Shown here one piece after another: positions 1 to 64,000 of a DNA stretch of 64,000 nt. Made by a program: the position numbers and the translations under genes. The DNA lies in the NCBI GenBank assembly GCA_964473815.1, contig CAYYQK010000001.1, positions 881-64,880 on the forward strand. Reading direction: 5' to 3'. The notes under the pieces are model-generated. The model was given only the letters and a program-made list of their open reading frames with translations, was not told where the DNA came from and searched no databases. The DNA is from an uncultured Candidatus Saccharibacteria bacterium. Lineage in GTDB: Bacteria; Patescibacteriota; Doudnabacteria; UBA920. Position 1 is the stretch's first letter. The number at the start of each line of letters is the position of its first letter.

Positions 1-1096
1 AATCCGGCGTGGAGAATGGCCTACGCTAGCTCCTTTTGGATATGTTAATAATTCAAAAACTAGGACTATTGAACCACATCCTTTTTTGGCAAAAGTCGTG
101 GTTAAGGCTTTCGAGCAATTTGCTACGGGAAATTATACTTACGAATCTTTAGCTTTGTATTTGCAGGAATTGGGAGTTGAAACAAAAAATCGCACACCTT
201 TGAGCAAACACTCTATTGGAAAGATGTTGATGAATAAAACTTATCTTGGGTTTACTAAGCATAAGGGGGAGTATTTTCAGGGGAATTTCCCAGCTATTAT
301 TTCGCCATTTTTATTTGAATCCGTACAAACAGTTTTAAAAAGAAAAACTAAGAAAAGAAAAAACAAACCACAAAATAACTTTCCTCTTACTGGTTTATTA
401 AATTGCGGTGAGTGCGGTTGTGCAATTACAGCTTGTTGGATAACTGGAAAATCCGGTGGTATCTACCGTTATTATCGTTGCACAAAAAAGAAAGGAAAAT
501 GTTCACAAGGAACATTGCAAGAAAAGTATTTAGTGGAACAGATCAAAGATAAATTATCTACAATTCTTATCCCAGATTACTGGACGGATAAAATGTTCGA
601 ACAAGTTGAAGTCTGGGAAAAAGAAGATGTTGAATCTACAAAGGTATATAAAACAAATTTGAAAACAAGAATGGAGGAGAATGAAAATACTCTAAATAAA
701 TTAGTTAGTGCATATCTTGATGGTGATATCCCCAAAGAAAATTATCTTCTCAAAAAAGAAGAATTATTAACTCGGAAACAGATTTTGAGTCAAAATCTTA
801 AAGATTCCCGAGGAGGAGGACAAAGTTGGATTAAACCCCTCAAGGAGTGGATTTCAGTAACAAAAAATGCCACTTTCGTGGCATCTTCTGGAAATTTAAG
901 TGAACTTAGAGAAATTGTTTTTCAAGTTGGATTAAACCCCCAACTTGTGGATAAGACTGTACAATTTCGTTTCCGCCCGCCCTGGAGTTCAATCCTAGAA
1001 ACATTGGGTGAAACTGCAATTCTCAATATTCAAAATGATAAAAAAGAATCTTCTGAAATTAAAAAAATTAAAGAAAGTTCCTTCTGGTGGAGATGA
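1..1096 (+). CDS. large serine recombinase, 5'-truncated by window edge (recombinase domain + Cys-rich zinc-ribbon C-terminus)
   Basis: Frame 2 is open from nt 2 upstream of the listed TTG at 86 (..IRRGEWPTLAPFGYVNNSKTRTIEPHPF..). CGECGC..YRYYRC zinc-ribbon motif. K/E-rich coiled-coil tail typical of large serine recombinases. Confidence 0.65.
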   Translation, partial: IRRGEWPTLAPFGYVNNSKTRTIEPHPFLAKVVVKAFEQFATGNYTYESLALYLQELGVETKNRTPLSKHSIGKMLMNKTYLGFTKHKGEYFQGNFPAIISPFLFESVQTVLKRKTKKRKNKPQNNFPLTGLLNCGECGCAITACWITGKSGGIYRYYRCTKKKGKCSQGTLQEKYLVEQIKDKLSTILIPDYWTDKMFEQVEVWEKEDVESTKVYKTNLKTRMEENENTLNKLVSAYLDGDIPKENYLLKKEELLTRKQILSQNLKDSRGGGQSWIKPLKEWISVTKNATFVASSGNLSELREIVFQVGLNPQLVDKTVQFRFRPPWSSILETLGETAILNIQNDKKESSEIKKIKESSFWWR

Positions 1097-1584
1097 TGGG
1101 AGTTAAACCCATGTCCAAAACCTTTCAATCACCACATTGTTCACAAGATTAGTCCGTTAAATTACCAACACGCTAACCAACGGACAACGAAGCGTATTGG
1201 GTGATATATTAAATTTCGGTTGCGCGATATATATCAGACCGTACAACTATATCTTCAAAATAAACCAGCAAATCTGATGTCGAAGCAACATCAGCACTGG
1301 GCATTTACGCTATATTAGGCAAATGCAGGCGCGAAGCTAGCATTAGAAAATGCAGCTACGACCTTGTTCCATGCGTTTTCACGTATGTTTGCCTTCAGGA
1401 TTTACGAGCTTGTAGGCTGGCTCGTCTTGCATATATCGTGATGTTAAAGTCCTGTCAAAATCCGGCATCCCCATAGAATGCTCATTTGAGCACTCATAGT
1501 TTGCCACAAAAATGACTGTTTGTCAAGGTATTTGCTTCTATCGTCCGTCTTTCTTATACTTAACAAAAAAGGAGCGACTGATAT

Positions 1585-1986
1585 ATGCAAAAGCCGTACT
1601 GGATCATACTTGCTTACGCCGCCGCCGCTATCGGGATCCTATGGATTACCAAACGAATTCCCAATAACAAGACTCCAAACCTGAACTCTAAAATAGTTCT
1701 TCATCTCGTTGCGATTTTGTTGATCGGAACTGTTTGGTATAACCTTCGCGGACTCGACATCTCATTGTATGGTTTTGACCATTCCGCAGCTTTGTTGCTG
1801 GTCACCATTTTTTCTTATGGACTGCTGTTGCCACTCGTCTCCATTGTAAAAGTGCGTTGGGATGGACGATGGGCGAATGTCATTCATGACTCACCAACAG
1901 ATGCTGACGATTCCGATAGAGATGAAACCGAAAGCACTGACACGGACCCCACTTTGCGCAAGTTACGGAAATTACTTAGGGATTAG
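1585..1986 (+). CDS. hypothetical membrane protein with acidic C-terminal tail
   Basis: AAGGAG RBS 8 nt upstream. Three hydrophobic helices followed by a D/E/T-rich tail. Rho-independent terminator follows. Confidence 0.5.
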   Translation: MQKPYWIILAYAAAAIGILWITKRIPNNKTPNLNSKIVLHLVAILLIGTVWYNLRGLDISLYGFDHSAALLLVTIFSYGLLLPLVSIVKVRWDGRWANVIHDSPTDADDSDRDETESTDTDPTLRKLRKLLRD

Positions 1987-2001
1987 ACCTCTGGTTTGTT
2001 T

Positions 2002-2039
2002 AAAAAAGCCGCTCGATGTTTGAGCGGCTTAGTTTTTTA
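2002..2039. terminator. bidirectional rho-independent terminator
   Basis: Hairpin aagccgctcg-atgttt-gagcggctt, flanked by an A-run upstream and a T-run downstream. Lies between convergent genes. Confidence 0.6.
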
Positions 2040-2040
2040 T

Positions 2041-2490
2041 CTAGCGACGTTTTGACGCAGTTTTCTTCGGAGCAGATTTTTTTGCGCCTACTTTAGGCTT
2101 CGCCGCTTTTGCAACTTTAGTAACTTTTTTTGCAGCTTTTGGTACAACTTTTTTAACTACTGCAGAGGTAGCAGCAAGTTCTTTAGAAATTACATCCCAG
2201 TGGCCTTTTAGTTCAGCAGCTACTGCTGCTAGTTCTGGTGCGCTGACATTTTTCAAACCTTTGTAATTTTTTGCTGCTGCATCCACCACTTTGTTATAAG
2301 AATCTTTGGTAGCTTTAGTAGTTTTTTCTAATCCTGCTAAAACATCATTCTGCATATCGCCAACCCATTTGGCCACTTTTTTGCGGTTCTTAGAATTTTT
2401 ACCAGTTAACATGTAAACTCCGGCTGCAGCCGCTGCTAAGGCAGCAACACCAGCACCAACTGCTATCGCTTGCTTTTGTGATTTTTTCAT
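2041..2490 (-). CDS. Lys/Ala-rich histone-H1-like protein with N-terminal membrane anchor
   Basis: N-terminal hydrophobic A/G/V segment. C-terminus is KKV/AKK/PKK repeats (low complexity, H1/AlgP-like). Confidence 0.5.
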   Translation of the reverse strand: MKKSQKQAIAVGAGVAALAAAAAGVYMLTGKNSKNRKKVAKWVGDMQNDVLAGLEKTTKATKDSYNKVVDAAAKNYKGLKNVSAPELAAVAAELKGHWDVISKELAATSAVVKKVVPKAAKKVTKVAKAAKPKVGAKKSAPKKTASKRR

Positions 2491-2504
2491 TGCTTTAAAA
2501 TTAA

Positions 2505-2783
2505 TTATTTTTTAGTTTTAGGTGAGATTTTGCGGCGGCGTAAACTGCTAATAAATGTTAGCACTGCCCCGAGGTTAAAGCCTCTCTTGCGAATATTTTC
2601 TCGTAAGTTCGCAAAATCTTCAGTAACAAATTCTGTGGCGCGCTGCGCAGTGCGAGCTACTTCTTTAACTGTTCGCACAAAAATAATCACATACACCAAA
2701 GCGACAGCCAGGAGCACAGAAATAATTATCACTGCAATGCCAGTGATAATAAAGAAAACATCAACTAAAGAAGAATCGTGCAT
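2505..2783 (-). CDS. small membrane protein, hypothetical
   Basis: One long TM helix followed by a basic tail. No homology recognised. Confidence 0.4.
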   Translation of the reverse strand: MHDSSLVDVFFIITGIAVIIISVLLAVALVYVIIFVRTVKEVARTAQRATEFVTEDFANLRENIRKRGFNLGAVLTFISSLRRRKISPKTKK

Positions 2784-2850
2784 AAATGTAGTATATTTTT
2801 AGTATATCACACCGTTTCTGAAATTATTGTGTTGATATGCTGTGTAAATG

Positions 2851-3414
2851 TCACCGTGCATATTTGCTGATAATTTCTTTCAGAGTCTGCTCATACTGGG
2901 TGCGAATGGTGTCGTCGCGTCCAGCTTCAATAATTTCATCATTGTTGTCGGTAGCAGCTGCCGTCCAGTTGTAAGAACCCGAAACATAACCTTTGTCCGT
3001 GACCACGGCCTTTAGGTGCATAATGTAGTTGTGATCGTTCATTGCCACGGGAATGCCGGCACTACGGAGTTCATTTACTAAACTGCGTTGCGTTTCAATT
3101 TCCGCAGATTGCTTTTTGTCGACAATTCCTTCTACAGTTAAGCCGCGGTGCTTGGCTGCTAGAAGCGCATCTTTAATATCATCACGAGTAAAAGTGTAAA
3201 CGGCAAAATAAACAAACTTTTCCGCATCCTGTATGGTGTTGATGACCTGGTCGTTCGCACGGGTGTCGTGGTTATAATAAACTTTAACCTGTCGCTCGCT
3301 TGCCGGCTTGTAATGATAGGTATAGTAAAACTGACCGCTTATTGCGATGAGTAAAATAATGATAACTAAATAAACCTCATCTCGCTTGAATCTCATGTCT
3401 TTATTGTACAACAA
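2851..3414 (-). CDS. phospholipase D / Nuc-like HKD-motif nuclease family protein (single HKD domain, N-terminal TM)
   Basis: HLKAVVTDKGYVSGSYNWT matches HxK(x4)D..GS.N of the PLD superfamily. N-terminal signal anchor. Confidence 0.65.
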   Translation of the reverse strand: MLYNKDMRFKRDEVYLVIIILLIAISGQFYYTYHYKPASERQVKVYYNHDTRANDQVINTIQDAEKFVYFAVYTFTRDDIKDALLAAKHRGLTVEGIVDKKQSAEIETQRSLVNELRSAGIPVAMNDHNYIMHLKAVVTDKGYVSGSYNWTAAATDNNDEIIEAGRDDTIRTQYEQTLKEIISKYAR

Positions 3415-3461
3415 GATTCATCGGATGCGGTTAATTTTTTTGATAAAGTTTTCCTGAATTT

Positions 3462-3899
3462 TTAACGATCAGTAACCCCGCGAGTCTCGCGTTTATCGTC
3501 ACGCTGTTTGATATATTCGCGCTTGTCAGCTTTTTTACGACCAAAGCCAATACCAATTTTTATTTTTATCAAACCGCGGTTGGCAACGTACATTTCCATC
3601 GGCACAATAATAGAACCTTTTTCTTTTCCAACCAGGGCGTTAAGTTCCGATTGCTTCAAAAGTAATTTACGAGTTTGGGTGGGCTCGTAATTATCTTGTT
3701 TAGCATATTTGTATGGACCGATGTGCGCACCAATTAAAGTTGCACTTTTGCCAGACACTTTTACATAACTTCCTGCAAGTGACACATTACCTTCTTTCGC
3801 AGCCTTCACTTCGGGGCCTGACAATATCAAACCAGCATCAATTGTGTCCCTGATGTCATAATCGAATTTAGCTCGTTTGTTAATTGCTAGCGCTTTCAT
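3462..3899 (-). CDS. smpB: SsrA-binding protein SmpB
   Basis: Conserved SmpB motifs (KRAKFDY, GLILSGPEVKA, basic C-terminal tail). Typical ~145 aa size. Confidence 0.9.
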   Translation of the reverse strand: MKALAINKRAKFDYDIRDTIDAGLILSGPEVKAAKEGNVSLAGSYVKVSGKSATLIGAHIGPYKYAKQDNYEPTQTRKLLLKQSELNALVGKEKGSIIVPMEMYVANRGLIKIKIGIGFGRKKADKREYIKQRDDKRETRGVTDR

Positions 3900-4017
3900 G
3901 ACTATATTTTAGCAAGATAAGATAAAGCCGCCCAGAGGGCGGCGTTGAGGGTCCTGGAGACCTTAAGACAGGCTTGTCATGCATATCGTACCATGCACAC
4001 GAACCCTTTTGCAAGGG

Positions 4018-4091
4018 TGGTGGACCGGACGGGAATCGAAGCCGTGAAGACTGGGTGACAAGCCTGTCTCGCCCTACCAGGGACCCGGCCC
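4018..4091 (-). ncRNA. tRNA-like structured element A (degenerate): 7-bp acceptor stem, TTCGATT T-loop, encoded A-CCA 3' end, no canonical anticodon arm. Followed by a hairpin + U-run terminator at 3927-3943.
   Basis: Seen on the minus strand: GGGCCGG..(T-loop TTCGATT)..CCGGTCC-A-CCA. The closing pair of the T-stem is C.C. The anticodon region is replaced by an extended bulged hairpin (GACAGG/CTTGTC). Shares an upstream motif with element B at 12473-12548. Confidence 0.3.
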
Positions 4092-4193
4092 ACGTAAAAT
4101 TATCATTACATAACCCTAATAAAGTCCTGATAAAGAAAAACCAAAATAAATATAAAATCTTAAGGTTTTCTTTATCTTTTCCGAGATTTTGCT

Positions 4194-4199
4194 ATAATT
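4194..4199 (+). promoter_or_regulatory. -10 box (TATAAT) 6 nt upstream of argS ATG; leaderless mRNA predicted
   Basis: gcTATAATtaagccaATG with no SD. The same arrangement recurs at several genes in this window. Confidence 0.4.
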
Positions 4200-4205
4200 A
4201 AGCCA

Positions 4206-5957
4206 ATGAAAGCATATATTTCCGAACTGGTTGCACAGGCAATACGCAATATAAGTCCTGATGAAGCCGAAGCCGTGTTAGGCTCCGGTGTTTTTGATGT
4301 GTCTTATCCAAAGCCTGGCTTTGGTGATTACGCCACAAATGCGGCCATGGTTTTGTTCAAAAAATTCAATGTTGCTCCCGCCAAAAACCCAATGGAGTTT
4401 GCTTCTACTCTGGCCGAAGAAATTACCAAACTGGATCACAAAAATTCTTTTGCCAAAGTCGAAGCTGTGGGCGGATTCATCAATTTTAATTTGTCTGCAA
4501 AAGAGTTACTTTCGAATCTAGAACAAATCTTAAATCTGCAAGATAAATACGGCCGTAGCGATGCCGGCGCAGGCCGCACAATGATTGTAGAATATTTCCA
4601 AAATAATATTGCTAAACCACCGCATGTTGGACACTTGCGCAGCGCAGTTATCGGCGATGCTTTAGTAAGAATTTTAAATTTTGCTGGCTACAAAACTATT
4701 TCGGATACACACATTGGTGATTGGGGAGTGCAGTTTGGAATTTTGCTTTACGCCTACAAAGAATTTATTAAAAATGGTGGCGACAAGAACCAATTAGAGA
4801 AGGATCCTATAGTTGAACTGAATAAATTGTATGTAGACATGTCCGCGCAAATCGATGCTAAGCCAGAACTGCGTGATCTTGGTAAGGAAGAATTCAAAAA
4901 ACTCGAAACTGGTGATGCAGAAAATCGTGAACTGTGGGAATGGTTTGTAAAAGTTTCATTAGAGGATTTTGAAAAGTATCGTCAGATTTTGGGCATGCTA
5001 AACTTTGACCACAATTTAGGCGAAAGTTTTTACGAAGACAAAATGCCAGCAGTGTTGAGCATGTTCGAAGATAAAGGCTTGGTTAAGACTGGAGAAACTG
5101 GTGAAAAATATGTTGACCTAGAAGACTTTGGTTTAGGTCGCTGTATATTAGTTAAGAGTGATGGCGCCACAACTTATCATTTACGAGACTTTGCTACATA
5201 TATTTATCGTAATCAGGAATTCGACTTTTACCGCAACCTATATATAGTAGACGTGCGTCAGTCGCATCACTTTAGACAATTGTTTAAAGTTTTGGCAATG
5301 GCTGGTTTTTCAGCAGAAACTGATAGCGTTCATGTTGACTTAGGCTTTATGAGTCTGCCAGAAGGTGCGATCTCTACACGCAAAGGCAATACCATTTCAC
5401 TGGAAAACTTAATTGATGAAGCAGAAAAACGTGCCCTTGCTATTATCAATGAGAAGAATCCCGAGCTCACTAACAAAGAAGAAGTTGCCAAGCAGGTTGC
5501 GCGCGCTGCGATTAAATATTTTGACTTGTCTCACAATCGCGAAACAGAAATTGTTTTTACTTGGGAGAATGCTTTGAGTTTTGAAGGGAATACTGGCCCA
5601 TATTTACAGTACACTCATGCGCGCATCAACGGTATTGCAAAAAAGTTTGATGGTGAAATTAATACGAGTGTAAACTCGGAATCTAATTTAAATGTGGATG
5701 AACAAAATGTGCTGCGCAAACTCCAATTCTTTGCAGAAATAGTGGAAGTAATATCAGAAAACTATTTTCCGAATTTGCTCTGCAACTATTTATTTGAACT
5801 TGCTCAGATTTATAATTCGTTTTACGAAAATAATTCTGTCATAGCCGCTGAAACAGAAGATTCAAAAACTTTACGTATGCAAATTTCTAAAGCTACTGCC
5901 CAAGTTTTGAAAAATGGCCTCGCTCTATTGGGTATCGACGCGCCAGAGGAAATGTAG
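4206..5957 (+). CDS. argS: arginyl-tRNA synthetase
   Basis: Class I HIGH-type motif PHVGHLRS. Length and conserved ArgRS regions including the C-terminal anticodon-binding domain. Confidence 0.9.
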   Translation: MKAYISELVAQAIRNISPDEAEAVLGSGVFDVSYPKPGFGDYATNAAMVLFKKFNVAPAKNPMEFASTLAEEITKLDHKNSFAKVEAVGGFINFNLSAKELLSNLEQILNLQDKYGRSDAGAGRTMIVEYFQNNIAKPPHVGHLRSAVIGDALVRILNFAGYKTISDTHIGDWGVQFGILLYAYKEFIKNGGDKNQLEKDPIVELNKLYVDMSAQIDAKPELRDLGKEEFKKLETGDAENRELWEWFVKVSLEDFEKYRQILGMLNFDHNLGESFYEDKMPAVLSMFEDKGLVKTGETGEKYVDLEDFGLGRCILVKSDGATTYHLRDFATYIYRNQEFDFYRNLYIVDVRQSHHFRQLFKVLAMAGFSAETDSVHVDLGFMSLPEGAISTRKGNTISLENLIDEAEKRALAIINEKNPELTNKEEVAKQVARAAIKYFDLSHNRETEIVFTWENALSFEGNTGPYLQYTHARINGIAKKFDGEINTSVNSESNLNVDEQNVLRKLQFFAEIVEVISENYFPNLLCNYLFELAQIYNSFYENNSVIAAETEDSKTLRMQISKATAQVLKNGLALLGIDAPEEM

Positions 5958-5997
5958 TACTATTAGTTAACTATCACACTTAAAATTTATTATTAAT

Positions 5998-8900
5998 ATG
6001 TCTGATATACATATGCAAGACAATCAAACACCGGCTGCTGATGCAGCAAAACCACAAAACACTGGCCCAAATTTCAATGAAATGGAATTGGGTGTTTTGG
6101 AATTTTGGAAGCAAAACCAAATTTTCGAAAAGTCCTTAGAGCAAACAAAAGACAAAGAGCCATTCGTGTTTTATGATGGCCCGCCGTTTGCAACCGGTAC
6201 GCCGCATTATGGCCACATCCTTGGCTCGACACTGAAAGATTTAGTGGGCCGTTATCAAACCATGCGTGGTCGTTATGTGCGCAGGGTTTGGGGATGGGAC
6301 TGTCATGGTTTGCCAATTGAAAATATTATAGAGGCCAAGCTGGGCATCTCCGGAAAGAAACAAATTGAAGAAGTTGGTGTTGCTAAGTTTAACGAAACTT
6401 GTCGCGAAAATGTACTCACTTACGTGAACGAATGGGGTAAGATGGTCGAGCGGATGGGACGCTGGGTAGATTTTGAAAATTCTTACAAAACAATGGACAC
6501 CACTTATCAGGAGAGTGTTTGGTGGGGTGTAAAACAAATTTGGGATAAAGGATTGATTTATCCAGACAACAAAGTTTTGATGTATTGCAGTCGCTGCGAA
6601 ACTCCAGTTTCGAATTTCGAGGTGGCGATGGACAATAGCTACAAAGACGTTACTGAAAATTCGGTATTTGTTAAATTTAAATTGCAGCCTCGCCAGAGAA
6701 TTGTAGATTTTCTAACTGATGAAAATACTTACGCGCTTGCCTGGACAACAACGCCTTGGACCTTACCTGGCAACACGGCTTTGAATATTGGCCCGGATAT
6801 CACTTATGTTTTGGTTGAGCAAGGTGGAAATCACTTTGTGTTGGCAAAAGATCGCATGGAGATTTTGGATCCAGAACAGGGTGAAGTAGAAGTGAAAATG
6901 GAAATTGCCGCACGTTCGCTCGAAGGGTTAAGCTATGAACCATTATACGAAGGGGTTATCGACAATCCGAACAACACTGCTTGGAAAATTTACATTGAAG
7001 ATTATGTAACCGTAGAAGACGGTACAGGCATCGTACACAACGCGGCGATGTACGGAGAAGTCGACTACGAAGCAGCCAAGCAACGAAATTTGCCACGGCA
7101 GCAAATGCTCAACATGCAAGGTGAGTTTATGGATAAAGTTCCAGTAAGCCTGCAAGGAAAGTTTTTCAAGGAAGCTGATCCAATTGTATTGCAGGAACTA
7201 AAAGAAAAAGGAAATGTATACAAAGTGCAGGCATTCACCCACAGTTATCCGCACTGTTGGCGCTGTGGCACCCCGCTATATTATTCTGCGCTGCCTGCGT
7301 GGTTCATCAATATTCAGAAGATAAAACCACAGCTCTTAGAAAACAATGAAAGCATTAATTGGTTCCCTGACCACTTAAAGCACGGCCGGTTCCAAAAGGG
7401 GATTGAAAGCGCGCCAGATTGGAATATTTCTCGCAATCGATACTGGGCAACGGCGTTGCCGTTTTGGAAGTGCTCATCAGGGGATTGTGGAAACGTGGTT
7501 TGTATCGAATCAATCGCAGATCTTAAAGAGAAATCTACAAATTTTGATGAAGTTTACCCTAACTTCGATCCATCTAATTTGAATGCGCTCGATTTGCATC
7601 GTCCTTATGTTGATCAGATTAAATTGAAGTGCGAAAAATGTGCAAACGAAATGTCGCGCGTGCCAGAAGTGATCGATTGTTGGGTGGAATCTGCAAGCAT
7701 GCCTTTTGCGGAATTACACGCGCCATTTGAAAACGAAGAATTATTTAAACAGCGCTACCCAGCTGATTTTGTAGCCGAGTATATTCCACAAACTCGCGCC
7801 TGGTTTTATGTCAGTCACATTGTCGGCTCTATTATAGAGGGTAAGGCACCGTTTAAGAATGTGGCCACAACCGGCACGATTTTGGCAGAAGATGGCAGCA
7901 AAATGTCTAAATCGAAAAATAATTTCCCTGATCCATACAAAGTTATTGAAAGTTTTGGCGTGGACGCAGTTCGTTACTATTTAATGTCTAGTCCTGTCAT
8001 AGGTGGAGAAGATTTAAATTTCTCTGAAAAAGGCGTGGGCGAAGTTAGCCGCAAGCTGTCGATAATTTTATGGAATGTACATAGCTTTTATAGAATGTAC
8101 AAAAAAGATTTGTTGAGCGATGAAGCCGCAAATGGCACTGCACCAACAGTTACTCATGTACTAGATCGATGGGTATTGTCCCGTTTAGCTGCAACACACG
8201 CCCAGGTGACAAAAGCACTCGACACTTACAATACCCCAGCAGCTGCCCGCGCAATCCAGGATTTCGTTACTGAACTTTCAACTTGGTATGTGCGCCGCAA
8301 TCGTGACCGTATTAAAGCCGGTGACGATAGCGCTCAAGAAGCATTAAATGTTTTAGGTTTTGCAATTTCCGAAACTACAAAAATGCTTGCACCATTTATG
8401 CCCTTCTTAGCAGAGCATTTTTACAAAGATTTAACCGGGAAAATTTCAGTGCACTTAGCAAGTTGGACCCCTGTTCGCAATAATGACGCAGAACTGGAAA
8501 CTGCAATGACTCAGCTGCAAACTATTGTAGAAGTCGCGCTACGCCTTCGCAAAGACAATAATCTAAAAGTGCGGCAACCATTGGCAGAACTACAATATAC
8601 TGCAGAAAATTTTGACCCAGGAATGGAACAAATTTTATCTGAAGAGCTAAACGTAAAAAAAGTCACTCATGTTAGCGAATTACTCGCGCGCTCTGGCTGG
8701 GTCAATGTAGAAAACAGTTTGGCATTAGATATAACTTTAACGCCTGAACTGCAAAAGGAAGGCCAAGCCCGCGAACTCGAGCGTCAGGTACAAGACCTGC
8801 GCAAAAAGAGCGGACTAAAAATAGGCGAATTAGTTGACCTCTATTACACAACTCAGGATGAACAACTGGCAGACATCGCCACTAACCTTTTGGACCGTAA

Positions 8901-9009
8901 AAAAACCTTTATAAATCAGGTTAAAACTAGCTTGGAAGTTGAAGCTGACTTTGAAACTCAAGCCACAATCGACGGGAAACCGATCTGGCTCGGATTGCTT
9001 AAAATTTGA
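5998..9009 (+). CDS. ileS: isoleucyl-tRNA synthetase
   Basis: HYGH motif, GWDCHGLPIE, KMSKS, CP1 editing region. 1003 aa. Confidence 0.88.
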   Translation: MSDIHMQDNQTPAADAAKPQNTGPNFNEMELGVLEFWKQNQIFEKSLEQTKDKEPFVFYDGPPFATGTPHYGHILGSTLKDLVGRYQTMRGRYVRRVWGWDCHGLPIENIIEAKLGISGKKQIEEVGVAKFNETCRENVLTYVNEWGKMVERMGRWVDFENSYKTMDTTYQESVWWGVKQIWDKGLIYPDNKVLMYCSRCETPVSNFEVAMDNSYKDVTENSVFVKFKLQPRQRIVDFLTDENTYALAWTTTPWTLPGNTALNIGPDITYVLVEQGGNHFVLAKDRMEILDPEQGEVEVKMEIAARSLEGLSYEPLYEGVIDNPNNTAWKIYIEDYVTVEDGTGIVHNAAMYGEVDYEAAKQRNLPRQQMLNMQGEFMDKVPVSLQGKFFKEADPIVLQELKEKGNVYKVQAFTHSYPHCWRCGTPLYYSALPAWFINIQKIKPQLLENNESINWFPDHLKHGRFQKGIESAPDWNISRNRYWATALPFWKCSSGDCGNVVCIESIADLKEKSTNFDEVYPNFDPSNLNALDLHRPYVDQIKLKCEKCANEMSRVPEVIDCWVESASMPFAELHAPFENEELFKQRYPADFVAEYIPQTRAWFYVSHIVGSIIEGKAPFKNVATTGTILAEDGSKMSKSKNNFPDPYKVIESFGVDAVRYYLMSSPVIGGEDLNFSEKGVGEVSRKLSIILWNVHSFYRMYKKDLLSDEAANGTAPTVTHVLDRWVLSRLAATHAQVTKALDTYNTPAAARAIQDFVTELSTWYVRRNRDRIKAGDDSAQEALNVLGFAISETTKMLAPFMPFLAEHFYKDLTGKISVHLASWTPVRNNDAELETAMTQLQTIVEVALRLRKDNNLKVRQPLAELQYTAENFDPGMEQILSEELNVKKVTHVSELLARSGWVNVENSLALDITLTPELQKEGQARELERQVQDLRKKSGLKIGELVDLYYTTQDEQLADIATNLLDRKKTFINQVKTSLEVEADFETQATIDGKPIWLGLLKI

Positions 9010-9021
9010 TATAATTAGCTT

Positions 9022-18461: not shown

Positions 18462-19199
18462 ATGAACAACGCTAAAACAAAATTACAATCTCTTGGTTTC
18501 ACTTCAGGACACGCGCAGTTACTAACCGTAGCTGTTGCGGTTTTCGTCGTGCTCTTTGTTGCGAAGAGTGGAATCAATTGGAAAACAGTTTTTGTACATG
18601 CTGATTCTCAAACACACATGCTAACTTATGATGAAGCTTTAGCACAAGCGCAAAATGAAATCGGCGCAGTTAACCCAAATCAAGATGACGGTTCAGCAGA
18701 ACAAATTGCTTTGCTTGATCGCAGCAACATTGATGGAAAAGTTTTGGGTGATGCAATTGGTGTTGGTGAAATTCCTGACGCTGATCAAATGTTGTTGCCA
18801 GATATTGTGAATCAATTGAAGATAAATAATTCTAACAATGATTCGCAAGCTGCGCGACAGCAATATGTTTCAGCTGTTCAAAAAATTGAAAACGATGCAC
18901 AGATCACAAGTTTGCTCGCAGACTTAAATACAGATGACAAAGACACATTGCGAAGTTCGGCTGACGGGTGGAATTGGACAATCAAACAAATTAGTAATGT
19001 CCCGGTACCACCAAGTTTGCAAAAATATAATCAGGACAAGTTAGTTTACTATTCGGTGATCATGAACATTGCCAAAATTTATGCCGGTGACCAATCCGAG
19101 GATGGCCTGCCATTAATGACAAAAGCAATGATAAGTTACAGCGACAAAATGGATGCATTGCAACAACAATTAAATTCTCAATACAATTTGGGTTTGTAG
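18462..19199 (+). CDS. membrane-anchored hypothetical protein (start set at ATG; the listed ORF begins at TTG 18423, overlapping the upstream gene)
   Basis: N-terminal TM (LLTVAVAVFVVLFVA), then an extracytoplasmic domain. Confidence 0.45.
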   Translation: MNNAKTKLQSLGFTSGHAQLLTVAVAVFVVLFVAKSGINWKTVFVHADSQTHMLTYDEALAQAQNEIGAVNPNQDDGSAEQIALLDRSNIDGKVLGDAIGVGEIPDADQMLLPDIVNQLKINNSNNDSQAARQQYVSAVQKIENDAQITSLLADLNTDDKDTLRSSADGWNWTIKQISNVPVPPSLQKYNQDKLVYYSVIMNIAKIYAGDQSEDGLPLMTKAMISYSDKMDALQQQLNSQYNLGL

Positions 19200-19212
19200 T
19201 TAATATAGAGCG

Positions 19213-21168
19213 ATGAAACTTTTTAATATTAAAAATTTAGCAATTTTGATTCTCACCATCGCAATTGGTGTGAATGTTTTTTTGCCAAACATGACTGTGG
19301 AAGCGCAAAGCATTCCTGGGACTGGTAAAGTTCCTGTTGCTGACAGCGGTGTGTTAAAGGCAATTAATGGATGTGACCAAGGAACTGGTATCGGAACTTT
19401 GGACAATGCAGCTTGTAAGGCGGCAAACGCTTTGATCACTTCTTTAAGAGAAGGTTTGGGTACTGTTTGTGTTCAAGCTTTAGATAAATTATCTACAGGC
19501 GGCGTAAATAGTTTCTTAAGTTCTCTAGGTTCTTCTAGTTTTTCTATAATTGGAGGCAGCGAAGCCGAAGCAACTTTAAATAGTGCCCAGTCAAAAGCAT
19601 TAACTACAGCATATGAATGCGCATCGGGTTATGTTTCGATTTTAAATTCACCTGCGACTGCTGCGAAAATTTCAAATTTAAAAGAGTCACAGGATGTAGC
19701 GCGTGACGAACAAAACTTTACCAGCATTCGCGATGCCTTAGGACAGCGTGTTGATGCAATGAACGCTCGTGCATCAGCAAGTTGGAAAGATGTGCTTAAA
19801 GCCATTATGGTGAAAACCATTTTGAAGCTCAATCAAAATCTCACCACCAGCGTTGTAAATAAATTAGTACAGAATTATAAAATCTCTGATTATTCAAAGT
19901 ATGGTGATGCTTTGGCTACCCAGGTTTACAGCATGAAGTATATCAACGATCATTTTAGTGGTGACGGCGAAACCCAAATGATGATCCGCTCGGTTTTGCA
20001 GTCTGACAAACTTCCAGATAAACTCAAAACAGTGCAGGCTATAGCGCAAACACAGGCTCAAACCTATTTAGGCAAGTCTTGTAATGTTACTTCGGATGCC
20101 GCAGGAGAGCAGGATTTGAACTCATATATCAAATGTTTGGCAGCATATGGTTCTTCTGGGGCAAATCCAGAGTTCCGCGTACAAACAGCGTTAGACAATG
20201 CCCAGGCAGCCAAACAAGCTGGACAAACTAATGCTGCAGCTGAAATCTCGCAGAGCAATGGATTTGTTCCGCCGCGTAATTGTAGCGGTTCAATTACTTT
20301 GCAAAAACAAATTGATGATCAGTTTGACAAAGCAACAAACGATAAATTAATCGCTGAGTCGGCCGCATCCAAGCTCGAACAGGCTTTGAAGCTGGGTAAA
20401 ACCACCCAAGATCAACTTGATAAAGCTAATCAAGCTAAGTCTCAGGCTGAAGCAAATTACGATGCTTTGAAGAAGCAAACAAATAATCCAATTATCGATA
20501 TTTGTGAAAGCATTGCTTCACCTGCCCAGTTTGTATCGTCTACGATTGGTGATTTCTTGAAACAGCATCTAGATCAATCATCAAATTTGAAGAGTGATAA
20601 CTTGCCATTCTATGCGAACTTCCTGTCTGACATGGCTACCAACTTCTTAACCAACATTTTAACCGGCGGCAAGAGCAATACTCAGTTATTAAAAGAAGAA
20701 GGTGCTTTGGGAATTAGTGCCGCCACTGCTGGTTTGCAAGAATCAGTGACTAAAGGCACCAATCCGCTTGGTTTGCCAGGCGGTGGTAGTACTTACCCTC
20801 AAGGACAGTTAAGCATTTACGGATACGATCCAGCGGACTCCAGCTCAGGACGCTTAACTAATTTAACACCAGGCAAAACTTATACAGTTGTAGTAGACTT
20901 CACTCAGTTAATTACTAACAAACCAATCTCAATTGCAATCTCTGCAGGTTCAACTAATATTGCTCGCGACTTAACAAGCAGTGAATTAGGCAACGAACGG
21001 GTTACATTTAATTACACAGCAACAAAAAGTCCGTTAGAAGTTAATGTCACTTTGTATGGCGCAAATAAAGTCTCGCTCGCTACTAGTTCGACAACATTAG
21101 GTGTCACAGGACAGGTAAATGGAGCCACTACAGTTTTACCTCGCGGACCAGCAATCGTGATTCGATAA
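19213..21168 (+). CDS. large secreted protein with coiled-coil segment, hypothetical
   Basis: Signal peptide. Central coiled coil (KLEQALKLGKTTQDQLDKANQAKSQAEANYDALKK). Beta-rich C-terminus. TAATAT 6 nt before ATG. Confidence 0.5.
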   Translation: MKLFNIKNLAILILTIAIGVNVFLPNMTVEAQSIPGTGKVPVADSGVLKAINGCDQGTGIGTLDNAACKAANALITSLREGLGTVCVQALDKLSTGGVNSFLSSLGSSSFSIIGGSEAEATLNSAQSKALTTAYECASGYVSILNSPATAAKISNLKESQDVARDEQNFTSIRDALGQRVDAMNARASASWKDVLKAIMVKTILKLNQNLTTSVVNKLVQNYKISDYSKYGDALATQVYSMKYINDHFSGDGETQMMIRSVLQSDKLPDKLKTVQAIAQTQAQTYLGKSCNVTSDAAGEQDLNSYIKCLAAYGSSGANPEFRVQTALDNAQAAKQAGQTNAAAEISQSNGFVPPRNCSGSITLQKQIDDQFDKATNDKLIAESAASKLEQALKLGKTTQDQLDKANQAKSQAEANYDALKKQTNNPIIDICESIASPAQFVSSTIGDFLKQHLDQSSNLKSDNLPFYANFLSDMATNFLTNILTGGKSNTQLLKEEGALGISAATAGLQESVTKGTNPLGLPGGGSTYPQGQLSIYGYDPADSSSGRLTNLTPGKTYTVVVDFTQLITNKPISIAISAGSTNIARDLTSSELGNERVTFNYTATKSPLEVNVTLYGANKVSLATSSTTLGVTGQVNGATTVLPRGPAIVIR

Positions 21169-21210
21169 GTCAGTTGAAAAACTGAAGATAAAATTTTTCT
21201 AAAGTTTTTT

Positions 21211-21240
21211 AAAAGCCACCCTCCTTAGGGTGGTTTTTGA
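21211..21240 (+). terminator. rho-independent terminator
   Basis: ccaccct-cctt-agggtgg hairpin followed by T5. Lies after the 19213 gene and before an extended -10 TGtggTATAAT at ~21293. Confidence 0.55.
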
Positions 21241-21350
21241 TTAATTTTTTATATCCCCAGACCAACTTGCAAGAGTTTGGGTTTTTGGGGGTCTATGTGG
21301 TATAATAATCATAAGGATTTCAGATTTTAGACCCTCTTTTAGACCTACTT

Positions 21351-24300
21351 TTGACCTCTAAACTTGTGTTCACGAAACAAAGACAAAATTTAAAATTTTA
21401 TAAGAAAATAAAGCAATTTTTCCTACTATTTTTGACCTTAATCCAGGCCAGTTTTTTGTTTTTGAGCATTTCGCCGCTTATTTCTAAAAACGCGATAGCC
21501 GATAGCTTGCTGTGTACTTACAGCGCGAATGATGGATCCCCAAGAGGTGCAAACTCTATTTCTATTTCTACATCTTCGATCAAAGATTCCGAAGGAAACC
21601 AGATTGGCATTCAGGGCAGTATCCAGGTTATTTATGAAGCTGGAAATGCTCAAGGCATAGATTACAATAATAGTTTGGTTGCTTGTAGTGCTGATAATCT
21701 AGCGCCATATATCACTTTAATTGAACAAAATACTATCCGTGATAATCAAACCGTTTCTTCGGAATTCAGATTACAAAATGTTGCGGTAAATTCTGCAAAA
21801 ACAAAAGAAGGTGCAAACACCCTTAGTGTAAAAGGTGACTTTAGTATTCCAAATTTAGCGAGTTCGGGTTTAAATATTAATAACTTACAGAGTTATACCA
21901 AAATTCCGGCCTCCAATGTTAGAACCGTATATTTGAACTATAGTACCAGAGAGGGTAGTGGTTCCACCGGCATTACCAAATCTCCTTTTTTAAGTACTGG
22001 CAGAGACACTTATGACGCTAATCGCACTGTAAACTTATATGTTTGTAAGAATGGTACTCTTATTTGCGCAGACGTGAACTCTGGTTCGGGTGGGCCTAGT
22101 GGCGACCCAACAACAACAAACGATTTACAAATTAAATTAGGATCTCTGAAGTTGGGAGTTCGTCCGTCGGTTTCTGGGGTATCAAAGAGTATGACACCAG
22201 ATCCTAAAAAAGCGTTTATTAGAACATACATTGATGAGAATGGTAAGATAGCTGGTTTTAGTTTGGACGCCTTTATCATTCCAGCAGCACCTCCTGATAA
22301 AACTTTATATATTAAAGATGGTTCCAATAACAGTTCAGTTATAATTGGCGATCCAACCAACCTTGCCTTTAGTCCAAAGAAGGTTTTAAACTTGGGGGCA
22401 CAAATATTTAATAAAGATATTTTATTTGATTCTGCGAACAAATACGGCTGTATTAAGAATGACTTCAGTACTAATTATGTAATTGGTAATGAAACCGTGG
22501 TATTTAATTTTTGCAACCCAGCAGTTAAAGATATAGTAAATAATCAGCTGCATGTAAAAACCGATGGTTCGGCCGGTCAAAACTTCACACTAGCTTTAAA
22601 TGACACATTACTTAAGGGTTTGTTAGCATCCAATCAAGTAAAATGTACGGACCCAAAAACAGGTGAGGGATGTGATGAGACCTTAAATAAAATTCAAATT
22701 GCTCCACTTTTGAGCATAGAGAAGGCGCCTACAGCAGACACTACTTGGACTTCATTTTTTTCCAAATTACCCCAAGTAGTTGGGCAATACTTGTTAGACT
22801 CAGGGTCGGTTCCTCTTACATATACCCCAGCTGATTTTTACATAGAAATATATCCATCTAAGGCAGCTTTTGATAAGCATATTAACGATCCACCTCCGGC
22901 CGCAGTACCAGATATTCAAGATGTCGTAAGTACGGCGCAAGCAGGAACACAATCGACCGCACAAACTCTTTATGCGTTCATTGTCCGGATAATTTCAAGT
23001 ATTGTTGTTTGGCTGCAATCAATAATTTATCGAATTTTTGCTTACATTGTAGTACCTATTTTGAAAGCATTATTGAGCGTCCGTCCATATCAAGATGTAT
23101 TTGTAAATATTATCTACCCTGGCTGGTTAATTTTACGTAACTTAGCTAACATTTTCTTCATCCTTTCTCTTCTAGTTGTAGGATTAAGGATTTTGTTTCA
23201 GCAATCAGCTTCTGGAGCGGCAAGAGGGTTTATTATTAGGCTCGTGCTAATGGCGTTGCTGGTTAATTTTAGTTTAGTCATTGCTCAAGGCATTGTTGCT
23301 GTTGCAGACACGGTACAGTCACAATTCTTGCCAGCTAATTCTCGTGTAATTGAAGCTCTGGGCGCCAAGCTTATGGTTGAACCTTTGAAGAATTTCAATG
23401 AGGAAGTAGATAATAAAACTAGTATCACAAACTTAAATGCGGACCAGTCGCAGCTTGCTTTAGCTGATACTGTTAAGCCGTTGGTGTTGTTGATCTTATC
23501 AGTAGCGTCTTTCTTCTCCTTCTTGGCCATTGCAGCATTTTTGCTAGTTCGATTGGTGGCTTTATGGGTGCTATACATGACATCACCAATAGCGTACGTC
23601 GGTTTAGTTATGGGCGAGACCAGTTCGTATGCCAAGCAATGGTGGAATGAGTTTATCCATTATGTAATCATGACTCCGGTTCTGGTGTTCTTCTTAAATA
23701 TTGCTGCTCTTATGGCGATCGCCTTTTCTGGTTCGAATGATACACTCTTTAAATTCAATCAGGATAATACTCTATCTGGTGACGTTGTGATTGGCACCTT
23801 AACGATCCTCACCCACTTTATTGTTTTGGCAGTCATTTATGCAGGTATGAAATATGCCAGCAAGATGGGTGGAGCAGCAGGTAAAACAATTGTTAAGTAT
23901 GCACAAAAAGGATTTCAAAATACTTTCAAAAAACCATACCAATGGGGCAAAGCAGCTGCGATGCCAACCAAAGATTTTGTTGGAGATAAGGCTTCTGTTG
24001 GAATGGGTAAATTATTTGGCAGCAGAGCAGAAAATGTTACTCAGGCATTATTCAAGCCAAAAGATGCTTTGAGTAGTTTGAAACGTGGCATGCTAGATCG
24101 TCCTGGTGAAGACCGAAAGAAGCGGGAAAAGAAGCGCTTGGGCACGATTGATGACCAGGCTTACAAGATTATGAACAACAAGTGGAAGGCAGCAAAATAC
24201 GCGGCTTCTACACTTGCCGGCAATGGTCCTAAATTTGCTTATGGGCAAGGCTCTGCCAAAGTTGACGAGTCCCAGATATTAACAGACAAAGAATGGCAGG

Positions 24301-25514
24301 CAGCCCAGAATGATCTCACTAAAAACAAAACTGCCTTTGACGCTGCTAATGGAAGAAAAGAAGATTTCTATAAAGGATTAGTTGATGAATCGGATATAGA
24401 TAAATCATTAGGTGCACTCCAAGAAACAAAGAGTAAATTAGAAGCTGAAAGAAATGATGCGATTGCAGCTAACGATAACGAACAGGTTCAAAAAATTACT
24501 AATCGCATTGATAAGATCGATCGACTTACAAATGAACTTAATGGCGCAAAAAATGGAGCTGTTAATGGTAAAATTGATTTTAGAAATTTTCAAGATTCTA
24601 TCCCTGATGATTTGCAGGTTGAAGCTTCGGCAGTATTCGACCCAAATCAAATAAATATGGAAATCAACAAGGCTGTTAAAGATGCAGAAGCTGAAAAGAG
24701 TCGCTTGGAAGGTTTGATTCAACAAAATGACGAACGTCGCAAGAAATTTGGATACGGCGATGCAGATCCGGCGGCAGTAGGACACCGGGCCATGATAATT
24801 GCTGAAAGAGTAAGTCTGTCAGATCAGGGAAATAAAGAAATGGCAGATGCCCAAAAGCGATTCCTTGCTCCAAGTTTGGCAGAAAGAGAAGCGCGGGTTT
24901 CCGGCGAAAGAGAGCAGGCTAAAAAAATAGACGAAATAGACGATCCTGAAGAATTGTCAGCGCAATTTGAAGGAGCAATGAAAAAGAATAATATGGCTTT
25001 GGCAACTGCGATTGCGAAAAAAATGGCTAAGGAAGGTAACTTTGATAAGTTGCTGAGTGCTAATGGTTATGAAAATAATTTAAAGTCTTTCCAGGCTTTC
25101 ATGGAAAAACACTTTAAAGATATGGCCCCACAAATCCGCATGCAGATTGCTTCCGAGATAGGTTCTATAGCTGCTCAAAATGGTAACACCACCTTCGTAA
25201 AACCTACCAAAGTTGACCAAGGGGTTATGCGATGGAGTACTGAACAGGAACACCTTGCTGCCAAGCAGAGCAAGATTCAAAGTGCCTCAAGTTATGATTT
25301 GGCGAAGAAAAAGCTTTACGAAATATCCTACCAACAAAATGGTAAAAGCTATCTGGAAAAAGGTGCTATTGATAACTTTAACAGTATGACTCCCGAAAAA
25401 CTTAGAAAATATATTGAACGGAAATCTCCAAAAGAATTAGAGGATTTGAAGAAATTCGAAAATTACAGTTTATTAATGCCTGGTGTGCAGCAATTATTAG
25501 AGTCAAAAAGGTAG
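21351..25514 (+). CDS. giant (1387 aa) polytopic membrane protein: secreted N-domain, ~7 TM helices, long K/E-rich coiled-coil cytoplasmic tail; VirB6/TrbL-like by architecture
   Basis: No ATG is available in the first ~280 codons, so a TTG (21351) or GTG (21366) start is required. TM cluster at aa ~530-830. C-terminal 550 aa charged coiled coil. Confidence 0.5.
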   Translation: MTSKLVFTKQRQNLKFYKKIKQFFLLFLTLIQASFLFLSISPLISKNAIADSLLCTYSANDGSPRGANSISISTSSIKDSEGNQIGIQGSIQVIYEAGNAQGIDYNNSLVACSADNLAPYITLIEQNTIRDNQTVSSEFRLQNVAVNSAKTKEGANTLSVKGDFSIPNLASSGLNINNLQSYTKIPASNVRTVYLNYSTREGSGSTGITKSPFLSTGRDTYDANRTVNLYVCKNGTLICADVNSGSGGPSGDPTTTNDLQIKLGSLKLGVRPSVSGVSKSMTPDPKKAFIRTYIDENGKIAGFSLDAFIIPAAPPDKTLYIKDGSNNSSVIIGDPTNLAFSPKKVLNLGAQIFNKDILFDSANKYGCIKNDFSTNYVIGNETVVFNFCNPAVKDIVNNQLHVKTDGSAGQNFTLALNDTLLKGLLASNQVKCTDPKTGEGCDETLNKIQIAPLLSIEKAPTADTTWTSFFSKLPQVVGQYLLDSGSVPLTYTPADFYIEIYPSKAAFDKHINDPPPAAVPDIQDVVSTAQAGTQSTAQTLYAFIVRIISSIVVWLQSIIYRIFAYIVVPILKALLSVRPYQDVFVNIIYPGWLILRNLANIFFILSLLVVGLRILFQQSASGAARGFIIRLVLMALLVNFSLVIAQGIVAVADTVQSQFLPANSRVIEALGAKLMVEPLKNFNEEVDNKTSITNLNADQSQLALADTVKPLVLLILSVASFFSFLAIAAFLLVRLVALWVLYMTSPIAYVGLVMGETSSYAKQWWNEFIHYVIMTPVLVFFLNIAALMAIAFSGSNDTLFKFNQDNTLSGDVVIGTLTILTHFIVLAVIYAGMKYASKMGGAAGKTIVKYAQKGFQNTFKKPYQWGKAAAMPTKDFVGDKASVGMGKLFGSRAENVTQALFKPKDALSSLKRGMLDRPGEDRKKREKKRLGTIDDQAYKIMNNKWKAAKYAASTLAGNGPKFAYGQGSAKVDESQILTDKEWQAAQNDLTKNKTAFDAANGRKEDFYKGLVDESDIDKSLGALQETKSKLEAERNDAIAANDNEQVQKITNRIDKIDRLTNELNGAKNGAVNGKIDFRNFQDSIPDDLQVEASAVFDPNQINMEINKAVKDAEAEKSRLEGLIQQNDERRKKFGYGDADPAAVGHRAMIIAERVSLSDQGNKEMADAQKRFLAPSLAEREARVSGEREQAKKIDEIDDPEELSAQFEGAMKKNNMALATAIAKKMAKEGNFDKLLSANGYENNLKSFQAFMEKHFKDMAPQIRMQIASEIGSIAAQNGNTTFVKPTKVDQGVMRWSTEQEHLAAKQSKIQSASSYDLAKKKLYEISYQQNGKSYLEKGAIDNFNSMTPEKLRKYIERKSPKELEDLKKFENYSLLMPGVQQLLESKR

Positions 25515-25520
25515 TAAAAT

Positions 25521-26720
25521 ATGGAACCGCAAGAATTCCAAAATTTAATATTCCAAGCTATAAATTCTGATGACTCGGCAGCAGCCATTCAGGTTTTAGT
25601 GGCGCATAAAAATGACCCGTCTTTAGAATTGCCTCAAAATGTTGAACTTCAAATGAAGTACATTCGCATGATGAGTTTAACTGGTGAACAGCTCGTCAGC
25701 TTGATGAAACAATCCGTTTTGGCAGCCTACTCGATCCCTGAATTTGATTTGGTTGAAAAAATCAAAACCTATCTTACTCAAATGGATGATACTTTCGGTG
25801 AGATTAATCTGATTAGAAGCATTATTACTATTTTGGAAAATAGTGAAGAGATTTTGGGTAAGGGCACAATTGAAATGAAGGAAGGACCTGCCAAACCAAC
25901 AATTAAAAATTGGATTGAAGATTACCTCTCACTTTCTACATTAGAAAACGAAAAAAATGCTTTCACTGAACTCCAATACATAAATACATCTCAAAACGCA
26001 AAAGCGCTAACTACCGTTCAGGAAAAGGAAATTCTGAAGAACATTCTTAAATTAATCGATTACTGCATCGATATTAATGATCTGTGGGAGTCTGAGCCAA
26101 CACCTAAAACAGAAGCTGACGCCTACCCTGACTTTGATCTGTATAAATTTATTCCTGGCGTACGGGAGTATCTGGAAGATGAAGATATTCCACAAACTGA
26201 AGCCCCTCAACAACCCCAAATGCCCCATTTTGCGGAAGATTTGCCAACGGGTCATTATGTTGACGGTTTAAAACCGGAGTATACTGCTCCAAAGTTTTCA
26301 CACATAGCCAAAGATTTGCCTAATAATCAATATATAGATGAAATCTCGAGACCTGAGCCTCAAGAACCAAAATTGGCTGGTCAGCTCTCAGGTCAGCAGC
26401 CACCGGTAAACAAGAGTTCGACATTGCAAGGCTTAGCGAAACCAGCCCCTGTGTTGAACCAAATCTCTGGTAACAGGTCTGCAATGCCTGCAAATGATCA
26501 GGCAAAAATTCGTGAGTTACTCAACAATAAAAGCGCCGCTGATATTTCCGAACTTATCAAAAAAGCCACTCCTGTTCAAAAGCCGGGCGTTGTTAAAGAT
26601 GACACAAATATAAGTTTAAAAGATGAAAAAGAAAGACTGGAAAAAGCTCGCACCGAGCAGATTGATAGCATTGCTCAAAAGTTAGAAGATTTGCGCAACC
26701 GCCAAAAACAAAAGCAATAA
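25521..26720 (+). CDS. hypothetical cytoplasmic protein with tandem DLPxxxY(V/I)D repeats and a Q/P-rich region
   Basis: FAEDLPTGHYVDGLKPEYTAPKFSHIAKDLPNNQYIDEI internal repeat. No TM. Confidence 0.5.
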   Translation: MEPQEFQNLIFQAINSDDSAAAIQVLVAHKNDPSLELPQNVELQMKYIRMMSLTGEQLVSLMKQSVLAAYSIPEFDLVEKIKTYLTQMDDTFGEINLIRSIITILENSEEILGKGTIEMKEGPAKPTIKNWIEDYLSLSTLENEKNAFTELQYINTSQNAKALTTVQEKEILKNILKLIDYCIDINDLWESEPTPKTEADAYPDFDLYKFIPGVREYLEDEDIPQTEAPQQPQMPHFAEDLPTGHYVDGLKPEYTAPKFSHIAKDLPNNQYIDEISRPEPQEPKLAGQLSGQQPPVNKSSTLQGLAKPAPVLNQISGNRSAMPANDQAKIRELLNNKSAADISELIKKATPVQKPGVVKDDTNISLKDEKERLEKARTEQIDSIAQKLEDLRNRQKQKQ

Positions 26721-26724
26721 TTAT

Positions 26725-27507
26725 ATGTTTAACGCAAAACGTATCGAAGATATTCGTAATCGAATACAAACGAGCACCTTGCTTACTGACCACGAGAAAG
26801 CAGATTGGTTAAACTTGCTCGAGTTGATGAACGATAAGCAACTCACAGAGTTAGAAGAAATTTTAGATAGCAAGATCCAGGCAAATGCTATAATTCCGCC
26901 TCAACCTTCAGCACCGCTCTCCCCGCAACCAATGCCTGTACCAGAACCTGTCTCTCCAGAAAATGTTAAAGAAGCAGTAAAAGATGGTGTACAAGAAATT
27001 CTTACTGAAGAAATCCCTGCACCAGAATCAGTTGCAAATATCACTGCGCCACAACCAGCGCCAGCACCGATCCCACATACTTCTGCAATGCCACCGCTAA
27101 GCCATCTGGCAAACATCCCTTCTGGATTAGAAAATTCTGGCACAGCAGGCTCTATAAATACATCCACACCTGAAGGTATCGAACCACCTCTAGCCCCAGC
27201 TCCCGTCTCGCATACTAAAGAACACGGCACGCAAGTATTTCTACTGGACCGCTACGAAAATCTGGCCAATTTAAATATTGGTTCACTTCGGGCGCACGAC
27301 TGGGAATCGATTACCCGCCAAGTTAAGCGAGTTACCCAAGAGCATGGTTATTTCAAAGTTTTACACTTAATTGAGGCTAGTCCTTTGTTCAGTACTTATA
27401 TTAAATCTGGCCTTATGCGCTTGAATGGACAAGAATCAGAAATGACACAGGAAGAATTCGAATTTATGGCTGATTTACTCAATCACATGCGAATCAATCG
27501 ATGGTAA
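26725..27507 (+). CDS. proline-rich hypothetical protein
   Basis: PAPAPIP/PQPSAP low-complexity centre. Structured C-terminus. Confidence 0.45.
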   Translation: MFNAKRIEDIRNRIQTSTLLTDHEKADWLNLLELMNDKQLTELEEILDSKIQANAIIPPQPSAPLSPQPMPVPEPVSPENVKEAVKDGVQEILTEEIPAPESVANITAPQPAPAPIPHTSAMPPLSHLANIPSGLENSGTAGSINTSTPEGIEPPLAPAPVSHTKEHGTQVFLLDRYENLANLNIGSLRAHDWESITRQVKRVTQEHGYFKVLHLIEASPLFSTYIKSGLMRLNGQESEMTQEEFEFMADLLNHMRINRW

Positions 27508-27529
27508 ATATGGTATAATATATTGAAAC

Positions 27530-27991
27530 ATGCAATTTCCAGTTCCACAATTTACTGATGTAGAGGACCGCATTATTGGCGGATTATCGTTTAAGCAGTT
27601 CGGCATTGTGTTTGCTGCTGCTGTTTTTACTTTTGTGATGTATATCATCAGTAACAAAAATATTCCCGTTGCGATCGTTACTGGAATTGTGACTGGTGTC
27701 CCGGCTTTAGCATTAACTTTTGGCAAATTAAATGGTCGACCGCTCTATGCCAGCGCTGGTAACTTCGTAAAATATTTATTTGGCGCCAAAATTTACGTTT
27801 TTCATAAACAAGGCCAGACAATTTCTGAAACAGATAAAACCGCTGTAATAGTAGAACAGCAACCTGAACCAAAAGATCCAAAAGCGACTACGATCAAAAT
27901 AAAGGAATTAAATTATTTACTGCAACAACAAGCATCGGAAGAAAATATGTTGCTGCAACGTATCCGTGAAAATAAGGCCGCTGCTAAATAA
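27530..27991 (+). CDS. small two-TM membrane protein in the VirB3/PrgI-like position upstream of VirB4
   Basis: Two hydrophobic helices. Extended -10 TGgTATAAT 10 nt before ATG. Confidence 0.45.
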   Translation: MQFPVPQFTDVEDRIIGGLSFKQFGIVFAAAVFTFVMYIISNKNIPVAIVTGIVTGVPALALTFGKLNGRPLYASAGNFVKYLFGAKIYVFHKQGQTISETDKTAVIVEQQPEPKDPKATTIKIKELNYLLQQQASEENMLLQRIRENKAAAK

Positions 27992-27996
27992 ACAAA

Positions 27997-28692
27997 ATGG
28001 CAAATACCAAAACAAAAAAAACTATTGGCAGTCCGACGCAGAGCTTTTTGAGGGTGGCCGAAATTCGCGATGACACCATAATTATGGACGACGGCACTTT
28101 GCGCGCGGTATTGACTGTGTCGAGTACAAATTTTGATTTAAAAAGTGAAGAAGAACAAAACGCTTTGATTTATAGCTATCAAAGATTTTTGAATTCTTTA
28201 GAGTTTCATATTCAGATTGTATTGCAAAGTCGCAAGATGGACATCAATGAATACACAGAAAAGTTGAAAGGCTTAATGGAACGCCAAACCAATGAACTAC
28301 TACGTATGCAAACCACAGAGTATATTGAGTTCATTAACCGTTTAGTTGAGTCAGCCAACGTGATGAGCAAAAATTTCTATGTGATCGTACCCTACGAAAG
28401 TAGTTTAAATTCAACTGTTTCGGTTGGTTTCTTTAGTCGGATATTAGGAACTGGCAAAGTTCAGCAACTTGAAGCAAAAAGTAAGGCGTTTGCTGACTAT
28501 CGAAAAGCATTAAGCGAACGCGTTGGTAGTGTAGCAGCAAACTTAGGCAGTGCTGGTTTGCGCGTAGTGCGTCTGAATACTGACCAACTCATCGAACTAG
28601 TTTATAATTCGTACAATTTTGGCGCTGGTCCAACTATCGATGCCAGTCAGTTACCGAAAGTAACCATTACCGAAGAGGAGATTAAAAAATGA
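27997..28692 (+). CDS. hypothetical protein translationally coupled to VirB4-like ATPase; possibly a detached VirB4 N-terminal domain
   Basis: Stop overlaps the next start (ATGA). Combined length 231+614 aa matches a typical VirB4 (~800 aa). Confidence 0.45.
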   Translation: MANTKTKKTIGSPTQSFLRVAEIRDDTIIMDDGTLRAVLTVSSTNFDLKSEEEQNALIYSYQRFLNSLEFHIQIVLQSRKMDINEYTEKLKGLMERQTNELLRMQTTEYIEFINRLVESANVMSKNFYVIVPYESSLNSTVSVGFFSRILGTGKVQQLEAKSKAFADYRKALSERVGSVAANLGSAGLRVVRLNTDQLIELVYNSYNFGAGPTIDASQLPKVTITEEEIKK

Positions 28693-30533
28693 GTTTATTC
28701 TCACTAAAGAAAGATGATTTAACTGCTAAGCGTCAGGAGCTTGAGCATTTAAAGGGGCAAATTTCCGCCGATGCAAAACTCGCCGAAGTCGAGCAAGATT
28801 TTCGCGAAGGTTTAACAACCTTAAAAGATTTACTCGCTCCATCAAGTTTAAAATTTACTGGTAATTATTTTGAAATTAACGGTAAATTTGCGCGGACGTT
28901 TTTTGCCTTGGCTTACCCAAGGTTTTTGTCATCGAACTGGCTTAGCTTTATCATCAACTCGGAAAGTGCCTTAGATGTGTCGATGTTTATTTATCCGGTC
29001 GATAGTGCTGTGGTCATGAAAAAATTGAAGTCCAAGGTAGGGGAAATCGGCTCGCAAATTATTGTTGAGCAGGAAAAAGGTTTAGTGCGTAATCCATTGC
29101 TGGAAACAGCGTATCACGATGTTGAAGAGCTTCGCGATTCTTTGCAACAGGGAACAGAACGATATTTCCGTTTCGCATTGTACTTTACTCTATATTCCGA
29201 CACACTTGAAGAACTCGACAAGAATTCAAATATTTTAGAAAGCGCACTGGGTGCAAAACTAGTTGTGACAAAGCGCGCCATGCTTTCCACTGAGCCTGGG
29301 TTTAACTCCACTCTTCCTCTTGGCCTTGATGAACTCGATATTGCCAATAACTTAAACACTTCGCCGCTGTCGAGCACTTTTCCTTTCGTGTCTTCGGATT
29401 TAACCGGTAATGATGGAATTTTATATGGGATTAATCGGCACAACAATAGTTTGATTTTATTTGATCGCTTCCAAATGGAAAACGCTAATTTTGTGGTATT
29501 CGCAAAATCTGGTGCTGGAAAATCTTACTCAGTTAAACTAGAAATTTTACGTTCGCTCATGGTTGGTACTGAAGTTATCGTCATTGACCCGGAAAACGAG
29601 TATCAACATTTGGCCGAAGCTGTTGGCGGAACGTTCCTAAACATTTCACTCAACTCAGATTTCCGCATCAACCCTTTCGATTTACCAGTTGGCGTAAAGG
29701 ACGAAGAGCCTGCCGATATTTTGCGCAGTGCAATTATTAACCTGCTCGGCTTGATGAATTTAGTGTTGGGCGATTTAGACCCAACCGAGGAAGCGTTGCT
29801 CGACAAAGCGATGTGGGCTACATACGCGAAAAAAGATATTACCGAAACAACTGACTTCAGAACTGCAGAAATGCCTGTGATGGCAGACTTAATTGAAGTT
29901 TTGTCTGGCACGGTGGGAGCGGAAAGCCTAGCACAAAGATTAGAAAAATTTACTAGCGGGACATTTGCTGGGTTGCTTAACCAACCAACTAATGTCCAGT
30001 TAAACAACCAACTATTAGTCTTTTCTATTCGCGATCTGGAAGATCAACTGCGCCCGATCGCAATGTATATTATTCTTGGCCATATCTGGAACTTAGTTCG
30101 TAGTGAACTAAAGAAGCGCATTTTGGTTTTGGATGAAGCCTGGATTATGATGCAGCATGAAGATTCAGCTAGATTTGTATTCAGTATTGCCAAACGTGCC
30201 CGCAAATATTACCTTGGGCTTACTACCATCACTCAGGACGTTGCCGACTTTATGGCTAGTCCGTATGGTAAACCAATCGTAACTAACTCATCAATTCAGT
30301 TACTGCTCAAGCAAAGCCCGGCTGCCATTGATATAGTCGCCGAAACTTTCTTCTTAACCGAAGGCGAAAAATATTTACTACTCGAGAGCGATGTTGGCGA
30401 AGGAATTTTCTTTGCTGGTTTAAAGCACGCTGCTATCAAGATTTACGCTTCGTATGTTGAGGACCAGATCATTACAACAGATCCGAAACAGTTGCTTGAA
30501 ATCGAAGAGAGTAAAGAACAATTAAAGAGTTAA
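28689..30533 (+). CDS. VirB4/TrbE/TraC-family type IV secretion ATPase (C-terminal ATPase domain)
   Basis: Walker A FAKSGAGKS, VirB4-signature Walker B ILVLDEAWIM, and conserved RKY/TQ motifs downstream. Confidence 0.8.
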   Translation: MSLFSLKKDDLTAKRQELEHLKGQISADAKLAEVEQDFREGLTTLKDLLAPSSLKFTGNYFEINGKFARTFFALAYPRFLSSNWLSFIINSESALDVSMFIYPVDSAVVMKKLKSKVGEIGSQIIVEQEKGLVRNPLLETAYHDVEELRDSLQQGTERYFRFALYFTLYSDTLEELDKNSNILESALGAKLVVTKRAMLSTEPGFNSTLPLGLDELDIANNLNTSPLSSTFPFVSSDLTGNDGILYGINRHNNSLILFDRFQMENANFVVFAKSGAGKSYSVKLEILRSLMVGTEVIVIDPENEYQHLAEAVGGTFLNISLNSDFRINPFDLPVGVKDEEPADILRSAIINLLGLMNLVLGDLDPTEEALLDKAMWATYAKKDITETTDFRTAEMPVMADLIEVLSGTVGAESLAQRLEKFTSGTFAGLLNQPTNVQLNNQLLVFSIRDLEDQLRPIAMYIILGHIWNLVRSELKKRILVLDEAWIMMQHEDSARFVFSIAKRARKYYLGLTTITQDVADFMASPYGKPIVTNSSIQLLLKQSPAAIDIVAETFFLTEGEKYLLLESDVGEGIFFAGLKHAAIKIYASYVEDQIITTDPKQLLEIEESKEQLKS

Positions 30534-30534
30534 T

Positions 30535-31635
30535 ATGTTTTTGGACGACGACCGCGATTTCTCTTCGTCCTCGGACGCAGTTCGTCGAGCGGACGATGAG
30601 CTTTTTAATGATGGTTCGACCGTTGCAGATTCTGAATATCAAAGCACTAACGAATACGGTCAGCAAGATCCAGATTATCAGGCTTATCGGCAGTCAGAGC
30701 AGCAACAGGAACGCAAACGTAGTTTATTAGAAGAAGCCAAACGACAAGCTCGACGAGGTCGGGCAACTGTACAAAACACAGTTCCTAAAAAACTTGGAGA
30801 AGCATTAGGTGATAAGCACATGTTCCGAGATGATACAGACGAAGCACGCGAAAGAGCCAAAGAAATAGCCAGAAAAAAGGCGCGCAAAGCCGCCTCTGAT
30901 TTTATTGGCGACAAAGTTGCTGACAAAGGCCTGAAGACAGGAATGCGTAAAGCGCTGTCTAAAGAAGCGGGCGCTACTGCTAAAGCAGGGGCGAAAAAAG
31001 CCGCGCAGTCGGTTGCTAAAGGCGCAGCAAAAACTGGTGCAGAAACCGCAGCTAAGGAAGGGGTAAAGGCGGGAGCGAAACTCGCAGCTGATAATATTGG
31101 AACAGCTGTTGGTGCAGCTACTGGTGTGGAAACATTTGGATTTGGGTTTTTACTTGGATTATTGATTAATATCGCGGTCAGCTTAGGAGTGAATGATGTT
31201 GTTGATGCAGCCTTTGAATTAAGTAGTGGAAATTTTAAGCGCGCCCGCTTTTTATACATTAGAGGTGGTACACGAGTCGGTATATTTGTTATTTTCTTAT
31301 TAGTCATAATCGGGATGTTAACCATTGGAGGGATGATCGCAGCAATACCAGCATTATTTGCCTTAAACATTTACATGATTTTAGGAAAAATTTATCCGAA
31401 TTTTGCGCCACTGCAAGGTATAGTCTGGTGGGAAGCAGCGATAATTATTATCATTGATATTTTTGCAATTTTAATAGCCTTTGCATTTATAATGAGCTTG
31501 GGTTGGTATTTGTGCAATGGTGTAGGTACTACGGCGGTCGCTGTGTATAACTGGTGGAGCCCAAGTGCTGCCGGAAGTGTGGCAGCTCAATTCTGTAAAT
31601 TTGTTAATACTGTTGCTGGAACCATTAAGCCGTAA
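30535..31635 (+). CDS. membrane protein: acidic disordered N-terminus, K/A-rich segment, ~5 TM helices (VirB6/TrbL-like or other T4SS membrane component, speculative)
   Basis: Composition and hydropathy only. Immediately follows the VirB4-like gene. Confidence 0.45.
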   Translation: MFLDDDRDFSSSSDAVRRADDELFNDGSTVADSEYQSTNEYGQQDPDYQAYRQSEQQQERKRSLLEEAKRQARRGRATVQNTVPKKLGEALGDKHMFRDDTDEARERAKEIARKKARKAASDFIGDKVADKGLKTGMRKALSKEAGATAKAGAKKAAQSVAKGAAKTGAETAAKEGVKAGAKLAADNIGTAVGAATGVETFGFGFLLGLLINIAVSLGVNDVVDAAFELSSGNFKRARFLYIRGGTRVGIFVIFLLVIIGMLTIGGMIAAIPALFALNIYMILGKIYPNFAPLQGIVWWEAAIIIIIDIFAILIAFAFIMSLGWYLCNGVGTTAVAVYNWWSPSAAGSVAAQFCKFVNTVAGTIKP

Positions 31636-31739
31636 CGAATGTTAAAATTTTGATTTTCATCATCAAAGATGGTATACTATAGAAAATTACAGATCAAGAA
31701 ACAAACAAGAAAAAGCGTTAGCAATAAAAGAAAAATTTT

Positions 31740-32885
31740 GTGAATAAAAGAGCGATTATTATTTTAGGAGCAGTTTTCATCCTGATTGTAGGGGTGTTAG
31801 GTTTTTTGATTTACAAACGCAGCACTTCCAATAGCAATTCCAATACGGTTGCCAATACTAATACTACAACTACACCCGTCCAAACCGAAACTCCGCCACC
31901 AGACAATACGCCTACTACTCCAGCCTCTGCCGCAGTTAGGTTAACTGATGCGGGCGATGCAATTATCACCCCGGCTTTGACTCTCCAGGGCAACGGTATT
32001 GATTATTTAAATACCAAGGGTCAGTTATTCCAAACTGATTATGATGTAACAGGCGGGACTGCCTTGCTAAAAAATAAGCGCGAACTTTCTATTCCTTTAA
32101 AATCCAGCATCTCGCAAATTATTTGGCCAACAGCTGGTAATAATTTTATTGCCCAGTTTAATACTGGCAGCAAGCCAACTTGGAGTGTATTCCAGGCCGA
32201 TAAAGCAGCCTACGCAGACATCCCGTCACAGGTTTATAGTATTGCCTGGATGCCAAGCGGAGACAAAGTGGCCTTTGTATGGGTCGATGGTTCGGGTAAA
32301 GCAACTTTGAACATTGGTAACCCAGACACAACCGGCTATCAATCTTTGTTTCAATTTTATGAATCTGATGACAACATAAGCGTTGCCCCAGATGGCCAAC
32401 ATTTCGCGTTTTGGCGAACACAGACTTCTGATTATTCTAGCAATCAAATTGTAATGGTAGACAAAACTGGGAAGATTTTCAACGTTATCGTAAAGGACGG
32501 ATATAATACTGGTGCAGTATGGAGTCCGGACAGCAAAAAGATTTTGTTTAATAAGCGGGATCCAAGTTCACAAAAGATGGCTCTTTGGGAAGCCGATGTA
32601 ACAACTGGTGAAACTAAAAATCTAAACGTAGATACAACCTTAGATAAAGTTCTTTGGTCCCGTGACGGCTTTACTGTTTTTGCGGGCGTGCCAAATACCG
32701 GAACTGCCGGACAAGGTTTAACGCAAGATACAATTTATAAAATCAATACTACTTCCGGTGATCAAAAGAAATTTGAACCTGGCTTAGCTGTAGACGCCCG
32801 TGCTTTGTTATTGAGCACAGATTTCTCTATTTTGTTCTTCCTCAACGCTCAAGACAATTCTCTGTACTATATTCCTGTAAACTAA
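31740..32885 (+). CDS. TolB-like beta-propeller protein with N-terminal TM anchor
   Basis: GTG start. Repeated PD40-like motifs (WMPSGDKVAF, WSPDSKKILF, APDGQHFAF). Confidence 0.55.
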   Translation: MNKRAIIILGAVFILIVGVLGFLIYKRSTSNSNSNTVANTNTTTTPVQTETPPPDNTPTTPASAAVRLTDAGDAIITPALTLQGNGIDYLNTKGQLFQTDYDVTGGTALLKNKRELSIPLKSSISQIIWPTAGNNFIAQFNTGSKPTWSVFQADKAAYADIPSQVYSIAWMPSGDKVAFVWVDGSGKATLNIGNPDTTGYQSLFQFYESDDNISVAPDGQHFAFWRTQTSDYSSNQIVMVDKTGKIFNVIVKDGYNTGAVWSPDSKKILFNKRDPSSQKMALWEADVTTGETKNLNVDTTLDKVLWSRDGFTVFAGVPNTGTAGQGLTQDTIYKINTTSGDQKKFEPGLAVDARALLLSTDFSILFFLNAQDNSLYYIPVN

Positions 32886-33054
32886 AAAGTCCCGCATAGA
32901 TATTCCCTAAGAGTACTATCTGCGCCCAAATGGGAGGCCTTTAGGCCGAACCATGTAGCGCATCTAGTACTCGTGGGAATGCTATGTGGGCTTTTAATTT
33001 CTTAAGGAAAATTTTAAGTAGAATCGGGGCTAGGCGTGTGGTAAGATTAGAATA

Positions 33055-34374
33055 ATGGCACAGTTGAAAAAACAATTTGTTTGCACTAACTGCGGTAATA
33101 CATCGCTAAAATGGCAGGGCAGATGCCCGCAATGTGGTGAATGGAATACTTTAGAGGAACAGCTTGTAAGGGGCTCTTCTAAGGGCAGTTTTGGCAGTTC
33201 AGGAAGTGCTGCGGTGGCAGGGCAGGTGCAGAAGCTTTCTGAAGTTTCTTCTGAACGACAACCGCGGTTTTCTTCAGGCCTCGCTGAATTTGATCAGGTG
33301 CTCGGGGGCGGAATTGTCCCTGGCAGTTTGATGTTGCTCGGTGGAGATCCAGGCATTGGAAAATCTACTTTAGCTTTGCAACTTGCCAGTAATATTGCTG
33401 ATCAAAAAGATAGCAAAGAAGTGTTGTATATTTCCGGAGAGGAATCTGCTCAACAAATTAAAATGAGAAGTGCTCGTTTGGTAGGCAGTAGCGACATTGA
33501 TGTCCTTACAGAAACAGATTTAGAAATCGTTCTTTCTACTATTGCAGCAGTAAAGCCGCAGGTAGCTATTATTGATTCAATTCAAACCTTAAATTCACAA
33601 TCAGTAAATGGTGTGGTCGGCGGCGTATCCCAACTTTCGTATGCTACAAATGCCTTAATGCGCCTGGCTAAAGAGCATCATGTAGCCATTGTACTTATTG
33701 GTCATGTAACAAAAGAGGGTATGTTGGCTGGTCCAAAGACCATTGAACACATGGTAGATGTGGTGTTGTATTTGGAAGGGGATCGATTTGGTAATTTGCG
33801 CTTGCTTCGTAGTAGTAAGAACCGCTTCGGCAGTGTTGGCGAAGTTGGTATTTTTGATATGACTGAAACCGGTTTAATTGAAGTCCCGAACCCGGCAGCG
33901 ATGTTTTTAGAGCATCGCGATAAACCTTTGCCAGGAAGCTGTGTTACGGCAGTCTTGGAAGGGAATAAGGTTCTGCTTGTCGAAGTTCAGGCTTTGACTA
34001 ACACTACGAACTTGAGTTATCCGCGGCGCGTGGCTTCTGGCTTTGATGTTAATCGCTTGCAACTTCTATTAGCAATTATGCAAAAAACTTTGGGGATTAA
34101 TTTGTCTAATCAGGATGTATTTGTAAATGTAGCGGGTGGTTTTAAAATAAATGAACGCGCGGCAGACTTGCCAGTCGTAATGGCAATATTGTCATCTTTC
34201 TACGGTAACGCAATTCCTGCCGGAACAATTGCTTTTGGAGAAGTTGGTCTACTTGGTGAAATTCGTGCCGTCTCGCATTTAGAAAAACGTACCAAGGAAG
34301 CAAAAAAACTGGGCTTTACCAAGTTGTTATCCTCGAAAGATACCAGGAATGTGAAAGATTTAAAAGTGAAATAA
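33055..34374 (+). CDS. radA: DNA repair protein RadA/Sms
   Basis: N-terminal C4 zinc finger, Walker A GGDPGIGKST, KNRFG motif, Lon-like C-terminal domain. Confidence 0.9.
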   Translation: MAQLKKQFVCTNCGNTSLKWQGRCPQCGEWNTLEEQLVRGSSKGSFGSSGSAAVAGQVQKLSEVSSERQPRFSSGLAEFDQVLGGGIVPGSLMLLGGDPGIGKSTLALQLASNIADQKDSKEVLYISGEESAQQIKMRSARLVGSSDIDVLTETDLEIVLSTIAAVKPQVAIIDSIQTLNSQSVNGVVGGVSQLSYATNALMRLAKEHHVAIVLIGHVTKEGMLAGPKTIEHMVDVVLYLEGDRFGNLRLLRSSKNRFGSVGEVGIFDMTETGLIEVPNPAAMFLEHRDKPLPGSCVTAVLEGNKVLLVEVQALTNTTNLSYPRRVASGFDVNRLQLLLAIMQKTLGINLSNQDVFVNVAGGFKINERAADLPVVMAILSSFYGNAIPAGTIAFGEVGLLGEIRAVSHLEKRTKEAKKLGFTKLLSSKDTRNVKDLKVK

Positions 34375-34381
34375 TTTTTAT

Positions 34382-34424
34382 AAAAAAAGTAAGACCCGGC
34401 CTGTGGCTGGGTCTTGTTTCAAAA
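34382..34424. terminator. bidirectional rho-independent terminator
   Basis: aagacccggcc-tgtg-gctgggtctt hairpin flanked by A7 and T-rich runs. Lies between convergent genes. Confidence 0.6.
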
Positions 34425-34441
34425 TCACCGAATGTGGGAAT

Positions 34442-34798
34442 TCACGACGCGTACTGTTGGGAAGACTGAAGCGTCTGAGGGTTGGGATTGCGGTTCGCCT
34501 GGGCAGCAATCGCTGCGTCTCGGGCCGCTCTTCTCATGACATCTTCGTGGCAACCTGTGTGGAAAGTTGTCTTTTTCTCCATTGCGTTACCGTCAGTATC
34601 CTTTACGAGCATGACAGTTTCAGTTCTGTCATTATCGACGAGGGTGAAGCACTTGGGGCATGTGTTGAAGGCCCAGGCACACTTTTGATCGCAGTAGGGT
34701 TTTTTTGCGATTCCGTATAGAAACGGCATCGCTGTAAGGTGTTTGTCGCAGTTTGGGTTCGAACATTTCGAACTCAGATCCAATTTTTTATTCGGCAC
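34442..34798 (-). CDS. Cys-rich hypothetical protein (possible zinc-ribbon domains)
   Basis: CSNPNCDKH..CDQKC..CPKC..C cysteine pattern. Confidence 0.45.
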   Translation of the reverse strand: MPNKKLDLSSKCSNPNCDKHLTAMPFLYGIAKKPYCDQKCAWAFNTCPKCFTLVDNDRTETVMLVKDTDGNAMEKKTTFHTGCHEDVMRRAARDAAIAAQANRNPNPQTLQSSQQYAS

Positions 34799-34915
34799 TA
34801 TTTAAGTCACACTCCTGTTTTTTTTGATTTTGCGCTAATCAACACTCGGGAAATGCTGGGAGTTAATTGGCACCTTATCTTTATACACCAAAATCGGGCC
34901 GCCGTCAATAGAGCC

Positions 34916-37021
34916 TTAATAGCTTATCGATTCTAAATATTCATTTGTCAGCTTAAATAGTTTAGTAGAAATATTTATTAACTTTTTATCTTTTTGGATA
35001 ATTTTTTCAGCAATGTCTCGCGCGGAGATTAAAGCTTTAATACTGATAAATTGTGGGAATCGAAATAGAAAACCACTTTGCTGTTTGCCAAATAAATCCC
35101 CAAATCCACGTTCTTCTAAATCTAATTGCGCCAACACAAATCCGTCGGTTGTTTTGCTTAAAGCTCGCAAGCGCTTTAGATCTTGATGATTTGGTTCTGT
35201 AGTAAACAAGAAACATTTGCAATCAAAACTGTTGCGACCAATTCTGCCTCGTAACTGATGCAATTGCGCCAAGCCAAACCTTTCACTACCCTCAATAATC
35301 ATGCTCGTGGCATTTGGTATGTCGATGCCAATTTCAATTACAGAAGTGCTTACTAGTACATTCAATTTTCCGGAAGCAAAATCAGCCATGACCTGATCTT
35401 TCTCCGCGGCTTTCATTTTGCCATAAAGCAATCCTAGTTTTAGATCGGGGAATATTTCTGTTTGCAATCGTGCAAACTCTTTCTTTACAGAACGGACTTC
35501 GCTCAAGCTTGTAGTTTTAGTTGATTCTTCCACGCGCGGCGTGACCACAAAAGCTTGTCTACCTTCTCCCGCTTCACGCCTCACAAAATCATAAGCTTTC
35601 TCACGTTCACTTTCTGGCACAACCTCTGTCTGAACGGGTTTGCGTCCCGTTGGAACTTGCTTCAAAACCGAGACATTTAAATCTGCATACAATGACTGTG
35701 CAAGCGTACGTGGAATCGGTGTGGCTGACATGCCCAGCATATGCGGCGTAATCCCAGCGCCATGTAATAATAAACTGCGTTGGTCTACGCCAAAACGATG
35801 CTGTTCATCAACAATTACTAAACCCAACTTTTTAAAATTGATATTTTCTTGAAGTAATGCGTGCGTCCCAATTGCAATTTTAATCTCGCCATCTGCCAGT
35901 TTGTTCAAAATTGCATCACGACCAAAACCATCGTTCGCGTCAGATGCATTACTGCTATCACCGCTTTCTGCAAAAGTGCGAGTCAAAAGTGCTACTCCTG
36001 ACTTTGTTCCTAAAATATCGCCAAAAGTATCATAATGTTGTTTGGCTAAAATTTCTGTTGGCGCTAGCACTACACATTGCAGTCCAGCCCCTGCTGTTTG
36101 TAAGGCTGCCAAAATTGCCACAATAGTTTTACCGCTTCCTACATCGCCCTGAAGTAACCGATTCATTGGGCGGCCAGTTTCCAAATCCTGAAAAACATCC
36201 CAGGCTGCGCGCTTTTGAGAAGCCGTCAGCTCAAAAGGCAAGGTCTTTAAAAAGCTTTTAACTTTTTCTATATCGACTACAACTTTGTGACCTTTGGTTT
36301 TCATCCACTCAGCCTTGCGCATTTGCGCAGCTAGCTGCTGTGGCAGTACGTCGTCCACTGCGATTCGAAACCGAGATTCGCTAATCTGTTCTTCGGTTTC
36401 GGGAAAATGCAATAATCTCACGGCTTCAGCAATTGGCATCAATCCTTCGCTTTGCGCCAATTCTACTCCTACAAAATCTTCTAACTCACTAGCTGTACTC
36501 AAAACCGATTTTATCAAACGCCGCATTGTCCTTAAGGGCACCAAATCTGCTCGCCTGTAAACAGGAACCAAGCGCCCAGTGTGCAAGTTAATCGGATTGC
36601 CATCCTCATCTTCCCGGAGTTTTTCGTAAACAGGATTTGTTAATTGCAATGCTTTGTATCGCCCAACTTTTCCTGAGACAATCAATTCATCACCAACATT
36701 AATTTGCTTCGCAATATATGATTGATTAAACCAAACTGCTTTAATAGTCCCCGTACCATCTTCTAGAGTTGCTTCTGCATACGACATGCGCCCGCGAAAA
36801 CCCATATTCGCTCGCACACTCTTCACCCGCGCAACGATTGTCACAATATCATTTTCTTCGGCTTGGGCAATATTAACTTTCTTGCGAAAGTCCATATATC
36901 GGGTAGGGAAGTTGTACAACAAGTCTGCGACAGTCTCAATTTCTAAAATAGAAAAAGCCTTGGTAAGCTGCGGGCCAACCAAAGGCAATTCAGTAATGTT
37001 TGTATCTAAAGTATATGTCAT
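34916..37021 (-). CDS. recG: ATP-dependent DNA helicase RecG (start re-set to Met22 of the listed ORF, which otherwise overlaps tRNA-Arg)
   Basis: Walker A GDVGSGKT, DEQH box, wedge-domain N-terminus, helicase motifs V-VI. Confidence 0.88.
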   Translation of the reverse strand: MTYTLDTNITELPLVGPQLTKAFSILEIETVADLLYNFPTRYMDFRKKVNIAQAEENDIVTIVARVKSVRANMGFRGRMSYAEATLEDGTGTIKAVWFNQSYIAKQINVGDELIVSGKVGRYKALQLTNPVYEKLREDEDGNPINLHTGRLVPVYRRADLVPLRTMRRLIKSVLSTASELEDFVGVELAQSEGLMPIAEAVRLLHFPETEEQISESRFRIAVDDVLPQQLAAQMRKAEWMKTKGHKVVVDIEKVKSFLKTLPFELTASQKRAAWDVFQDLETGRPMNRLLQGDVGSGKTIVAILAALQTAGAGLQCVVLAPTEILAKQHYDTFGDILGTKSGVALLTRTFAESGDSSNASDANDGFGRDAILNKLADGEIKIAIGTHALLQENINFKKLGLVIVDEQHRFGVDQRSLLLHGAGITPHMLGMSATPIPRTLAQSLYADLNVSVLKQVPTGRKPVQTEVVPESEREKAYDFVRREAGEGRQAFVVTPRVEESTKTTSLSEVRSVKKEFARLQTEIFPDLKLGLLYGKMKAAEKDQVMADFASGKLNVLVSTSVIEIGIDIPNATSMIIEGSERFGLAQLHQLRGRIGRNSFDCKCFLFTTEPNHQDLKRLRALSKTTDGFVLAQLDLEERGFGDLFGKQQSGFLFRFPQFISIKALISARDIAEKIIQKDKKLINISTKLFKLTNEYLESISY

Positions 37022-37022
37022 G

Positions 37023-37098
37023 TGGTGCTCCCGGCAGGGATCGAACCTGCGGCCTTTCCCTCCGGAGGGGAACGCTCTATCCACTGAGCTACGGAAGC
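37023..37098 (-). tRNA. tRNA-Arg (anticodon CCG)
   Basis: Hand-folded cloverleaf: acceptor GCTTCCG/CGGGAGC, U8, D-arm GCTC[AGTGGATA]GAGC, anticodon stem TTCCC/GGGAA with loop CTCCGGA, T-arm GCAGG-TTCGATC-CCTGC, discriminator A, CCA encoded. Confidence 0.85.
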
Positions 37099-37122
37099 GG
37101 GGGCCGCACGCGGCAGCGGAAT

Positions 37123-37596
37123 TTAGAATTTAAATCGATGGGCAATGCGCTGCGATGCAGTCTCGTCAGGATCTTCCTTTTCGGGCAACAGTTCTTCAAG
37201 TAGTTCCTGAATTTCATCTGCATCTTGCTCGTGCAATTCAATGGATAGCAGGTGATTTAAATAGGCGGTAGTTTCGATGTTTAAAGTTTTGTGGCGCTCG
37301 TTATCGACAATCCAAAATTGTTTGATGCGATTATAGGGAATGTGAGTGTCGTCAATATGCACGCCGTGCGTACTGATTTGCATCTTGATGATTTTTGGCC
37401 GATGCAGTGCAAACGCTACAAACAAAATTGCAATAATAACCAAACTAATAGCTCCGAACCAATCGTGCTGAAAGAGTTCGTAAGCCAATATCAAGGCTAC
37501 TATTATTCCTAAGGTTATGAACCACGCCGCATTCTTCGGATAGTGCCGAAACTCGGGTGCTTCCCACTCAATTATTGTTTCTGGTTGCTTTGCCAT
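37123..37596 (-). CDS. hypothetical membrane protein (2 TM, acidic C-terminus); start set at internal Met
   Basis: The listed ORF extends to 37623 and abuts tRNA-Ser. MAKQPETI is the likely start. Confidence 0.5.
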   Translation of the reverse strand: MAKQPETIIEWEAPEFRHYPKNAAWFITLGIIVALILAYELFQHDWFGAISLVIIAILFVAFALHRPKIIKMQISTHGVHIDDTHIPYNRIKQFWIVDNERHKTLNIETTAYLNHLLSIELHEQDADEIQELLEELLPEKEDPDETASQRIAHRFKF

Positions 37597-37625
37597 TTTA
37601 TTTTTATTGTGCTGTAAATGCACTC

Positions 37626-37714
<89 letters not shown>

Positions 37715-37769
37715 AGGTCGTAAATATTGAGGTTAACCGTTATATTATAACATCTTTGGACAGATAAAA

Positions 37770-37810
37770 CAAAAACAGGCCGCACTCTAGATTTGGCCTG
37801 TTTTTAGATA
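37770..37810. terminator. rho-independent terminator (bidirectional) downstream of the anti-sigma gene
   Basis: aacaggcc..ggcctgtt hairpin flanked by A-run and T5. Confidence 0.5.
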
Positions 37811-37906
37811 AATTCTGTTTCCCGAAGTACTTTCGTTCCGAGAAATTGGTCGGTAATTTTTACAAACCAGTCTCTCGGAGCGAACTCAGGTCAAAATTTA
37901 TTTATT

Positions 37907-39085
37907 TTATTCTGAATATTGAGGAGTGTTCGGTTCAGTGATGAACGTTCCGGTTGCTTGTGGTGGATTGCTGCTAACTGAGTCGGTTGGTGCTTGATCA
38001 ATATCAGGAACTACTGTTTTAACAATCGGTTTTGGTGTTGTAGTAGCAGCAGTATTAGTGTTCGAGTTAGTATTGGTGTCAGTAGCACCTTTGACAATAC
38101 CCGTATCAGCTGGTAACAACAAGATTTGCTTAGCAACTAAAGTACCTTGTTGGTTACGAACGCCTGTTATAGTAATGCGTCCGGACAGAGTCTTCGGCGC
38201 GGTAGTTAATTGGCCATTGATGTCTGTAATAACTGTCTTGTCATCAATGTTGAATAAATTCTTTTCTACAATAACCTGATTATTATAAGAGCTGGTTACG
38301 TTGCCTGTAACAGAAATTTTGTTAGGCATGTCAGCCATGGTTTGATCATTAACTGTGGCGATGATTTTCGCTAAAGCCTGATCACTTTTCTTGGTATCTT
38401 CGAGTGCAGCAGAGGCAACGGTTTTAGTAGTGTCGTCATCTTCCGTTTTTTGAACGCTTTCCAAAACATCTTTTTGTTGTTTGTTCACAGCTACCAGAGT
38501 GTCGAGAAGAGTTGAGTCTTGTTTGGAGATGGCGTTAGCAGTTGCTAAAGGACCTGCTTCAGCAAAAGTTTTTGCAGTTTGCGATTGTAATTCAGCAATA
38601 GCAGCAGTTTCGGCCGTGTCATTGCCACTTTCAGCAGCTTGCTTAACTTCGTTAATACGGTTTTGTAAAAGTTCAACGTGAATTACTGCTAATTTTTCCG
38701 GGTTGCGAGTCAGGGTTAGGCGAGCGTTTTCACCGGCGCGTTTTAAAGTATATAAAGTATCGCCTGGTAAACTTGCTTGGGTAGCGTTTACAATTTTATT
38801 GCCACCAAGCAAAACCAAAAGCATTGCCAAAGGGATTGCTGCTACTCGAGAGTAGCGGAACGCACTCCAGAACCAACTCTGCGCAACAATCTTTTCAGCG
38901 TACAAACGGCGTTTGTAAGGGCGGGGCACTTCGAGTTTTGGAATATTCAAACCCATTTCGGACACATTTAATAAACTAACCAGATCTTCTTTGTATTCTG
39001 GATAGTCACTCACGATTGCATTCACAGATTCGCCGTCCAAAAGGCGGGTGAGTGCGATGTCAAAAATGTGGTCAGGAGTTTTCAT
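37907..39085 (-). CDS. anti-sigma factor (cytoplasmic N-domain, single TM, extracytoplasmic domain), cognate to the upstream ECF sigma
   Basis: 14-nt overlap with the sigma gene. TM at aa ~75-95. Confidence 0.55.
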   Translation of the reverse strand: MKTPDHIFDIALTRLLDGESVNAIVSDYPEYKEDLVSLLNVSEMGLNIPKLEVPRPYKRRLYAEKIVAQSWFWSAFRYSRVAAIPLAMLLVLLGGNKIVNATQASLPGDTLYTLKRAGENARLTLTRNPEKLAVIHVELLQNRINEVKQAAESGNDTAETAAIAELQSQTAKTFAEAGPLATANAISKQDSTLLDTLVAVNKQQKDVLESVQKTEDDDTTKTVASAALEDTKKSDQALAKIIATVNDQTMADMPNKISVTGNVTSSYNNQVIVEKNLFNIDDKTVITDINGQLTTAPKTLSGRITITGVRNQQGTLVAKQILLLPADTGIVKGATDTNTNSNTNTAATTTPKPIVKTVVPDIDQAPTDSVSSNPPQATGTFITEPNTPQYSE

Positions 39086-39656
39086 TATTGTCTTCGATTG
39101 CGTCGATAAGTTCTTTAAGTTTAGCGATTGCTCGGTGCTGGATAACGCGAATTGATCCTTCGCTTTTATTTAGTAGCTGAGCAATGGCAGTGTTATCTAT
39201 ATCTTCTAAAAATTTTAATTTGATAACTTGCTGTTGTTCGGGTGACAGCTCTTTGAGTAATTTGATGAATACGGTTTGCTGAGTTTGCAGGTTTACGAGA
39301 TCAACTATGTTGGTTTCGTATTCCAAAGTGTTCTCAATTTCTTCGAGTGGGACCACAGCACGCTTGCTGCGGTAGTAGTCGATCACCTGATTGCGTGCGA
39401 TCTGGAACAGCCAACCTTCAAAAGCAGCGGATTGTTCAAGATTTCGCAAATTGCGAAACAGTTTTACAAACACATCCTCGGTTAAGTCTTCAGCGGTTTC
39501 TTTGTGACTGACGCGGTAATAGATGAATTTGTAAATTCTTTCGAAATAATGATTATACAAATCCGCTAAAGCCGCTTCAGAACCAGCCTGGGCCTTGGTC
39601 AGAGTTTCCTCAAACCCGGGGAACGGTATTCGGTTGGAATGAGCGGTATCAGTCAT
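39072..39656 (-). CDS. RNA polymerase sigma factor, ECF subfamily
   Basis: Region 2 (FVKLFRNL..WLFQIARNQVIDYYR) and region 4 (LSPEQQQVIKLKFLEDIDNTAIAQLLNKSEGSIRVIQHRAIAKL). Confidence 0.85.
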   Translation of the reverse strand: MTDTAHSNRIPFPGFEETLTKAQAGSEAALADLYNHYFERIYKFIYYRVSHKETAEDLTEDVFVKLFRNLRNLEQSAAFEGWLFQIARNQVIDYYRSKRAVVPLEEIENTLEYETNIVDLVNLQTQQTVFIKLLKELSPEQQQVIKLKFLEDIDNTAIAQLLNKSEGSIRVIQHRAIAKLKELIDAIEDNNENS

Positions 39657-39659
39657 ATA

Positions 39660-39685
39660 GACGGGGAATTTTTGGTTTTGTTACA
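39660..39685 (-). promoter_or_regulatory. ECF-type promoter (-35 GTAAC, 16-nt spacer, -10 CGTCT) ending 4 nt upstream of the sigma ATG; predicted autoregulated, leaderless
   Basis: Minus-strand read cactGTAAC-aaaaccaaaaattccc-CGTCTatATG matches the GAAC-N16-CGTC architecture. Confidence 0.45.
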
Positions 39686-39767
39686 GTGAATTTTAGAAAA
39701 AATTGCAAGAGAAAATTAAGACCAGAAAGCGCTAGCTTCCTTGATTTTCGACTATATTGTAGCACAC

Positions 39768-40502
39768 CTAATTAACGATTTGTGGTGCCTGAGTGATAAG
39801 GCGAACAACACACAGTGGAGTCTGTTCGGTTGACTGTCCAAGTGGATTGTCTCGAAAGAGGGCGCTGCAAAATTCATCTGTGAGTTTTGCATCAGACTTT
39901 CCCAAAATTGTGACGCCAAGGTCATTGGCATCGATTATCACGGTATCGTAACCAATAGCGGCTTTAATATTTTTTGCAACTTCATGCGGTTTAGCCGGGC
40001 CAAGTTTGGCATATTCATTGTAAGGTGGCAGAGTGTAATCGCAGGGCCCATCAATGGCATTAATATAATTGCCGACAACTTTATAGAACACACCGCGAAT
40101 GCCTAGTGGTTTTGTAACTGCTGAGGCGGCTGCAGCCAGTAACATGCGTGATGCACCGGCTTCTCTAATTGCTAATTCCATAGTCCAAGGGCTACCAAGG
40201 CCAATACCGTAAGGAGACTTGTGTACAAACTTTACTAAAATTTTTGCGAGCAGAGATGGCTTGATGTCTTTGATTGGAAACGCGCGACCCTGGCTAATAG
40301 CCACGACACGTTCACTAATGAAAAGCATGTCACCTTTTTGCATATGTGGTACAGCATATTTTTTGCAAACTTCAATAATGTCATCATCTTTGGTGACCAC
40401 GTGAGTTTTGATTGGGTAGCGGGCGTAAATCTGGTTATATACGCCAATGTTTATATTTTTACTGAGATTTGGCGGTAAGCCGTCTGGGATTTTTTCAATC
40501 AT
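39768..40502 (-). CDS. CofE-like (F420-0:gamma-glutamyl ligase family) protein; start re-set to avoid tRNA-Ser overlap
   Basis: Conserved blocks resemble CofE (GDMLFISERVVAISQGRAF; NAIDGPCDYTLPP; GYDTVIIDANDLG). Homology judged from memory of the family. Confidence 0.5.
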   Translation of the reverse strand: MIEKIPDGLPPNLSKNINIGVYNQIYARYPIKTHVVTKDDDIIEVCKKYAVPHMQKGDMLFISERVVAISQGRAFPIKDIKPSLLAKILVKFVHKSPYGIGLGSPWTMELAIREAGASRMLLAAAASAVTKPLGIRGVFYKVVGNYINAIDGPCDYTLPPYNEYAKLGPAKPHEVAKNIKAAIGYDTVIIDANDLGVTILGKSDAKLTDEFCSALFRDNPLGQSTEQTPLCVVRLITQAPQIVN

Positions 40503-40572
40503 ATTATCTATATTATAGCATTTTGACTGGTAACAAAAAAATCGGCTCGCGCCGAATCTGGTTGGGGTTCCC

Positions 40573-40666
<94 letters not shown>

Positions 40667-40711
40667 AAATGAGTGATATTTAGTTATAACTCATGTATTC
40701 TAGCGAATTTC

Positions 40712-41452
40712 TTAGTCTTTGGCAATGCTGATGCACCACACGGTTTGTACACCAACTTGTTTGAGTGCTCGTGATGCGGCTAAGAAGGTTTGGCCAGTGG
40801 TTGAGACATCGTCTATTAATAGAACTTTTTTTGGGATTTCGAAATGCCGCCCAAAGTTATTTACGACAAATGCATTGGTGAGGTTTGTTTGGCGTGTTTT
40901 GGCGTCGAGATCTTTTTGGGTTTTAGTGTTTTTGGTGCGTTTAAGCAGTGGAACGTACGAAAGTTGCAAACCTTGGGCTATTACTTTGGCTGCAACTTCC
41001 GATTGATTAAAGCCGCGCCATCTTTGTCGTCGTGCGTGGAGCGGAATTGCGCATACGGCAAAATCCCGCAGTTCGGCAAAATGTTGTGGTTGCGATTGCT
41101 GTCGGTAAAGAGCTTCAAAGAAGAGGTGATCGACTGTGAGTGCGCCTAAAACTGCGAAAACTTCTTGCACAAAAAAATATTTGCCGGTGATGATCATGTC
41201 TGCTACCACTCGGTTTTGATAGGGAAACGCGCTGAGTAGTCGCTCGGGGGTGTATGGGTTTGCGCAGGGTGGGTGAGTGTATCCGCCCGGGCTCGGCGCG
41301 TTGCATCCCACGCAGAAGTAGCGCGCGACACTACTAATTTGGGTCATGCAAAATTTACAAAGATAGCTGCCTGGCCTTTGGCAGCCAAAACAGTACTTCG
41401 GATAGAAGACGTCAGCTAAAATATTTAAACCAAATGATAGTAAGCCAGGCAT
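40712..41452 (-). CDS. comF: ComF-family phosphoribosyltransferase (competence protein ComFC-like)
   Basis: N-terminal Cys4 zinc finger (CFGC..CKFC..CVGC). PRTase motif LLIDDVSTTGQT. Confidence 0.75.
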   Translation of the reverse strand: MPGLLSFGLNILADVFYPKYCFGCQRPGSYLCKFCMTQISSVARYFCVGCNAPSPGGYTHPPCANPYTPERLLSAFPYQNRVVADMIITGKYFFVQEVFAVLGALTVDHLFFEALYRQQSQPQHFAELRDFAVCAIPLHARRQRWRGFNQSEVAAKVIAQGLQLSYVPLLKRTKNTKTQKDLDAKTRQTNLTNAFVVNNFGRHFEIPKKVLLIDDVSTTGQTFLAASRALKQVGVQTVWCISIAKD

Positions 41453-41619
41453 GTTTTAAGCGTAACAAAGTCATCCTCAATTCTACGTAAAGTTTTTCTA
41501 AAGTTTGGGTAAACTTTCTCTAAAGTTTTTCTGAATTTTTTATGATCAAGTCCTTGACATAACTACAACTTTACTGTATATTGCGGGGGATCATAAAGAT
41601 CAAAAAGGGGGATAAACAG

Positions 41620-42024
41620 ATGAACACGAACACTAATTCTCACGGGCTAACTACGTTCGAAATGGTTTCGCCCAAGGAATTGGTGGACCAGAGAGCGTAT
41701 TATGCCCAATTGCAAATATTGCGCAAATGGTGCCAATCCCACATTGGCACGCATGTGCATCTTGTAACTCAGCAAGTTGACGACCTTTGTATTCCCGATG
41801 GCAAAAGGATCCACGGGAAAATATCCGACGTCGATATTCTGGGAGACGGGAAAGAGCTCCTGGTTCTGGAGAATGTCATCATTTGCAATGAAGGAATAAG
41901 CCCGCGGAAACGAATGCGGTCAAAGCCCGATTTGCGGTGCATCCAACGGTTGGAGTTCAACCCCAATTGGTGCGAACCAGGAAAAGATCCGGTTCGCGGT
42001 CAAACCCGCTGCGGTTGCGACTAA
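41620..42024 (+). CDS. hypothetical protein
   Basis: GGGGG RBS 8 nt upstream of ATG 41620. The listed ORF begins earlier, at 41581. Confidence 0.4.
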   Translation: MNTNTNSHGLTTFEMVSPKELVDQRAYYAQLQILRKWCQSHIGTHVHLVTQQVDDLCIPDGKRIHGKISDVDILGDGKELLVLENVIICNEGISPRKRMRSKPDLRCIQRLEFNPNWCEPGKDPVRGQTRCGCD

Positions 42025-42098
42025 ATTAACACTTTCGAAAGAAGGCCAACGAATGAAAATTCGAAGGCCTCTTTATTTTGCTTATTTAATCTTTTCTT

Positions 42099-44666
42099 TT
42101 ACGCTGGTACAGGGACTGGCGCGTTATGCACTGAGAATGTGACAGTGTCATTTTTTACATCAGCCGTAATTGTACTTCCTGAAGAAATATTTTGGGAGAT
42201 TAATTTTTCTGCTAAAGGATCACTAACCAGATCCTGTATGTTTTTACGAATGTAACGTGCGCCTTGCAAGGGGTCAAAGCTTTTTTCGGAAATAAATTTC
42301 ACTAAGGCAGGGGTAACTTTTAGCGAAACATTTTGCATGCTTAAGCGTTTTTGAACATCACCAAACTGAATTGTGGTGATGCGGCGCAATTGCTGCATAC
42401 CAAGCGGGCGGAAAATTAACACTTTGTCGATACGGTTTAAAAACTCCGGACGCAAGTCGTGTTTTAACTTTTCCATCAAACCGGTTTTGATGCGATCGTA
42501 TTCTTTCTCTAATACTAGCTTTTGATCTTCTAACTCTTCACGATCAGCAAAACCAATTTTCTTAGCAGCAGCATTTAATTCTTGCATACCTAAGTTCGAA
42601 GTCATAATGATGACAGTGTTGGCAAAGTTAACGCGTTTACCTTGAGCATCAGTTAACTGACCATCTTCTAAAATTTGCAGCAAAATGTTAAACACATCTG
42701 GGTTAGCTTTTTCGATTTCGTCGAACAGAACCACAGAGTAGGGTTTACGGCGAACTGCTTCCGTTAAACGGCCGCCTTCTTCATAACCAACATACCCAGC
42801 TGGGGCGCCAACTAAACGCGAAACATTGTGGCGTTCCATAAATTCAGACATGTCGATGCGAATGAGGGCGTCGGCATCTTCGAAAACTTCTTGAGCAATC
42901 ATTTTTGCAGTTTCGGTTTTTCCAACCCCAGTTGGACCAAGGAACATAAATGAGCCAATTGGCCGTTGAGGATCAGCCAGACCAGCGCGAGAACGGCGAA
43001 TAGTTTTGGCAATTTCGTTTACAGCTTCGTCTTGGCCAACAATGCGAGTCTTCAAAGTTTTTTCTAAGTTAGAAAGTTTGCCGATTTCGGTTTGCGCCAA
43101 TTTCTTTAGAGGAATTTTGGTCATCAACGAAACTGTTGCAGCAATATCTTCTGCTCCAATGGAATAAACTGGTTCTGTTTCGCTCTTTTCCTGGCTTTCC
43201 AGTGCGCGTTTTTGAGCCATCAATTTTTCTTCCTGGGTGCGTAAATGCAAAGCAGTGGTAAAGTCTTGTGACAAAACTGCTTTTGTTTTTTCTTCTTCCA
43301 AAGCTTCGAGCTCGTTTTCTACTTTCTTACGATTCTTGGCAGTTTTGGAATTACTGTGAATGCTGCGTAATGTTGCGGCCGTTTCATCAATTAAGTCTAC
43401 GGCCTTATCTGGCAAGAAGTGATCCTGAATGTAGCGGTCGGAAAGTTCAACAGCGGCGTTAATGGCTTCATCTGTAATAGTTACGCGGTGATGCTTTTCG
43501 TAATTTGGGCGCAAGCCCTTTAGAATCGCAATCGATTCTTCTTTGCTTGGTTCCTCTACTAATATAGATTGGAAGCGACGTTCCAAAGCAGCATCGTGTT
43601 CGATATATTTTTTGTATTCGTTCAGAGTAGTTGCACCAATAGTGCGGAGCTCGCCGCGGGCGAGTGCTGGTTTCAAAATGTTGGCTGCGTCCAAACTACC
43701 AGTTGAAGCACCAGCACCAACCATAGTGTGAAGCTCATCTATAAATAGAATAACTTCTGGGTCAGCTTTTACTTCGTCGATAATTTGTTTTAAGCGATTT
43801 TCAAATTCACCACGGAACATTGAACCGGCCACAACAAGGGCTAAATCCAAAGACAGAATTTTTTTGTCGAGTAAAATGTCGGGCACTTCGCGATTGGCAA
43901 TTGCCAAGGCCAGGCCTTCAACGATAGCGGTTTTACCGACACCGGCTTCACCAATTAACACAGGATTATTTTTGGTGCGGCGACCAAGAATAGAAACCAA
44001 ACGATCGATTTCTTTTTTGCGCCCAATGACTGGATCGATTGAACCAGTCGCAGCTTTTTTAGTTAAGTCAGTTGTGTAATATTCGAGGATGCTGCCTTTG
44101 CGGTTGTCAGCGCCCATTGGCATGCCGCCATGCTGATGCGATTGTTCACCTGGTGTGCCGCCCTGCATTCCGGCCGGATCTTGTCCTGGCATTTCTGGAA
44201 ACTTAGAAATGTTTTCAAACACTGCGATAAGATTGTGTTCGAGCTCGCCGATGTCGATGCCAAGCTTAGATAAAATAACCTTAGCGCGATTAGCGTGCGT
44301 ACCCTGTGTTGTTAACAAACCATACAAAAAATGTTCAGTTCCAATAAACTGATAACCGTATTGACTTGCTACAATAGCGCTCCGTTCAATTGCTTGTTTT
44401 AAATTTTCGGAAAGCACTGGCTTCCAATTGGAAGTCTCGTGATTTTTGTTCACCAAAATTAATTCCGCCTTCACAATGTCAGGCGCAATTTTAGCTTTGA
44501 TTAAAATTTCAGCAGCGAAGGAGCTTTTTTCAGCCACAATTCCGTAGAGTAGGTGTTCAGTACCAATATGGTCGTGTTGAAGTTCTTCGGAAGCCATTTG
44601 TGCTGCAATCAACGCATTTTTAGCGCGGGATGACAGGCGTTCTAATATAAATGAGAAATTATCCAT
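42099..44666 (-). CDS. clpC: Clp/Hsp100 AAA+ chaperone, ClpC-like (two Clp_N repeats, two NBDs, short M-domain)
   Basis: Walker A GEAGVGKT (NBD1) and GPTGVGKT (NBD2). Sensor/arginine-finger regions. Gly/Gln-rich linker after the N-domain. Confidence 0.85.
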
Positions 44667-44714
44667 AAAAATTAAGGGTTTTTGTAAAAAATTTAGTAAG
44701 ATTTTAGATTTTCT

Positions 44715-44741
44715 TTAGCACTCTCTGTCCGAGACTGCTAA
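44715..44741. promoter_or_regulatory. CIRCE-like inverted repeat (candidate HrcA operator) ~75 nt upstream of clpC
   Basis: TTAGCACTC-N9-GACTGCTAA versus the CIRCE consensus TTAGCACTC-N9-GAGTGCTAA (2 mismatches in the right arm). Confidence 0.5.
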
Positions 44742-44886
44742 TTTATTTATACCTTGAACGTAGTGTTGTGTCAAGGCATGAATTCTGAAATTCAGGAAAA
44801 CTTTATCTATATTTTCACTATATAGTTAGCATATCACGGTATAATGAATTTAAGAGATTAAACAGTGCATAACTATCACAAAAATA

Positions 44887-45372
44887 ATGTTTAAGAAAGC
44901 CAAACCGCTTAAAAATCCTGAAGATGTTGATCATGGTTATAACTATGCGCTATTTTTGCTTAATTTAAGTATGCGAACTGAGGGTGAAATTCGTGAAAAA
45001 ATGAAAGCCCGCGGTTATATACCTAAAGTTATAGACGAAGTAATTGCTAAGTTGCATCAAGATAAATATGTGAATGATGAGTACTACGCAGAAATGTTTT
45101 TGGAAAATATGAAACGGTTTAAATATTATGGTCGATTTACCGTCCGGCGGAAGATGTCAGAAAATAAATTACCCAAAGAAATTATTGAGTCTTCATTGCA
45201 GGAATTTTTTACCGCTGAGGACGAGCGCGAAATTGCCAAGCATTACATTGAAAAACAATTTGGTGAATTAAAAACTGTGCGTAAGTTTGATTACGAGGAT
45301 AAACAGAAAGTTATGCGAAAAGTTTTGAGTCGGGGGTTTGGAATGGATGTAGCGCAGTCGCTTCTAAATTAA
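44887..45372 (+). CDS. recX: regulatory protein RecX (probable)
   Basis: Three-repeat helical pattern with conserved aromatic/basic positions typical of RecX. 161 aa. Confidence 0.55.
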   Translation: MFKKAKPLKNPEDVDHGYNYALFLLNLSMRTEGEIREKMKARGYIPKVIDEVIAKLHQDKYVNDEYYAEMFLENMKRFKYYGRFTVRRKMSENKLPKEIIESSLQEFFTAEDEREIAKHYIEKQFGELKTVRKFDYEDKQKVMRKVLSRGFGMDVAQSLLN

Positions 45373-45390
45373 TAACAAATTAACTTAAAA

Positions 45391-45417
45391 TTAAAACGCG
45401 GGTACCCGCGTTTTAAT
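45391..45417. terminator. bidirectional rho-independent terminator
   Basis: aaaacgcgggtacccgcgtttt perfect palindrome between convergent recX and lemA. Confidence 0.6.
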
Positions 45418-45433
45418 TATTTCATTTTCCGGT

Positions 45434-45982
45434 TTAGAATTTTACTTCTACGTTCTGACTTTCTGGGCCGTTGTCATCTATATCGAAGAATGCCCGCTTT
45501 GTAAATCCTAGCATCGATGCAAACAGATTTGTTGGAAAGACTTGAATTTTGGTGTTGAAGTCGCGAACATTGCCGTTGTAGAAACGACGAGCGGCTTGGA
45601 TTTTGTCTTCCGTGTCACGCAGATCATTTTGTAATTGCAAGAAGTTGGTGTTGCTCTTCAGGTCAGGATAATTTTCGGCAACAGCAAACAAAGTTTTCAA
45701 AGTGCCCGACAAAGCGTTTTCATCCTTACTGCGTTCAGCTGGGTTTGTTGCTCCCATTGCCTGAGTACGAGCTTCGGTAACTTTTTGTAAAACACCTGAT
45801 TCCTGAGCAGCGAAACCTTTCACAGTGTTAACTAGATTTGGAATTAAATCGTAACGACGCTTAAGTTGTACTTCAATATCTGCCCAAGATTCATCAACAT
45901 TATTACGAGAACGAATCAGTGAGTTATAGATAAACGCAATAATTGCGATGATCGCTACAATAATTATAAGAAAAATCCACAT
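45434..45982 (-). CDS. lemA: LemA family protein
   Basis: N-terminal TM plus conserved LemA core (SWADIEVQLKRRYDLIPNLV..NY). Confidence 0.8.
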   Translation of the reverse strand: MWIFLIIIVAIIAIIAFIYNSLIRSRNNVDESWADIEVQLKRRYDLIPNLVNTVKGFAAQESGVLQKVTEARTQAMGATNPAERSKDENALSGTLKTLFAVAENYPDLKSNTNFLQLQNDLRDTEDKIQAARRFYNGNVRDFNTKIQVFPTNLFASMLGFTKRAFFDIDDNGPESQNVEVKF

Positions 45983-46210
45983 GTTTTTGAGTTTAATTGT
46001 TAAATTAATGCTTACAAGTGCAGTATATCAAAAGATTGGGGCTGTGGATAGATTGATTGACAGGTAATATATAGAGGGATATAATTTCTCCATATGCAAA
46101 AAAGTTGGCATCAAATTTCCTGCACATACATTAAGGCGACCAAGATTGCCTTTTTGCCGTTGCGCGGGTTTGGCGGTGTCAGTAAGAGAGCATAAGTTCT
46201 AAAAAGAATT

Positions 46211-46250
46211 TAGCTCGCTACTAGGCACAAGCCAGTAGCGAGTTTTATTT
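46211..46250 (+). terminator. rho-independent terminator of an unannotated short plus-strand transcript (candidate sRNA/leader, ~46080-46250)
   Basis: gctcgctact-aggcacaagcc-agtagcgag hairpin followed by TTTTATTTT. No CDS ends here on either strand. Confidence 0.45.
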
Positions 46251-46275
46251 TGCATCAGAAATCGAGAGGAGGAAA

Positions 46276-46500
46276 ATGGATCCGAAGAATCATTCAGATA
46301 AAGCACGGGGAAGAGTCGGGCATGTCTGCGAAACAGACGAAACCCAAAATGTATTAAGGTTGATCGATCACATAGAAGGAGAAAAAACCAGCCATGAGCA
46401 GTTCAGTAGCAGCACCTCTAACAATTCCACCACAACTCATAACCACCCATGCCGCCGATCGAGATTATTGTACGAGATGCGGTCAGCAGGAAGTTTCTAA
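46276..46500 (+). CDS. small ORF (74 aa), S/T-rich C-terminus; candidate precursor peptide
   Basis: Strong RBS GAGGAGG 6 nt upstream of ATG. Overlaps the next small ORF in another frame. Confidence 0.3.
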   Translation: MDPKNHSDKARGRVGHVCETDETQNVLRLIDHIEGEKTSHEQFSSSTSNNSTTTHNHPCRRSRLLYEMRSAGSF

Positions 46501-46624
46501 GCTTACCGAATGCATCCCGTTCATTTGGAACATCGAACAAAAAGAAGCTTCAACAGACAACAGTGAGCCCGTAACTTTTGGAAAGATTCCCAATCCATTC
46601 GAGCAGGGTCCGGCAATTGCCTAA
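46394..46624 (+). CDS. small ORF (76 aa) with CxxC..C; candidate precursor peptide or frameshifted continuation of the previous ORF
   Basis: AAGGAG 12 nt upstream. More protein-like composition than the overlapping frame. Confidence 0.3.
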   Translation: MSSSVAAPLTIPPQLITTHAADRDYCTRCGQQEVSKLTECIPFIWNIEQKEASTDNSEPVTFGKIPNPFEQGPAIA

Positions 46625-46810
46625 CCGCTCAAACATTTTGAGTGAAAGCGTGTGCTTAAGAACCGCACGCTTTCCAACTTTATTAATTTTATAATTCATA
46701 TATGAACATACAAAGCAGCGCACTTACTTATTTTTGGTTTTACTGTCATACCTCCTTTTCGAAAGGGTAGGCATGTTTGCTATGAGTAAGTTTTTTTCGT
46801 AGCCGTCATC

Positions 46811-46838
46811 CCCACCTTTTCGAAGGTGGTTTTATTTT
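46811..46838 (+). terminator. rho-independent terminator/attenuator between small ORFs and the ATP-grasp-like gene
   Basis: ccacctt-ttcg-aaggtgg hairpin followed by TTTTATTTT. A similar weaker hairpin (cctccttttcgaaaggg) lies 60 nt upstream. Confidence 0.55.
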
Positions 46839-46863
46839 AAATTTCGAAGGAGGATCGGGGATA

Positions 46864-47874
46864 ATGTTAGAAGATAATATTCGTAGGCAGTTTGGACCAT
46901 GGTCAGTTCTGTGTAGTAATCACAGGTTGTCCATGACAGAGTTGGAAATAACAGACTTATTGGCGTTTGCAAAACGTTGGCAAGTGGACGGCCAGATGGC
47001 ATTCAGCGAACAGTGCCCGACCTATGTGCAAAATAATTTTGGTATGGCCTCAATTATTCTGCGCTTTGATTACATCATGCAAAACGATCGCGTTCGCGTG
47101 TATGAAATAGAAGAGCGGCCAGCTCTGGCTATTGGGATGTGGGCAAATCCAGATGTTAAATTTGGTTTGCTAAACACTTTTGCCGACCTGTCGGAATATT
47201 CCGGCCGGCCAGTGAAGGTGTTGGTGTCTACTGGTCGAAAAGACAACACTGATGATTGGATGTTGCAAGACATTAGCAAGCAGTCTTTGTTTGCAGAATT
47301 GCATCCCACAGTACCGTGTTCGTGCAATAACGCACTCTATTACGTTCGCTCTCATCGAACTGAAGACTATGTATGGCCAATTGCAGATCGATCGATTACG
47401 ACAATTCGTTCCGAAGGCTCGAAATCGTATGGTCAGGATCTGGGTTTGTGGTCGTATGTATCGAGCGTGGCAGAGTTAGATTTTGACAATCGGTTTGTTT
47501 TGAAGCCGTTGGCTGGATCACGTTCGGAAGAAGTTGTGTTTTGGTCACCGGAAAAAGACCTGCGGGGCCGTTCAACTCGGTCAAAAATAGAAGCCTTTTT
47601 TGAGAGAAATCCAATGGGCGGCTATTTGCAAGAAATGATCATGCCAGAGTCGCACGATTTTCTCGCCGAGAATTATCGGCTTCTGCGCCGCAGCTATGTA
47701 ACTTACTCACCGCTCAGGCTTGAGTGGCAGGTAATTGGAGGGCTTTGGTTGGCCACGAATAATATCAAAATTCACGGCACCCCTGAAGCAATAACTGGTG
47801 TAATTGTTAACTCCGATTACACGCAAGACGGGCAGGCAAAATCTGCCCCTCCCTTTTTAAAATTAATTTTATAA
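46864..47874 (+). CDS. ATP-grasp-like domain protein (uncertain), hypothetical
   Basis: AGGAGG RBS. C-terminal segment FVLKPLAGSRSEEVVFW..YLQEMIMPE resembles the ATP-grasp nucleotide-binding core. No firm family assignment. Confidence 0.4.
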   Translation: MLEDNIRRQFGPWSVLCSNHRLSMTELEITDLLAFAKRWQVDGQMAFSEQCPTYVQNNFGMASIILRFDYIMQNDRVRVYEIEERPALAIGMWANPDVKFGLLNTFADLSEYSGRPVKVLVSTGRKDNTDDWMLQDISKQSLFAELHPTVPCSCNNALYYVRSHRTEDYVWPIADRSITTIRSEGSKSYGQDLGLWSYVSSVAELDFDNRFVLKPLAGSRSEEVVFWSPEKDLRGRSTRSKIEAFFERNPMGGYLQEMIMPESHDFLAENYRLLRRSYVTYSPLRLEWQVIGGLWLATNNIKIHGTPEAITGVIVNSDYTQDGQAKSAPPFLKLIL

Positions 47875-47876
47875 AA

Positions 47877-48578
47877 ATGTGCAGATTAATAGGAATTAAA
47901 GGATACTCCAATCTTGAATTGGAGAATCGGTCAAAAATATTAACTGAGTTTTTTGATTTATCAAAAAATGGTTGTGTTCCAAAAACTATTTCTCAAGGAC
48001 ACAGCGACGGTTACGGTATTGTCGCTTATAAAAATGGTTCAATAATTTTTTATTATCGTAATTCACTGCCTCCGTATCAGGATAAAAATTTTCCCAGTAT
48101 TTTAAACTCTCTTTCAACTTTGAATGCAGATTTTGTTATGGGTCATTTACGTAAAGCAACAAAAGGTGAAAACCATGCAACGAATAATCAACCTTTTATT
48201 TTGAGTGATAATAGTTTCGGTACAAATGGAACTGTTCACTTTCCTTCTTTGAGAGATGGAGAAAATGATTCCAGATTGTTATTTGAAAAGTTGTTAAATG
48301 AAAACGATGTTGAGAAGACTTTGGCGTCACTATCAACAATCGATTATACCTCAGCGACTTTGTTACTGTTTGATGGCAAAGAATTTACGGCAGCACGTTG
48401 GTTTAACGAGGATAATTTGAATGCGCAAAAATTTGATTTTAATTGTTACTACACATTGTTCGTTACTGGTGGCGATAAAATCGAAATAATTTCATCTGAA
48501 ATTACCGAAAGTATCAAGAATTTGAATTTAGAATCACGACTATTAGAAAACTATTCTATATATAAAACAAGTTTTTAG
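47877..48578 (+). CDS. class-II glutamine amidotransferase / Ntn-hydrolase-like protein (YafJ/EgtC-like)
   Basis: N-terminal nucleophile MC(R) and GHLRKATKG..NNQPF match GATase-II signatures. Stand-alone 233-aa domain. Confidence 0.6.
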   Translation: MCRLIGIKGYSNLELENRSKILTEFFDLSKNGCVPKTISQGHSDGYGIVAYKNGSIIFYYRNSLPPYQDKNFPSILNSLSTLNADFVMGHLRKATKGENHATNNQPFILSDNSFGTNGTVHFPSLRDGENDSRLLFEKLLNENDVEKTLASLSTIDYTSATLLLFDGKEFTAARWFNEDNLNAQKFDFNCYYTLFVTGGDKIEIISSEITESIKNLNLESRLLENYSIYKTSF

Positions 48579-48616
48579 TGCTTTTCTTTTTGGCTGATTT
48601 TCTCTATAATAAGCCT

Positions 48617-48898
48617 ATGTTAAGCGAAGAAGAAGTAAAAAAAGTGGCCGGAATGGCACGAATTGCTCTGACAGACGAAGAGGTGAAAAAATTCCAAAAG
48701 GATCTTTCGTCAGTTTTGGATTACGTTGCTGAACTGCAACAAGTCGACACTGAAGGTTTGGAGATCGTCTCGAGTGTGACTGGTTTGGAAAATGTGGAGC
48801 GTTTAGATGAGCCACGTTTGATTGACTATCAGGAAGAGATTATGGCCAACGCACCAGACCGCAAAGATCGTTACTATAAAGTGAAATCAATTTTGTAA
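48617..48898 (+). CDS. gatC: Asp/Glu-tRNA amidotransferase subunit C
   Basis: GatC pattern (EEVKKVAGMARIALTDEE..LSSVLDYV..L..VDT). Start set at Met14 of the listed ORF. TATAAT 7 nt upstream. Confidence 0.82.
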   Translation: MLSEEEVKKVAGMARIALTDEEVKKFQKDLSSVLDYVAELQQVDTEGLEIVSSVTGLENVERLDEPRLIDYQEEIMANAPDRKDRYYKVKSIL

Positions 48899-48912
48899 TT
48901 TGAATTTGTAAG

Positions 48913-50409
48913 ATGAACTGGGAAGAATTAGAACTGCACGAGTTGCGCGAAAGATTAGATAAAAAAGAAATTTCGTCGGTTGAGCTGACGAAGTATTTTT
49001 TGGGGCGCATTAAAGAGATGTCGCCTGTAGGTGACCGCGACAAGTTGAATGCATTTATTACTATTGATGAAGAAGATGCTTTGCGCCAGGCACAAGAAGC
49101 AGATGAGTTTATGGCTAGCCCTGGAGAGAATTTTCCATTGTGCGGCATTCCGTTTGCAGCAAAGGATTTGTTTTTGACTAAAGGTATTCGTACAACAGCT
49201 GGATCAAAAATTTTGGATAATTATATTCCCCCATACGATGCAACTGTAATTGCTAAGCTGAAAGATCAAAAAGCAGTGATGATTGGAAAGGCGAACATGG
49301 ACCAGTTTGCGCACGGCTCGAGCGGCGAGACGAGTTTTTATGGTGCAGCAAGAAATCCGTGGGACATTTCGAGAATGCCAGGCGGTTCGAGTAGTGGAAG
49401 TGCGGTAGCTGTTGCGGCTGGATTAAGTCCGTGGGCTTTGGCAACAGAAACTGGCGGCAGTATTCGTCAGCCAGCTTCACTAACAGGTGTGTCCGGATGG
49501 AAACCAACTTATGGTCGTGTTAGTCGTTATGGGGTGGCAGCGATGGCATCAAGCTTAGATTCAATGGGCGCGATGGCGCGCAGTGTAAAAGATTTAGCAA
49601 TGATTGCCGAAGTAATTTCGGGACAGGATGCCAATGACTCTACTACCGGTCCTGTTGAAGTTCCAAATTATTCGGCGGATTTAAAAACAGATATTAAAGG
49701 CATGAAAATTGGTGTGCCGAAAGAATATTTTGTTGATGGTATGGAAGCGGGCGTGAGCGCGCGCGTTAAAGAAGCGATCGAAGTGTTGCGCGGGCTTGGT
49801 GCAGAAATTATTGAAGTAAGTTTGCCAAACACAAAATATGGCTCATTAGTTTACGCAATTGTTTGTCCAAGTGAAGTTAGCTCTAACTTGGCGCGTTACG
49901 ATGGCATTCGTTATGGTCATTCTGCTGCGGAAGCAGGCAGCCTGCTCGAAACATACGAAAAATCTCGCGCTGAAGGTTTTGGTGATGAAGCTAAGCGACG
50001 TATTATGACTGGTACATATGTTTTGTCCGCTGGTTATTACGATGCTTATTACAAAAAAGCGCAGGCAGTTCGTCGTTTAATTTTGAATGAGTTTGAAGAA
50101 ATTTTTAAACAAGTTGATGTGTTAGTTGCACCAAGCTCACCAAATGTTGCGTTACCTTTGGGTAAAGCCGCTGATGATCCATTGTTTGGCTACATTGCTG
50201 ACCAGTTGAATATTCCGGGAAGCTTGGCTGGCACGCCAGGACTTTCTATTCCCTGTGGTTTTGCACCTGCGGGCGGAGAAGCTGGCGGCAAAGAATTACC
50301 AGTTGGCCTGCAAATTATCGGTCCGCAATGGGGCGAACAAAAAGTATTTAATGTCGGCGCTGCTTTCCAAGCCGTGACTGATTGGCACAAGAAAGTGCCA
50401 GGAGCTTAG
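48913..50409 (+). CDS. gatA: Asp/Glu-tRNA amidotransferase subunit A
   Basis: Amidase signature GGSSGGSAVAVAAG with Ser-cisSer-Lys triad context. 498 aa. Confidence 0.9.
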   Translation: MNWEELELHELRERLDKKEISSVELTKYFLGRIKEMSPVGDRDKLNAFITIDEEDALRQAQEADEFMASPGENFPLCGIPFAAKDLFLTKGIRTTAGSKILDNYIPPYDATVIAKLKDQKAVMIGKANMDQFAHGSSGETSFYGAARNPWDISRMPGGSSSGSAVAVAAGLSPWALATETGGSIRQPASLTGVSGWKPTYGRVSRYGVAAMASSLDSMGAMARSVKDLAMIAEVISGQDANDSTTGPVEVPNYSADLKTDIKGMKIGVPKEYFVDGMEAGVSARVKEAIEVLRGLGAEIIEVSLPNTKYGSLVYAIVCPSEVSSNLARYDGIRYGHSAAEAGSLLETYEKSRAEGFGDEAKRRIMTGTYVLSAGYYDAYYKKAQAVRRLILNEFEEIFKQVDVLVAPSSPNVALPLGKAADDPLFGYIADQLNIPGSLAGTPGLSIPCGFAPAGGEAGGKELPVGLQIIGPQWGEQKVFNVGAAFQAVTDWHKKVPGA

Positions 50410-50410
50410 T

Positions 50411-50770
50411 ATGTTGGATATGGAAAAGTACGAACCAGGTTCATGGAGAAATGAAGAACCTTATTCGAATCCCGACAATAAATCTTTAAGTGATCTTAGA
50501 ACAGAACTTGATCAGGGTTTAAAAAATCTAGAAGATAATTTCCCCGGTTTAGATATATACAAAGATAATATGGATGAAAAAATCTCTGATTGGTCAGAAG
50601 ACCAACAGCAAACCTTTAAAGACATAAGTTATGAAATTATGAATAAAATTCATATTATCTTTTCTTCCAATCTAACTGATAATGAAAATGAGAATGAATA
50701 TTATTCCACACTAAAAGAATTGGATGATAAATTAAATGAGTGGATAACTAGAATATCAATTTTGAAATAA
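50411..50770 (+). CDS. hypothetical acidic protein inserted between gatA and gatB
   Basis: 119 aa, D/E/N-rich, no TM. Tightly packed (2-nt gap after gatA, 1-nt overlap with gatB). Confidence 0.5.
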   Translation: MLDMEKYEPGSWRNEEPYSNPDNKSLSDLRTELDQGLKNLEDNFPGLDIYKDNMDEKISDWSEDQQQTFKDISYEIMNKIHIIFSSNLTDNENENEYYSTLKELDDKLNEWITRISILK

Positions 50771-52293
50771 TGAAACTCAACGGATATAAACCAGTAATCG
50801 GATTAGAAATCCACGTGCAGCTTGCTACCAAAAGCAAGATGTTTGGTCGTGCGCCAAATAATCCTGATGAAAAAATTCCAAATACAAATATTGATGAAGT
50901 GGCAACTGGAGAGCCAGGAACTTTGCCAGTGATCAACAAAGAAGCTGTGCGCTTGGGTGTCATGGTTGGTATGGCTTTGAACTGTGAAATTCCAGAGTTT
51001 TCTAAGTTCGACCGTAAGCATTATTTTTATCCTGACTTACCGAAGGGTTATCAGATTTCTCAGCTGGATCATCCAGTTGCGCAAAATGGTTGGGTGGAAA
51101 TTTCTGTTCCTGCAGATGCGAATCGCGAAACAAACCCTGAAGCTTACACAAAACGCATTCGTATTACTCGCGCGCACTTGGAAGAAGACGCTGGCAAGAA
51201 TACTCACCCAGAAGGTTTGCCGTATTCTTTGGTAGATTATAATCGCGCAGGTTCGCCGCTGCTTGAAATTGTTACAGAACCTGATGTAGAAACAGCAGAA
51301 GAAGCACGTATCTTTTTGCAGGAATTACAGAGAATTGTTCGCTATGTTGGTGCAAGCAGTGCAGACATGGAAAAGGGAACCATGCGCTGCGAGCCAAATA
51401 TTTCTGTGCGTAAGCCAGGGGAAGAAACATTACCGAAGTATAAAGTTGAAGTGAAGAACATCAACAGTTTTAAATTTGCTGAAGCAGCGATTAATTACGA
51501 AATTCCGCGTCACATTGAAATGCTCGAAGAGGGAAATATGCCAAAGCAGGTGACAATGGGTTGGAATGAAAAGTTGAACCAGACAGTGGAGCAGCGCGAA
51601 AAAGGCGAGGCCAATGATTATCGTTACATGCCTGAACCGGACTTACCAGAATTGCACTTCACTGAAGAGTTTAAGCAAGAACTTAGCGCGCAACTTCCAG
51701 AAATGCCGGCGCAAAAGCGTATTCGTTTTGCAGAAGAATTTGGTTTAGCGCCAGCAACAATCGATGATCTTATAAACTGGAAAGAATTAAATGAATATTT
51801 TGAGGAAGTTGTCAGCGAACTGGACGCGTGGCTATTAACCGAAGGAAAATCAGAAGACAAAGAACTTCGACAAAAATTAGTTAAACTTGCAGCGAACTGG
51901 TGTTTGCAGGATTTCTCTGCCGCACTTAACGCACAACTTGCAAATCCGTTAGAATCGAAAGTTGCGGCAGAAAATTTTGCTGAACTAATTAAGTTAATAG
52001 ACAACGGCGAAATTTCCGGTAGCGCAGCAAAAACAGTTTTCAAAACAATGTACGAGCACGGCGGCGAGCCAAAACAAATTGTTGCCGACCTTGGTTTGGC
52101 GCAAGTTAGCGATACGGGCGAAATTAAATCAGCAATCAACGAAGTAATTGTCAACAACGAAAAAGCTGTTGCAGATTACAAAAATGGTGAGCAGAAATCT
52201 TTTGGCTTTTTAGTGGGTCAAGTTATGGCGCACATGAAGGGCAAAGCCAACCCACAAGTTGTTAACGAGTTACTAAAAAAGAAATTAGAATAA
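50770..52293 (+). CDS. gatB: Asp/Glu-tRNA amidotransferase subunit B
   Basis: GatB N-terminal motif (KPVIGLEIHVQL), cradle domain, and C-terminal YqeY-like tail. Confidence 0.9.
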   Translation: MKLNGYKPVIGLEIHVQLATKSKMFGRAPNNPDEKIPNTNIDEVATGEPGTLPVINKEAVRLGVMVGMALNCEIPEFSKFDRKHYFYPDLPKGYQISQLDHPVAQNGWVEISVPADANRETNPEAYTKRIRITRAHLEEDAGKNTHPEGLPYSLVDYNRAGSPLLEIVTEPDVETAEEARIFLQELQRIVRYVGASSADMEKGTMRCEPNISVRKPGEETLPKYKVEVKNINSFKFAEAAINYEIPRHIEMLEEGNMPKQVTMGWNEKLNQTVEQREKGEANDYRYMPEPDLPELHFTEEFKQELSAQLPEMPAQKRIRFAEEFGLAPATIDDLINWKELNEYFEEVVSELDAWLLTEGKSEDKELRQKLVKLAANWCLQDFSAALNAQLANPLESKVAAENFAELIKLIDNGEISGSAAKTVFKTMYEHGGEPKQIVADLGLAQVSDTGEIKSAINEVIVNNEKAVADYKNGEQKSFGFLVGQVMAHMKGKANPQVVNELLKKKLE

Positions 52294-52334
52294 TATTTCA
52301 GACGAAACAAATCTAAAATTAATAAAAAAAGAAA

Positions 52335-53018
52335 ATGAAAAAACTTTTCTTAGCTGGCGGCTTACTAGCCTTGCTAGCAGCAGGTTGTAATGTGCAACCG
52401 GCAAATATCATTCCGGCTCCGGCTCCCGCAACTTCATCCAGTTCGGTTAATGCGAATAGTTCGGTTACGACTCAAAGCACTGAGAATTCGAACAAACCGA
52501 GCACGTTAATTAACAGCGGCAAAATTAGAATCTATACTTCGTATAAACTGGGAGTATCATTTAAGCTTGGCGAACCAGATGTAAGTGTAAAAGAAGTTGA
52601 TAACAAAATTTATGTTTATTTTTCTACTATGAAACCTGAAGAAGGTCAGAGGGTAGAAATATGGTCTAAGCCTGCTGGACAAAGTTTAGTTCAAGCAGTT
52701 ACAACTAACTTTTTAGCCAGCTCTCCCGCAAAGTGTGTTGCAGTGATGGAAGATCACTCCGCTCGGAATATGGGTAGCTACCAAACAGCATCAATTACTA
52801 CAAAAGAATTACTCAGTAAAGGTGATAGTTATGGCGTGGAAGAAATGTTTGATTCTATCCAAGGTTGCCCACCAAATTACAGCGTGACGAATGGGTCGCG
52901 TTACTTTGCGATGGATCCTGCGCACCCAACCAAGTTTATGTTCTTCAGCATTGGTCAGTATCCAATCGCAGGGGATAAAGCAGATAATACCTGGCAAGAT
53001 ACTTTCACAATTCAGTAA
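52335..53018 (+). CDS. lipoprotein, hypothetical
   Basis: Signal peptide with lipobox LLAAGC. S/T-rich linker. Confidence 0.55.
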   Translation: MKKLFLAGGLLALLAAGCNVQPANIIPAPAPATSSSSVNANSSVTTQSTENSNKPSTLINSGKIRIYTSYKLGVSFKLGEPDVSVKEVDNKIYVYFSTMKPEEGQRVEIWSKPAGQSLVQAVTTNFLASSPAKCVAVMEDHSARNMGSYQTASITTKELLSKGDSYGVEEMFDSIQGCPPNYSVTNGSRYFAMDPAHPTKFMFFSIGQYPIAGDKADNTWQDTFTIQ

Positions 53019-53019
53019 A

Positions 53020-53916
53020 TTAAGATGTTCGCCATTTAATTTCGCCATTGCGCTTCCACCAAGTCATTTGGCGTTTGGAATATTGGCGAATGGCCCGAAA
53101 GAGTTGGTCTTCCAACTCTTCTTTGGTGATTTTGTTTTGTAGATAGAGGGTGCAAAATTTGTATTCCAGCCCGAATGACTCAAGTCGCTTCCATGAGAGG
53201 CCATGTTTACGAAGTTTTTTTACTTCAGTTAGCATGCCGGCTTTAAGCCGGGCGCTAAGGCGTTTTTTAATTTTTCCATCTAGAATTTCTTGCCCTGGAT
53301 TAATCCCAATCCAATCAACCTTAAATTTAGCCTTATTCTTGGCTGAATTCAGCTTTGGCACAGGTTTCCCCGTCGACATCACAATCTCCAAAGCCCGCAG
53401 CAAACGCCGCGGATTTTGGGCATCTATATTTTTTGCCCGAATCGGATCAATTTTTTGTAATAATTTATGAAGTTCAGGTGTAGTAAGTTTTGAGAGCTGT
53501 GCCCGGAGTTTTCGATCCGGTTTTACTTCGGGCAGAGCTTGATTAAACACAACTGCATCAACCCAGTGAGCTGTACCTCCACAGATGATTGGAGTTTTTC
53601 CGCGCGCGATAATATCAACAACGCGTTTTTTGGCCTCGCGCTGAAAACGCGCTACGCTATATTGTCGCAATGGCGAAGCCTCATCGATTAAATAGTGGGG
53701 GATATTTTTATACACAAAAACTTTACGGCCGGCCACAGTCTTCCATTTCCCGGGAACTTTCCCTGAACCAATGTCCAAACCTTTGTAAATCTGCCGGCTA
53801 TCAGCTGAAATGATCTCGCCATCAACCTTCTTTGCAAGCTTAACAGCTAGTTCGCTTTTACCAGAAGCGGTTGGACCCACGATTACTATCAGTTTCTTTT
53901 CATCTTTATTTGGCAT
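53020..53916 (-). CDS. miaA: tRNA dimethylallyltransferase
   Basis: P-loop GPTASGKS and SADSRQIYKGLDIGSGK motif. 298 aa. Confidence 0.9.
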   Translation of the reverse strand: MPNKDEKKLIVIVGPTASGKSELAVKLAKKVDGEIISADSRQIYKGLDIGSGKVPGKWKTVAGRKVFVYKNIPHYLIDEASPLRQYSVARFQREAKKRVVDIIARGKTPIICGGTAHWVDAVVFNQALPEVKPDRKLRAQLSKLTTPELHKLLQKIDPIRAKNIDAQNPRRLLRALEIVMSTGKPVPKLNSAKNKAKFKVDWIGINPGQEILDGKIKKRLSARLKAGMLTEVKKLRKHGLSWKRLESFGLEYKFCTLYLQNKITKEELEDQLFRAIRQYSKRQMTWWKRNGEIKWRTS

Positions 53917-53952
53917 ATGTTAATATTATAAAGTAATCATTAAATCTAAACC

Positions 53953-54489
53953 ATGAATACAAAATATCTATTTACGGCAATTGCAGTGGTAGTAGTGCTT
54001 GTAGTTGCGTTGTTCATTTACAACCAACACAACAAGCAAACACAGCCGGCGACAGAGTCCAACACAAATACTGTTGATTTGAACACGAATACTTCTGAGA
54101 ATACAAATGAAAGCAATACTAACACTACCAATGACAACGGTAATGGTAATGCGAATGCAAATGTTAACACCAATACCACCAACACCAACTCTAACTCTAA
54201 TACTTCGGGAAAGCCTTCAGTTTTTGAAGTTACATACAACGGCACCTCATTTAGCCCTTCGACAATTAACGCAAAAGTTGGAGATGTGGTGATTTTTAAA
54301 AACTCAAGTGATTCCAGTTTTTGGCCTGCATCTGATCCTCATCCTACCCACACTAATTATCCTGAATTTGATGCTAAGCGTCCCATTCCTTCTGGTCAGA
54401 CTTACGAATTCAAATTTACTAAAGCCGGAAGTTGGGGATACCACAATCACCTGAATCCATCAGCTCGCGGTACAATTATTGTAAAATAA
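53953..54489 (+). CDS. secreted protein with N/T-rich low-complexity linker and C-terminal cupredoxin-like beta domain (no Cu-site Cys)
   Basis: TM/signal anchor. NTNT repeats. C-terminal FEVTY..VGDVVIFKN..GTIIVK pattern. Confidence 0.45.
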   Translation: MNTKYLFTAIAVVVVLVVALFIYNQHNKQTQPATESNTNTVDLNTNTSENTNESNTNTTNDNGNGNANANVNTNTTNTNSNSNTSGKPSVFEVTYNGTSFSPSTINAKVGDVVIFKNSSDSSFWPASDPHPTHTNYPEFDAKRPIPSGQTYEFKFTKAGSWGYHNHLNPSARGTIIVK

Positions 54490-54569
54490 TATTCTAACTG
54501 GCCCTCTAGCAGGGTCGGTTTTTATTTCTGGCAAAAAATGGTATAATAAATTGAAAGTTTATTAGTTTT

Positions 54570-55259
54570 ATGGATCTAACCGCTGATATCTTAGAGGGAT
54601 TTTTGAGCAATGGCAATTTGCCTCATGCTTTTTTATTTCTCGGAACTGATGACACTGCAATAGTCGAAAACTTTGCACAAAAAATTACAGGAAAGAAGTT
54701 TCCTAACATCGATACGGTAGATTTTGATGCCGCCGATGGCAGTGGTGTTGAAGGGATTCGTCAGATATTGCAGTTAGCAGCGCTCCTCCCAGTGGCAAGC
54801 AATTACAAAATTGTGGTCATGAAAAATATGGACGAAGCCAATCCAGCCATGCAAAATGCATTGCTGAAAAATTTGGAAGAACCACCAACTCATACCATTT
54901 TTCTACTACAAAGCGCCCGACCATTGCTTCCTACTGTAATGTCACGCTGTCAGGTATTGCAACTCGGCAAATCTTCAATCGAAGATTCGCCAGAATTGGC
55001 TGAAGCAGTTCAGATATTAGAGCAGAATCGTAATGCGGGTCTGGCGGAAAAACTTTCGTTGGTAAATAAGCTTGCCGATTTAAAAGATGAGCAACTTCCG
55101 CAATTAATAGAATACTGGTTGCAAAAGCAAACTGCTGAGCTTCGGACAAAGCCAGAAAATTACAAAGCGGTTCGTACCACAATGGAAACTTTACAGGCAT
55201 TACGAGGAAACTTTAATAAAAAAATGGTGTTACAAAATTTTGTAATGTCAGGTCTGTAA
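54570..55259 (+). CDS. holB: DNA polymerase III delta-prime-like clamp-loader subunit (short form)
   Basis: LPHAFLFLG, LLKNLEEPP and SRCQ sensor motifs of the delta-prime/tau family. Extended -10 TGgTATAAT upstream. Confidence 0.6.
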   Translation: MDLTADILEGFLSNGNLPHAFLFLGTDDTAIVENFAQKITGKKFPNIDTVDFDAADGSGVEGIRQILQLAALLPVASNYKIVVMKNMDEANPAMQNALLKNLEEPPTHTIFLLQSARPLLPTVMSRCQVLQLGKSSIEDSPELAEAVQILEQNRNAGLAEKLSLVNKLADLKDEQLPQLIEYWLQKQTAELRTKPENYKAVRTTMETLQALRGNFNKKMVLQNFVMSGL

Positions 55260-55286
55260 ATTTTTAAACAAAAAATCAAAAGCAAA

Positions 55287-56333
55287 ATGAAAAAATATTT
55301 GTTACTCGCTGTATGCGCGCTATCTCTTACAGCGGCATCGTGTGATTTATTTCCATCCAAAACCGCGGGAGTTTTAAAAACTTCCAACGGCGGAATTGAT
55401 TGGCAGGCAACAAACACTTTAAAAGACAATAAAGGTGATATCGCCGGATTAAGTATTTCCAAACTCGCTTTCGATCCGCAAGCCACTGATATTATTTATG
55501 CCAGCAGCAACAATTCGGGAATTTATAAATCTAATGATGGCGGCTCAACCTGGGAACAAATCCTTGGCCAAATTCCTATTCTAGATTTTGTTGTTCATCC
55601 GACCGATAGCCAAACAATTTATGCAGCCGGACAATTCGACAATCGCGGCCGCGCTTTAATCACTAAAGATGGAGGAAAATCTTGGAATGCAATTTATACA
55701 GCAGCAAACTCAAGTACTTCTGTTCGTAGCATCGCGGTGAATCCCAACAGTCCGCAACAGGTGGCTATTGGAATGTCGCAAGGAGAATTAATCCTTAGTA
55801 ATGACGGTGGCGCTACTTGGCGATTGGCACAAAGTTACAATGACCGCATTAATAAGATTTTATGGTTAAATGATGCAATGTATGTGCTCGTAAAAGGAAC
55901 CGGAATCTTTAAATCAGTGGATAGCGGTAGCACTTTTCAGTTGATCACGGCCAGTTTGCAATCATCGGGCAATACCCTTAATCTGTCTATATTCGGCAAT
56001 TCGATTTCGCAGTTTAACCAGATGGCAGCGAGCTTACTTAATCCGAGCACTATATATGTTACTACCAACTTGGGGTTGTACCGGACAACGAATGGTGGCG
56101 GCTCGTGGAGCTTCGTGAGTATGCCGTTGCACAAGGAGTCAGCACCGCCGGTTGCTCTGGCAATTGCGCCTTCAAGTGACAATGTTTTATACGTTAGTTC
56201 CGGAACAAATGTATTCAAAACAACCGATGGTGGTAATTCCTGGTCATCAGTAGATACAAAAGTTACCGGGTCAGTGAACGCTTTGTTGATTGATCCAAAT
56301 TTACCGCAAGTTGCTTTCGCCGGAGTTTATTAA
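55287..56333 (+). CDS. BNR/Asp-box repeat beta-propeller lipoprotein (Ycf48/sialidase-like fold)
   Basis: Lipobox LTAASC. Six or more S-x-D-G-G-x-(S/T)-W repeats. Confidence 0.65.
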   Translation: MKKYLLLAVCALSLTAASCDLFPSKTAGVLKTSNGGIDWQATNTLKDNKGDIAGLSISKLAFDPQATDIIYASSNNSGIYKSNDGGSTWEQILGQIPILDFVVHPTDSQTIYAAGQFDNRGRALITKDGGKSWNAIYTAANSSTSVRSIAVNPNSPQQVAIGMSQGELILSNDGGATWRLAQSYNDRINKILWLNDAMYVLVKGTGIFKSVDSGSTFQLITASLQSSGNTLNLSIFGNSISQFNQMAASLLNPSTIYVTTNLGLYRTTNGGGSWSFVSMPLHKESAPPVALAIAPSSDNVLYVSSGTNVFKTTDGGNSWSSVDTKVTGSVNALLIDPNLPQVAFAGVY

Positions 56334-56347
56334 TTAAAAGTAAAGAT

Positions 56348-56905
56348 ATGATTGAACCGATTATTTCACAACACAAAGAAAATTTTGATAAAGTGATGGA
56401 TCATTTTCAGCATGAACTTTCCAGTGTACGCACTGGTCGTGCTAATCCAGCATTGTTGGCAACAGTGCAGGTAGAAAGCTATGGCGCCAAGGTGCCGTTG
56501 CAACAAGTTGCAAACATCACTGTGTCCGATGCAAAAACTTTAACAATTTCGCCGTGGGACAAGGGCCAGATTCAGGAAATTGAAAAAGGCATTATGGCAG
56601 CGAACTTAGGATTTACTCCAAGCAACGATGGGAATGTTGTGCGCATTAATCTGCCCCCAATGACTGAAGATCGCCGCAAAGAAATGGTAAAGTTGGTTGG
56701 ACAAGTAGCAGAACAAGCGCGTATTGGAATTCGTCAGGTTCGCGAGGAAATTTTGAAAGCAGTGAAGCGCGAAGAAGCCGATGGTAATGCCACTAAAGAT
56801 GATGTTGCAGGGGCACAAAAGAAACTTCAAGATACAATCGACAACTACAACAAACAAATTAAAGAAGTAGCTGAAGACAAAGAAAAAGAATTAATGACTG
56901 TGTAA
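56348..56905 (+). CDS. frr: ribosome recycling factor
   Basis: RRF conserved regions (SVRTGRANPALL; ISPWDK; NLPPMTEDRRKEMVK). 185 aa. Confidence 0.9.
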   Translation: MIEPIISQHKENFDKVMDHFQHELSSVRTGRANPALLATVQVESYGAKVPLQQVANITVSDAKTLTISPWDKGQIQEIEKGIMAANLGFTPSNDGNVVRINLPPMTEDRRKEMVKLVGQVAEQARIGIRQVREEILKAVKREEADGNATKDDVAGAQKKLQDTIDNYNKQIKEVAEDKEKELMTV

Positions 56906-57013
56906 AATTTACAATATATAACACCTCAACAAGCTTCGCTACATTTTGTACTTTGTACAAAATTGGTCAAACGAGCTTCGTTAGTTATATGTTATAAATT
57001 TTCCTAAATCAGA

Positions 57014-64000: not shown

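Follow-up and report, generated by a model that had tools for sequence, protein, structure and literature searches.

Two small open reading frames, each preceded by a ribosome-binding site, overlap in different frames in a 64,000-nt stretch of DNA (the window) from an uncultured Candidatus Saccharibacteria bacterium, and the question that this arrangement raises is whether they are two genes or the two parts of a single one. A preliminary description of the locus left both possibilities side by side, i.e., a +1/-1 frameshift that joins the frames into one product of ~115 aa, or two peptides encoded in overlapping frames. The elements concerned are the following.

46276-46500, plus strand: ORF1, ATG start, 74 aa (ORF listing).
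46394-46624, plus strand: ORF2, ATG start, 76 aa (ORF listing).
46264-46272, plus strand: Shine-Dalgarno (SD) sequence of ORF1, GAGAGGAGG, 3 nt 5′ of its ATG.
46375-46381, plus strand: SD sequence of ORF2, GAAGGAG, 12 nt 5′ of its ATG.
46382-46387, plus strand: run of six A residues (A6), the pivot at which a 1-nt change brings ORF1 into phase with ORF2.

The coordinates agree with the description: the two ORFs have 46394-46500 (107 nt) in common, ORF2 being offset by +1 with respect to ORF1 (46394-46276 = 118 = 3×39+1), and an SD motif is found upstream of each of them. The 12-nt spacing of the ORF2 motif is long. A 107-nt overlap on the same strand is unusual in bacteria and would fit either a frameshift of recent origin or an indel in the assembly. 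When the 881-nt intergenic gap was submitted to 2000 dinucleotide shuffles, at least one ATG-ORF of at least 70 aa arose in 30% of them, two such ORFs in 5%, and an overlapping pair on the same strand in 1.2%, so that a single ORF of this kind is unremarkable and the pair is unusual. The DNA of the pair was 100% identical in one ENA contig and one Logan contig; these contigs may share source reads, and the name of the ENA contig gives a k-mer coverage of 2.07. Gene calls in public contigs included ORF2 in four cases and ORF1 in none.

Homologues were found for ORF2. Full phmmer searches identified P0005, P0006 and P0008, further relatives were detected in loci L017 and L020, and L003 and L005 also carry a homologue; only 7-8 members of the family are known. 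They are stand-alone small proteins of 64-83 aa from related Patescibacteria, with their own SD and an ATG located 5-26 residues ahead of a conserved His. The conserved parts of the window protein are these.

46448-50, 46469-71, 46478-80 and 46511-13, plus strand: putative zinc ligands H19, C26, C29 and C40 of ORF2, respectively, conserved.
46598-46621, plus strand: C-terminal tail FEQGPAIA of ORF2, conserved.

The ligands form the pattern H-x6-CxxC-x10-C, in which C26-T-R-C29 belongs to a YCxRCG knuckle followed by C40, and all four are invariant in the window protein, P0005, P0006 and P0008; L017 has identical ligand spacing and L020 deviates. The selective constraint was computed between the window and L005 on a 25-codon conserved core that lies partly inside the overlap. 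Frame by frame, the pN/pS came to 0.20 for ORF2, 1.73 for ORF1 and 3.15 for the remaining frame. Over this core, conserved coding potential in orthologous regions, proposed beforehand as a test of the locus, was present in the frame of ORF2 and missing in that of ORF1. In addition, the codon score of ORF2 was within the top 4% of spurious ORFs (n=67). As judged from this conservation, ORF2 is a genuine gene for a small, rare and fast-evolving protein, whose family is restricted to a few members of the Patescibacteria, one group of ultra-small bacteria. The AF2 model of ORF2 had a pLDDT of 72-91 over residues 11-40 and placed, with high confidence, two short β-hairpins at the knuckle. Hence, the earlier remark that the protein has a CxxC..C pattern and a plausible globular composition not only held but can be made more precise.

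Four conserved metal ligands at fixed spacing are what is expected of a zinc-binding mini-protein, and the ORF2 knuckle probably binds zinc. As in rubredoxin-type CxxCG knuckles of zinc-knuckle and zinc-ribbon mini-proteins, ORF2 combines a YCxRCG knuckle, a third Cys and a His at invariant spacing with modelled β-hairpins; unlike them, its ligands follow H-x6-CxxC-x10-C instead of two CxxC knuckles, and an extra conserved hydrophobic tail is present. Among zinc-ribbon models of Pfam the best match was Zn_ribbon_NOB1 (PF08772), at 13.2 bits versus a cut-off of 24.9 (E 0.096), i.e., below the gathering threshold; no NCBIfam or PHROGs model reached threshold, and a Foldseek search of the AF2 model against the PDB returned no match with E <1, the weak top matches being zinc fingers. 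ORF2 would probably represent a new, uncharacterised family of zinc-knuckle mini-proteins, with a predicted zinc site. The C-terminal motif FExGPxI[AV] is common to most of the homologues and is absent from P0006. Because it resembles the end of the tmRNA tag of this genome (...FAPAFA), a role as a signal for docking or turnover is probable. When metagenomes were scanned with the ORF2 alignment, not one of the 78 pattern matches was confirmed. A viral contig, L042, that was considered as a source of a relative proved spurious, the match being in another frame within a 353-aa gene, and the last-slot proteins of L010, L012, L013 and L021 (C-terminal LF..PG..W), which had been likened to ORF2 by eye, were not recruited by jackhmmer.

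The region upstream of the pair contains a conserved element that bears on how both ORFs may be expressed, and a second hairpin lies downstream.

46057-46085, plus strand: σ70-type promoter, TTGACA-17-TATAAT (12/12), from a promoter scan.
46094-46195, plus strand: leaderless 33-aa mini-ORF (MQKSWHQISCTYIKATKIAFLPLRGFGGVSKRA), with its ATG 8 nt past the -10 box, inside a stable conserved RNA fold.
46214-46250, plus strand: intrinsic terminator T1, CTCGCTACT..AGTAGCGAG then TTTTATTTT.
46644-46674, plus strand: terminator-like hairpin T2, an inverted repeat (arms of 14 nt, 86% complementary) with a U-rich stretch after it; it closes the ORF1-ORF2 unit.

The promoter is the sole strong one upstream of ORF1 and ORF2; a conserved CTGTGGATA motif is located at 46042-46050, and the -35, the -10 and the TGTGGA core are kept in 19 related loci. 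Since T1 lies between this promoter and the pair, and the scan found no promoter-like site on the plus strand in 46133-46835, ORF1 and ORF2 would be transcribed only by read-through of T1. The mini-ORF was open in 19/19 loci, with a length of 30-35 aa, a constant position of the stop codon (TAA/TAG/TGA) and a peptide ending in a conserved R-x-R-A-stop; in most loci this stop is located 16-21 nt ahead of the intrinsic terminator, and the whole element with T1 is kept in about 20 loci. Its fold had an MFE of -59.9 kcal/mol (z -5.98), 88.8% of the cells were paired across loci, the covariation was above that of all 500 shuffles, and in the closing helix of the hairpin the start codon is base-paired to the region of the stop. 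No Rfam covariance model reached the gathering threshold in 45900-46950 (with E up to 10, only two chance matches were obtained), Pfam, NCBIfam and PHROGs gave nothing for the mini-ORF, and a metagenome scan with the DNA pattern of the element gave 0 matches.

A short ORF, whose translation we infer from its conservation, placed just 5′ of an intrinsic terminator and followed by genes without a promoter of their own, has the layout of a leader-peptide attenuator. Known comparators are the trp and his leaders and the stop-codon arrest peptides TnaC and SpeFL, with which the mini-ORF shares its short length, its conservation, the fixed distance between stop and terminator, the promoterless genes downstream and the C-terminal R-x-R-A-stop. 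It differs from them in that its mRNA is leaderless, the entire ORF is contained in a covarying hairpin, and the genes behind it are hypervariable small ORFs rather than a biosynthetic operon; furthermore, in the folds and alignments computed for the element, neither a regulatory codon run nor an alternative antiterminator structure was identified, and no conserved alternative pairing was seen. This element (46057-46252) is probably a more interesting feature than the ORF pair itself. Control of gatCAB by the mini-ORF leader was considered and rejected, because in nearly every locus gatC is served by a leaderless promoter of its own that follows a terminator-like hairpin.

The pair is located in a hypervariable slot between T1 and that leaderless gatC promoter (TATAAT-7 nt-ATG, with the terminator-like hairpin ahead). 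DNA similarity to L005 and L003 ends at 46252 and resumes at ~48581 (L005) or 48599 (L003), and in related genomes the slot is occupied by differing combinations of at least four small-protein families. Most recognisable slot genes of the relatives carry an SD, and a comparable SD is found 23-47 nt past T1 on most of the first-slot ORFs. In L005, L020 and the P0005 contig an upstream small gene (61 aa in the latter) lies beside the ORF2-like gene with gaps of 12-24 nt, in L026 two slot genes have a 4-nt stop/start overlap, and in L003 the ORF2 homologue stands alone directly behind T1, with nothing between them. A literature search on leaderless and SD usage and on small zinc proteins in Patescibacteria found nothing relevant.

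Homologues of ORF1 were absent from 5.8 billion proteins and from six-frame translations of 36 related loci and the window region, tblastn of 71 slot ORFs gave no relative, and Rfam, Pfam, NCBIfam and PHROGs returned nothing. The word index used for the 5.8-billion-protein search missed even distant ORF2 relatives, which full phmmer found. By eye, the N-terminus of ORF1 had been likened to the first-slot family of the relatives with 'MEG..GH.G / EIRTPRYLEQ', but the family HMM, phmmer and the tblastn of 71 slot ORFs did not bear this out, and the resemblance was rejected. The S/T/N-rich tail of ORF1 (FSSSTSNNSTTTHNH...) pointed out previously is real; however, codons 40-74 cross the start and the conserved core of ORF2, and no segment scores lower in codon usage than this tail (-0.286 per codon), which, with the pN/pS of 1.73 given above, is unconstrained in its own frame.

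One could argue from these data that only ORF2 is a gene, and that ORF1 is a chance ORF in its 5′ UTR, not meaningfully translated, whose SD is a relic of a lost first-slot gene. The codon score of ORF1 (-0.132 per codon) equals the mean of the 67 spurious ORFs, no search yielded a homologue, gene finders never called it, an ORF of its size is readily produced by the shuffled gap, and L003 shows that an ORF2 homologue can directly follow T1. What this reading does not easily accommodate is the translation signal: GAGAGGAGG is placed 3 nt ahead of the ATG and 26 nt past T1, the same distance as that of the first slot gene of L005, in a genome in which SD motifs are otherwise nearly absent (only 26 GGAGG in 128 kb, and GGAG/GAGG upstream of only 3/51 long ORFs), and an RBS this strong on an mRNA is normally used. 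Four of the 6 GGAGG-ATG pairs of the window fall inside genes by chance, and the SD and ATG of ORF1 may be a relic. On balance we consider this reading unlikely. Given its strong SD, ORF1, an orphan, is likely translated, and it is probably a lineage-specific upstream ORF at the position of the relatives' first small gene; if it has any function, modulation of ORF2 initiation is more likely than a role of the peptide itself.

We then return to the possibility that the pair is one gene of ~115 aa, made of the first 37 codons of ORF1 and of ORF2, and either split because the A6 run carries a 1-nt error or mutation, or made whole in vivo through +1 ribosomal frameshifting or through transcriptional slippage on that run. 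The run is inside the sole 18-nt stretch (46376-46393) where a 1-nt change puts ORF1 in phase with ORF2. In computed versions of the sequence, a single deletion (A5) yielded a clean 115-aa ORF1-ORF2 fusion, and one additional residue (A7) a 40-aa ORF1 whose TGA overlaps the ATG of ORF2 (ATGA). A fused product would contain a peptide that spans ...HIEGEKPAMSSS.... The out-of-frame character of the overlapping ORF1 tail and the low coverage of the assembly also fit this reading, and fusions of slot genes are known in relatives, namely an 88-aa protein (families A and C) in L005 and one of 118 aa (families A and D) in L009. Nevertheless, the comparison of homologous loci recommended in the preliminary description revealed no single continuous ORF: no homologue has an ORF1-like N-terminus followed by an ORF2-like body, the small gene upstream and the gene resembling ORF2 lie next to each other with neither fusion nor overlap between them, and all the ORF2 homologues start on their own, so that nothing equivalent to the shared fusion product of prfB was found. 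A concatenated ORF1+ORF2 query had no match at E up to 10 in 5.8 billion proteins. The fusion would place 57 residues before the conserved His, versus 5-26 in the homologues, its ORF1 portion is without relatives, and the identical sequence is present in the ENA and Logan assemblies.

The signals for recoding point in the same direction. Like prfB-type +1 genes and genes with A-run slippage (dnaX, IS elements), the pair has +1-offset overlapping frames, an SD-like element just 5′ of the junction and a homopolymer there; unlike them, it lacks a shifty stop, a rare codon and an in-frame slippery heptamer, and no fusion is conserved among the homologues. Over 46376-46500 neither an internal stop nor a CUU-UGA-like site occurs in the ORF1 frame. 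At the stop of ORF1 the context is UUC-UAA, where the +1 codon UCU cannot re-pair, and a fusion at that point would miss the CxxC core. Known +1 shift sites are thus lacking, and the A6 run is the sole candidate. The run does not form an X XXY YYZ heptamer (0-frame codons GAA AAA ACC), and a -1 slip leads into the wrong frame, which halts at the TGA in 46395-46397, whereas ORF2 sits in the +1 frame. Six A residues are short for transcriptional slippage. RNA folding around the ORF1 and ORF2 starts was shuffle-like (z +0.79), and hence gives no hint of a fold that would stimulate frameshifting or sequester an SD. Overall, the sequence offers no support for a frameshift that joins ORF1 to ORF2, and a single gene of ~115 aa is improbable; a 1-nt indel as the origin of the overlap is possible. 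Of the two initial alternatives, the one with two peptides encoded in overlapping frames fares better, but only ORF2 is demonstrably a gene.

A different role for the pair is suggested by its neighbours.

46864-47874, plus strand: ATP-grasp-type ligase, 336 aa (AF2 pLDDT 84; fold match).
47877-48578, plus strand: class-II amidotransferase, downstream neighbour.

The ligase matched 7uk6 in Foldseek with E 1.7e-8 and TMq 0.57, and 2io7/2io8 with about 1e-7 (TMq range 0.52-0.58), and is assigned to the glutathionylspermidine-synthetase (GspS)/YjfC type by fold-level resemblance only, with no Pfam or NCBIfam sequence match. This type of enzyme amidates the C-terminal carboxylate of peptides, and ORF1 and/or ORF2, which are adjacent to it and on the same strand, could be RiPP-like or LysW/RimK-like substrates of the ligase and the amidotransferase, modified at the conserved C-terminus of ORF2 or at the S/T/N-rich tail of ORF1, a tail already regarded as reminiscent of a RiPP core. 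As in LysW with LysX/RimK and in RiPP precursors, the window has an ATP-grasp-superfamily ligase beside a small zinc-type protein whose C-terminus is conserved; the C-terminus of ORF2, however, is hydrophobic (FEQGPAIA) and not acidic and EDWGE-like, the neighbour has a GspS/YjfC and not a RimK/LysX fold, and there is no co-conservation across loci. The enzyme pair adjoins the ORFs only in the window: no such ligase is found beside the ORF2 homologues in L003, L005, L017, L020 and the P0005 contig, L037 has the enzymes and neither of the ORFs, L038 has them on the upstream side of the mini-ORF element, and a distant ligase homologue adjoins an AspRS-type synthetase instead. That the enzymes do not travel with either ORF counts against the RiPP reading. 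In addition, T2 and a separate conserved leader stand between ORF2 and the ligase gene. Neither a conserved leader nor a conserved core can be discerned in ORF1, and the idea of a RiPP-like core in its tail is not supported, since this segment overlaps the ORF2 core, is unconstrained and poorly scored, and is missing, with the rest of ORF1, from two other ligase/amidotransferase loci. We regard a substrate role for either ORF as very improbable.

The reading that we prefer, and hold to be reasonably probable, is that ORF1 and ORF2 are two separate cistrons and not one frameshifted gene, with ORF2 being functional and ORF1 a lineage-specific upstream ORF. Transcription from the 46057-46085 promoter would first yield the leaderless 33-aa mini-ORF and end at T1, and polymerases that pass T1 would transcribe ORF1 and ORF2 and stop at T2. 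The 76-aa product of ORF2 would fold as a small β-hairpin knuckle that probably holds zinc, with a hydrophobic tail that may act in docking or turnover. The last 35 codons of ORF1 would be an unconstrained run-on over the start of ORF2, arising most simply from a 1-nt change in the A run, and an A7 ancestor would have had an ordinary ATGA stop/start overlap. The present pair resembles translationally coupled pairs of small genes, with their ATGA or short overlaps, in being SD-led, consecutive, on the same strand and on one transcript, and one extra A would make the layout identical. In contrast to such pairs, ORF1 extends 107 nt into ORF2, which makes termination-reinitiation coupling impossible, and ribosomes on ORF1 would cross the ORF2 RBS.

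A more far-reaching proposal, which we consider unlikely, is that the ORF pair is the payload of an undescribed regulatory cassette of Patescibacteria. Here, the mini-ORF would act at T1 as an arrest-peptide-like, translation-sensing attenuator that gates hypervariable, SD-led mini-proteins, ORF2 would be a zinc-knuckle protein with an ssrA-like C-terminal degron, and the A run could act as a switch, with A7 coupling the two ORFs, A6 letting them overlap and A5 fusing them. The textbook view would remain unchanged unless this attenuator or arrest idea is confirmed. For the annotation of the locus, our results indicate that ORF2 should be kept as a gene and ORF1 flagged as an unconserved upstream ORF, and that no frameshift should be annotated. 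A lineage of Patescibacteria that barely uses SD sequences keeps one SD-rich, fast-changing small-protein slot downstream of a leaderless mini-ORF and terminator that are structured and strongly conserved, and this locus is a tractable site at which to study attenuation, the translation of leaderless mRNAs and the turnover of small proteins in ultra-small bacteria that have not been cultured.

The source organism is a Patescibacteria (CPR) bacterium, and the public genomes most closely related to it are MAGs that carry the labels Candidatus Doudnabacteria, Saccharibacteria or Patescibacteria. In the window, genes for a ClpC-like ATPase (- strand), RecX (+) and LemA (-) are followed by an 881-nt gap that holds ORF1 and ORF2, then by a 336-aa gene without a Pfam match (+), a class-II amidotransferase-like gene (+), and gatC, gatA, a 119-aa ORF and gatB. 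The following features lie between the LemA gene and the 336-aa gene:

46042-46252, + strand: conserved element (motif CTGTGGATA, promoter, leaderless ORF, terminator)
46057-46085, + strand: perfect TTGACA-17-TATAAT promoter (promoter scan)
46094-46195, + strand: mini-ORF, 33 aa, starting 8 nt after the -10 box
46214-46250, + strand: T1, strong, sequence-conserved terminator behind the mini-ORF
46264-46272: Shine-Dalgarno (SD) sequence of ORF1, GAGAGGAGG, 3 nt 5′ of its ATG
46276-46500, + strand: ORF1, 74 aa
46375-46381: SD sequence of ORF2, GAAGGAG, 12 nt 5′ of its ATG
46394-46624, + strand: ORF2, 76 aa
46644-46674, + strand: T2, terminator-like hairpin between ORF2 and the 336-aa gene

The preliminary description of two SD-preceded small ORFs overlapping in different frames was borne out by the ORF listing and the sequence: 107 nt are common to both, and the frame of ORF2 is +1 to that of ORF1. 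Since a TAG at 46373-46375 closes the ORF2 frame, the ATG at 46394 is its sole possible start. When the 881-nt gap from the LemA-family gene to the next gene was dinucleotide-shuffled 2000 times, at least one ATG-ORF of at least 70 aa was found in 30% of the shuffles, two in 5%, and an overlapping same-strand pair in 1.2%. The DNA recurs at 100% identity in two public contigs, one from ENA (NODE_9, k-mer coverage 2.07) and one from Logan, whose read sets are possibly not independent.

ORF2 is a real gene of a new, rare family. Its exact 76-aa product was predicted by gene callers on four public contigs, and ORF1 on none. A full phmmer search of 1.84 billion cluster representatives returned three small homologues (P0005, 64 aa; P0006, 81 aa; P0008, 67 aa), and a profile search of 5.8 billion proteins returned only these and the query. 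Unannotated relatives were found at the same genomic position in two related loci: an 83-aa ORF in L017, with an H-x6-CxxC-x10-C spacing identical to that of ORF2 and the ending NPWEKSVPIVV (tblastn E 6e-5, jackhmmer E 4e-23), and a 73-aa ORF in L020, ending FNEFEQGPAICY (1e-4 and 3e-7, respectively). Invariant in ORF2, P0005, P0006 and P0008 are H19, D22, Y25, C26, R28, C29, G30, V34, T38, C40 and P73, and most members end in FExGPxI[AV]. Over a 25-codon core compared between the window and the related locus L005, the ORF2 frame gave a pN/pS of 0.20, its synonymous sites being saturated, as against 1.73 for the ORF1 frame and 3.15 for the third; as this core starts within the overlap, selection there acts on ORF2 only. 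Coding potential is conserved at orthologous regions in the ORF2 frame. By codon score (+0.020 per codon), ORF2 ranks above all but 4% of 67 spurious ORFs and near the 5th percentile of real genes.

The CxxC..C pattern noticed earlier in ORF2 held up, with H19, C26, C29 and C40 all invariant in these four proteins. An AlphaFold2 (AF2) model built from a four-sequence alignment was confident over residues 11-40 only (pLDDT 72-91), where two short beta-hairpins are predicted. Foldseek of this model against the PDB gave nothing with E below 1, the weak top matches being zinc fingers, and Pfam, NCBIfam and PHROGs hold no model for ORF2. Judging from sequence, ORF2 probably forms a knuckle stabilised by zinc, and its hydrophobic C-terminus is conserved. 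The tmRNA of this genome (1085-1472, - strand; tag peptide ENAWNKVVAAFSNASFAPAFA) has a tag ending in FAPAFA, and ORF2 ends in GPAIA; the tag end PAFA resembles the family C-termini PAIA, PAIV and PIVA. From this likeness, a degron or docking role for the ORF2 tail would be a reasonable guess.

For ORF1, no homologue was detected in the 5.8-billion protein set or in six-frame translations of 36 related loci and the window region, and tblastn with 71 small ORFs occupying the corresponding slot of the relatives (the variable region between T1 and the gatC promoter) gave no significant ORF1-frame match. Its codon score (-0.132 per codon) equals that of spurious ORFs (mean -0.134), with -0.286 in the part overlapping ORF2 and +0.005 in the other 39 codons. 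The proposal of two peptides in overlapping frames is partly supported: ORF2 is demonstrably a gene, and ORF1 has no homologue and a spurious-like codon score. The genome largely does without SD sequences: GGAG/GAGG precedes just 3 of the 51 long ORFs, and GGAGG is found 26 times in 128 kb. At least 7 genes are likely leaderless, with a -10 box lying 5-11 nt upstream of the start codon. Nearly all small ORFs in the relatives' slot carry a strong SD, and T1 is followed by the first of them at a distance of 23-47 nt; ORF1 starts 26 nt after T1, the same distance as in L005. ORF1 is unconserved, yet because of its strong SD in a genome hardly using them it is possibly translated.

A frameshift joining both ORFs into a product of ~115 aa, as had been suggested, is not supported. 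No single continuous ORF was seen in homologous loci; instead, the small gene ahead of the ORF2-like gene is separate from it in L005 (88 and 81 aa, 19-nt gap), L020 (62 and 73 aa, 24-nt gap) and the P0005 contig (61 and 64 aa, 12-nt gap), and L003 has an ORF2 homologue without an upstream small gene. The conserved His is preceded by 5-26 residues in ORF2 homologues versus 57 in the hypothetical fusion. There is no +1 shift site at the frame junction, a -1 slip on the A-run leads to a stop at 46395-46397, and folding of the RNA around both ORF starts is no stronger than in shuffles (z +0.79). That the pair is a fusion gene split in two is improbable; L005 and L009 do have fusions, of other slot families. 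An A6 run (46382-46387) lies inside the sole 18-nt stretch where a one-base change re-phases ORF1 onto ORF2. As computed, A5 would give a 115-aa fusion, and A7 a 40-aa ORF1 whose TGA overlaps the ORF2 ATG, like the 4-nt stop/start overlap between two slot genes in L026. The favoured reading of the 107-nt overlap is a run-on that arose by a 1-nt change in this A6 run.

The 336-aa neighbour (46864-47874, +) has no Pfam or NCBIfam match; its AF2 model (pLDDT 84) adopts a glutathionylspermidine-synthetase/YjfC-type ATP-grasp fold (Foldseek: 7uk6, E 1.7e-8, TMq 0.57). The next gene (47877-48578, +) resembles EgtC-type class-II amidotransferases, below curated cut-offs. This ligase/amidotransferase pair is absent next to the ORF2-like gene in five other ORF2-bearing loci, lies directly behind the conserved element without ORF1 or ORF2 in L037, and lies 5′ of it in L038; a distant ligase homologue adjoins an AspRS-type synthetase. 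A RiPP role, raised for the S/T/N-rich tail of ORF1, is not supported, since the pair is not linked to ORF1/ORF2 and pN/pS in the ORF1 frame is well above one. In the window, T2 and a separate conserved leader lie between ORF2 and the ligase gene. This ~130-nt leader is found directly 5′ of the ligase gene in three loci (window 46700-46845, +; L037 4850-4990; L038 3760-3920) and contains CCTTTTCGAAAGGGTAGGnATGTTTGCTATGAG and a second hairpin (CCCACCTTTTCGAAGGTGG) with a T-run, behind which comes a strong SD. The leader had no Rfam match, and is possibly a riboswitch or attenuator for the pair.

Further downstream, gatC is by eye one of the likely leaderless genes (promoter 48581-48616, start 48617); the listed GTG start at 48578 is probably wrong, as the ATG at 48617 fits homologues. 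Nearly all related loci keep the same succession of terminator-like hairpin, TTTCTCTATAATAAGCCT and ATG, and since gatC there has its own promoter (TATAAT-7 nt-ATG) behind the hairpin, the small-ORF unit is separate from gatCAB. In the gatA-gatB interval, the 119-aa ORF (50411-50770, +) has no Pfam match and an SD-like AGGAG; L037 carries one of 163 aa in this position, and L003 none.

By nhmmer, the element 5′ of ORF1 is present in ~20 loci of related Patescibacteria, lying between LemA and gatC and always 380-1540 nt 5′ of gatC. Its mini-ORF is open in 19 distinct loci (30-35 aa, differing by whole codons), with the stop kept in place as TAA, TAG or TGA, in most loci 16-21 nt ahead of the terminator stem, and the encoded peptides share the consensus M[NQ]xxWHxI..KA..AFLP..ARVRA-stop. 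The fold of the RNA has a minimum free energy of -59.9 kcal/mol (z -5.98), and each homologue alone folds to the same architecture. In the proposed structure, which also has a long stem, an apical hairpin and T1, the start codon pairs with CAU in the stop region, GCAUAA; the paired fraction of cells is 88.8%, and covariation was above all 500 shuffles and all slid controls. No Rfam match was obtained. The element is a candidate leader-peptide or arrest-type attenuator. As no promoter-like site was found in 46133-46835, ORF1 and ORF2 would depend on read-through of T1.

When the window is compared with L005, amino-acid identity is 95% for ClpC and GatC, 90% for LemA and 91% for the mini-ORF, versus 53% for ORF2, over 32 residues only; DNA similarity ends exactly at 46252 and restarts at 48581. 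The slot ORFs of the relatives form at least four families, none of which includes ORF1:

Family A: MEG/IRTPRY (MEG..G.GH.G ... EIRTPRYLEQ..RGTD), 9 loci
Family B: the ORF2 family
Family C: FVR (RRE.G..FVR.SG), 5 loci
Family D: C.N.GC (C.N.GC...SKIC), 3 loci

Recurrent families were seen at L005 5977-6243, at L009 4558-4914 and in the slots of L016, L021 and L025-L027, with apparent gene fusions of A with C in L005 and of A with D in L009. More novel than the ORF pair, whose interest is moderate, are the conserved leaderless mini-ORF with its terminator and the variable slot that follows.
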